Positions 1-64,000 of a DNA stretch of 64,000 nucleotides are shown here, one piece after another. Numbering within the stretch: position 1 is the first letter of the stretch; every line of letters starts with the position of its first letter. Source of the DNA: Phoronis australis (lineage: Eukaryota; Animalia; Phoronida); contig NMRA01000103.1 of assembly GCA_002633005.1 (NCBI GenBank), forward strand, positions 713,612 through 777,611, read 5' to 3'. The notes beneath the pieces were generated by a model. The model did no database searches. It was not told the DNA's origin and was given only the letters and a program-made list of their open reading frames with translations. A program made the translations under genes and the position numbers.

Positions 1-2103
1 AGAGCGATAGTTGATTGAAAATAAAAACCATCTGCTTCATCTCTTCAATAGTGTTAAACATTTTTGGACTCCTGTTATTTCAAGAAATTCAAAGGGACTG
101 AGAAATTTTTGGAAGGTGGGTCAACTGTACCCCAGTGTTTTTAAGAACACGATGAACACTGCGTATGCATAACAAAATATCTCATATTATAAAAATTCAA
201 ATCATTTAGCCAACATTTTTTTTACTTTCGCTAAGTTATCTTAATACAACCTCAACAGCTCAAGAATTTTCGTATCCTCAAGTTACCCCTCACAGGTGTT
301 TCACAGGTATGCATGTATGAACAGCAAAGAGAGTAAATGAAACTACAGCCAAAACGATGGCTTCAGCTGGTCTCAAAAATTGTACTTGAAGTTATTCAAA
401 ATCCTCCCTACTGATGCACTATTAATGTCTGTTATCACGGGTTTCCAGGTGCATTCGACGCCATTTTGAGAGCCACATGACCTGCTACAATGAAGTTCAC
501 ACATGCGGAGGTATGAAACACCTATGAGCGATAATTTGAGGTGCTTCGGATGATCTCAATACCACATAATCACTAACCCCCCCCAACCCTTGTGAACGGG
601 ACATTTTCTTCCTACTCATGACCTAAGTATAAATAAAAGAAATATGACGAATAACTCAACATACAGGCTGGTTTCAAAATTGCACTTGGCATCATAGCAA
701 ATAGTTTCAAAAATTGAAAGGAACCGAAATGCTACATGGAATTTTGTCAAAGTACATAGCTTTTAACATTCAAGTTAACTTGTCTACGACTGAATGATTT
801 CTTTGGGATGGAAATCATTTTGTCTTACAGCATGGAAAAGCTACAGACACGTTTTGTTCGGTTGAGGAATCTCATTTACAATTTGTGTTTCAGGCAATGA
901 AAATGAAAGAAATCTCCCCTTAACAATGCATGCAAAGTTAGTGTCAGTAGAGACTCTTTTGTTTCGTTTGTCACGCAACTGATTGAACTCAGATTATGAT
1001 GTTAAATCAGCAATCGTTTTTATTTGGTAAAATTGACTACAACAACAAGATAATTAATAATGGCCCAGAGAATACTAATCTTACAAATTTCAGACAAAAA
1101 CAATTGCAAAAATAGCTCGTTATTTGTGAAACTCAGTTTTCAAACCATTGTCATGAGGTAGCTATGATACAGATCTTAATTGCGGGAATGCGGTAATTTG
1201 AAAACTGAGAAAACAAAATTGCACATGTCTACCATAATGTGTCTTGAAATGTTAAAACTTTACTGTAACATATGTCCAAGATAACCGGAGATTTCAATTT
1301 TTGTTAACACCAGAAATGTAAGCCTTCCCACTTGAGCATCTCCAAATGATAATTTGTGGTCCCCAAACATGAATAAGAACACAGTAAACAGTCAGAAGAT
1401 TGCCAGAGAAACAGGGGAGATCGTTACAGATGGGAGTAATTAACATCAACACTGCCTAACGAGGACTGTTGCCTCAAATGCTGCCTGATTACAACTGTAC
1501 TCGATGGCTGAGTTAGTACAGGACCCCAAGTTCACAGTCGCGACAAATTCTTTCTACCTGCACACAGGCCACCAGCACTGGAATACTTACTGCGCCGTTT
1601 ATTTTCAGCAAAAATACCATCAAGCAGTCATTGAGGAACATTAGCCCAAAAAACATTAATTCACTCATCCAAGAGGCATTGTAGCTTCATATCAAGTTTA
1701 AGATAATCCATAATAAATCATAAACATTTTCAAAAGTGCACATAAACTACACTGAGGCCCGAGGTTAACAGCTGACACATGCCTTTAAAATTCATTGAAA
1801 CTATCGGTGAAAATCATCTACACTAGGAAGAGAAAACTTGATATTTCTGGAAGTTTTATAAACAAAAATACCGTATGCAGGTGGGCCCATGTTCTGTTTT
1901 TTGCCCAGGGACAACCACAAATGGCTTGTGAAGGTTGTTGCTAAACACAAGTAGGAACAGTTTCGTCAAATATACAGTAGTTGTAACAGATGATCGCGCG
2001 TCACCAATCACGCGCTGACCCATTCAGCATACATACACGAGAATGACCTTTGACCCAACAACGCCCAGGTATAAGTATTCAGTCATGTCACACATGCACG
2101 TAC

Positions 2104-2217
2104 CTGCTGTAACCTATGTTCCGCCGCGCTCAGTTTGTCCTGCTTGCTGGCCAACTGACTCTCCAGCTCTGCTATCTTCTCCCCCTGAGCTTCTACTTGG
2201 TCCGTCAGAACACTCAC
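2104..2217 (-). CDS. PPFIBP1: Liprin-beta, coding exon 4 (VSVLTDQVEAQGEKIAELESQLASKQDKLSAAEHRLQQ); gene continues left of the window
   Basis: VSVLTDQVEAQGEKI is the conserved liprin-beta coiled-coil motif. Acceptor ttttcacctgaccag, donor CAG|GTACGT, 114 nt, phase 0/0. Confidence 0.95.
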
Positions 2218-2569
2218 CTGGTCAGGTGAAAATGAAACTAATTATCGTTGTATTTTTTGAAACATTACACTATCGCTTTATCAGTTCCAAAGTTCATTAA
2301 CGAAAATACACAATCACTGTATGAGAGGCATATCGGCCTGAATGTCACACTAGAAAACAGAAACAACTCTTTGTCTAGTAGGTATTGCATTTTTGGGGTA
2401 AGCCTGGGAAGTAAAAGTTTAAAAAATGCACAGAGATAGGCTCTTCGCATCACTTAATAACGGACACAAAGTTTCAGGCCTATTAAATTCAGACGTCAGA
2501 TGGAAGTCCAGGCATGCCGTTTGGGTCAATTTGTATTGTGCTCCATCAAGTGGTTTCAGAGATAATCAA

Positions 2570-2672
2570 CACACAAGCAGACGGATGGACAGACAAACGG
2601 ACAGACGAGCACATGGAATGACGGGATGACCTCTACATCTACCGACAAAACTTTTTGCAGGAACATAAAAAC
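2570..2672 (+). mobile_element. Probable 3' end of a Helentron/HINE-like element; similar remnant at about 8288-8365
   Basis: Degenerate (GACG/GACA)n microsatellite followed by a short imperfect hairpin and an A-run. Confidence 0.4.
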
Positions 2673-2898
2673 CATGGTCTGTAGTCACACTGTACACGAC
2701 ATCCCAAAACAAATTAAATAACAGTTCCGGTTCACGAGACGAGCATTTCATGCCCTTTCAAGAAATTTTGATGCCATTCTGCTTAATAACAAGTTTCTCG
2801 GTAGACAACAACTATCTGTTGATCAAAATGGTGCAAATCTCATCATGGGCCTGTGTATCCTCATGTACATCCTTGTATGACCTTTGACCTAACCTCAC

Positions 2899-2991
2899 CT
2901 GCAGACTCAGGCTCTCTCTATCAGCTTCTAGCCTGCTCAGTTTGGCGTCCAAATTGTCCTCGATTGGGCTCCCTGGAAGGCCATTGGTTTG
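2899..2991 (-). CDS. PPFIBP1: Liprin-beta, coding exon 3 (QTNGLPGSPIEDNLDAKLSRLEADRESLSLQ)
   Basis: Acceptor ctctgtttcag, donor CAG|GTGAGG, 93 nt, phase 0/0. Matches the recalled liprin-beta segment LARLENDKESLVLQ. Confidence 0.93.
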
Positions 2992-3841
2992 CTGAAACAG
3001 AGGATGGAGATGTCACACTTCTGGTACACATGTAATAGCAGTTGGGAAATTCCTTTAAACATCAGGTGGTACTGACAATCACCTGCGACTGCAGCAGTCT
3101 TCGAACAGAGACCGAGGCATGCGTAAGAGGCTTACACCCAAATTTACGGTATGATAACATTGAGTGTAATGTAATATAGTTGTACAATGTCTATCTGTCC
3201 CCAGGACCAGAGTGACTTAAGTAAATTTTTGACTTAAGTCTAAGATTTGTCTTTACTTCCAAACTTTGAAACTGCCACATGCAGTAAGACAGTCAAAATT
3301 AAGACAAAACTTAACTCAAACTTAACATCTCTTTCTTGAAACGATCATGAGACAAATTTAAGTTTTATGTTAAAATTAACTAAAAGTTAAGATGTGTCTT
3401 AGTCAAGTCAGTTTTGTTAGAACGGACCTCTGGTCTTTAATCAGCTATGAAATACATAGCGTAAGTCTTCAATAGCAGCTCATGAAGCTCCACCTATGGT
3501 CAAATCTCACCAATTTGGAAACAAAATATCGTTTTCCCATAAAAGATAGGTAGCACCATCATTTTTAAGATCTATACAAATACCATGAGACAGACAATGA
3601 TTCTAAGACGTGGGCATTTAGAACAATGTTTGAAACCTTTGAAAATGACAAAAAGACCAACTTTGGCAAATATTTATGTCCAAGATTGGCGAAATTTTAT
3701 TGTGACGCAGCTTTTACAATATTCACAGCTACAACAGCCATTTGAGATTGTCATCATTCACGCAGAGAGTAAGCACCATTAAAAACCTAGTTGGTGGTTT
3801 TAGTTGCTGGTCACCTGTACCACTGAATTTATTACTGATAT

Positions 3842-4004
3842 CAGTGGCGGATTTAGGGAGAGGGGGCCCAAGGGGGCCATGACCCACTTAAAATTCTCCC
3901 AGATTCCATTTGGCAGTTCGGGGGTGCGAAAGTCTGATGGGCAAAATCCTGGCTAATACTCTGCCCTGCCCTCCCCCCTAACTCAAATCCTGTATCCGCC
4001 CCTG
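3842..4004. mobile_element. MITE family A (CAGTGGCGGAT...ATCCGCCCCTG)
   Basis: Terminal inverted repeats, GATAT directly flanking both ends, and two further copies in the window. Confidence 0.85.
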
Positions 4005-5148
4005 GATATGCAATGCTTATAACTTAACAACTGTGCTGACCGTTCACACCATAACAACAACTGACTAAACCACTCGTGCACTTGTAACTGTGCTACAGTT
4101 AACAACCTTTAGAATCTGTTTTTAAACTGTTCATTACGACAGTTATAACATCTAAAGTCTTCCTCAAACAGAGTTTTCCATACAGTCCTGGCAAGGCTTT
4201 AGCAACGCAGGAAAATACGATTTGAGTACTCCGTCAACCGGTATGGGGAGTCGACCTTTTCTCACCAAATTGCGTCACTCCGAGAAAACAGCAAACTAAG
4301 AGTGGCTACAGTGGTGGTTTTGCTTACATATCAAGAGGTACTAACTTTACATGTTACCATTCAAGGTAGACTTTGAACCAGTCTTAAAAGATATGACTGC
4401 TTTGAATTGAATGGTATAAACGTTGCAAAACGACAAAAGATACCGACGACTGATCAGCCATCAATAGTTACAGGAGGACATTGTCCTGAAAATCAAATAC
4501 AAACTAACATTAGGAACCTGTTTCTAGAAAAAAGACTACTGAACTACATAAATAAACCAAAAGCTAGAAATATGACAGAGAATTGTCAAAATTGGCTTTT
4601 TTAGTCTTTTGCATTTCTCAAAACACAATGCCTTCTGTCTAGTTGAGCACGTTCCCCTATTTCTGCCTTTTGACTTCAAGTGGTATACACAGATTATCTG
4701 ACTTTCAGCTTTAAGTTAGTGATATATAGACTGATTTTTAGCCAAAGTCAAACAACAAAAGCCAAGTGACTTCTAGAAACAAGCTCCAGAAACAAGCCTC
4801 AGGGTTCTGTTTTGTGTGAAGCGACTTGACGACAAGTCAGAAATTTGGTCTTACGCTCCATACATCTATTTCTGAAAAAAATTAAAACTCACTTGAGCAA
4901 AGGTGCAAAGCCTCAGCCAGAGAATATTCACCTAACAGCTAGTTGCTAAAATAATTTCCATCAATTATTTCAAGACTGCGATGAGTTCATCGTAATTACT
5001 TAACTAAACCTTTGTTCTGTAACTATCACGAGGGAACACACACCAAAGTTCTGTCTTAAGCCTTAAAAAAAGTCACTCTTGTGAAACAGATCTCAGCTGT
5101 TACTGGATTTGTATGGCAACAATCACAAGCACAAACAATATGAACAAC

Positions 5149-5307
5149 CTGTCGGAATCGGTCATCACGTAGGAAACGACCGTGCAGGGTCCTAGGAGAC
5201 GGCGACCGTTTCCGTGGCAACGTATTGTAGTAGGGGTTCGGGACAGAGGTGTCCGCCACTCGGTACGGCGGGTCGCAACTCCAAGTTGTAAACCGCGACG
5301 ATGCCAT
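5149..5307 (-). CDS. Candidate alternative first coding exon of liprin-beta (MASSRFTTWSCDPPYRVADTSVPNPYYNTLPRKRSPSPRTLHGRFLRDDRFRQ)
   Basis: CpG-rich patch in an AT-rich intron. ATG in good context (gacATGG), 53 open codons, then CAG|GTTGTT in phase 0, compatible with exon 3. The donor is weak and no homology was recognised. Confidence 0.45.
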
Positions 5308-6891
5308 GTCTTGATTTCACCACTTCAAAATTCCATATGCTCTTGGCTTTCCAGACATTCCCACACGGATTCACAGAAAACTGCAAGTTACTGCAGTGCA
5401 CCTTCACAGAAAGTTACCATGGCAACAGACTAGTGAACAAAAACAATCTCCTGCCTTTTGAAGTAGAAAATGAGTGGCAGATCTCTAGTAAATTACAAGG
5501 GCACTGTTCGAATTACAGACTTGCAGATCGACAACACCGAATCCTCGCGTAACTTCAGCATCAAAAGCACTCCAGGTCCTTATCTAGAAGGAAGTCAGCC
5601 AGCTAACAGTTAAGCATTGACGATGGCAATTTTTCAAAATTTTCCCCAACAATCCTGATGTGTTTGTGTAAACTTGCAACCGGGGAAATTGCGACCACGC
5701 CAGCTGTAACAATTAGACCAATTAGAGGCCATAACAGCAAAACTTGTTCAGCAATATCAAGAGGTCAACAGCACAGCATTGCTCCAGCAACATGCACAGC
5801 AGAACCCGTCACCTCAGAGATCAGGTAAACAAAACTGATCGGACCATGACGCCAGCTCAAACATACAGATCACCAATGATTCACACCATATGCCAGCACA
5901 GTTCAATTTAATTCAACATCAGTGCTCTAGGGCTATTTCCAGCGCAATTAGCTGTGTGAATTACTGTTGATGATAACCTTCTGGAGTGACAGAAAATACC
6001 ACGTTTCACCCAATAAGTGCCTCCGTCTTCATAATGTTCTTACAACTGTTGTAATACGATACTTGAAACACATGACAGATTTTCTGTNGTTACCATTCAA
6101 GGTAGACTTTAAACCAGTCTTAAAAGATATGACTGCTTTGAATTGAATGGTATAAACGTTGCAAAACGACAAAAGATACTGACGATTGATCAGCCATCAA
6201 TAGTTACAGGAGGACATTGTCCTGCAAATCAAATACAAACTAACATTAGGGACCTGTTTCTAGAAAAAAAGAATACTGAACTACATAAATAAACCAAAAG
6301 CTAGAAATATGACAGAGAATTGTCAAAATTGGCTTTTTTAGTCTTTTGCATTTCTCAAAACACAATGCCTTCTGTCTAGTTGAGCACGTTCCCCTATTTC
6401 TGCCTTTTGACTTCAAGTGGTATACACAGATTATCTGACTTTCAGCTTTAAGTTTGTTTACGAGATAAGTGATATATAGACTGATTTTTAGTCAAAGTCG
6501 AAAAACAAAAGCCACGTGACTTCTAGAAACAAGCTAAAGAAACAAGCCCCAGGGTTCTGTTTCGTGTGAAGCGACTTGACGACAAGTCAGAAATTTGGTC
6601 TTACGCTCTATACACCTATTTCTGAAAAAAATAACACTCACTTGAGCAAAGGTGCAAAGCTTCAGAGAATATTCACCTAACAGCTAGTTGCTAAAATAAT
6701 TTCTATCAATTATTTCAAGACTGCAATGAGTTCATGGTAATTTACTTAACTAAACCTTTGTTCTGTAACTATCACGAGGGAACACACACCAAAGTTCTGT
6801 CTTAAGTCTTAAAAGTCACTCTTGTGAAACAGATCTCAGCTGTTACTGGATTTGTATGGCAACAATCACAAGCACAAACAATATGAACAAC

Positions 6892-7050
6892 CTGTCGGAA
6901 TCGGTCATCACGTCGGAAACGACCGTGCAGGGTCCTAGGAGACGGCGACCGTTTCCGTGGCAACGTATTGTAGTAGGGGTTCGGGACAGAGGTGTCCGCC
7001 ACTCGGTACGGCAGGTCGCAACTCCAAGTTGTAAACCGTGATGATGCCAT
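6892..7050 (-). CDS. Second (probably allelic) copy of the candidate alternative first exon
   Basis: Same 159-nt frame. Differs by two synonymous changes (TCG>TCA) and two missense changes (P>L, L>R). Confidence 0.4.
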
Positions 7051-9604
7051 GTCTTGATTTCACCACTTCAAAATTCCATATGCCCTTGACTTTCCAGACA
7101 TTCCCACACGGATTCACAGAAAACTGCAAGTTATTGCAGTGCACCTTCACAGAAAGTTACCATGGCAACAGACTAGTGAACAAAAACAATCTCCTGCCTT
7201 TTGAAGTAGAAAATGAGTGGCAGATCTCTAGTAAATTACAAGGGCACTGTTCGAATTACAGACTTGCAGATCGACAACAACGAATCCTCGCGTAACTTCA
7301 GCATCAAAAGCACTCCAGGTCCTTATCTAGAAGGAAGTCAGCCAGCTAACAGTTAAGCATTGACGATGGCAATTTTTCAAAATTTTCCCCAGCAATCCTG
7401 ATGTGTTTGTGTAAACTTGCAACCGGGGGAAATTGCGACCAAGCCAGCTGTAACAATTAGACCAATTAGAGGCCATAACAGCAGAACTTGTCCAGCAATA
7501 TCAAGAGGTCAACAGCACAGCATTGCTTCAGCAACATGCACAGCAGAACCTGTCACCTCAGAGATCAGGTAAACAAAACTGATCGGACCATGACGCCAGC
7601 TCAAACATACAGATCACCAATGATTCACACCATATGCCAGCACAGTTCAATTTAATTCAACATCAGTGCTCTAGGGCTATTTCCAGCGCAATTAGCTGTG
7701 TGAATTACTGTTGATGATAACCTTCTGGAGTGACAGAAAATACCACGTTTCACCCAATAAGTGCCTCCGTCTTCATAATGTTCTTACAACTGTTGTAATA
7801 CGATACTTGAAACACATGACAGATTTTCTGTCCAGGTCCAGCAACGAACAATGCACTAACAAAGTGCTCAACGCTTTGGTTCCTCCAACCGTTACAAAAT
7901 AATACCGCTCTTCCCAGTCTATCGATATTTCTGGGAGAATTTATTTGTGTGAAAACAGTACTCCCCAGCATTCATGCATCCCTGAACAGTATCCAGCTTT
8001 CTATTGCTTACCCAACAGATCAACAGATCACTGCCAGAATGTCAGACCTTCAAAGCGTTCTTTTGAAAGGGGAATACCCTAATTCATGATTAAGAGTGTG
8101 AACTGCAGCACTGATAAAGAATGATTAGAAAATGGCAGTACAAAAATAATATAATTGGCTAACCGAAATTTTTAACATTCATGACAACTGACCATTTCCA
8201 ACACACTACAGAAAAAATTTGAATCCTTCAAGAGTGAAAAATTTCAATACTTGTATTAAAATAGCACACTATTGTTTATAATAATAACGTACGGATGGAC
8301 GTACAGACATGAGGACAGGTGGTCATGAAAACTATGTCCCCTGTTAACAGACAGTGGGAAACAGTAACTCAACCAATAGATACGCGCGACAGTGACGTGT
8401 GTTACCACAAGAGTTGCAAATCTGAAACATGTATAAAAACACAGGGTAAAATATTTTCAAACAGAATTGAAATCCAAAATGTTTGATAATCAGCATGAAT
8501 TTTGAAATTCTATGCCAATTCATTTATCACCAGGGAGTGCTGATTCACAAAATGAATGTTGTGAGCAATAGTTGCACACTTCCTTAAACAAGCAAAATTT
8601 GGATTACAGTTAAGGTTATGTAGAATGTTATTTACATGTCCGTGTACTAATAGCTAAATATCTACAAAACAGCAGATTTTAACTCAGTAAAAGATTAACA
8701 TTTTCTGAAAGTAGACACCCTGTAAAATTTGATTTTTGACTTTTAAAAAAATTAGTAAAACAGAGAAGTACATTAATAGCAAAACAATGGTATCCATAAC
8801 ATGCGCAAACTGTATTTGATAAGAATGTTCAAGACAATGTCTAAAAAATGCCGTGACAGTTTTCTACAATATTTCGTTTTATTCAACTTTCATGAAAGTC
8901 AAAAAGCTCCTGTTTTTGATAGCCTCTCAAGCAAACGTGGACCATTTTAAAAACAGTGCCAAGCTGGGTTTTGGAGAACGGTGCACAGTAGAAGTTTCAG
9001 CCATTTCTGACATACGGTGTTCTGAATTTGGTTATTTTCCTAGGGTCCCACATAACCTTGACCGTGGAAGCTAATTTCCAGCATAGTAGACATCCAAAAT
9101 TCCATCGTGGGTTTATTTCAGACTTTGTTGCTGTATCGATTGCTAATTTTCCCTCAAACGCAAATTCGACGCCTTCTAAAGGTCAGAAACGATGCACTGC
9201 TTGAAGGAAAGGTCTGGCTGAGCCAACAGATAAATGGAGAGGAAACATGCAAAAGCTATTATCAATAGTGGCTAACAGCTTGTAAGGCCATCCAACTGAT
9301 CTTAGGAGGTTTAAAATAGACACTATCATAGTGGAGAAGACAGAAAACTAATTACAGTGAGGTCACAAGAGCATAGTGTAAGACAAGGAGAAAAACTGTA
9401 GAAACATCCATGTAATCTGCCTGTTGACGATGTAAACATGAGTTAAGCGGATAATGAAATTAGTCATAGTAGTTATTGATATGACAAATCAATACAAAAA
9501 GAGCAGCTCTGCCTACTTTCACACAGTTGTTGAGGGGAGCAAGCTCACTCAGGAGTGGTAATCAAACCCTTACCACAGGCCGCCAAACATTTGACGTGAA
9601 GCAA

Positions 9605-9710
9605 TACCCTTATAACCAGAGTATTATCCTTACAACCGCAGTAAAACCCTTATAACCCGAGTAAAATCCTTACAACCACAGTAAAACCCTTACAACCGCA
9701 GTAAAACCCA
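9605..9710. repeat. Minisatellite, ~20-bp unit (aaaacccttacaaccgcagt), about 5 copies
   Basis: Visible tandem array. Confidence 0.8.
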
Positions 9711-10071
9711 TTCGCCACAAAATTCTTACCATGAACTCCAAGAAATTACCACGTACAAAGCACCCAAACCACGGAAGTTGGACTAAGATCACATGGACAG
9801 AAAATGTTCGTATGGAGGGTTCTTTGTACATTGTAAGGGAGTGGAAAGGGTTCTCCTGACGTGGTTTTACTGCAACCATTGTCAAGACTTCCTGCATTGG
9901 ATTCTCAATTTCAAACTAGTTTAATCCTGTACACACCAATTAAAAAGTTGCAAAACTGCTCCTAAGCCACCAACAGAGGACGCTTCAGCGCAGCTATTCT
10001 ATCCAATAGGTGGCAGCACCTTACAGGCCTCCCCCACCGCAAACATAATTATCATTAGAAAGGTCACCAAC

Positions 10072-10319
10072 CTGAGGCAAAGATGATGTCTCCGCCACGT
10101 TAGCAAACCAATTCTTCAGAAACACCATGTTTTCTTTTGGAACTCGCTTCAAGAGTTGTTTTCCGTCTCGAGTCTGCTCCAGTGACAACTTTAGTTCTGA
10201 GATCAAGTCGGGAATATCGTGCTGGGAATGAGGCAGCTTGTTGTTGCCACTGACCAAAGGAGAGGAACACGAGTCGACACTGCCATTAGGGCTGGTCGGG
10301 CTGTCGCTAAAGTTAGAAC
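10072..10319 (-). CDS. PPFIBP1: Liprin-beta, coding exon 2 (GSNFSDSPTSPNG...LISELKLSLE...FLKNWFANVAETSSLPQ)
   Basis: Acceptor ggtttcag|GT completes the Gly codon begun in exon 1. 248 nt, open. The SPTSP motif and helical segment resemble liprin-beta. Donor CAG|GTTGGT is phase 0 and fits the next exon. Confidence 0.85.
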
Positions 10320-11197
10320 CTGAAACCAATATGGCAGAATGACAGCAACATTATACGAGACGGAGATCTCAAAGCTACAAACAGTGAAAAGGTGAGGATG
10401 AAAAACTGAATTTCAAAATAGAAATTAAACAACTTTGTAGGATACTGTAACCACAGAAACAATTGTATAAAATTAAGAACTTTAACCCGCCACACCCAAA
10501 GACTCGGTTTAGAGTAAACTTTAATATCTCTATAGATGGCGCTAGCGACTTTTTACTAGTCATCTATGTCACTGCTCAGCTAGTGTGAAAATTGTAATCA
10601 CTTCCCCCAATAGGTGGTAGCACTATGCACACATCAAGGATTTTCTCTACTTGAATGTGAAATTGAATGGAAAACATAAGCAAATAACAACACTGGTGGG
10701 TGATTAGTGGGGGCAATAAACCAATAACCTCAAAACCAAATGCTTAACTGAAAGGGATAGAACATTTTAGAAAACATGCGAAATCAAGAGAGTAATTCAT
10801 TTTGAAACATGCCAAAACTTTTTCTAAAAAACAATTTTGCACAAAACCTGGTGAAATTAATACAAAAAATTCCATATTAAACTGGTGAAACTAAGTCTCA
10901 GTAAACATGTTGTAGAAGTATCAGTTTAGGTAGCGGAACTGAAAATAAATGGGACTGTCTGAAGTGGATCTAAAATTAACACAGGAAGTTAAGAAACAAA
11001 AGACAAGGACAGCATGGCACCATACACATCCCATACCATTCACATTGACAGACAGGATGATTTGTAATGATTCTTTAGTTAGTCGCCACAAAAATAATTG
11101 CCACAATTGTCAAATTTTTTTAGTTTTTCATAGGACATACTGTACTTTACTGAAGTGATAAAAATTTTAACGAAGCAAAGCGTTGCTTAGTGACATA

Positions 11198-11346
11198 CCG
11201 TAAACATTCGGGTTAACGCCCTGGGCGGCTAAATTGGCAAACCCAAAAAATCAGGGGAGGGCGGTTAACCAGACATGGGCGTGAAATTTCAAGAAATCCA
11301 GGGTGGGCGGTTAACTGAACATGGGCGTTAACCCGAACGTTTACGG
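11198..11346. mobile_element. MITE with TA target duplication (Tc1/mariner-type)
   Basis: TIRs CCGTAAACATTCGGGTTAACGCCC and GGGCGTTAACCCGAACGTTTACGG (1 mismatch), with TA on both sides. Confidence 0.85.
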
Positions 11347-12681
11347 TAAGTATATATTCAAAAGATGGCATTACTGACCAGAAATTGAATCAATGTTATT
11401 GATCAAAAAAAATCTTGATAATTTATTTTTGTTCAAACTTTTTTATAAAAATAGTTTTATCATTCCCTTTCTCCATATTGTGTGAGAAATAAAAATGAAA
11501 GCATCAGATTTTACCTACAATAAGTTAGCCATTTTCTGATATAGCTGCGATAAAATACCCCTTCTCACTAGATGGCGCTGGGGTAGTTGGTGGACAGTGT
11601 TCTACATTTTTGTATGGATTTAAAGCAGTGGGATATTTTCTGTTTCTATAACTTTTTTGGTAATATTGCATCCCTCTGTAGATCAGTACATTTTCAAATA
11701 TCACAGAATAGCAAGCCATCTTAGCAAAAAGTATGTCAACAAATCACAAATTAATTTCACACCTACACCTAAGCATCAAAACAAGACCTCAATAAACATA
11801 AAACCCGAAAACCACCAACAGGTGTCTCCACCTAGCGCTCAAGCATGCAACCTGCTTATTCCCTAAGGCCACTATATTGCTTTTGAAACAAAATATTGAG
11901 GAAGGAATTCCAAGTATTTTAGTTTTCAAGTCTTGAATGACAACATTGGCAAATCTCCTTTTAAATTTGAGCAACTCGTGAAAAAAAAACAAACAAAAAC
12001 ACACATTGTAAAGTAAGACAAACCCCTATTGTCACTTGTTAGTCATATCACATGACAATGTGATCCCAACCCTGAAAACAACTGCAACAACCCTTATTCT
12101 CACTATGAAAAGCCACTCACTGATTTTCAACAGCATATTTTCACTGAAAAGTACTACCAAACATGTCAAAACGTGTGCCTCTCAACTCAGTTTTAAACAT
12201 GGTTTTCATCAAGGGTCACAGACCAAACTGTCTTGTATGACCAAAAGTGGCACTTCTTCAGAACACCCACAGGAGACATGATCCCAGGCAGTACTAAGGA
12301 GGTACACCTCCATAAATATCAATGAGGCTTGAAGCTGTTGAGAGAGATATTTACACTTACTCGAAGAAGTAAACAGAGAATCCATAGAATAAAACAACAA
12401 ATATTAACAAACAACAAGGCCACTACACAAAGTTAAACATTTAAACTGCATTTCCTCCTAATTGGCTGGCGAAAAATTGAAAATCGAATCGGACAATTTA
12501 CTCTCATAACATTCATGTGATAATAATCCTCACCATGATAAGGTTCTATTTCCATTGAACATAGAAATAGTCAGCCACTCATGAGAATGCTTTTCAAATT
12601 GAAATTCATTGGGGCTGGACTGAATAAATGCGAATTACCATAGGAAAACTTCAGAGCTTATAGTGGTTCGCAAACCCTAAA

Positions 12682-13173
12682 GGGTCTTTCATACTAATGT
12701 TGACGTCTTGGGGAGTTGCGGTCAGTATGAACGGTTAACTTCAGTCCTGGATCGAAGTTAACAGCGCCAGCTAACTTCGCACTAAACAGGTGGGTTTAAT
12801 AGCGGAGCGTCGACGCTGCAGTGCAGTATGAGCGGTCAACTTCGGCTCCATCGAAGTTATCGCTAGGTGCCACTGTTATCGTCAACAATTAATTGGTTGT
12901 GTAGACGCTAATAGTTATATTTTGCTCAAATAATCACCAATCAAATTAAAAATAATTTTTATGTCAATCAGCACATGTAAATGTTCCAAAATTGTCACAT
13001 TTAAAAAACCTTAGCGTGCAGCGCTACCTTGCGATAACTTCGATGGCAACAGTGTCACCTACAGTTTACTTCGATGTCCATTAACTATCGAAGCCAGTAT
13101 GAACGGTTTAGTTAACTTCGCAGGTTACGTCAACGCTCCGCTCAGACCGGGTTTACGTCACTAGGAAAAGGCC
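12682..13173. mobile_element. MITE, possibly PIF/Harbinger-type
   Basis: Imperfect TIRs (ggtctttcatactaatg / cactaggaaaaggcc), internal cagtatgaacgg..aacttcg repeats, CpG-rich. Confidence 0.6.
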
Positions 13174-13372
13174 TTAAGATTGCGAATTTGAAAATGGCGC
13201 ACGCAATTTGTCTGTGACTCAAGTTGGTAACGGAAATAGAAACCCATCACAATACGAAATATTACGAGACCAATTTCATGAGATTAAAATCCAGCTAAAC
13301 AGGACAAAGTGCAGCTCTAAAACACACGACAGCACATTCACCCACTGAAATTCAAATAAGCGAATGAACAAG

Positions 13373-15019
13373 CACCCCCCCGGGGAAAATTTAAAGCATA
13401 CACTCTACAAAGGCTACTCATTAAGCTCAACACATAATGTAAAGAAAGTGACAATTTACAACATCTCTTAAGTTTTACAAGTCTGTCAATTCCACTAATT
13501 ATGCTTTGAGAGGTTAACTTGAGCAGGAAGCTGTATTTCTATCAGATTTAACATTTGTCAAAATAGGCAGTTATTTCAAATTAATCACAATTCTAAATTA
13601 GTCTGATTTAAAACCACATAGAGCACTGTCGTCCTCAAGACCTGCTGTTCTCATCAGGAACATGTTTCACAGCTTTTTTAATATGGCAAGTAACCATTCA
13701 TAATTTCCCCCAATTACGTGAAGATCAAATGCGGTAAGTTCGCCGATTTTGTCCATTGTTCCATTTTCCTGTGCAAACCAGACTTATTCAGGATTGAAGA
13801 CGACAATGAAGACTAGACATAATTTATCACTGTATGGGACTTCAAGTCATTTTTCTCTAAAAACACTAATAAGTACTAGAGAACACACTTTGACATGGTT
13901 ACAACATCGGAATTAACAGGTGTTAGGTATTGCACAACACATCTGGACTCACCACTGTGCAAGTAAGCTGGAGGAGAGAGGCAAGAAATGAACAACTAGG
14001 CAGTGTTCATGGTGAACGAGTGAATAGCATTCATGGTGAATGAGTGTTCATGGTGAACGAGTGAGTAGCATTCATGGTGAATGAGTGAATAATGCTTGTA
14101 CTGAACGAGTGTGTATAGTTCGTGGTCAACAAGAAAATANNNNNNNNNNNNNNNNNNNNNNNNNNNNNNNNNNNNNNNNNNNNNNNNNNNNNNNNNNNNN
14201 NNNNNNNNNNNNNNNNNNNNNNNNNNNNNNNNNNNNNNNNNNNNNNNNNNNNCACCCCCCCGGGGAAAATTTAAAGCATACACTCTACAAAGGCTACTCA
14301 TTAAGCTCAACACATAATGTAAAGAAAGTGACAATTTACAACATCTCTTAAGTTTTACAAGTCTGTCAATTCCATTAATTATGCTTTGAGAGGTTAACTT
14401 GAGCAGGAAGCTGTATTTCTATCAGATTTAACATTTGTCAAAATAGGCAGTTATTTCAAATTAATCACAATTCTAAATTAGTCTGATTTAAAATCACACA
14501 GAGCACTGTCGTCCTCAAGACCTGCTGTTCTCATCAGGAACATGTTTCACAGCTTTTTTAATATGGCAAGTAACCATTCATAATTTCCCCCAATTACGTG
14601 AAGATCAAATGTGGTAAGTTCACCGATTTTGTCCATGGTTCCATTTTCCTGTGCAAACCAGACTTATTCAGGATCGAAGACGACAATAAAGACCAGACGT
14701 AATTTATCACTGTATGGGACTTCAAGTCATTTTTCTCTAAAAACACTAATAAGTACTAGAGAACACACTTTGACATGGTTACAACATCGGAATTAACAGG
14801 TGTTAGGTATTGCACGACACATCTGGACTCACCACTGTGCAAGTAAGCTGGAGGAGAGAGGCAAGAAATGAACAACTAGGCAGTGTTCATGGTGAACGAG
14901 TGAATAGCATTCATGGTGAATGAGTGTTCATGGTGAACGAGTGAGTAGCATTCATGGTGAATGAGTGAATAATGCTTGTACTGAACGAGTGTGTATAGTT
15001 CGTGGTCAACAAGAAAATA
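13373..15019. repeat. Direct duplication 13373-14139 / 14253-15019 across an N gap
   Basis: Near-identical copies bounded by the gap 14140-14252. Confidence 0.85.
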
Positions 15020-15480
15020 ATGTTCATAGACAGCAAGTGAAAATCATTCACAGTGAACGAGTGAGAAGCGTTCATGGTGAAGTGAATAATGTTCACAAAG
15101 AACAACTGAATAACATATACAGTGAACAAGCGAGCAGCAATCACAGTGAACAAGTTAACAGCATAGTATTTACTTTTGGTGAACAAGTGAATATTGTTCC
15201 TAGTAAACAAGTGAATAGCCAAGGGTATTATTTTCGTAGAGAACACATGTAAGTTTGTTTAGAGCGAACAAGTGAATAAATAAGTATCAGCGATTAATTG
15301 AATAGCATATTGATGGCATAAAAGTGAATACCTATGTTCACAGTAAATAATTTTACCAAGTAACAAATGAATGTTCATGGTGAATGAGTAGTGTTCACAA
15401 TGACTAAGTGGACACCATAGCGTTCATGGTGAACATGCAAAGTATGTTCAAGGTGAACACACAAATAACTTTTCATCGAA
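14880..15480. repeat. Degenerate minisatellite (gttcatggtgaacgagtgaata-like); allelic copy at 14000-14139
   Basis: Repeated ttcatggtgaa / gtgaacaagtgaata motifs. Confidence 0.8.
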
Positions 15481-17537
15481 CTGAACTCACCACTGCGCAA
15501 ATAAGCTGGGGGTAGAGACACAAAAGTACGCAGTTAACAATGCACTTCAAAAATACAGAGACTAGTATCTCAGAAGAACATGTCATTAATGGTTAAAAAA
15601 CTCAATAAACGAAAAGTGGTTGTGGTGAATACATTGAAGAGTGTCCACAGTGAATTAAGGCAGTTCAAGATGAAAATGATAAAAGTGTTCATAGTGAATG
15701 AATGAATGAACAACGTTTTGTGTGAACAAATGTCAAGTGTACATAACAGGTTCACAAGTGGCACTCAAGCAACACTAGAGCATCCTCGTTAGACATGGTT
15801 GCACAGACTACAGGGGAGCATTTACATGCTGTTGATGGAGTCTGTCTTTACATCCAAAGACTGACTGCTCTGACTACAGTTAGCTGCATAAATTGAGAAC
15901 CAAATGACCAGTTAGGTTTAAAAGTCAGTCAGCTGGACTAATTAGGTGTTCAGTTGGATGTATATTGACCATATTTCGACTGTTAGTCTCAAGTGAAAAT
16001 GGCCAACATTGTCCACTTCAAGGAGGCGCAATGTTAAGGGAGAGGATGACGAAACCATGGCAATTGATCACATGGAACCAAAGACTCATGCAGTCTTCTA
16101 CCTAGAGCGGAAATTCACTTCGCGCAGTACGAAGCAAATCTTTTCACATAACATTTTCTTTCATGAAGTGAGATATATTCAAGTGCCACACTCTGCCAAG
16201 TGTGGTGTTGCGTGCACACCCAGCTGGCAGCACCAGTCGTTGGTCCCATGTCAACAAGCATTTGCCATACCATTGCAAGTTTCACATTGACGAGTAAAAT
16301 AATTGCGACAGTCATGAAGTACACAAAACACTTGTGAAGCAAAAATGCTGAGTAAATATTGATGAAAGTCCTTATAAAACACTAGAACTCAATATGGAAA
16401 CAAATAAAACTGCTCGCCACAGACAGTTAATTTTCAGCAAAGGTATTTTAGTAATCTGCATCTAAAAAAGTGCAAGTGCCCATGCCCAAAAATAACACCG
16501 ACAACCAATGATGTCTGATAACGGTAATTACAGTGATAATTACAGTTCAAAAATAGCCAACAGTTAAACACCAGAAATAGCCATGTCTGATACACCGGTA
16601 ACCACAAAAGATTTATTTTCATCAGAATGGGAGTTGCACTGTACACACAGTGACAACTGTTGTAAATAGAACTAATGCAAGGTGGCCTATTTGGGTCTGT
16701 TTCATAAGTGATTAAAGACATCAGTCAGAATTTAGTCTTGCGCTCCACGCGACTATTTCAGTAAAATAATCAAATCTCACTTGAGCAAAATTGAAGTAAG
16801 AAAATACACACCGAGATAAAAATCACAAATTATTTCTAGACTGTGATGCGCTCGTAATTACTTGCCTAAACCTTTATTCGACAACTGTGAAATGGAAGCG
16901 CAAGACCGATATTTCTGTCTCAAGTCTTTATTTATTAAGTTACTTATCATTAAACAGGCCCTTGATGATGGATTTTTCCTGGTTTCTGACACTCCACAGG
17001 CAATGAAGCATAAACTGTTATGACACAGTATTTCACTTCATGTTGCTTCTTCAAATCAAACTACCAGGTAATACAAAACCTCAAGAGTTAACATTGAGTT
17101 ATATAGAAAGCCAACACATACTGAAGATCTTGAGACAGGTCTATCAATTCGCAGCAGCACAATTTCTGGTCCTTAATTCCTACACTTAGGTACAAATATA
17201 AGTGTTAACACAAAGACACACAAGTTGATGTCTGGTTTAGGTGAAAATGTGTCTGGAAATTTTCCGCTATTTTTCCAAATACAAATGTTCCGATAGAAAC
17301 TTTACATCTCCATGAAGTAAAGTTTAAAAGACGCGAAGCTTCACAAAATTTCATTTACTCTCGCTACGTCTTGTTCTTCTATTTCTCATCTATCCGCAAT
17401 AAAACAAAGTATAAGCAAATAGTCATAGCGACGGACTGACAATTCATCTAATCGTGATATGACGACATACGATCCAATAGGACAAGTGCTCGCACTGACT
17501 AGTTTCAACGTCGCAGGTAAATGACTCAAGTAATCTG

Positions 17538-17960
17538 GGCCCGGTCTCCAATATTTTTACTCGAAACGGAACTCGAAATTAGGTTTGGCATTTTCTACTC
17601 TACTTTTGGGCGAAATCAAGATAAGTGTCCATTACTCTACGCTCGAGTACACAATAACTTACGTAGATAATTTATTGCCCTTAGTTCACAGTTTGTAAAC
17701 CCAATATTAAAGCAATAAGTTTGAGTTTGAACTCGAAATTTTGAGTTTTTACTCGAGTTTGTAGCACGAATATAAGGATCTTCAAGGGCAAACTTGAACT
17801 AGAAACTCCTATGCATAAACTATAATGTATTCAAGCACAGTCTGATAACCAATTATCTTAAGTTCGCACAAAAGGAGCAGAGAAATTGCCAAAAACATTT
17901 TCGAGTTCATTTCGAGTTCGTTTCGAGTTCGTTTCGAGTACAAAGATTAGAGACCGGGCC
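17538..17960. mobile_element. MITE with 3-bp CTG target duplication (Harbinger-like)
   Basis: TIRs GGCCCGGTCTCCAATATTTTTACTCGAAACG and CGTTTCGAGTACAAAGATTAGAGACCGGGCC, CTG on both flanks. A diverged copy lies at about 32715-33095. Confidence 0.85.
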
Positions 17961-18180
17961 CTGATCTCCTGTCCACACCACTACACCAATATCACCAAGG
18001 CGCACACTGGCGCCAGTACACTTTCCTATTCTACTCTCAAGAGCACAAAAATGACTATTACCATAAAGTCGAGTTATACATCTTTTAACCAATCACAAAC
18101 GATTATGTTCAGCAATGGTTATTAACTCATCTCTTGTTACTTTCATATTCATCGCCACCAAGTGCCACCACAATGCTCAC

Positions 18181-18253
18181 CTGCTATGATGTCATCCATT
18201 TGCTCGAGAGCCAGGGCCAGCATGCGACTCGCCTCCTCGCCGAGATCAGACAT
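18181..18253 (-). CDS. PPFIBP1: Liprin-beta, first coding exon (MSDLGEEASRMLALALEQMDDIIA-G)
   Basis: Manual translation matches the liprin-beta N-terminus (ASxMLAxALEQMDxIIAG). Donor G|GTGAGC is phase 1. An acceptor tttcag lies 8 nt upstream of the ATG (exon starts 18261), which implies an upstream non-coding exon. Confidence 0.93.
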
Positions 18254-19408
18254 GGCTGATACTGAAACGCATATAAAAGCCCATTAGGCTGTCTGACACA
18301 TGAAATCGTTAAGGAAGGTAAGAGAATAATTTCTGTCAAAATAACCAAATGTACATAGCTACCCCGTGATATTCAGTCAGATGAGGAAGTAAATTTCAGT
18401 TTTACAATCACCAACACATTAACATGTAGAGAACTTCATGTAAAATACACAGCAAATATTGTTTACAGGCCTAACCTTTTGAAAACTAATGTCAATCATA
18501 AACAGCACTTTTCTACCTCCGCAAAAGAGGAGAGTCGAATTCGGGACAACGTGGCTAGCTGTAGGTCTGAACTTAATTTCTTCAATAAATAACAGGACAC
18601 TTTTGTTAACATAAAACTATTTTGAAACAATTTCTCCATTAACAAGGCACTTCAGAACCTATAAACAGGAAGCCTGAAACAGTCCAAGATGATAAAAATC
18701 TCATTTGAGGGACGACACTGGGTGCCTTTGAAAGGATCAAGCAAAAGCTAACAGTGGAGCCAATCAGCCACTGCACCATCCATGAGAACTAACGTCTCAA
18801 CAAACCAATGAGGAAATGCTTTTCCTGAAACAAATTGCACAGCAAGAACTTGACATTCAGTAAGGAAGAGATCAGCATGCTTTATAAACTCTTGTAACAT
18901 CTTTAGATATAATGTGATAATGGCCACTTGACCAAAGGGAAAGATACTTACGCTTTCTGTAACAGGAATTTTTTTTAATGACGGGGAAAACAATCCCCAC
19001 CTGTCAACACTACAGCCCCCTTACAGAATGTGAGAACTTCCATGGAGTGCTGTTGCAAAAATGTACCCTTTTCTAAAATCCATAAATTTCACCCTTTCAT
19101 AATGAACAACATGTAAAAGGCATGATTCTATAGACCTGGCCATGGTCTACTTGCGCATCACACTTACATATGCCATCTTCAGTAAGGCCCTGCCCGGGTT
19201 TATTTGTAGCTGTGTGGTTGGGTATAACTTATCGCAGTCAAAGGACACCACACAGAAAAATCAAATGCCCAACGGTACCAGGACAAAGAACAAGTTGGCC
19301 AACACTCACCCGTATGAGGAATCGATGAAAATGTACACGATCAGGTTTGCATCAAACAGNCTTTGGACCATAAACAAGTAGGTCTCTTAGTATGAGATTA
19401 GTAGTGAA

Positions 19409-19490
19409 ATTGTGGTGGTGTAGTGGTAACGCACGCGCACACTATTCGCCACGTCGTGAGTTCGAGTCTTTGATAACTGCAGTTTTTTTT
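19409..19490 (+). other. tRNA-derived Pol III-like segment (SINE head or pseudo-tRNA)
   Basis: A box TGGTGTAGTGG (19416-19426), B box GTTCGAGTC (19460-19468), T8 run at 19483-19490. No convincing acceptor or anticodon stem. Confidence 0.5.
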
Positions 19491-20899
19491 CATGTTTGAC
19501 ACGTTCTCCGGTTTTTTTTTTTTGCCTTTTTTCTTGCATAATACTTCAGGAATCGAGGAAAATGCTTGATTTTTAGAGGTAAAAACAAAAATTTCCTGGG
19601 TGAACTATTTAACAAAATTCGAAATCTACATTAATCATTAATAGTTAAAATTATTCAACAAAAAGCATAACTTTTCATTAACTAAAATACTTCATATGGC
19701 TGGAAAAACTATCCACTGCCAGATATTTATCAGTTTGTTTCTAACACAAATGCTTTTGGGAAAGTGACCTCAACTGCATTACAGCGTTTTCCCGTTGACC
19801 CAACTTGTTCGATTCTATAGCCCAACAAGTTGGGAAGTTTACCCCTTTAGCCAATATCTTACACGACTGATTAACTCCATTCTGGCATTCATGGTTGGAG
19901 GTCCACTAGCTCTCCAATTGCTCTAATCTTCAATAAGATCGTATCTACCCTGACTGGGCTGTGCTGCTAAAAATAACATATTTGAACATAAACCAATAGA
20001 ATTTCTGAAATTTTCGTCAAATGGTGATCATGTTTAGTTTTTGAGTCGCCAAAATCGCCCAACTGCAACCGAAATTGCGATAATCTATTCTTTCGGTCAA
20101 TTCACTCAGGGTTTGACTGTGTTCACATATGGTCTGTAATAAGCATGGTAGATAATTGGCCTGTGTGTTGTCATAACAGACAAAAGACTGTGCTTGACAG
20201 TTAACAAAGAACCTACATGTTGTCACACCACCACTGGTAAAGTCACTGAACAGGGAAAAGGCTGTCATGGGTGATATTACTTCACTTGAAGACAAAATAA
20301 GCTATTCAGGCCCAGGGAGAACACAGTCATGAAAACTATCACAGATTTAGAAATCATGCCTTGAAACCATGGAGAAAAACCATGTCATAGACAGTGTTCC
20401 AAGACCAAAGTGACAAAATCAATGGGTGTCATGTTAAATTGAAATTAAAAGTCGTCAACAGTAAGAACCTGTCAGACCAAGTTAATTGATGAGAAAGGGA
20501 GTGAGATTGGCAGTAACACATGACAAAAAATTAGCGCGTTTCCATTGGATCACCCCGATGGTAACTTCTTTGTCACTTTCCAGATTTTCCACGCAGTGAT
20601 GTCATTAGAACTAGTTAAAAGTGCAGTGGTTGAAAACCTTGAATATCTGCTTCAACAATGGTCCTAATAGAACGGGATATTTGGCTATTTGTGACAGGGG
20701 CGTGCAGTCTTGCAAAAGTTAGGATACCAACCCTTTCATATGGAATTCAGTTGAAAGAACACCTTTTCATAAGGGTTAAGAAAGAAAAGGCATTGGTTTC
20801 TGCCGAGACAAGTCATGAAAAACTCATCCATTTGAACAGCACATTCCGTAGGCTTCTTAATGGGAGTCCTCCGCCAGGTCCTAACACAGGGAGTCTTCC

Positions 20900-21200
20900 C
20901 CAAGAATCAAGAATCTTTATTTAACGTTGTTGTTTGAGGAACAGATAAACATCAGCCAGTTGGGTTATTTCTACGACATTAAATTTAACACCAACATGAA
21001 GAAAATGGAACTTAAGCTAAAGGTGGAGAATAACACAGATATATAAGTATAAATAAAAATTAAGTTATCGTAATCGCTAAAATATAGACTAGGATCTGAG
21101 CATAACCTATAATAGGTACACGTGTAAATGCTATAATCTAGATAAATCATAAATGAAACGATGGTATACACTAATTACAGCATAACCTGGAGCGTCTATA
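20900..21200 (-). mobile_element. Probable 5'-truncated LINE 3' end
   Basis: The minus strand ends AATAAAGATTCTTGATTCTTG, a polyA signal followed by a short tandem tail. AT-rich 3'UTR-like body. Confidence 0.4.
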
Positions 21201-24200
21201 AAGGGAACAGCTGCATTCGGGGGCGAGTCCAGGTCCGAATCAGTCCATGGACCTGGACCCCAGGTCCTAACACAGGGAGTCCTGTCCCAGATTCCCACCC
21301 AAGTCCTGACCCACGCTTCACAGCAGCTGGCAAACACATGTGGATGGTGAAACACCAACAAATGTCTGTAACAGGCACTGGTGATTATTGAAATTACACT
21401 GATTATGTGAACATCCCTCTCATCAAAGTAGGGGTTGGCCACTGCAGATGGAGAACTCCCTTAACCGAGTTATATGGTTACATCATGCCTGCAGCATGTT
21501 TTATTCATCACCCTTAGGGCAGAAGTGCCAAGTAGGAAAGTATCTCTGAGACCAGGATGTCTGTAACTTCCTCACTTCAGAAGTACTAATTCCTCAATCA
21601 TTTAATCCCATTATTTTCATCAGATAAGAACTCAGGGAATTTGGTAAACCACGCTCTGTACCAAGTTCCTTTTTTAGTATCAATTCTTCAAAGTTCATAA
21701 AAGACAACTTCACAGTCGTGAAATGGCCATTTTGCTAGTGCACCACCAGAATTTAAACAATGAAACCTAAAAATACCAACGATGTCCAATGCTGACAAAG
21801 GACAATTTGGAAATTTTAGTTTCTTCAAAGTTGGTTTGCTTTAAATTCATTCCATGGTAGGAAAGCATCTTTAGTAGGTTGTAAACCTCAATTAATATTC
21901 TACTAGTTCAATATAACAAGCCCAAACTTTGAGAAAGAGTTTTCCCACTGAAGAACGGGCATCAAACTGGTTCTCAAAATACGGACACGTTATATTCAAC
22001 TATTGTTCATACTAGTGTACTTATTTACCATTCTGGTAAAAAATATCTCTCCAAAACACCATTAGACTACGTAAACAGTAAAGGCATTGTGGTAGAACTT
22101 AACAAATATTCACAATGCAAGGTTCAAGCTGGCTTACATCATACATCAAAACTCTTCCATCTGATACGTTTAAGTTTAAGTTTGCCTGCATATAACGTTT
22201 TCGATGTGCAAATCATATCATTTTTTACATTAATCTTAAGATGAAATAAACAATTTCAAAAAACACGTTTAGATCGCTGTACAAGGACAACATTGTTCAA
22301 TAACAGGAACCTGACGCATGATAACGCCATCCAACTATAGCTTCCCTTCCCATCTTTTTTACAAAACCTCACACCCACTATGACGGCACTGCTTTCAATT
22401 TGATAATTACTTCATTAACGAAATGATGCTAAACGAACAACATCAGCGATGAAAGTCCGCACAGGAAGATAGCACACAGTAATGAGGCTTCGCTGTTACA
22501 CGTGCCGTAGGTCAACTTGTATGGCCTCGGCAAAACTGTTAACTGTTAACAGTTCCTAACACTTGGATGAAAGCAGGAAAAACCTGAATTGCTGGAATGT
22601 ACTATTTAAGTAAACTTGGACGAGCGCACCAAGGGCTTACAACTCATGTTGCTATTGTGTAGGGACATGCACGTATTTCACTCGTGTTTTCCAATTGATT
22701 TTCCATTTGTCAGGAAAAAAATAATTCAAGTTGAGAAAAAGAAAGAGCTATAATTTTTGGTCTTCTATGACTATGTCCGAGGTGGGGTTCATGGGAGATA
22801 TTTCTAGACAGGTGTGCTCGACTGTCTATAACTTGCATTTAATACTAGTTTGAAGTTGCAGATCTCCAAAACTACGCAGTCTCTTTAAACACATAGACTC
22901 CACCTTCTATACATGTTTAAGCACATAAAACTTACACTAAGATCAAAGACCATCCTACCAACTTCTCGCCATGGGCAAGTTGCCCATGGGTTTGTACCTT
23001 ACGCTTAGGGTGTCTGTTCTTTTGAACTTCTAAAATCGTAACCAATTTGAACAATTTCAAACCAACTCCATAATGCTAAGTGGCCTACGGTAATCAAAAG
23101 GTGATTTTTGTTAGGGAAGGCCCGTTTATAGCTGCTTTATCAAAAAACTGTACTCCTGTGTAATATGATTCCTTCAGTATTTTCAAGGCCAATAAACCAG
23201 TGCCTTCACTCCAAACCAATGTTTGATTCAGGCCACTCGCTCTCATAAAATCAGTCTCATCTTGTAATAAAACTGATTTCTAGGCTTTAGAATAACCGGC
23301 AAGTCATGGCTATACTCCTGCCTCCTGAAGTTTGCTTGTTAGGATACGTTCAGCCAACAAAGCAGTATGGCTATCAGGGCCCCCGTTTCATGAAACTATT
23401 TTAGTCTTAACATAGACCGAAATAACAATGCCGTCATTCCGTCACGTCATGTTGCACTTGTTCAATAATGCTGTTGACGTCAAGTCACGCCTGAACAATG
23501 GAACATTGAGACATCAACTTTCTTGAAACTGAGCCCAGGGAAATTCCCGGGGCTTCATTGCAACCAATTTTGATTCAAACAAAGGATTAGATCATGGATG
23601 TTGTAGGCAGAGTAAAATACCCGTGAAGAAAGTTAATGGTTTGATACCAAAACAGGATGACAGCAGCTTTAAAATTAACCACAGTGCTTAGTCGTGACAC
23701 AAAGCCATCAAGTAGATCTGCGATAGTTATCATGCACAAGTATAAGCCTCTATAATGAATTTAATCGAGCATTTCTAAAAGAAACGCATTAGCTAAACCA
23801 GCATTGTCTAGACGTGAACGTGCTTTTTGCTATTTTTGACAGCAAACTGGGATAATGTATATATTGGTTTAATCTCAAATCACCTGTACTGGATTACCAG
23901 ACATACACCTTCAACGATAACAGCTGACAAGTTTCACATTTAAAAGAAACAATACACTATCTTTATTGGCAAAATCATTAAAATTTTCATAATTCAACTT
24001 CAGAAAGTTTGGTTTAGCATAATTTCAGGTGTTTTCAGGTAAAACCGCTTGATGAAAAAACAATTCTTGAACTGTTTCAGGATCTTTTTCAGTGGCAGCA
24101 CAGTGCAAACTGATTAGGACAATTTCAGTACTAATAGTTTACAGACATGACACCATGGGGTTATCAGTCATTTCACACTGTGTGGCCAAACACAACCAAC

Positions 24201-25455
24201 TGATGGCCAGTTGCAGTCACAGATCACCCAAGAACATCTTTTGTTGGAGCTGTAATGACTTAAAAGTCCAGTCCGATGCAACCTACACTAGTACAACTTG
24301 CACTGGTACAACTTACCCCACTTTTAAGCAGTGCGTCCACACACACAACCGATAACTAGGGTAAGACGCAAGTTGTCGCTCTGTACAAGACAATGAACAC
24401 CTAACCTAATGTCAATACGGCGCACAAGGGAAAACCTGTCAATACGTAATCGTAACTGCGGCTGATAATTACTTCTGTGCTAGTTTAAATAGTGTCCAGA
24501 CGGCACTCAAACCTAGCGACAACTCGTTCCAAGAGTAACTTGTTCTATGGTACGTCTTTATGAGGACGTCACTTTACAACTCCATTCTACAGCAGCCAAA
24601 TTCGCAGACATTGCACATCTAATAGAAACTCTTTATAACTTGAATGAAGTTCCAAATGTGAACAGCATCTGACATTCCCATCAAGGGCAATACCTTCCTC
24701 AGCAAATCACTCAGCTGTAGTTAATTCCTTCATTTTGAACAAAACAAACACGAGAAACATCAAGTTGACTCAACGAATAGAAGAGGATAAGATACCAGTC
24801 TCAATTTTCGACCAACTTTATCACAGGGAGGTGTATTTCCAACTGCTGGTGCATACCAGCGTTCTACCAGCACGTGCTGGGTTTTCTAGTATCAGAACTG
24901 GCAGATTTTTGGCAACATTGGCATTCACAATCTTTTAACAAGTTTCGGTATGGGCCCAATTCCAATCAGGTATGTTTTTTCAGGATTACGAATAAAATTG
25001 ATGCGAGTCCATTTTTCTTGTCTGGTACTCCCAGAGGTATTGAATTTGAACTAAAATTTAGTAGATCCCGTCATAGTCACTAATGTCCCCTCACCACAGA
25101 AGTCAGAGATCTCCAACCACTTCCTAATCTCACCAAAGACGCCCAATAGAAATAGCTCACTTCCACCTCTACAAGTCATCAGATGATTCAAGGATGAAAA
25201 AAATGCATCCAAACCCACTCCTTAAGTTGTTAAAAAAAGTCAATTTCACACCCTGGGATTTGACCTGTTCAATGTTTCCTGGTAAAAGAGACCCAGAGGT
25301 AAAACAAGGATCAGTTTCAAGGAACCCAAGTCCATGGAGAGTGTCCATATTTAATAGTCCAAAGGTACATCATAAAGTCATTATGAGGGTAGCTTCAGGC
25401 CAGATGTAATTTCACGGGCATTTTTCCCAGTCCCCATGGAACAAAAGCTGAAGAA

Positions 25456-26502
25456 AATTGAGCAAGAATTTGGTAATGACAAACACATTTTCAGAGGTTT
25501 CCCCTGCGCATATTAATTACAGTCATTAACATCCAGTAAATAATTATCCCAACAGGCAAGAAGAAACCATTCTACAGCCTCACCAAACTGCATCAAGAAA
25601 TTTCAGAAAAGTGGTCAAACGTACCTTAAATGTATTCTTGTTGACAACACTTGAGTTCAAACTGACCTTGTTCCCAGACTTTTCGAAAAATCGGAGAAGC
25701 AAACAGCCCTCCAAGAATGGGAGAGTTTGGTAACACAGATTAGCTGGCCAATAACACAACAGACATGCTGGCAAAACCAATAGCAGCTGTTGGAAGATTA
25801 CGAACCATATCCATGACGGGTGAAATGGTTGCCATGCTTTGAGGCCTGAACCATGTATATCGCAAAGAAACAATAGAGGTATGAGAAGCTATTTGAGAGA
25901 GAGAGAACAGTGTTGTATTTCTAGAAATTAACCCTGCCATTTGTGGCCAATCAACTAGTGACCCAAGCTCTAAATGGANAATTGGGCAAGAATTTGGTAA
26001 TGACAAACACATTTTCAGAGGTTTCCCCTGCGCATATTAATTACATTCATTAACATCCAGTAAATAATTATCCCAACAGGCAAGAAGAAACCATTCTACA
26101 GCCTCACCAAACTGGATCAAGAAATTTCAGAAAAATGGTCAAACGTACCTTAAATGTATTCTTGTTGACAACACTTGAGTTCAAACTGACCTTGTTCCCA
26201 GACTTTTCGAAAAATCGGAGAAGCAAACAGCCCTCCAAGAATGGGAGAGTTTGGTAACACAGATTAGCTGGCCAATAACACAACAGACATGCTGGCAAAA
26301 CCAATAGCAGCTGTTGGAAGATTACGTACCATATCCATGGTGGGTGAAATGGTTGCCATGCTTTGAGGCCTGAACCGTGTATATTGCAAAGAAACAATAG
26401 AGGTATGAGAAGCTATTTGAGAGAGAGAGAACAGTGTTGTATTTCTAGAAATTAACCCTGCCATTTGTGGCCAATCAACTAGTGACCCAAGCTCTAAATG
26501 GA
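25456..26502. repeat. Direct duplication 25456-25978 / 25980-26502 across a single N
   Basis: Near-identical 523-bp copies. Confidence 0.85.
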
Positions 26503-29500
26503 AAATTATATTATTTTAATGGACTGTATGAATCAATTTGTTCTCACAGAAAGTGTGGGTCAACTATTGGCATCTGTTACAGTTTACAAGGGGGTTCAGC
26601 CATTAAAAAAGTTCGCAGGCCACAAGGCCTATGACAGTCTTCACCAGGAATATACTTGGAACTGTAAAATTCACTCCATGCCCTGTGAACTAAAATAGAA
26701 GGTACTTACATTTCAGATCAAACAAAATCATTACTCTAAATTATTCATGACATTTCCAGTTGAATCAACTACTTTCATTAACAAAAAATCTCAGGAATGC
26801 AGCCAGGTATTCCCAAAATTCGCTTTAAATGGACAACAAAAATGTATTATAAAATAAATAACCAACAAAGAATTTATTTGTGAGCTGCTAAAATAAAGAG
26901 ATAAAGATGTATTCTGCATTAGCTGTACTGTAAGGTGAACACTGCCGATACTACACGGATTTCACTCCAGGTAGATTTATTACTCGTTAATGGACAGGTA
27001 TAGAAATTACTGGCGGTATCCATTAGTTTTATGTGTTTCTGGAGTAGTGTTTGAACAACAATCGGTTCACTAAAGTGCCGCATTCACAAACCCATTTTCA
27101 TCGAGAAACAGATGATTTCAGGAAAAGAATTCTACTTGTCGAATGACATAATACGTACCACCGCAGGGGGTGGACTTTAATGAACCTTTCTGCGCAACAA
27201 CCAAGAATAAGTATTATGATCTCACCAACTTCATCAAAGTGACTTTCAGCACAATTATATCTCTGATCGTAACTTTCAAGGAATTCTCAAATGGCACCTG
27301 GAAACAGGTTCTTGGAAACTATGTATTTTTCCATGCAAGAGATTACGTTACAATAAAGTAAAATAGTAGCAATATCTTTCACTTATGACCACCACTCAAG
27401 TTTGGACCTCCTTAATTATAACATTCTCCAAATTTTAAAATTGTGGAATCCTTGTTTTTCCCCTTTCTTAATTAGTTTCGAGTGGAAGCTAAACAATATT
27501 TGAGCACTTTTAGTAATTGTTTCATTTTTTTATGAAAACATGAGGTCACTGGCATTTAACTATAAACGTTTCAAACTTTTCTGGGAAGACCAACTGAAAT
27601 TTTCTAGGATTGTTGTGTGTGAGAATCCAAAGATTTCAATGATTTTTTGTACTTGGATCAAAGGCCATGATTCAGTTCGATACCTAACATACAAAAATTG
27701 GTTAAATTTGGATTTAAACCATCCTATTCACCAAACTTCGGCCCCGTTACTTTAATACACTTCTGTACAGAAATAAAAAAGGATTATTTGGCTTTGTTTA
27801 TTTGACTCCTGAATCAATGTACATAACTATATCTTTCCTTAAATTTGACTGCAAAATGAATCGTTTTCCCACGAGGTGATGGCGCCATCTGATATGATTT
27901 TATACCTGGTTGACTAATAAGTAATCAATTTTCCTGAAAACAGTGATAGAGTACACTTCAATAATTGTTGTCCCAGATGTGAGCAATGTTACATAATGAG
28001 TGATAGGCAATTACAAGTTCACAAACTGACCTCATGCTGATAAGAAACCAGATCAATAACAACAGACAGGTCTTTAGGAGAGGGGGATTAGAACTTTAAT
28101 TTCAAGCCAACAATCGTATTTTTATAGCTGACTATAGAGACTTGGAGCAAAACCAAGATGTTGAAAGCATTTTACAGACTTTAAAACAGGAAAAATAATA
28201 AAATTAAACATTTCTGCATTACTTCAAAGACTGTGTTCCCGTAAGAAAATTTGAAGATCCCGTGAATTTTTCAAGCAAATTTTTACTACGGAAAATTTTT
28301 GCATTGGAACAGGAATTTTCCAAGGTAGAGTACAGTAACTCTAACACCTTGCTAAAAAGCAAGACTTCACAAGATTTGCCATGCATTTTGAATGAGAACA
28401 CGTGATTCTAGCTAGATTTCAGGGAGGGTCCCAGCATGATTACGAGTTCTGCCAAATTTCAGGGTCACTTTCGCCAGTAGTTCAGTTGGTTTTCTTATCA
28501 CCCGAATCAAATCGAATCGCTTTTAAGGGAATATTGGTCATAAAATATGTCCAAACTCATTAATTACTACGACGACAAACAAAGGCATCTTACCACTCCA
28601 CAAGTACAGCCTTTCAATAAAGCGGTCAGGCAACAAAAGCACCACCAACAGGAATACCAGCTCTGGGTAACCCAAATCAGTAGTAACGCACCAGTAAAGG
28701 CAACATATGTCACCACTCACAAATGGCGTTTTTGCTACCTGTGTTTTAGACAGTGAACAGTAATTGATTTTTTTTGACAAAAACAACTTTTGTAAAAACC
28801 CCTAATAAAAGTATGGGTGCCTAATTCTGTTTAAAGGTTGATTTTTTTCATAGCTAAGCTTCCAACAAATGTATCCTGTTTCAAATCAAGCACCAGGTTC
28901 CTTAAAACAGCACACCCTGTCCCGAAATAATGGAGTACCCTTGGGTGCAAAACTCCTTCATGGGTGATTTAAAGTCTCATTATCTCAGATAAAGGAAATA
29001 AACATAACCTTAATTCTAAGTGGTCTCACAACAGGATCAAGGCCATACAAGTTAAGTCTCTTGCTAGTGTACAGCAGGACACTGTAACTAGTATGTGCTT
29101 GCTTACCTTTTCTGAGAATAACCATAGGTGTAAAGTATTTATAACTGTTACCCATTCCATATTGTGCGATAAAACTACATTCCGTCAATGGATTTTAAAA
29201 ATTCAACACGTCGAATTACCTTTTTGCATGCGTAATGGCCCATGAAAATAAACCATGACTGATTCCAGTTCCGGACACAAAAAATCATTATACAAGAAGA
29301 ACGACGCCAGACACTAGACAATCACGAGCAGCTAGTAAAAGCAACCCGGTTATTGACCCTTCTAATTAAAAACTATACCCTTGTTCGGAAAAGGTAGCTT
29401 GAGAGTGCTCAATCACTAACAATGCCATACAAAACTTACCACTTTCGTAAACGGAGACACAATTATTTCTCAATCAAAAATAAAACCTGAATTCAACCAG

Positions 29501-29830
29501 CGTTAACGCATTTAGAAGCAGTGCAGTCCTCCCAGCTAAGATCCTGCAGACTTACAACCACCAAGGTACCAGTACATACCTAATGTATTAGTACTGTTCC
29601 TAATCTAATTACCTGAGTGATAACCAGTAGCTGTTGATTGACTAACAAGCTGTTAGGTAATCCACAATAGTGCAATCTGCCCACACCTATGTAAATTGGC
29701 GAATCGTAGCAGCGTTTCGACAGCCAATGAGAATAGTTGATGAACCATACAGCATTGGCCAACCGGTCACGTACAGTACTGTGAGTTTTCTTCACATCAG
29801 TTCAGAAGTATGGTAATACTTCATCTTTAT

Positions 29831-29887
29831 ATTTTTACTTTTACTGAGAAATTTGACAAAATCAAATTTCTCAGTAAAAGTAAAAAT
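29831..29887. repeat. Perfect 26-bp inverted repeat with 5-nt spacer
   Basis: atttttacttttactgagaaatttga-caaaa-tcaaatttctcagtaaaagtaaaaat. Confidence 0.9.
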
Positions 29888-30892
29888 CAAGATTAAGAAA
29901 TTTTTTTGTCAGTTGTTAGTTTCAGGATTTGGAATGACAAATGACAAACAAAGAGGAAAATTTTCCAGGTGATGTATATTTAATATTTTTGTGTTGTAGA
30001 ATTTAACTGATAAATAAAATTTTTGCATGAGTAATGTCAAAATAACGATAAAAAAGAGATGAAAAAGAGAAAACTGGAAATCAAATATGAGAAAATTGAA
30101 ACCAAAATAGAGGAAATCCTCTTAGAGAGGAAAATTCCAGGCACTGTAGCATGTTTGCACCGTGCAGATGTCACAAAATGACAGTTTCTGAAGTTTCCAC
30201 TGTTTGCAGCAAAGTAATTAGTCTTTAAGAAATTGAAAAATGAAAATGTTGGTGATAATTTTTGTGCAAAATAACTAAAGAAATAACATGTACATAACTC
30301 AGAAATTAAAATTGCCAAAGCTTGCTAAAATAAGTGTCAACGAGAATAGATAATTTCGAATTTCAAAACTTTCTTTACAAGTAACAGAACCACAAAATTT
30401 GGCCAGATTTCCAGACGAGCAAACTACTACGTGCTCTTCAGTCAAAAACAACACCACTGATGAATAACCAGATGCATATCTATACACTTTGTTAGAGCCA
30501 TACTCACATCACTCTAGTTCAAAACTTGACGAGGGCTTCTTTTGCAAAGCAGATTACAATTAACTCTTGCCACAGACTTCCATGCTGTCTTGCGTATGAC
30601 TGCACAACACTAAGAAGTCATGAATATGCGAGAAAAGGAAGGTATTCGGAAAAAATGCCCCGTAAAATTGGCAGGAAAATATGGCTGGCCAACAGTACCA
30701 AGTGACAACAAATATTCATTTCGGTATTTAGAGACAGACACAGGATGAAAGAACTTCTAAGGCAATTCCACGTTCCGGTTTTTGGAAAAATTCAACCCAA
30801 GAAATTCATCTCTATCCAACCTACTTGAATTCATGAGGATGTTGACAAACTGGTTTCTAAGCATGTGAACTACCGTGCTCCATTCCCCAGGG

Positions 30893-31177
30893 GATCACCC
30901 ATATTGACAAGGTGTCCGCAGTCGTGTACCAAAAACTGCTGAGAGACCCCTATTGCAGGAGCCAAGTCTGCTAATTCCTACCTCCTTTTGCAGGGTCAAT
31001 TTTCTGCCTCACCCCATTTTGCGGCGTAGTTTTTTCTGCTCCACCCCTTTTGCGTGGAAAAAATTGAAACAGGGTCCTCTTACACCCCACGCAGGTCCTG
31101 TAAATCTTGCTGAAAAAGTACCGTCTACTCATAATTTTTGGTACACGTATGCGGTCACCTTGTCAATATGAGTGACC
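30893..31177. mobile_element. MITE with ~40-bp TIRs
   Basis: tcacccatattgacaaggtgtccgcagtcgtgtaccaaaaa pairs with tttttggtacacgtatgcggtcaccttgtcaatatgagtga. Confidence 0.75.
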
Positions 31178-32714
31178 TTACCGGCTTCATTCACATAAAG
31201 AATACCTGCTCTGGGTCTTTATTCAACATCTCCATTTACCGTACAAGCGTGTATTCGGGTTCACGTGCCTTTATTCAAAGTATTCCATTTTGTTTAAGAA
31301 CTTTTACTGAAGTGTTTCTCTTATAGACACTATGCGTCAATTATCCCTCGCACATGAGCGTATCTTAACTTTTATGTTTTTGTGTTTTTACTTCCATGCC
31401 TAGTTCTTTTCAGTGCTATAGTTTATAACACATAGACTACAAGTCGGCATCTACCGCTTCACTCTACGCCTATCGTCAGAAACCAGTTCTTCATTTAGCA
31501 GCCTTACCAGTCTCAAGTTGTTCCTTACTCAGGTTAGGTGTCAAAAGAACTGAAAATTTGTGATAGCATTAGAACAGGCTCACGAGGTTTGCTCGTGGTG
31601 GTGGTTTAGTTTCAGCCAACAAAGCAGTATAGATGTCGAAAGGGGGAGGGATTCCAGGCGTTTTACTACAATTTCGACAAACAAACAAAAAGAAACAACA
31701 CAACAATTATAAAGTAGAAGACCAAATAACGATTTCTGAAAATTGGTTTATCGTCCCTTTAAAAATTTCCTCCTTAGTTTTATTCAAGTGTTTTATTTAA
31801 AGCATGCATCCTATGTCACAGCTTCACATTTAGAGTACGGTACTAAATACACGCATGTACGTTGAATGCATTTGGCATCACCTGCCATCCATACACAAGT
31901 ACACAGTGCTCTCTAGTTCTACACCTACCACCAAGCGTATGTGTGAAATCCCAGGTATGGGGTCAACTGTGGGAAGTCCAACTTCATCGCTGAGACTCTA
32001 GTCAACACAACCAGATAGATGGTATTTCTACCTTTACCCAGGAATGTACACGGAGGTAAAACCAGTCCATTGCGCTCAATAACACAACTAGCTCAGGCAC
32101 TTTGGTGAAACAAAAATACAAAAGGATGTTGGCATTCTTACCAACTTTCAAATGTTACGTGATGTGACCAAAAAAGATGGCGTGCTGACAGGACAAAATG
32201 TTCGTAACCTAGCAGTGACATTTTCTCATAAAGTGCCCAAAAGAATAGTGCGCTCATTCAAACTCCGAACATATGCTGATCTTACTTGAGTTGTTGATAA
32301 AACCACATTTCATTATACAAAGAAAAAGACGTCTGTCATGCAACTACAAAATTTTCAATTTCCAACTCAGTGAAATGCTAGAAATTTTAACGTGAACAAT
32401 GCCATGGCACGAACCCTCCAAACTACAATACATCAGCTGCATTACGAAATGTGCACCAGTCACAGTCAGAAAGTCGTTCTTTCCAGCCTCAACGAATGAA
32501 AACCCTGAATGCGGTGCCCTGATATTTCCACATGTAGCTGTCTGTGACAACTAAAACTGGTGGGTGTATTTTTAACAAATAAAAGAGTCCTAAATTGTCT
32601 CACTGACTTGGGCAGCTGGTGTGATCTCGCATTACCATGACAACCATTGTCTGCACGCGACCTCAAATTTAAGTTTTCTGATCCGCGATTTAATATCTGA
32701 ACTCCGAGTCTAAT

Positions 32715-33095
32715 CTGTTTACTCGAAATCGAACTTGAAATTATATTCTAATTTGTACGAACTCAAGCGATTATTATTCCATGCTTGAGTACATAATGAC
32801 TTGCAGCCATAATTGTTTAAACCTAGTTTGCACATAATGACGTAAACCGCTAAGCCTAAGAGTTAGAGTCTGAAATCGAAATTTCTTGATCAAAAGCATA
32901 AGTTTCAACTTTGGTCTGTAGCTCGAATACAAAGGAGTCATCAAGTGCAAATTTGGACTAGAAACTCATATGAATAAACCATAATGTACTACAACACAGA
33001 CTAATGGGCACTAATACCTCCAAATCACACAAAAGTAGAATAGAAAATGCCCAAGATAATTTTGAGTTTGATTTCCAGCAACAAGACAAGGCCCT
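32715..33095. mobile_element. Diverged copy of the 17538-17960 MITE
   Basis: Colinear similarity (tttactcgaaa..., actagaaactc.tatg.ataaac.ataatgta). Confidence 0.65.
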
Positions 33096-34897
33096 GGGCC
33101 CGGGTTTCTGTTCCGTAAAACTTCAAAACTTTTCCACTGGATTGTAACATTATGTCAAAAGCGTGATTTAACAATGACAACGTGATGTGAGATAGTCATT
33201 TCTTGTTATCCATTGTACAAGTTTTATGCCACCTCCCGAGTTACAACTTTTGCAACTGCCCTGTTACGAAGGTTATAGTATAACCTCTCACTTACCACCC
33301 TCACAGAGGGTTATAACCATGCTAGTTACAACTTTTTAAACCAGTTTTAAAGTGCTCAGACCTAGAGTTAAAACCTTTAGATCGGTTTTAAAAGTGATAA
33401 ACGCCTTGGTGTGAACGGGGTACTGGACTTCTTGGCAATGACGATCTATCATTAAACAGGTTCACCGTTTCAGTGAACTGTGCATGGCATTGGCATAAGC
33501 TAGAGTCTTCTTTAAAAATAAAGTCTTCAGGATAAGTAAAACAAGAAGTTCACACAAATGTCAAAAGGGTTTGCATAAGAAGGTTTAATTTTCTATAAAC
33601 ACAGACCTTGGTAAAAAACAGGAAGTACACATCTTCATAACCTTCAAGATGTTAACAGGATGATGCATGTTTTGACTCAGCAGACACCAAAAAAGATAAC
33701 ATTTGGACAACCACATGAGCAAGTCATTAGTTTTTGTGCAAAGGTTATCTAAACGTTACTGTGGATGGCTAAATGTGGGAATTAGTCAAGCTTAAGTCTT
33801 TGAAAGTTGGTGGGTCTACATGACAAAAGTGTGCATTGACAAAAGTGCACATTACATCCTATTCACCCTCATTTAAACACAGCCATTCAAACTGAACGCT
33901 CAACCGAACATAGGCAATTATGTAGAATTGAAATTTTGGAAAATTCGGAAGGACATCAACCCAAACACGGGTGATTAACCAGATACACCTTATTTTTAAA
34001 ATGCGTGTTTTTGAATTCGCCCCAAAATGCATTTTACTGCCAAGATCAAACATAAACACTGGGGACAACATTATCTTACAAAAGACTGTACGACTCTGGT
34101 TTTTCGTAATAAACAGAAAATGAATTCATGCAAATGGAACTCTTCCACGAAATAAGTAGTTTCGAATGTAACTCACATACTTCAGTGGTAGATACCATAG
34201 AAATTCAAATATTTTTAGGGCTTAATAACTAAAAATATAAGCCGTCAAATTTGTTATTGGAAACTGATTCTGGCCACTAGTCTACGTATTGTTGCTTTGC
34301 AGCCGACAAGTTCAAGTCGCATCAAAAATTTGTACGCTGCTCCATTTGAAAAGATTACCTGAGCCACGCTGTGCATATTTAGGTCCCTGTGCCTAAAGCT
34401 ACACGTAACAAAAACACTACATTTTACCAACTTTGCTCTAAAAGTAATTTGCTCTTTCATTTATAGGCACAATCAGCTATTCCTCACATAGGTGAATGTC
34501 ACAGACATTTTTGTGTGCCTTTTGTACACACCTAATACCTTTTATAAATACTCAATTAATGCTAAATTTAATGTCAATATCCATCGTTTTATGACAAACA
34601 TGTCAAGCTAACCGATAGTCTACTTCAAAAATTTCTCCTTTTTGTTCCGGTGAAATCGCACCAATTTCACAAAAAATAATTACCAATATTGATCTTTTTT
34701 CAAAGCTTTTGACATTGCTGTGAATGCCTAAGATTTCGCGGAATCACTTCTGGTGCTGGGCCAGCACATGAAGCCCTGTTGCTAGCTATGGTATAAATCT
34801 TTAAAAAACCGTACAGCATTTATCTGGTGAAACCCATCCTTTAGGAAAATTGAAAAAAAATTAAATTTCACTTGTCGGCCATATCGTGTCCTAAATT

Positions 34898-37406
34898 GGC
34901 GAGGCTGTACCGTGCTCAACCGTTCCACTCATTGGTTCTGCTTCACATGCAGGAGTAATGCCCAGCTGCACGCATACGTAGTACAAGTACTGAGTGACAT
35001 GTCGACCTAACAGAGTTACAAACACACAGACATGAAGTAATCAATAATTAAATGCTAGGAACTTCATCACCATCCTCAGTAAACAGGTGAATGATTTGCA
35101 CACCTGCTGCATACATGTGGCAGGTAATGGCATTACTGTAAAACGTATACCACAAGTGCCATCGAGATCTCAAGACCTCTACGTTTTTGTGAAATCTCAC
35201 GAACATTTGGAACCTAGTGAACCCTGTCAACACACAGTCTTTTAATGAAATCAAATTTACATATATAACAGAGTCGATTTCATCAAAATGAACTGCCTCC
35301 ATACTCAATGCAGCACGGCTCAGGTGCATAACTCTTCACTAGACACAACATCTCATCAATTTTGGGCAAATATTATTCCCAAAATTAACCTTTTTTACGG
35401 TGGCCCGAAAGTATCATCAATATTTAAATTATCATTTTATTTTTCCGTTTTCACTTACGTGGAAATTATTTCAACTTATGTAGAAATAACATCCACTTAG
35501 CATGAAATAATTCCCACCAGGGTGGAAATAATTTCCACCATACTTTATGTTTTTTAAAGTTTTCTAACACACTTGTTAGTGCCCATAATTTCTCATCGCA
35601 TTTCCTGATGGTGGCAGTGGGACAGAACTCGATACTAGATATCTTTTGTGGAAAATTGAAAAAAGTAATTTCACCAGTCCGCCATATCATGTCTTAAATA
35701 GGGGAGATTTTACCAAAAGAACTATGACATAGTGTTATGAGATCTTACAAATGCATTTGACATCATGCAACAGTCAAGAGCTATCCTTTGTATAAGTTTG
35801 TGCAACCCAGCCCACACTTTAAAGAAATCAAACATGCACTCGCCAAAACAGCACAAAACTCTGAAGCAACTCGTGTTAAAAAGTCTAACTGGGAACAATG
35901 CAAGTCAATTAATTGCTCAAATTTGGAGATTGTAGCAAATTTTACAAATATTTAACATTGGCTCTCCCAAATTCAATGATTACTATTCACGACAAACAAT
36001 CATTCACCTCATGCATGAAAATGCTGCATCAGCAGTTACTTTCAAAGATTTTATGGACTGCCAAGCCTGATACCCGTTCAGTAACACTCGGACCTCGCTA
36101 AAAAGCAAGACCTCGCGAGATTACGTGAGATATCGCCGTGTATTTTAAATGAGAACACGTGACTTTGACTAGGTTTTACCTAGGTCCTAGTGCAGGTCCT
36201 AGCGTCTACTGAACGCACTCCTGTTTTCATACAAAACGCTGGGTCCCATATTTGAGTAATACGATGAACGCCGCAATCACCGATATCTCAATCTTCAGCT
36301 TTAGCAAAATAATTTATTTTTCACTGTGGCAAACAAGAGAATTTTTACCTTTGTAAATGTTCGCTCACAATATCGTTGTTAAATAATTCACTGTCGAGAC
36401 AATTTGCATAGACCTTAAGAGCTCTTAGAAAGGAAAGAGTTCAGTTCACCTACTGTTGCATAATACAGAGGAAATAATATTCCTGTCACTTCTTAGAGAT
36501 ATGAAAATGGCAAACAAAATGCGCAGGGGTCATTTCCCTTACTGCCAGACAGATTATGTGGTGGATAAGCAGTTTTAGTTATTCATGACAATTACAGAAC
36601 ACATGCTTATGAATTATGCAAGGATTTGACACTCTAACAAAAAGATCAAGCAGTGTCAATTGTCATGACTACAGAATAGNGGTGAGGCTGTACCGTGCTC
36701 GACCGTTCCACTCATTGGTTCTGCTTCACATGCAGGAGTAATGCCCAGCTGCACGCATACGTAGTACAAGTACTGAGTGACATGTCGACCTAACAGTTAC
36801 AAACACACAGACATGAAGTAATCAATAATTAAATGCTAGGAACTTCATCACCATCCTCATCGCCGTGTATTTTAAATGAGAACACGTGACTTTGACTAGG
36901 TTTTACCTAGGTCCTAGTGCAGGTCCTAGCGTCTACTGAACGCACTCCTGTTTTCATACAAAACGCTGGGTCCCATATTTGAGTAGTACGATGAACGCCG
37001 CAATCACCGATATCTCAATCTTCAGCTTTAGCAAAATAATTTATTTTTCACTGTGGCAAACAAGAGAATTTTTACCTTTGTAAATGTTCGCTCACAATAT
37101 CGTTGTTAAATAATTCACTGTCGAGACAATTTGCATAGACCTTAAGAGCTCTTAGAAAGGAAAGAGTTCAGTTCACCTACTGTTGCATAATACAGAGGAA
37201 ATAATATTCCTGTCACTTCTTAGAGATATGAAAATGGCAAACAAAATGCGCAGGGGTCATTTCCCTTACTGCCAGACAGATTATGTGGTGGATAAGCAGT
37301 TTTAGTTATTCATGACAATTACAGAACACATGCTTATGAATTATGCAAGGATTTGACACTCTAACAAAAAGATCAAGCAGTGTCAATTGTCATGACTACA
37401 GAATAG
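34898..37406. repeat. Direct duplication 34898-36679 / 36681-37406 across a single N; second copy lacks 35079-36132
   Basis: Copy 2 joins catcctca directly to tcgccgtg. Confidence 0.85.
36075..36215. mobile_element. Small MITE; related copy at about 28330-28445
   Basis: TIRs cgttcagta and tactgaacg. Shares gctaaaaagcaagac...aatgagaacacgtga with the 28.3-kb copy. Confidence 0.6.
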
Positions 37407-40400
37407 ACCAGTATTTCCATGTTGGTATCCACAGGCAATGTGTTGCCTGCCCTGTGTTGAGTTATCCAGCAACAACTGAGTCACAGTAAACAAGCACTGT
37501 CGCTATTATGAATCAAAAACAGCAGGCTAAAAATGATAATCCAATTAGGCCTTTTACTCTCATACAATTGGTCTGGTAATATTCCTTTTTTGATATCATC
37601 ATAGTGTTTCAAACATCGCTTTCCCATGCTTACAGCTTTTTTTAAAAAAAACACAAGACCTTGACTGAAATTGATCTGGGCAGGCTTTTTGTCAGTGAGC
37701 ACAGGTCTCGAAAAATGAATCAGGCTAAGATTAGAAGCAATTATACTTTTTGGTCAACGGTAATAGCCCATCACTTTCCGGCGTCCACTGTCCCGTCCAA
37801 GCCATCCTTTTTAAAAGGACGGCCTGAATGGTAGCTTGATCAGTCTGACAGTGACTCTGACCACAAGATAACCTTCCAATAAACTTGTCAGCAGAAAATC
37901 ATCTTCAAGAATAAACAAGAGGATTAAGGTGCAATCAGAAAGTTGCATAATTGGATCTCTGGAAGATACATGCTCTGGTCTGTACAAGGTTAGACATTCA
38001 ACACAGGTTCACATGGCGTCTGAACTGAGGGCAGATTTCCCTCTCATTCACCGTCTTACACACCAACGCTCAAAAAAAACCGACAGATCTGCCTCCTCAC
38101 CCTGGCGCAACTTGTGGTTTGACTCAACACCCCAACTCCTGTTTTGCAGAGTTTCACTCTATGGGAAACCCTTCCTACCTCACTTAAACAGCTATCACAA
38201 CTCCTTTCAAAATAGGTGGATTAAAGTACGGAGTCACACAATCTGGCTGCAATGGAAAACGGCAACTCTAATTCAGCTGGAGCAATCGCTAGGGGTCGTG
38301 ACATCATTCCCATTCTCAACTGTCACATGTAAACAAATAAGAGAACAGAAATCTGACAAAGTATAACACGGGGTGGTAGATGGCGAGATATGTTTATTAC
38401 TCTCAAAAACATTAGTTCGACAGTATGATTCAAATACTCCATCTGGTGTTTAAAACGGAGAAGTGTTGGCAACTACGATGTTGCCAAACAATAGGAAAGG
38501 TAAGTGCACAGTTGTGATAGTCCGAAGTTACCCTAATGAGAAAGCGACATATGATTGGCCAGAATACTATCACTCTGCACAAGAGTCATTGCTACATGAA
38601 GATGTTTGGTAAAATTTTAATGTGGTTGTATCATAGCAGATAGGACTCCTTTGTGACTTTCAAGCAGAGCTACTGGCTGATGTGTCTTCTGATAATTCAC
38701 ACGTGAACCTCTTACCGTATCTCCAACATGCTGGTTGACTCAAGAATTCAAACTCCGTTTTCAACACAACAATGACAATGGTAAATACAGCAGGGCTGAG
38801 TTTGGAGACCTGACGTGCACGGGTCGCAAATGTGACCTCAGATTTTGTTTGGCAACCTGGTAAAAAACCCAAGTCGTCACGAAGTTGCCATGCACACATT
38901 CGAGTACGCATTCATAATACCACAGGAAATAAACACTGATGAGAGTCGGAATTAGTCAGCAAAAACCAGAAGGAACGATTCACGACTCATGCATAAACAA
39001 AATGGCCAGATCATTTGTTTTTTCACTTTCATATGTGAGGCTCCGCCGTATGACGGGAACGAGAGAGAAATTGGTCATTACCGAATACCTTGTACATGTT
39101 TAACTTTCTGTTCGACCAAAAAAAGGATGCCCGGGCACTCTCTGATATTCCCGCCGATATTTGGTTCGCTCAGTGTGCCAGTTCTTGAACTTAGAAATCC
39201 CGTTTTTAATTTCCGACTGTTGTTAACTTTCGCACCTCTACATTCGGGGTTCCCTTGTTTGGGCAAGCTTATTTTCATTAGGTAAAGAAGAAATTCTGCC
39301 AGGATGCATGAGCCCTGTGCTGTAGTCTTGAAAATTGAAAAATGCAGTCTAACCTTATTTTTGCTTTTGGACAAAGGCCTACGTTTCATGATCAAAATTA
39401 TCGATAACGTGAAATGTTGTCCAATCAACGGATGCCATTCTACTCATTGGAGGACAACAGTCCGACCAGCTTTCTAGAAATTCATTTCTAAGATAAACAT
39501 ATGGTTAACAAGACTTGCCTGATATGAAATTTTTAAAATTGCTTCAAGTGCTTGGAACTGCACAAAAAGCCTCTAGGTGACAGCTGTTCTTACAATTTTC
39601 TTGGTGGTTATTTTTGTTAAAAAAGTTGACAAAACGAAATTCCATTTTCCTCCAATATAATTTCCTAAACTTAAGACCCCTTTACAGTTAATCCAGAGCA
39701 AGGAATCCAAGCTGTTTTCGGACACGTCATTGACATCAAATAAAATTTCCTCAAAATCTTTTCAATAATCCTACAGATCCACCACTTTTTGTTTTCACTG
39801 CCACCCACAGTAAATATGTAATCAATATCATAGCAGCAATGAAAACTAGTTAAAGGGTTTCCTGTCTGCTATGAACAAAGACAATATCGGATTAGCAAGT
39901 GAACAAAGAGAATCCATTACCAGTGATTTCTTGCCATCACAAATATGAAACGTCTGTCCCCGAGGCATGCACACACAAGACTGGCATTTGTGCTTAGAGA
40001 AGACCATGGAGAAGTGTAGAGGCAAGACCTGACCGTGACATTTGAAGTGGAGACACTGAGAAACACTCTAGACAAGGATGCAAATCATAGCCACAACAAA
40101 GCCGGAAATTTATCTCAAAACCTAGATTACTTCTGATTACTTTCTTCCATTGAACATGTCTACATAAGCAATTTTTAATTATTTGCTAAAAGCAGCGAGT
40201 GATATTAGCTTAGAAAAGACACTAGATATTTGTTTTCCAATAAAAAAACAAGCCTTGGTAGATTGTGATAGAGAGCAGGTTCCCAATAGGTTATTTAATA
40301 AACCTAATTCATCAACTACAGAATTTTGTCTAGTATTCACTTATTTTAAGAAAGATCTTGATTACATGACCAAAGAATCAGTTCCACACCTATAATGAGT

Positions 40401-43400
40401 TTTCACAAGGTGATAAATCTTCACGTTTCATGACAAAATTCTTATCTCACGCAATCCAGCAGTCATGCTGTATTATACACCTACACTGGGACACTACCCC
40501 TTACTTGTACTATAACAAGTGTCAATCCAGAAAAAGACAAGTTTTAATCCTCAGGTATGTCAATACAAGTGAACCACAAACCAAAACAAACCCTCAACAG
40601 GCCAAAGGTCATGTTTTGACAAGACATGTTTAGTCCACAATAGTGTTTAATGAGGCATAAAGATATTTTACCTGATGCAGATGGGCTGAGCTTACTTCAC
40701 TTGACAAAAGCACAGTGATCAGGTAAAAACGGTAATAAATATTTAACTGTAATTGACAGGTGTACAAGAAACTCACAGTAACCTTCTATTTAGCATAAAA
40801 TATGGTACAGGTTAGGAATTAATTTTGTTATGGTAAAAATTCTTTAGTTTGATTAGTCTCTAAAATTTGGAACCCTGCAATTCAAGTCAAAATTAATGTT
40901 TCTTGATTCTGAAGATTGGCGCATGGGTAATTTTACCATTCACCACATATCACAACCATTGGACACTGTACTTTATACGGATCAACAGACTGACAAAAAT
41001 TGCAAAAAAGCTGTCACTTTCTCATAAGTCATGAATTTGGGATAGCCAATATTGTCTGTGTCTAAAATTTGTTAAAAGCAACGACCTTGAGCAAACAAAT
41101 AAATTTTGTATTGTCCCAAACCAGAAAATTTTTACCTTAAAATTTTCAGCAAAAATTAATGCAAAGAAATTTTTTACTTTTATCATCAAGACATCTTTGT
41201 AATCAAGCAGCTAGCAGTCAACGAACAATAGATGGTAAAAGTAAAGTATCTGAGATGATGTTTTCACTTTAACAGTAAACTTAAAGTAGAAATGGTAAAA
41301 TTTATAATAGCCGAGTAGATACCCAGTGTTCACAAACCACACCTTGACTCTACCCACTTAGGCAAACGAAGGGTAGGACTCGGGGCAAAAATATGAGAGC
41401 AGTGTGCAGGCCACCTGTCCCCGCAGGTTCAGCTAAAAACAAAAAGAATTTCAATAAAGCTAATAAGTTGGTTGTCCACCAAATCCATCCTCAATCATCC
41501 TCCCCCTAATCATGAAGTCCAATAACACCTGGATGTTAACAGAGTTGGACAGCAAATAATTTGAGATATTTGCCAAAGTATCATAAGGTCTTATACAGGA
41601 CAACACTCCAACAAATTCGTCAACTAGCATGAGGCCCAGATGAGGGCCAACTCCAGTGCACATAGGTAACAGGTGTAATCCTACAAGAGGAGGACCTGAC
41701 ATGACTCAACTCAGGTATGCTTCATTTATTGGGGTCAATTGGTAGATATCAACGAGATAACCCAACTGGAGAATGCAAGAAATAATCTTTTAAAGTCCAT
41801 GTTAAAATTGCGTGGCACTGCTGGACCATTCGTCACGAATGCTGAGTGAGGACCAGCATTTATTATATAACAAAATCTGAACAATTGATTTTTTCACGTT
41901 TTTCATAAAAATAAGAAGCATCAAATTAATGCTTAGTCATTTAAAGTTTTATAACATATCCATCCTAAGAAAATGTTTTGAGAAATTGTGCACAGTCACA
42001 AAGATTTAACATCATTTGAAAAGCTTTTGAAAATTGAAATGCTTTTGGCAATTATATTTTTACGAAATCAGCAAGACTTTACAGTAACCAACACTCATCA
42101 TACAAAGTATGTACAATGTACCAAATAACTATCACATGTTCGTTGGACCGATCAAACTCGAAGCGAAATGAAAAAATCATTAGAATCCTGCAACCCTATG
42201 CCTACAGCAACAGTTAACCTGCCTCTCATCGCAAGTGCCCTCTTTTGATTTAGACCACATGCCATCGTGTTCCTTAGTGAAAATTAAAGTCACATAGCAG
42301 GTCAGTAGGCTCTACATGTTGACTTGTCATGGTGTGTCATTTTATGCATGGTTTCAAGGAATAACCAACTACCAGTTCTCAGCAATCCCAAAAGCTACTT
42401 TGCATCCCCATAAGGAACAACTTGAAGTCAACATACATAAGAAGACTAAATCAAAAATTTGCTTCTTGGAAGGAATGTTGGCTTGAAATAACTTTAATTT
42501 TAATAATTACCATAACGTTAATTCTGAAGCTGAAAACAACGTTGTGCGTTAAAATAACGCAAAAAATAAAGTAAACTATAAATTAAACAGAAGGTCAGCC
42601 AACTATAGAACGTTACTGGAGAGTTTAGTAGTGTAAATGTCAATCCTTCTCAACCCTCTGACTGATTATTAATCACTCATTCATTAAGACGATCAGTAAC
42701 AAGCTATCAAATGACCACAAATCATGTTTGCCCGTGACAAGCGCACAGAACCAAAGGATTTATAATAGACAATTAGTTACATCTTACTTCATAACATTTC
42801 CCCCCACAAAGGGATAATTACCTACACCTAAGTAAACAACTGCTCTAGAACAGTTAAGTTCTGACTAGTTCATGTTTATTAATGGTACAAACTTGCTTTA
42901 GGCTCCCTATATTCCATACACTAATAACTTGCCATATGGCTCTTTAACATAATGAGTTAATCATTAATATTGCAAGGAACCGAACAATATCGAGTCTAGA
43001 CAAACCAAGGATTCTACACACCACTGCCTTACACTAGACAAAAAGTTGGTTTACCTACAGCAGTACCAACACCCAACCAAAAGCTCGTAAAAGTCCCCAT
43101 TTAAAATCTAAACTCACAATAACTATTTAGTTTAAAGAAACTGGTTACAGGATCAGCGTGCCACGATTTAAATTAAGAAAAGGATCCGTGTACAAAGTCA
43201 ATATTCAAACAACAAGTCAATCCAAACAAGTGATATTTGCTAACAGTTTGTCACTCCTTACATTATATTTACAACTACTGAACAGTATTTGTTGCTAAAA
43301 TACATGTTTGCTTTCCAATGTCCAACAAGATAAGAAAGCTCCGCTCAAGGATTATTGAAAATACGCAAGTATTTGCGTAATTGCTCGATTTGCCAGAAAT

Positions 43401-43721
43401 CTCAGTAGGTGATTTCTATCTGTACACAGCTTGAAGAGCCTGGTTCCATAAGCCATTTGAAGAAGACTGAACGAACTTTGACAGTAACGAATAAACTCAG
43501 TAATCTACGAGTCTGGATACATGTATTGTACTGTATAATGTCTTTTGATTCATGTTGAAAATATTATGATTTTGACTATGTTTGTTTTCATAGTATATAC
43601 CGTATTCTTTAATACATCTCTGTAAATTATTTTCTTCTGTTTATTGTACTGGTAAATAGCACTTGTGCTAATGTTGTGTGGTTGTACCTACCCAAACCAA
43701 TGTGATGTGAAATAAATGTTT

Positions 43722-43772
43722 TACTAACTTACTTACTTACTTACTAACTAACTTACTTTCTAACTTACTTAT
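43722..43772 (+). repeat. (ACTT/ACTA)n microsatellite, probably a LINE tail
   Basis: Tetranucleotide array directly after AATAAA. Confidence 0.75.
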
Positions 43773-44506
43773 TTAATTAAGTGTAGATTCTGGGTGGAGG
43801 CTCAAGTCTGGCAGTCAATTGAGTCCAAATGTTGCTTGACTAAATTAGAATTTTAAAATCAAAACTAACCATAAAAATAATTCAGTAGATTTGTGTAAAT
43901 CAATTTCATGGTTTTCTATTACTTTACTATGGAAAAGAGGGAAATTGTACAAGTTTTGCTGCTGAACTCATGCTAATACATTGCAGATTCCTTCTGATCT
44001 TGCAAGCCCCTAAAGTGGTGCACTTGTACCTAAGTGTTACGTAATAATAACAACTAGGTCCATATGTATGTTCAGACACGTATTCAACAAGAATTGGACT
44101 AACAATGAATCGTGTACAGTTACAGGCTTAGAACGCAACGGAATTAACAACAAAGAACAGGCAAAATATTGAAGGCAGAAATCCCTGGTTAAAAGTTTGT
44201 TCTAAAATTTTGAACACGAGAAACGGAACAATCTCGCAAAGAGTTGTTTTCAAAGTGATGTATGTCGACACTTCACAGTTTCATGGCCACGACACTAAAC
44301 CGTTGAAGGTACTTGAGAGATTACGAACCAGGTAGAAATAATTACAAGGAAAACACCACTGCAAGCAGTGAAATTTTTGAAAGTGTGTCAAATCGCAACA
44401 CCACTACGAGTTCTCGCCGTATGGGAATACTGTCAAAGAACAACTTCACGTTCACATACAAAGTATTTTCGCTTCAGAAGCCTTTTTTCTACAGACAAGT
44501 ACTCAC

Positions 44507-44640
44507 CTCTGCTGCGATCTTGCTTCTTTAGCAAATAGGTAGAGCCGTGGACCATAGACTATAATAGGATGCTTGGACAAAAGACTGAAATGTGGGAAGC
44601 GTAAGAGAGTAGTTGACAACACAACTAACGCCATTCAAGT
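44507..44640 (-). other. Candidate upstream 5'UTR (first) exon of liprin-beta
   Basis: Consensus donor AG|GTGAGT at 44507/44506. Coding exon 1 has an acceptor upstream of its ATG, so some upstream exon is required. The 5' boundary given is a guess. Confidence 0.3.
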
Positions 44641-45958
44641 GCGGCAAACTACACGTGATTTTGAACAAAGGGACACAACTCCTAAAGTGGAATTAGCACT
44701 TGTCTTCTGAAATGGTTGCGCCAGCGACAGAGCAATTGGACAAAAAAAAAACGGCTAACAGCGGCTGTTTTAGAAATGACAGAAAGGAAGAAAGACTTTG
44801 TAAACAAGTAACAAGTTACCATCAGTACAGAATACAATGAGTGTTGTTAGAACAGTATGTATCAATCAACACCTGTCCACTGGCGGATCCCAGGGTTATG
44901 TCATGAGAGCCGTGGGGAAGGGGTGCTAACTACAGTTTTTGAAGGAAAACTCGCATAGGCCGTAAAATTGGCACGCCGATGGCGGTTATTTTTTGGCTAT
45001 GTGCGGAGAGAGTGAGCCTGGTCTCCTGACCCTCCCTAAATCCCCCTGTGATGCCATCTGTTATTTTATTGAATATTTAAAAGCAAAAGTTGAATATCTG
45101 ATTTTTTGTTGTGCCTATCCTGAGTCCAAAAGAAAGACTGAAAACATTTCTCTTTTAAAATCGATTGATGATCAGAAATTAAACGTAGTAATTTTGAATA
45201 TAAATCAGATTTTTGATTTTCGTTTGAGACATTGATTTTTTATAAAACTCTACTCCGGATACTAACTTTTGTATTGCATCAGACCCAACGTGAATCTTCT
45301 TGACATCAAAAAGTGTCCTCGTCTGTCCGCACACAAATACCAGAAAAAGAACTCCCATATTTCTTAATCCTATATGTACATGAATTTAGGCCTATGCTCA
45401 TAAACCCGAATGGCTTTTTAAAAAATATTTTTTTCTTATCTCGACATACGCCCAATATTTTCTTCTGAACGCGTGTGGCCTTCGCTTGCATATGCGTATG
45501 TCTTGAAATGCGGATTTTCCATGAATATTTCTCTGCGCTCCGTCCAAGAAGCAACCACTTGTTTCAATAAAATTGGCTTCAACTTTTTTCTGACTCGAAT
45601 GAGAAGTCATTTCCGAGGTTTGCAAAGAACAGACTGTTAATTATTCCTCGAGACCATGCTCTGGGCATAAAATGAAGCGCTGTGACTATCCACCTTGTAG
45701 AGCTTGATCTAAACCAATCGCTATCAGTTCTTTGTCTAGACTCACATCTACATCCTATTTCACAAATGAATAATTAAATTAGTTCAAAGCAATCCCAAAA
45801 CGGTAAGCGGTCTAAACGAACGCATGTTTTTTTGTTATGGAAGGTGGGTTTATTGTCTCTGTAAATATAAGACATGCCAACTTCTAATAGTTTGTTACGA
45901 AGGAGCCAAGTTCCACTCACACAATACTTTGAAAATAATCTCGTTTTTGGTCAAGCGT

Positions 45959-46128
45959 CAGGGGCAGATCCAAGCTTTTGAGTTAGGGGAGGGGGGTGCA
46001 GGACAGAGTATTAGCCAGGATTTTCCGTTCAGGCATTCGCACCCCCAAAGTGCCAAATGGAATATGGGAGAATTTTAGGGGGGCATGACACCCTTTCCCA
46101 CCCCCCTCCCCTCTTAAATCCGCCACTG
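45959..46128. mobile_element. MITE family A copy (opposite orientation)
   Basis: Reverse complement of the 3842-4004 element, including internal sequence. Flanks are AGCGT and ACCGT. Confidence 0.85.
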
Positions 46129-47886
46129 ACCGTTACTTTCATTTACAGAGCGCGTCTGCCTAATTTCAGGCGAGCTTAGACGGCTTCAAGTATATGAGCC
46201 TAACGTTCAGACACAAGTCGAATCGGTGATCAAGTTTGCTTAGTGGGTAATCGCCAAGTTTCCAACAAATTACAGTTAATCAGTGGATCAAGACCGGAAG
46301 CTCGTTAGGGCTTTCGGATTTGGATACATTTTTGCAAAATTGGAAGACATGACGATCACTGGCAATTAGTATTATGTTAGGAAATTTCCATATCTATCGC
46401 CAACTCCTAATTCAGGATGTTTTTAAACGGCAGTCTTTTGATACTTTAAAATTGAGAAATGTTTATTATACAATCTCATATAAAATCTCAGGATTTCAAT
46501 AACAGATGGGCATCTGTAGACAAAGTACTTTTATTTTGTTTTGAGTTGTAAAGGCCCCCGTCTTTCGCATTTCTGTGTGGATGTGGGTATTAATGTTTGT
46601 TTCTCAAATGTTTTGGTTAATAAACGTTAAAGTGTTTCGCTCATATAGTATTTTACAATGTGCATCTCGGTATTATCTAGCGTTTTACATAAATTCAGGA
46701 TATCTGTCCAGCTTCACATATGCAGGCGCATGACTCTAAAGACGTGAAGATTCAATAGTTAAAAAGTGATATTTGGTTGGTTTGCATGAAATCGTACTAG
46801 GCCTACAACTTGAGAACTTTTCAAGCTTATTTTCTAAAATGAGTTACGAACGAAAAAAGACGGACGGTGTAGCGTCAGAGTTGTCAGAGTTGTGCGTAAC
46901 GGGTGCTTTTGTATGGTTGAGGGACACCCTCCACTGACCGATGCCGCAATGCACCAGGTTGCTGTCGTGACCGAAATTTGTGTCTGCCCGAGTTGATCAG
47001 ACTGTGAAGTTTGCCACAACGAACAGCCGGAATGCATACCGCAAATCAAGTGGTAGCAAACGCGGTTCAGGTAGAAATTAGTTGCAACCTGGGCGTAGTC
47101 GCAGAATTTGAAAACGTCAAAACTATCTCCCTCCCCCCTCAACAATGTGTGTAGTTAAAGGGGGCGGTGTTTCGCTACTGTTGAGTTGTCAGTGTTGAAT
47201 ACTTAACGGAATCGCTTTCAGGTATAAAAACGTTACCACCCTCATCCAATCTTCAAGTGTTACAGAATGAGTTGGCAACTCAAGTCGCAGGCGCTATTTT
47301 CGAATTCGCAATTTTAGGGTTGGCCAAGGTCAATAGGCAATGATTTCGTAACTTATTTGAGATTGGTCATGCCAGGCAAGACCAGTGTGCCAGCGACGAA
47401 AAGGTCACGTTAAATATCCGAGGAACAATTAAAATATAAGTTGGGAATTTGTAGCTCACATGTCCTTCATTGTTACTAAATCAAGGCTTTGAATTTTATT
47501 TTCTTTGACAAAACAACAGAGATAAGAATTAAACAAAAGTGCCTGATACTTGAAAGACCAAGCTGAACATATTGAATTGCCAAATTTCCATGACCAATAA
47601 TTTTTGGCGCTTTTTCAAAGGATTAGGCCTGCCATTTAGAAGTAATATTCCCATTGAAATGTTAATGAAGGGAGCATTAATTACAATGCAAAAATTGTAC
47701 GTCAGGTTAGGGCACATGGCAATCAGTTTAATTTGGATAAATTTAATAACGAATTTTACGAGGACATGGCTTGACATAAAGCTCTTCGTGAATCGTCGAT
47801 TAACTTGATGATGAAAACCGTATTGTTATCAAGAATACTTACTAGTGCTTTGTTAGCGGAACTTTAATCGAAGTTCAGGATGTAGT

Positions 47887-48046
47887 AAGTGGCGGATTTA
47901 AGGGGGGGACAAGGGAGGCAAGGCCCCCCTTAAAATTTCCCCCAGATTCCATTTGGCAGTTCGGCGGTACGAAAGTCTGATGGGCAAAATCCTGGCTAAT
48001 ACTGTGCCCTGGCTCTTCTTAATTCAAAATCCTGGATCCGCCCCTG
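47887..48046. mobile_element. MITE family A copy
   Basis: Shares cccagattccatttggcagttcgg...gaaagtctgatgggcaaaatcctggctaatact and the termini with 3842-4004. Confidence 0.85.
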
Positions 48047-49084
48047 GGACTTAACGCTGTTATAATAGTTCGTTTGTATTGTGAATTTTTGAAAACAATA
48101 CGGGATTGATTCGATGGCCAATTTAAATCGAAAGTTTTCTCGTCGTCTAGTGTTTAGAGTTAATCCATTGTCTCCGTCACTGAGAATCAAAGAAAGACCT
48201 ACGAGTCCCTCATCCGTTGCAGCGGTAGTAGGCCTATTAGCCCTTTGCCAAATGTGAATAAAGTTTGTGTCAAGGCCAAAAACCACAGTTGGTTCTGTTC
48301 AGTGAAAATCGAGTCGATGGTGGGCTATTTTTAGTTGATCATCTTTTCAAAATACCTCCTCCCCGAAACGAGCAGAAATGTCGAGAGAGTTTTTATTTTT
48401 TAAAGAATCAAAAGTTGCATAGAGCCAGAGCAAAACGTCGCTGTTGAGATTTTATCGTGAAAATTTATACCAAAGAAGCAGACATGTATACGTTTGAGTG
48501 TCATTTCGTGACACCAAAAAAAAACGATTTTTACTCCAAAATTACAATAACTCAAACCAAATTTCCCTGATGAGGAAAAAACAGAGAGTGTATTTTGCCA
48601 AAATCGCTTTTGAACTTAGAAATAGTTTTGTAAATACCTGTCATCGAACGATATTTAGAAATTTTTGTCGGCACTTCGTTATTCCACTGGTTGCTATCGG
48701 GCTGGACAGAATTGTGTATTCTGTCCACGTATGTGCATCTTTTGTGCATTTTCCTTCTTTTTCATTCAGTGAATTATAAGTTCTTTGTAGGGCTAGCAGT
48801 GTCATTATATTAAATTTATTACTCACTGCTACTGCTACTGCTGCATCATTCAGTATTGTTTGAATTTCAGTAAAACCAGCATAATTGAATTGTTGCGATT
48901 TTCCCCAGCGGCAGGGGATTTTGTTGGCAACATGGTGCTACTTTTACTATGAAGCGGTTACAATGCCATCTTCCATTGTTTATAATGTTTATTACGAAAT
49001 ATTCGATACAATGAATATACATAACCCAGAAAGCGCGAAGAGGCATTATATCTGGATTAACGAAGTACAAAGAAATCTATTATA

Positions 49085-49212
49085 CAGGGCTCGACATAAC
49101 GAGCTGCAGGTCGCATTTGCGACCTGAAATTTGGAAATGCGAGCTGAGATTTTTGTCAGCTCGTATCAAGTCGCAAAATGCGACCTGGCGATTTTAATAG
49201 TGTCGAGCCCTG
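49085..49212. mobile_element. Short hAT-like MITE
   Basis: TIRs CAGGGCTCGACA and TGTCGAGCCCTG, with internal gtcgca..tgcgacctg repeats. Confidence 0.7.
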
Positions 49213-49467
49213 CTATATACAATTATTTTACACAAATACATAAATTAAAAAAAAACTGTTGTTAAGATTACAATGACGTATGATTACGAAAGTAAATAAA
49301 TCATTTTCATACACATGTATACAATTCTATCCACTCACACAAAGAGGTTTAATATTATAAAGAAATTTTGATACTATTTTGAATAAAACCTTATTTTCAT
49401 TTGGTTGCCATCTTCCATCACAGAACCAACTTTTGTTTTATTTATGTCGCTTGCCGTTACGAAACTG

Positions 49468-49664
49468 GGACCCGTTCCAACAAAACTAACTTTGCTAAGA
49501 CAATAAATTTTATTTAATTTTAAGATAAAGCTTAAATTTGTATCGAGAAAGAGATCTTAGTTTGACTTGAATTTTTTATATAAGTTTTGTCATACTTTTG
49601 AGTCATACCGGATCTTAGACTTAAGTAAGAAAATGAACTTAAGTCAGTTTCTTGGAACAGATCC
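49468..49664. mobile_element. MITE with CTG target duplication; related copy at about 3205-3432
   Basis: TIRs ggacccgttccaa and ttggaacagatcc with CTG flanks. The internal cttagacttaagt motif is shared, inverted, with 3205-3432. Confidence 0.7.
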
Positions 49665-51566
49665 CTGATACCAGTCCGTTGATTTAGACAAATTGAAGAT
49701 AATTTCAGGAATTCGTAAGAAATGATAGTTTGTTATTGGTTGAGATCCGGCTTCACAAGTTGACTTGTCAAGGCTTCTTAACGAACTGTCAGTTTTTAGA
49801 AATTCTCAGAAATGACTCATAATCTGAGTTAGGAACAAATTGAGACCAAAGTAGTCTAGATTAAAAGTTCACTTCTTGGAGGATCATAGCCGCTTTAATA
49901 TATTCTTTCATACACTCAGTTGCATGTTGAAATGGACAAATAAAAAATACGAAACCATGACATTGGATTAATGCAATCTTAACAAAAGCACCATTTTGAA
50001 GAGGGGAACATAACATCGTGAACTCGTGTTATATGATGTAATAAAAAGTACAAATCATATTGTTACTCAAAAATGACACATTTAAAGCTTAAAATAAGCA
50101 TTTCGACATTTCTTTTCTCTCAAATATATTGTTGTTGACTCTCGGAACAAGAAAACCTGTCGATGTCGCTACTAAATGCAAGACAGATCATTTTCTTTTG
50201 TATTCAACAGAGAGTGTAAAAGCTTAATTAATGCTGCACAAAACGATGGTACAAAGGCCAAAATGTCTTTTCCACAGTGGCTGCAGGGGCAACGTAGAGC
50301 ATGTTTCTGATTGTCAGTTGCTCTCGTCACGCTGTACGAACTAAAAGCTTATCCGTGTTTCGACGGATTTCTAGACATGTAATTCAGAATGTCATTTTCA
50401 ACCTGTTTCAGCCATCGAGTTACCCAGTGCCTGAGAAGGGCGTAAACAGAACGTTTCATTTGTGCACATGCGCAAGTACCATATTGAATGCTGAAACTGT
50501 AAGCGCACGCATCGTTTTAAATCCGTGTGCCATTGCTTAATTCAAAATGAAATAGCTCCTATATCATTTCCACAATAATTGATCTTTTTAAAAGTCACAC
50601 AAACGTATTCATAATAGTTTTCAACACGTTGGGTAGCCACTGAAAGTAAGCAGAAGGTGATTTGAACTAAATGCCGTTATAAAACTGGCATCAATTTGCT
50701 CCTATAAAGCTCCGATTTACAGCAACAAACGTTCTATTTTGCTTACTCGAACAACAGATGATCCTAATCGTGCCGGTCACAAATTGGATTTTGTGGATCG
50801 AACAAGGTAGTCACTCATTTCCCACATGACCGTCGATTAAAAAAACTCAGAACTTAATGGTCGCTGATCTGAGTCCTTTCAAGGAATCAAATTCATTCCA
50901 AACTCTTGACAGTTACAACCCGGGTTACGTATCTTTAAAATGCTGGATCCTTGTCTTGTACTATTTTTGACTGACCTTGAATTGTTTGGAACTGAAAACA
51001 GACAAGATTTTGAGAGCTTTCACAACCTTTTCATTTTCCCCCAAAACCCGTCAATACATCGTTTGACAACAGTAGGCGGACTAACGCCGACCACGGCTTT
51101 TCGGGGAACACGTATTGAAAATTCCTCGATTTAAAGAATCCATGAAAAGCACTATCGCGAATGAGGGATTTTTGTATTAGGACCAAAGTTCATAATTCGT
51201 TTCGATGTATATAACATACCAAACAAAATCGACACATTTCAAAATGCGCGCTTGCACTTTACCCCCTTTGCCAGACAATTTGATCATCCAACAGCAATGG
51301 TTCAGGTTTGGTGGAAATCGCAAAAATTTTACTAATTAATTTTTAGGAAAGGATGTGGAGATGTCGATTATCACACTAAACTGTACAGCAGAACGTGAGC
51401 CAGAACTCGGTTTGTAGAGGTATCGAATTATCCCCCTTGGTAAAAAACAGCTCTTCTGTAAGTGGAGATAACACCAGACAACCGCCATTTTTGAAACGAA
51501 AACTCGGAAGAAACTTAGAAATGTGAAGAAAGATTAACCGAAATAACCATAGCAGGCAAAAGTGCT

Positions 51567-51635
51567 ATGGAGAATGACAAAGAAAATGTCTCACCAACTG
51601 AAGATGAGTCGAGATCTTCGACGAGCAAACCTAAG
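51567..51635 (+). CDS. Candidate first coding exon (MENDKENVSPTEDESRSSTSKPK) of an unidentified gene or transposon
   Basis: gctATGG start, 23 open codons, donor AAG|GTAGGA, YY1-like CCGCCATTTT at about 51482. No downstream exon was identified. Confidence 0.3.
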
Positions 51636-52802
51636 GTAGGACGTTTTCGTTTGTAGCTGGGATGTTATCGCTAGACACCAATACTAGGGCGGTCGAATCG
51701 AATTTTTTTTCGTTTTGAAAAAAGACCTTACCACCATTGGAAAGATATTGTATTCCACTCCACAAAAGTTGGTTAGAGCAGTGCAATGTTATTGCCGTTT
51801 TTGTGGCGAAATTTGGGTCAATTTTGGATAGAGTTCGGCCATCTTGGATAGTTGTGAAAAGTTTCGACTTTAGCGCTCAATTTTAAGCATTATTGTTCAA
51901 CAGTTAAAGATGAAATTACTTTAACCACTAATATAGCTTCCAAGGTCAGCACTCGGCCAAGTGTTCTATTAATAATTGGGGTCGGCTGGCCAAGCAGACA
52001 CACAAGTTCGGCCTATTAACGCGGTACAAGAGAAAAGTCCGGAGTATACTCACATTACGTCCGCACAGGACGGTGTCGCGTGAAATTTCTTTCCCGTGAA
52101 ATTTCTTCCCAATCCGACTTTGCGCATGCGCAGATTGGCCAGGTTGGCATCCGGTCTTGAGAGCGTGAAATTTCTTCCCAGGGCACTTCTGTACGCTACT
52201 GTGAGACAGTTGAGTCGTTATCTCCTACGAACACGAATAATCAAGGATTGTTCTCCGGCTTCATTTTCGGAGCGCTCCACGCGCTCAGGGCGCATTCAAT
52301 GATTTTTAATCTACGAATTCACTTTTCCTTAGCAAGAAAGTGTAAATATTTTACTACAATTTTTACCCATTGTAGCTGTGATGGTCCATTTTTCCCACGG
52401 CGTGTGATTTTGTAAAATGATCTTAGAGTTTTTAATACGTCTCCTGATTCTCGCTAATTATTTCGCTTGCTGGAGCTTTCCTAAACCGATTTTGAAAATT
52501 TCCCTTTTTCCGAATCTTATGAACTGAATTTCCTGGAAAAAACAAGGTTTCCAATTTCTGTGTTTTCTTTTAGTGTACATTTTTGTAAGACTTTTCTGAA
52601 AGATGCGTTTGATGATGTAGGAACGCTATTTCACACAGGACANNNNNNNNNNNNNNNNNNNNNNNNNNNNNNNNNNNNNNNNNNNNNNNNNNNNNNNNNN
52701 NNNNNNNNNNNNNNNNNNNNNNNNNNNNNNNNNNNNNNNNNNNNNNNNNNNNNNNNNNNNNNNNNNNNNNNNNNNNNNNNNNNNNNNNNNNNNNNNNNNN
52801 NN

Positions 52803-53105
52803 ACCTCCATGGGTACAGAGGGTTGAAACTCTGCAGCCTCAGGGCCGGATGAATAAGGATCATCCAGAATGGAATCGTCAAAATCCCCCTCCGAGGAGAA
52901 GGATGTGGAGGGTTCCTGAGGTTCTGGACCACCTCCTTCCGTAGAAGTTGATGGGCCACAATCCACAAATGGTGCCGGCACCGGCATACCCTCGCCCTGT
53001 GGGGGGCGGGCACGACGGCGACGGCCGCTGAAACCGTTACCTGGGTAGGGGCATTCGCATTGCCCCTAAAAACGGGTAGGTCGGGATTCTGCTTTAATCT
53101 CACAT
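52803..53105 (-). mobile_element. Extra ORF immediately 3' of the Gypsy pol (PGNGFSGRRRRARPPQGEGMPVPAPF...SEGDFDDSILDDPY...), truncated by an N gap
   Basis: GC-rich, low-complexity Pro/Ser/acidic frame with a basic cluster. Preceded by a polypyrimidine tract and AG just after the pol stop. Confidence 0.45.
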
Positions 53106-53136
53106 CTTGACAAGAGAACCAAAAAATAAAAACAAT

Positions 53137-54604
53137 TTAACATGATAAGTAAGACCGCCCAATGGGTTTGCACCGAGGGCAATAATATCTGTCGATGGTA
53201 GCCGCCACCTCACTCTTGACTCCGACACAACTACCATGATACCATTCATCTCACGAATCGCATTGGATCATAAATCCTCCGTCATCCGGGCGGCGACATA
53301 CACAGTACAGGTCGTTATCAACAAGAAGGGGACTGGTAGAATTACCCACAGCTAACATCCTTTTAATCCAAGTAGGCAACGTTTCCAATTTATCATTACA
53401 AATTTTTAATCGATTATGATTAACAGTGGAAACTGAATTCTCAAGTCGGATCCTGAAAAGAAAGGACGTAAGAACATCAATAACAATGCCAGGACCTTTC
53501 CAAGGTGGACTTAATTTCTTACATTTGCCTTTAATGACCACGGTGTCACTAATATATACAACGTCACCCGTCTTGAACAAGCGACGGTGTGCCCCAAGGT
53601 CGTAATCGCATTTCATACGGGCTTGGGTAGTCACCAAGGTCTTCCTGGCCACTTCATGTGCATTAGAAATTCTCTTTTGAAGAGTGTCAACAAAATCAAT
53701 AGGGGACACAGGGTCCTGCCCTCGTGCCACTGGATACATGAGAGTAACAGGATGATTAATCTCACGGACCAGCATAAGCATATTGGGAGTGAAACCTGTC
53801 TGCCTATTAACTGAAGACCTAATAGTACATGCGATCTGTGGCAAGAAAAGGTCCCAGTCATCTTGACTAGAAGAAACGTAACATCGGACAGCAACCATCA
53901 ATGTACGATTAAATCTTTCTACCTGACCATTGGATGAAGAGCGGTAAGGAGTAATCCTTGTCTTGTGTATCTGCAAAAGTTTACAGACATTAGAAAACAA
54001 AGCACTCTCAAAACTCCTACCCTGATCCGTAAAGATCTGGAAAGGGTAACCAAACCTTGTAAAAAACTCATTTATTGCTGCAAAAGCAGTTAATTCAGCA
54101 GTTTGGGCAGGCAAGGGAATACACTCTACGCACTTAGTGAACTGATCCACCATCATGAGTATGTGCGCATTACCCCTGGAAGTCATAGGAAAAGGCCCCA
54201 TAAAATCCAAGTGAACGTGTTCCATAGGAACACCAGCATGATACCAGTTCATAGGGAACTTCCCGTGCCTTCCCCTACCCTGCTTGTTATGGTTACAGGA
54301 AGAACAAGAATCTATGTACTTTTTAATGTCTGCTGTCATGCCACGCCAGTAAAAACTACTCTTAATATGTGATACCGTTCTGTCAATACCCTGACGTCCA
54401 GACGATGGAACATCATGGTGTAATTTAATGACGTTATCAACTATTGAGGACGGCACTACTAACAAACGAGATGATAATCCATCAGTAGATTTCCAGTATA
54501 AAACTCCATTCACCAGCTCCAGGTTATCTCTGTTCATCCAGTAAAACCTAGTACATTTACTAGCTAAAAAGAGAGTATCCTGACTAGGGTAAGATTGATT
54601 TTGA
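53137..54604 (-). mobile_element. Ty3/Gypsy pol fragment: integrase (HHCC zinc region, DDE core, GPY/F-like) plus C-terminal PHD finger; decayed
   Basis: ORF 53251-54537 contains HHDVPSSGRQG..CSSC, LDFMGP, TDQG, NGQVERFNRTL and WKGPG. Reading through the TGA at 53253-53251 gives [46 protein letters not shown], a C4HC3 pattern. No RT or RNase H is visible upstream. Confidence 0.93.
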
Positions 54605-56765
54605 AGGGTGACGGGTCACGTGATAGCAGGGTGACCTCGGCTGGGCTCTTCTGGCGTCAGATGTCGCACCAGGCCAAGACCAACATTGTTAACGAAAAGG
54701 ACATCACAACATAGAGACGCCACAGCCGAGACTGACGTTGACATTTACTACACAAGTCAGCTACTTCATAGCGACTCCAATATGTATGCGTTCAAAGTTC
54801 ACCAAATTCACTTTCGTCTTAGTGACTCTTAGTCTCATTTCCGGTGGCACCGACAAGATGTTGACTTTTACTGAATTACAGCTACCTTTCAATCAATCGC
54901 TTCTCCGTCAAATAAGACGTAACCAACATTTAAATATGCAATTCCTTACTTAAGAAAAGGCTTTTAGTCATTTTCCTATAATTAATTTGTAAAAGATTAC
55001 GAAATATTTAAATAATTGCAGTGGAAAATGTCTTCCCCATTCGATTTGCACTAAAGCTTGCAATTCGGGTGCAATGACTATTTCACATTTACAAAAAAAA
55101 TCAATTTATGGTCATGAAAACAGTTGGAATATTTTGGTAAGTGGACTTTAGTCTATAAGGGCTCAGAAATGTATTATTTTTGTGTCCTTAGTCAGTAAAG
55201 TTAACAAAAATGAAGCACAATTTCATAAAATTGTCTTACCACGTGAATACTTCCTGCACAACATTTGAATTATCAGAGCCATAAAACTTCAATTGATGAG
55301 GTATTGATTTATTAACATTCAGTATTTCATTGAACAACAATGACGACTTATAAGATTACAAAATTAACAACTCAAGGTCTAAAAATGGCATGTAAATCCT
55401 CGTAGTGCAATGTTATACACATCAAAATCATCCATTCCAACATTCATGTCTATTAAATTGTAGTTGCATAGTAGTCCAACTATCTCCGATTTGTAATCTA
55501 CTAATTAATAAGGTCGTGCATTGTACACTCTTTTTCACACATTACTACAACATCTTTGTGATCAGTTTGGTTGTGAATATTCCGCCAATCATGGCTATCA
55601 CGTTAGAGTCCTTTAATACTTGATCATCTAAACATTCCTGTAACTTCAAAGCTGTTACAATCCTTGTGAGCACTTTCAACACCAACTTCCACTGTGACTT
55701 TCCTCTGTGATTAAATAAATCAACTTGTTGCATTCAAAATTTAACATTTAAAAGAACTGAAAATTTAGGCTCAAATTTTGAAATTTTTTACTTAAAGAAT
55801 CGACGTAAAAATTTCTGAAATAAAGACCTTTGTTAACTCTTGTATGTTTCATAAATATATAAAATGAAAGAGAGCAGTACAACAGAAATTGCGACAGTCA
55901 CAAAACAAAACATAAAAGAATTATTAAATAGTTGCATTGTCATGATTGTGTGAAGATGTCTATACTTTTGTTCGTTTATAACCAATGGTATACTGAATGG
56001 GAAAAAAATTAAGTAATGTATAAATGACTTCAGATAACCAAGCAGTTGTTAATGTAATTAATACAATTTAAGCAAGTACTTACTAGTGCATTCTTGTGTA
56101 CCAATGAGGCCAATAACAAAATACACTTAAATCATAATATACAACAAAAATAAGTTAAACTGAAAAGACTGCAAATAAAAAAACGAGGAAAGCTGACAAT
56201 CTAAACAATATTGAATGGGAGAAAAATAGCAATTATTCATAAAAAAATTTCCTCCAGAGTACCTTGCATGCTCAAGTGCATCTTGGCCCTATACTACACA
56301 TGTTGCGAACTTGATTAGACAATTTACATGAGTATGAAACTAAAACAAAGAGGCTGTTCATTACCTCTACAGCTTTGTGTCTACTCTGCATCGATGCACT
56401 TAGTTAGTTTGGTTCAAATGGTATTATAATTTTGAGTAACAAATTTGGGACAGTCAGCTTTCATGAATGCAGTTAAACTTTATACAATCACCAATGGCAA
56501 CATTTCCAACATTCAGTCTGAATCTAAAATAATGGGGATACATTGCCAAGGGTGATCAAATAGATTCTGACTGCATTCAGAACAAAAGACATTACTTGAA
56601 CTTAACTGATGAGGTCCCCTCTCCCTAAAGGCACAGTTTAACCTGCCTTGAGCACTCCAGCATCTCCGAGGCGATATCGGAGACCTGGACCGAGGAGACT
56701 TGACTAAGTCAGAAGGAACTGAAGCATATGTGTGTCTGTCAGCAACATGGATGTACTTTGGATTG

Positions 56766-57165
56766 AGCAAGACAAAATTCAAAAACAAATTATACAAGGC
56801 TAAATCAAACTTCAACAATGGGTCTTGCAATGAGCAATACACTATTCAACAAGTCCTGCAAAGAGTAAGACCAAACCACCAGAAGGCCGTACAGCAAGCA
56901 AGACACATCAATTCAACAGGTCCTGCAATCAGCAAGACAAAATTCAAAAACAAATTATACAAGGCTAAGTCAAACTTCAAAAGCAGGTCTTGTAACGAGC
57001 AAGACACAATTCAGCAAGTCCTGCAAAGAGCAAGACCAAATCACCAGAAGGTCGTGCAACAAGCAAAACACAATTCAACAAGTCGTGCAAAGAGCAAGAC
57101 ACATTTCAAACAAACAAATTATAAAAGGGTTAAGTCAAACTTCAACAGCAGGTCAATGAAGGATC
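56766..57165. repeat. Higher-order tandem repeat, 162-165-bp unit built from ~33-bp subunits
   Basis: Units start with agcaagac at 56766, 56931 and 57093, with internal gtc.tgcaa..agcaagac subrepeats. Confidence 0.85.
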
Positions 57166-57759
57166 AAAGTCAATAACAAATTGCATATGAATTCAGCAAT
57201 AACACTAACATGAACAACAATTGTGTTTGCTAGATTAGGAGTAAAACAAGAAAAAAACAATAACGTCCAAAACAAGAACAATAACAAGTTATTCACATTT
57301 TTAATATTGATGATTCAACACGAAATTAAAATATCCAACGTTTAACCTTAAATACCTTCTTCAGATTTACACTGCCAAAAACTTGAGGGATGCACTAAAA
57401 ACTNCCGTACAACAAGCAAGACACATCAATTCAACAGGTCCTGCAATCAGCAAGACACATTTCGAACAAACAAATTATAAAAGGGTTAAGTCAAACTTCA
57501 ACAGCAGGTCAATGAAGGATCAAAGTCAATAACAAATTGCATATGAATTCAGCAATAACACTAACATGAACAACAATTGTGTTTGCTAGATTAGGAGTAA
57601 AACAAGAAAAAAACAATAACGTCCAAAACAAGAACAATGACAAGTTATTCACATTTTTAATATTGATGATTCAACACGAAATTAAAATATCCAACGTTTA
57701 ACCTTAAATACCTTCTTCAGATTTACACTGCCAAAAACTTGAGGGATGCACTAAAAACT
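56887..57759. repeat. Direct duplication 56887-57403 / 57405-57759 across a single N; second copy is one 162-bp unit shorter
   Basis: Sequence comparison of the two sides of the N at 57404. Confidence 0.8.
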
Positions 57760-57918
57760 GTAAATAAATGAAAACTACATCTGTTGACGTTTCATTCAAG
57801 TAGCACCATCTTGTCTTCAGGGAATACTAGTGTAACATACGCACCATATTGTCATATACAAAATCCAAGTTTCGCTGCACCTAGCGGTAAAAATACTCAC
57901 TAGGGATCCTCTCCGGAC

Positions 57919-58948
57919 TTACAAATGGTATAGAACACGTGCGTTCCTGGCCGAGTGCTCTAGAAGATATTCAGCACTACAATGACGCATTCGTGCTATC
58001 TTCCAGGCCACTTCCCCAATGAAACGTGGGGCCATGGGTCGAGAGGACGTTGCTAAATGTGGGGAATCAGTCTCCAATAGAAGCCGATTTAAGGGCACGG
58101 CTGCCACAGCTTTAGATTAAGTGGGGGAGAAATGGCGAGCACTGGCAGCAAAACCGTAATGAACATTGGGGAAAGCCTTTATCCACGATCGCACCTCCTG
58201 GGGGCTGCTAGAGAAACAATGGAGGTGGATGGGTTGGGCTCTGGGCAATACGTCACTCAGCAACTGTCAAATATATTGGTGACCAGAGTAAAAGGGCGAA
58301 GTAGAATCACGGGGCCATAGTTGCAATATGAGCACCGTGAAACGTCTGGAAGCGGGTAAGACCACGCACCAGCAACACGACCACTTGCTGCTGTACTTCA
58401 GCGCTACCATGACCTTCTTCTAATCCCAACTCACCTAGGGCAACTACATTAGGCAGCTGAAGAAGTCTGAAAATATCCTTCTCCAGTGCAGGATTATAGA
58501 ACTTAGCGTTCTTCGAATGGATGCCAATTGCAGCCTTTCAACCCGAATGGAACTTGTAATGCACGGGGTCGCAAAAGACGGCTATGCCCCCTGTTAAACG
58601 GATGAGATTTTTTGATGCACAAGGGAGCATCGCACTCATATTCTTGATTTCAGGGATTGTAAGCAGCCGACCCGCCAAATCAGAGGAAAAACGTTGGCAG
58701 GCAAAGGTCAGTCAGTCTAGCTGGAAATGAGAGTTGTCTGTCTCGGGTTTTGAGGCCGATGTTACGGGCTGCATATTGGCGGCTGTCTGTGGACCATACA
58801 AAGAGGGCACTTCAGCGGATATAGTCGCCGAGGTGGTGGTTGCTGGTGTCGACCGCTTTGGACGTACCTTGTTCTGCTCAACTAGGGACTGAGGCGGTAC
58901 AGGAGGGGGTGATAAAGGTTTAGCCTCAGGGCAAGAGGCAACCTGGGC
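57919..58948 (-). pseudogene. tatD: Intronless TatD-family metal-dependent DNase pseudogene with a Pro/Ser/Thr-rich N-terminal extension
   Basis: Manual translation gives, in order, NSHFQLD*, GGIAVFCDP, G*KAAIGIHSK, VVALGELGLE, a frameshift, VLILQL, QPIHLHCFS, FPNVHYGF, VPLNRLLLETDSPH and NARVLYHL. These correspond to the TatD HxH, GxHP, GExGLD, HCF and ETDxP motifs. At least 4 in-frame stops and 1 frameshift. Confidence 0.88.
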
Positions 58949-60092
58949 ATGTCATTCCTTGTTCACTGTCTCGCAGGTCAGGAAACCTAATTTCCCATGA
59001 CGGAACCCACCCTCGCACTCTTTTCTTTTCATATTGTTGCTTTGATTCTTTCTGAACCAAGGCCATTTTGCCAGAGTGCAGACGATCAGTAGTATCACGT
59101 GACAACTTATTCTCCACGACTGTTGTTAACGTGTCGCAGCGTCCTGTTTCGCAGAACACGTGTCCTGTTTAAATGTCCCGCGTCCTGTTTAAAAATCCCA
59201 CCACCGGTTTAAAGATTAGAGACCAGATTATAAGAAAGGCATTTAATAAGGCTCTATTTACGCTAGACAACAACTGGCCATAGCCCATTGAAACTGAATG
59301 AAGGCTAAGTGGTCAGTTGTGGAAAGCATAATCACGGATCTCACTCAAGCGGCAGAACGGGCCGATAGTCTATTTATGGTGTAGGCCTAACGTGGCTTGT
59401 ATATAATTGCTCAATCATCTTTTCAATTCAACTTGAATAACTAGTCATAGTCAATTAAATTGGTAAATAAAGGCCCAATGCCAGCTAAAAGCCTAATCCA
59501 CTACCTGGTCACTGGAGTTGGGGTCCGGCGCGAACGGCGAACGTCGCTGATCTTGTGGTCAAATCGCTTTTGTAGTCACTTTATGTGTTCGGTGGACAAC
59601 TGATCATATAAACCATTGAAAATAATTGGGTTACTCCCCTGTATTGTTACGAAACCATTGCCTGTCTGGACACATAAAACAAAGTTGCAGTTAACCCTAC
59701 TTTGTGACACTTGTAAGATGTCTCGCAATTGGCGATGGAAATTCTTAAGCATTTATAAAAGAATAAAATGAATAAAACTATCTTGCTCTTGGTTTTGCGC
59801 CACTGAAATGACCGCATGGATTGGTGGCCTGATTTTTGCCGAACAATTCGGACTATTGTCTGTTTTGCTTCCTGTTTTGATATAAACGTGGTGGCACATG
59901 CTCTAAATTCGCGAAATAAATGGAATAATTGTGAATCAATGGTAATAAATCTAGTAAAAGTGTCAGTAATTTAAAGTTTGTAAATCAACGCAAACCTTGA
60001 AACAAGTTTAGAGGGAATTATTTATACTCGCAGTGGCGACTTGAAATTTTTTCACAGGTCGTCAAACACAATCTGAGGTCGCATTGACAACC

Positions 60093-61000
60093 TGTAAGCC
60101 ACCAAAATGAGTTCTGCTTAACTATAAAGAAGTGCGCCTGACCTCTCTGCCCAATGAAGTGTGAAATTTAACCTTTAACTGAAGGCCCAGGGTCAGAAAT
60201 CCCACGTCACTCATTCTTTGATCTTTTCATGGAGCTGGAGTGGACTATTGACCCCAGACAGCCTGCCAATTTTAAGTGAGTGCGACCTTTTAAAGGCAAA
60301 ACAAAAGCGTGCAAAGGCGAATCCAAAGTGTGAGTCAATGAATCACCCCTAAACGACAAGTCTTAACTGTGGCTTGAAACTGTAGCTCTATAATTCACAA
60401 AGGGAGGACGCTCCCGTCACATTCCCCCAACCTCAGTTCTATATGTAAGTTAACACAGATCAAAATTATACAAGAGTACAAGTGAGTGACAACTTCATAA
60501 GTCGTAATTACAAGATATTTTTAAATGACAATAGTAAGAGTAGCAATATGCATTATAACAAGTCCTGACTGGTGAGACCATAATTATGACGTAGTAATAA
60601 AATATCTGTGGAGAAAGTAACACCGAATTCTTGGAAACACTTGACAATAAACAAACTCTAAACGCTGCCGACGAACTGGCACAATCAACACTCCCACTCC
60701 AGCATCCACTTTGTATCGCCCTCGAACCTCCAAAGCTCCACGTCCTCAAACGGCGCCTCTGCTTTATAGATTTCACCCATTCTTTGCCTCTGTTTTGCCT
60801 CCCTAAGTCGTGTCAGAATTGACAGTAGACAACCGCGGACTTGGTGAGTGAAGAGGAGTGGCCTTTCTTTTGTTGGTGCCGCTTGACTCGGTAGGCTCTG
60901 GCCAATCTGAACCCGCACTCGCAGAGCGTAATGATGCGGCAGCGAGTCGTTTCGTGCTTTATAAGGTCAGACTCCCACTGAAATTTCCCGTTATCTTACG
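60093..61000 (-). mobile_element. Probable 3' end of another LTR retroelement: zinc-finger-like ORF remnant, polypurine tract and ~330-bp LTR
   Basis: On the minus strand GAGGTTGGGGGAA is followed directly by TGTGAC (60421), with a TTACA end at 60093. The upstream frame reads KFQWESDLIKHETTRCRIITLCECGFRLARAYRVKRHQQKKGH. No second LTR is present for comparison. Confidence 0.4.
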
Positions 61001-61399
61001 ACCGTGAGTGTTTTGATAATGGCCTTTTATAGAGCCATTTTGCAAATGCATTGAAAGTCGCTGCGTCGAGGAGCAGACTGTGTGCCCAATGTGATGTTGT
61101 TTCCCTTTAGGGCGAAAACGTTCGACCGCAAGGGAAGTGAATTCGTAAACAACAGTACATCAAGCAACAGTGTGGACCTTCTTGTGATTAATGTTATTTT
61201 TCATCACCAAATTAGAAATCTTCATATTCTTGTAGTAAATAATTACATCTACCTTGTCTTTAGAATGAAAAACTCTCACACTATTATAGAGTTTGTTAAT
61301 CTTGCATATAATTTTTGGACATACAGTTTTGTGGTATTTTTAACATTACCAGTGAATGGTTGTTCATTATAATGGTATTTAGCTAGTGAATGGTTGTTC

Positions 61400-61850
61400 A
61401 TTATAATGGTATTTAGCTTTTGATGCAAACCGTGTAATGTGCTTATCCACAAATGAGTTTGTGCAACCATTATTTATTTGAAATTGCTTTATGTGTTGAA
61501 CCTCACTAATAAACAAGTTCCAGTCTGACGAAACAATGCGGAGATTTACTAACTAGTGAAATAACTGTCTTATAATACCCAAGACAGTCGCTATCAACAT
61601 CAAGGCAAATACCTTTGTTAGTAGGATTGGGATAAAATGATATGGTGAATCTTGTGACTGAATTAAGTTTAAGAACAAAAGGTATCATGTCATTCACAGA
61701 TACCTCATGTATTAAGTGAATTTTAACACTGGATGGTTCTCAAGAATAGTCTTAAGTGATACCATTTTATCAATATTGCAATAGACGAAAATATCATCAA
61801 CATAGCGCACATATGTAGGAATGTGGTCAATGTTTCTGAATAGATCATAA
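61400..61850 (-). mobile_element. Penelope-like retroelement reverse transcriptase/thumb remnant
   Basis: YVRYVDDIFV..LKFT, then IPF.., YPNPTNKGICLDVDSDC..YYK and QINNG spread over frameshifted frames, in the order typical of Penelope-like RT C-termini. Confidence 0.75.
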
Positions 61851-61989
61851 AATAGTTCCAGGTGATCAGTACAATGGGTCCATGTGCGAGGCCTGGGCAC
61901 GTGTGGTACAATATGTATCAGACTTCCTGCAATTGTTTTTTTTTTACAATGAATGTGCAAAGGACATTTTAGAAGAGGATACATCTATT

Positions 61990-64000
61990 CCCAAGCATTT
62001 TCCACCCCTCAATAGCTGTTGAAGTTTAATTTCCATGCAACGATACAAACAACCAGATGTTTCGCGCTATCATTGGTCAAGCGGTTACTGAGATCAGTTT
62101 TGATGCGCTTCAGACAACTGAAACCTTGCTTACAATCTAAAACGCAAAGCAAAACAAAAGGAAACTTAAATGTACTGATAGATAAGATTCTAAATAACAT
62201 AACTTTGCTTACAAAACATAATTTCAGATACAAGTATTGGCACCCAAAAACATTATCCAAGCAGCAACACTGTAATTCATGCGTATAACATTGATAATCA
62301 GTAGGACACAACTGTTATTTTACCTGCAGTTGATGATGGAATAACTATTCCAACAGTTACCAATTTTGCCAGGTGAGGCAAAAAGGTTGGCACAGTAGAG
62401 ATTTTTCTAAGATACTCCGTCAATTCGAGTTGTTCTCACCTAAGGAACAGTCTTTTCAGTGACTCAAATTCCAGTAGGCCTGCATCATAGTCAATGATTG
62501 ACCTGCATGGCTGCATAATGCCCAAGAAGAACGGTTTGTTACTGCTCAAGTTAAGTTTCACAATCAACCCTGAAATCACTCTAATCAGAATATATCTTGG
62601 AGTGGGATAGTATGATTATTTCTAGCAAATAACTGAATAACACTATATTGTTTACATCCAACTTCACGGAGTCGTAGTTGCTCGGCTGATGCTACGAGTT
62701 TCCCGGTATATTCTTGCTGGTGAATATGCTGAACTGCTGGATTGTATCAGCGTCTGGGAACTGCCTCTTGATTTGTCCGCAAACTCTTGTAACGAATCGA
62801 TTATCGATATGGAAATGAGTAGTTGGTATCTAAAATAAATTGAACTTATTTGAAAGAAATTTTACTTTGGGCAACAGTAAGTGACAAGGTACTCGGGTTT
62901 GTTTTATATTGGTCTATGTCTCTCTCTGTGAAGTTTATATTAAACTCTTCATTTTTCAATCGATCTAGTACTTCAGACACCTAGCGGTACAAGGCACGAG
63001 GAACGTGCAACCTGGAATCCAGAACATGTAAGCAGGTCTACCTGAAGACCAGCACCACTGTACTGCAAAGATAATGCCTGAAACAGGCAAAGCACCACAC
63101 TAAATATCTAGTTGTTGGGTTAATTAAGATTGGACATGTCTCATTTTCAAGATTTTGACCTCAACTTTTATAACTTTTGAAAACCAATCTGAAGACATTT
63201 TAAGAGTGTTGCCGAATGAGGTAGCAGGTCACACATTGTGTACAGTATTGAAACAAATCACCAGTTTTCTACAGATAGGTTCAGTGCAGCTGCTTGTGGG
63301 TCATTCCTCTCCTGGGCCTCCCTTTGAAAGCTGATGATGAGAGCCGGTATGATCTCTTTGATGGTTGCACTGATTCCAACTCATGCTGAGTCAGCAAACA
63401 TGATTAGGCTGATTTGGTTTTAGTTGTTTTAATTGGAGTTTCCTGTACAAATATAAGTAAATTAGAATAAACATTCTATGTATTTTGCTTTATACAATGT
63501 CTTGACTTGAATACTTTTAAGTTTGAATTGACATTAAGGCAATCAAAATTGAGAAAATCACATTTGCAAGAGTATGTATCCATCTGACTATTCTGTTCAA
63601 TTATTTAAAATTTAATTGTAACAGTTGCAGACCTGAATGATTTTAAGTGCATTCACACCGGGCTGTTCTCATAGCACATAAACAAATGTTGCAATGTTGA
63701 ATTAAACCTCTTCAGATAAGGAATCTTGTTACACCCCTGTCCACTGGCCAGGCCAAGATGATGTGCCACACAGTGGTTGGCAATCAAAGCTGGAGATATG
63801 TGAAAGTGATGAATTCTTTAATTATTCACATTAAATTTTCACTTACTGGAAATTATTTTTTAAGTTACATAATTTGTTGAGGAAAAGATTAGGTTTGCAA
63901 AAAGATGATGTTATATTTCACACGAGTTGGAATGGCTTTACAATTCTTATCTTTTATGTCACCTCTTTGAGGTTTGTAACCAAACCGTTTCTCATTCTAA
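61990..64000 (-). mobile_element. Decayed intron-containing hAT transposase (ZNF862-like); runs off the right edge
   Basis: Fragments in the expected order: MRNGLVTNLKE (~63990), LIANHCVAHHLGLA..IPYLKRF..YENSPV (~63780-63655), IPALIISFQREAQERNDPQA..MCDLLPH (~63360-63200), IKRQFPDADTIQQFSIF (~62775-62720), FLPHLAKLVTVGIVIPSSTA, a GT-AG intron at 62323-62137, then DCKQGFSCLKRIKTDLSNRL (hAT dimerisation domain). Stops and frameshifts are present. Confidence 0.87.

What the first reader, a model, noticed from the sequence alone, without database searches (positions are those of the whole stretch)
53137..53320. Gypsy integrase ending in a PHD finger instead of a chromodomain
Seen: the integrase frame continues, through one TGA where the 4th Cys is expected, into a complete C4HC3 finger: [29 protein letters not shown]...YYCPRC. 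The ORF track hides the second half. Established: chromoviral Gypsy integrases carry a chromodomain at this position to target chromatin, and PHD fingers of the PHF8/DIDO1/BPTF type use Tyr, Met and Trp at these positions to bind H3K4me3. Inference: this lineage may have captured an H3K4me3 reader that steers integration to active promoters. This copy lies about 1.5 kb from a candidate promoter at 51.5 kb. I cannot tell from here whether the fusion has already been described.
Basis: partly seen in the sequence, partly recalled or inferred. Interest (0 to 1): 0.78.

Follow-up and report, generated by a model that had tools for sequence, protein, structure and literature searches.

The report
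Retrotransposon integrase carrying a promoter-mark reader
This is a broken copy of a jumping gene from a large family of marine-invertebrate elements whose insertion enzyme ends in a conserved PHD finger that is predicted to read the histone mark of active promoters and would thereby steer new copies there, which has not been tested.

Summary
Confirmed. On the minus strand, integrase (54606 down to 53140) runs into a C4HC3 PHD finger broken by one stop. The fusion is a family trait: 211 of 231 relatives reaching the integrase end carry the PHD. Its methyl-lysine cage (Y/F, M, W) is nearly invariant and under purifying selection. Its closest solved structures are H3K4me3 readers: PHF2, PHF8, BPTF, CXXC1, DIDO1. 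Relatives are LTR elements laid out gag, PR-RT-RH-INT-PHD, then a TatD-nuclease ORF (17 of 20 PHD loci; 0 of 7 PHD-less). The PHD-less sisters have no chromodomain (0 of 24), so it did not replace one. Binding and targeting are untested. Retrotransposon-PHD fusions are in print (Chlamydomonas Gypsy-7a, cnidarian fusions, Ginger1), but I found no description of this clade; Repbase, Dfam and GyDB could not be searched. The scan noted the same PHD fusion and TatD cargo in other genomes.

The parts
53137..53316 (-). PHD finger (C4HC3) and short tail at the end of Pol; one premature stop at the fourth zinc ligand (53251-53253)
53317..54606 (-). Ty3/Gypsy integrase: H2C2 (decayed), DDE core (triad present), GPY-like motif and SH3-like C-terminal domain, linker
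52803..53136 (-). element sequence after Pol, where relatives begin the long third ORF; degenerate, no significant protein match; cut by the assembly gap
   Evidence: position by analogy with loci (inferred)
54607..54752 (-). 5' part of the 5' LTR, starting TG; joined directly to integrase, so the rest of the LTR, gag, protease, RT and RNase H are deleted
   Evidence: (high depth; a purine tract precedes this end in other copies; joints to 52073)
51962..52073 (-). 3' part of the 3' LTR, ending CA
   Evidence: (RNA joints 52073 to 54601/54606; other copies end alike)
51958..51961 (.). 4-bp target-site duplication, left copy
   Evidence: matches 54753-54756
54753..54756 (.). 4-bp target-site duplication, right copy
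52074..52642 (-). a different TG...CA repeat, probably a solo LTR of another family, nested in the 3' LTR
   Evidence: (loose ends at 52073 and 52642)
51481..51635 (+). candidate first exon of a host gene (ATG 51567, GT donor at 51636); the element would lie antisense in its first intron
   Evidence: stranded RNA from about 51481, none in 51300-51480; CpG o/e 0.83-1.06 over 44-54 kb, mostly 0.3-0.8 elsewhere; splice not seen, inferred
57922..58747 (-). separate, decayed remnant of a TatD third ORF of the same kind; outside the target-site-bounded element
   Evidence: (PF01026, E 2.5e-16)

Best explanation
The locus is a deleted, decaying copy of a Ty3/Gypsy LTR retrotransposon lineage whose integrase ends in a conserved PHD finger, which likely binds H3K4me3 nucleosomes and would thereby bias new insertions towards active promoters. 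Shown: fusion in frame, family-wide conservation, purifying selection, LTR-element architecture with a TatD third ORF, and this copy's position about 0.5 kb from a transcribed start. Inferred: protease releases integrase with the PHD attached, the Y/F-M-W cage holds trimethyl-K4 while the acidic residue after the third Cys holds H3R2, and tethering shifts target choice as a chromodomain does for heterochromatin. This copy cannot do so: its PHD is cut by a stop and most of pol is gone. The role of the TatD ORF (recalled: a 3'-5' exonuclease / AP-endonuclease family) is open; processing of cDNA ends or integration gaps is a guess.
For: PHD after integrase in 211 of 231 relatives that reach the integrase end, out of 240 listed; most of the 20 without are cut short. 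Full PR-RT-RH-INT-PHD Pol proteins are common. Cage columns among the 211: Y/F 200, M 209, W 208; D/E after the third Cys 196; the fourth cage position is D 100, W 55, Y 31. PHD codons: 9.5 synonymous against 1.5 replacement differences between L001 and L002; mean amino-acid identity over 12 loci is PHD 57%, C-terminal domain 59%, linker 28%, with synonymous sites saturated. Best PDB matches are PHF2, BPTF, CXXC1, DIDO1, PHF8, KDM7A, Spp1; that these read H3K4me3 is recalled knowledge. One relative (P0339) has an ING-type PHD in the same place: a second donor recalled to read the same mark. An engineered ING2-PHD tether redirected HIV-1 integration towards transcription starts (review PMC8149907, passage). 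This copy lies about 480 bp from where host RNA begins, in a CpG-undepleted stretch.
Against: No binding or targeting data. Only one insertion site was mapped, and no genome was held to map more. The same few kb also hold an unrelated nested LTR and several high-copy repeats, so the region may take insertions of any kind. The searches included the PHD in the query and favour PHD-bearing hits. Promoter insertions should be costly to the host (inference). The PHD-bearing Chlamydomonas Gypsy-7a shows an intergenic excess that its authors could not separate from selection. The structure model has pTM 0.38 and says nothing about domain contacts.
Confidence: 0.55

Rival explanations
1. The PHD binds H3K4me3 or H3 tails, but as a general chromatin anchor (nuclear retention, access to open chromatin) that took over from the Arg-rich tail of sister lineages, with little effect on where copies land.
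For: PHD-less sisters end in an acidic tail with a terminal Arg-rich motif in 45 of 70 cases (loose pattern); such motifs can be nucleosome or nuclear anchors (recalled). The region near this promoter attracts unrelated repeats too.
Against: A generic anchor would not need a cage kept in 200-209 of 211 relatives; a second H3K4me3-type donor (ING) fills the same slot.
Confidence: 0.27
2. The PHD acts apart from target choice: it helps the element's proteins, for example with the TatD ORF product, to protect or activate the element's own LTR chromatin, or it is cleaved from integrase.
For: PHD and TatD ORF occur together (17 of 20 PHD loci, 0 of 7 PHD-less). Papers discuss TE PHD fingers as chromatin-restructuring or silencing-evasion modules. 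The linker is poorly conserved (28%) and could hold a cleavage site.
Against: The PHD sits at the chromodomain position of Pol, not on the third ORF. The co-occurrence comes mostly from two assemblies and one clade, so it is shared descent, not independent evidence. No cleavage site was tested.
Confidence: 0.15
3. The fusion is a local accident: an integrase fragment abutting a host PHD exon, or an assembly chimera.
For: The copy is broken and lies beside an assembly gap.
Against: The same fusion is in hundreds of about 50%-identical proteins and in LTR-bearing loci; reads and contigs cover the segment continuously.
Confidence: 0.01

Closest known systems
Chromoviruses (Ty3/Gypsy with an integrase C-terminal chromodomain, e.g. 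MAGGY; Gao et al. 2008 seen only as cited in PMC6673714 and bioRxiv 2021.11.30.470311)
   Same: A histone-reader module at the C-terminus of a Gypsy integrase, after the GPY-like/SH3 domain; proposed tethering role.
   Different: PHD, not chromodomain; predicted active mark, not H3K9 methylation; no chromodomain in this element or in 24 sisters; carries a TatD third ORF.
Chlamydomonas Gypsy-7a_cRei (bioRxiv 2022.06.16.496473, passages)
   Same: Gypsy Gag-Pol with a PHD finger; non-random (intergenic) insertion noted.
   Different: Green alga; the legend lists PHD between RNase H and integrase (figure not seen, so the position is uncertain); PHD class not stated; relationship not tested.
Cnidarian retrotransposon-PHD fusions (Grau-Bove et al., bioRxiv 2021.11.30.470311, passages)
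   Same: PHD with integrase or RT domains in animals; H3K4me reading proposed.
   Different: Described as PYGO1/2-orthologous; PYGO is not among the 60 matches shown (of 66) or the 31. The supplementary tables were closed and may list the present clade.
Ginger1-9_HM DNA transposon (Bao et al. 2010, PMC2836005, passages)
   Same: Gypsy-like integrase with a C-terminal PHD.
   Different: TIR DNA transposon with Ulp1 plus PHD; the present family has RT, RNase H, gag and LTRs.
Engineered ING2-PHD / LEDGF-IBD tether (as reviewed in PMC8149907, passage)
   Same: Shows that an H3K4me3-binding PHD can steer an intasome to transcription starts.
Bdelloid Juno/Vesta LTR elements with a DEDDy exonuclease ORF3 (PMC5408684, passages)
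   Same: A nuclease in the env position.
   Different: TatD fold here; TatD is not mentioned in that paper.

Membership tests
Ty3/Gypsy LTR retrotransposon | Pol order PR-RT-RH-INT | tested here: met
   In relatives; deleted in this copy
Ty3/Gypsy LTR retrotransposon | TG...CA LTRs, polypurine tract, short target-site duplication | tested here: met
   Ends at 54752 and 51962 with a 4-bp duplication (chance of the left motif about 5% per 100 bp); purine tract in other copies and in loci
Ty3/Gypsy LTR retrotransposon | Primer-binding site after the 5' LTR | tested here: inconclusive
   Deleted in this copy; a crude motif scan of five loci gave no clear site
Chromovirus | Chromodomain at the integrase C-terminus | tested here: not met
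   No chromo hit in this protein or in 24 PHD-less and 4 PHD-bearing relatives
Chromovirus | RT/INT placement in the chromovirus clade | not tested
   No named reference elements were available for the trees
Ginger1 DNA transposon | Terminal inverted repeats, no RT | tested here: not met
   Relatives carry RT and LTRs; no inverted repeat around the element
H3K4me3-reader PHD (PHF2/PHF8/BPTF/CXXC1/DIDO1 class) | C4HC3 zinc ligands | tested here: met
   200-210 of 211 relatives per ligand; seven of eight in this copy
H3K4me3-reader PHD (PHF2/PHF8/BPTF/CXXC1/DIDO1 class) | Aromatic cage and H3R2 pocket residues | tested here: met
   Y/F 200, M 209, W 208, D/E 196 of 211; aligned to PHF2, CXXC1, BPTF; residue roles recalled
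H3K4me3-reader PHD (PHF2/PHF8/BPTF/CXXC1/DIDO1 class) | Methylation-dependent binding of the H3 tail | not testable with these tools
   Needs a binding assay
TatD nuclease (family third ORF) | Pfam match and metal-binding motifs | tested here: met
   PF01026 above cut-off; DxHxH in 13 of 15 and ETD in 15 of 15 ORFs that the ETD filter returned
Named mollusc Gypsy clades (MolGy1-16, C-clade) | RT-tree membership | not tested
   No reference sequences; PHD and TatD are absent from the main texts of PMC6238403 and PMC8556966

The most novel reading that the evidence does not exclude
Probability: 0.4. Interest if true: 0.75.

Novelty: new variant of a known kind. Interest (0 to 1): 0.5.

Why it matters
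Known promoter-proximal integrators use host adaptors (recalled: Ty3 with TFIIIB, Tf1 with Sap1, MLV with BET proteins), and the known built-in reader, the chromodomain, points away from genes. An integrase that reads H3K4me3 itself would be a natural version of a tether so far shown only by engineering. It would predict a steady input of LTRs into promoters of molluscs, echinoderms and their kin. The prediction can be tested on existing genomes, with PHD-less sister families as the control. It also explains database entries where such proteins are named 'COMPASS component SPP1' or filed in bacterial bins.

Tried and rejected
No genome was held, so copy number and insertion-site enrichment could not be computed. 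The viral contig scan found no relative. No RNA holder was listed in the run index; that blank is no evidence. Read tables did not show a row at the stop codon (226 and 401 rows hidden), so whether other copies in this organism are unbroken there is unknown. No spliced read for the host exon was seen, because no second exon lay in the stretches laid. The AlphaFold model (pTM 0.38) and fold search (foamy-virus and Ty3 integrases) confirm only the integrase class. The regex count forced C, H and W and was replaced by the profile count. Loci L006-L016 (11 PHD-only hits at 40-42%) were left out of the architecture counts unexamined. The bacterial promoter scan is irrelevant here. A permuted-LTR layout, as in the plant notes, is not seen: this copy has ordinary TG...CA ends. 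Cluster look-ups gave no host names for the outlier PHD proteins. The journal version of the chromatin-evolution paper was not held.

Full report
Observation. The minus-strand frame from 54615 to 53134 encodes a Gypsy-type integrase, a short linker and a C4HC3 finger with one TGA at the fourth zinc ligand. Read with X there, Pfam finds Integrase_H2C2, rve and PHD above their cut-offs and no chromodomain. The copy carries further damage at family-conserved positions, including the second His of H2C2. Homology to relatives stops sharply at 54606, with no RT or RNase H elsewhere in the window.

Anatomy of the copy. Reads and contigs of the same organism show that high-depth sequence at 54607-54752 and at about 51962-52073 is joined in other copies (RNA joints 52073 to 54601/54606). 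Other copies carry a purine tract just before 54752, similar by eye to the tract before the LTR in related loci. The window reads TG at 54752 and CA at 51962 on the minus strand, flanked by the same four bases (the left motif would arise by chance about 5% of the time in 100 bp). I infer a 2.8-kb internally deleted element: part of the 5' LTR, integrase-PHD, the start of the region after Pol, an assembly gap, and a 3' LTR interrupted by an unrelated TG...CA repeat (52074-52642). Collapsed contigs 4-5% different from this copy lie at about four to five times single-copy depth, and a second set is about 12% different. This suggests a small family with younger members, although the tool warns that depth is not copy number. 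RNA reads bearing the other copies' letters lie mostly on one orientation, and reads like this copy mostly on the other. That fits read-through of this copy in a host transcript (standard stranded library assumed).

Host context. Stranded RNA begins in the bin 51481-51661 and is absent from 51300-51480 in both RNA runs. The sequence has an ATG at 51567 and a GT donor at 51636. CpG observed/expected is 0.83-1.06 over 44-54 kb and mostly 0.3-0.8 elsewhere. The insertion point is therefore about 480 bp from the transcribed start and about 330 bp into an inferred first intron. This fits promoter targeting, but it is one site, the splice was not observed, and unrelated repeats crowd the same few kb.

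The family. Two searches returned 291 and 329 hits, of which 240 were listed. Named hosts are bivalves, gastropods, sea urchins, a sea star, a crinoid, a hemichordate and a crayfish; hits filed under bacterial symbiont bins are most likely host DNA (inference). Of 231 listed proteins that reach the integrase end, 211 carry the PHD. Because those queries included the PHD, I also searched with integrase alone. Of 150 representatives, 100 had a complete end and a tail of 45 residues or more. The PHD was present in 13 of 17 at 45% identity or more, 6 of 31 at 40-45%, and 1 of 52 below 40%. On integrase trees this copy falls in a clade of 34 rows, 30 with PHD (SH-aLRT 98; 73 of 128 rows used). Three PHD rows fell outside, but a single PHD clade was not rejected. 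PHD-less sisters end in acidic tails, 45 of 70 with an Arg-rich tip, and 0 of 24 scanned have a chromodomain.

The PHD. Among 211 relatives the cage positions are Y/F 200, M 209 and W 208; the residue after the third Cys is D/E in 196; the fourth cage position is D, W or Y in 186. Between L001 and L002 the PHD shows 9.5 synonymous and 1.5 replacement differences over 46 codons. Across 12 loci (one of 13 dropped for a stop) it is as conserved as the integrase C-terminal domain and twice as conserved as the linker. Both this PHD and a family profile match best PHF2, BPTF, CXXC1, DIDO1, PHF8, KDM7A and Spp1, all H3K4me3 readers by recalled knowledge; the donor cannot be singled out. P0339 has an ING-type PHD in the same slot, by separate capture or by replacement.

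A second cargo. In 27 loci examined (11 PHD-only hits left out), 17 of 20 with a PHD have a TatD domain downstream. Two of the three exceptions end within about 1 kb of integrase, and the third has no integrase. None of 7 PHD-less loci has TatD, though only three extend more than 2.2 kb. Where the frame is unbroken, the ORF is about 680-1100 codons, starts after Pol, contains a Cys/His motif and ends in TatD with intact-looking motifs. These loci come mostly from two assemblies and are not independent. A decayed TatD remnant of this type lies at 57922-58747, outside the bounded element.

Mechanism. Most likely (0.55) the PHD tethers the intasome to H3K4me3 nucleosomes and biases insertion towards active promoters. 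An ING2-PHD tether did this for HIV-1 (review PMC8149907, passage). Rivals are a general chromatin anchor (0.27) and a role in the element's own chromatin or with the TatD product (0.15). Fusion, conservation and architecture are shown; binding and targeting are inferred.

Prior knowledge. All papers were seen as term-search passages, not whole. Ginger1-9_HM has Ulp1 and PHD on a Gypsy-like transposase (PMC2836005). PHD co-occurs with integrases and RTs in a 172-genome survey, with PYGO-type fusions in cnidarians (bioRxiv 2021.11.30.470311; supplements closed and may bear on novelty). PHD is called widespread in retrotransposons (PMC6673714; PMC8557442). Chlamydomonas Gypsy-7a has a PHD in Gag-Pol (bioRxiv 2022.06.16.496473). 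Neither PHD nor TatD occurs in the main text of two mollusc and annelid LTR surveys or two reviews. PHD is absent from PMC5890265 and appears only in the acknowledgements of 10.64898/2026.05.21.726589. Nine library searches listed no description of an animal INT-PHD plus TatD clade. The library lacks most subscription journals, and Repbase, Dfam and GyDB were not available. Earlier notes of this scan report the same PHD fusion and the TatD cargo in other genomes; they are unchecked and are not counted as support.

Verdict. The feature is real and family-wide: a new variant of a known kind (histone reader on a Gypsy integrase), directly testable, mechanism unproven. Interest 0.5.

Noticed in passing
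window 57922-58747 (-): Decayed TatD-type third ORF of the same kind of element, a separate insertion about 3.2 kb from the bounded copy.
   Followed up: partly
window 52074-52642: Unrelated TG...CA repeat, probably a solo LTR with its own purine tract in other copies, nested in the 3' LTR.
   Followed up: partly
window 53447/54653: RNA reads from two runs skip 1205 bases with 2-base microhomology and no splice ends: a different deletion allele or another copy.
   Followed up: no
window 50784-51207 and 44000-45271: Weak RNA of the opposite orientation suggests a second gene running leftwards, i.e. a head-to-head promoter near 51.2-51.5 kb.
   Followed up: no
window 51567-51635 (+): The short first coding exon contains a KEN sequence followed by an SP site, recalled as cell-cycle motifs; the gene is unidentified.
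   Followed up: no
window 57053-57759: 356-bp duplication, 97% identical, around a single N: probably a contig-overlap artefact.
   Followed up: no
window 45999-48011: Inverted repeats about 1.9 kb apart with very high depth, MITE-like.
   Followed up: no
P0339 residues 1937-1985: A related Gypsy Pol ends in an ING-type PHD instead; host unknown.
   Followed up: partly
L017-L035, L037: Animal-type LTR retrotransposons sit in bacterial genome bins (mostly titled Sedimenticola), pointing to host contamination.
   Followed up: no
P0051, P0065: Integrase-PHD proteins are named 'COMPASS component SPP1' in public annotation.
   Followed up: no
L036 10001-10141: A PHD of this class with no integrase, in a 2.8-Mb contig of a bin titled Nitrospirales, beside a long tandem array.
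   Followed up: no
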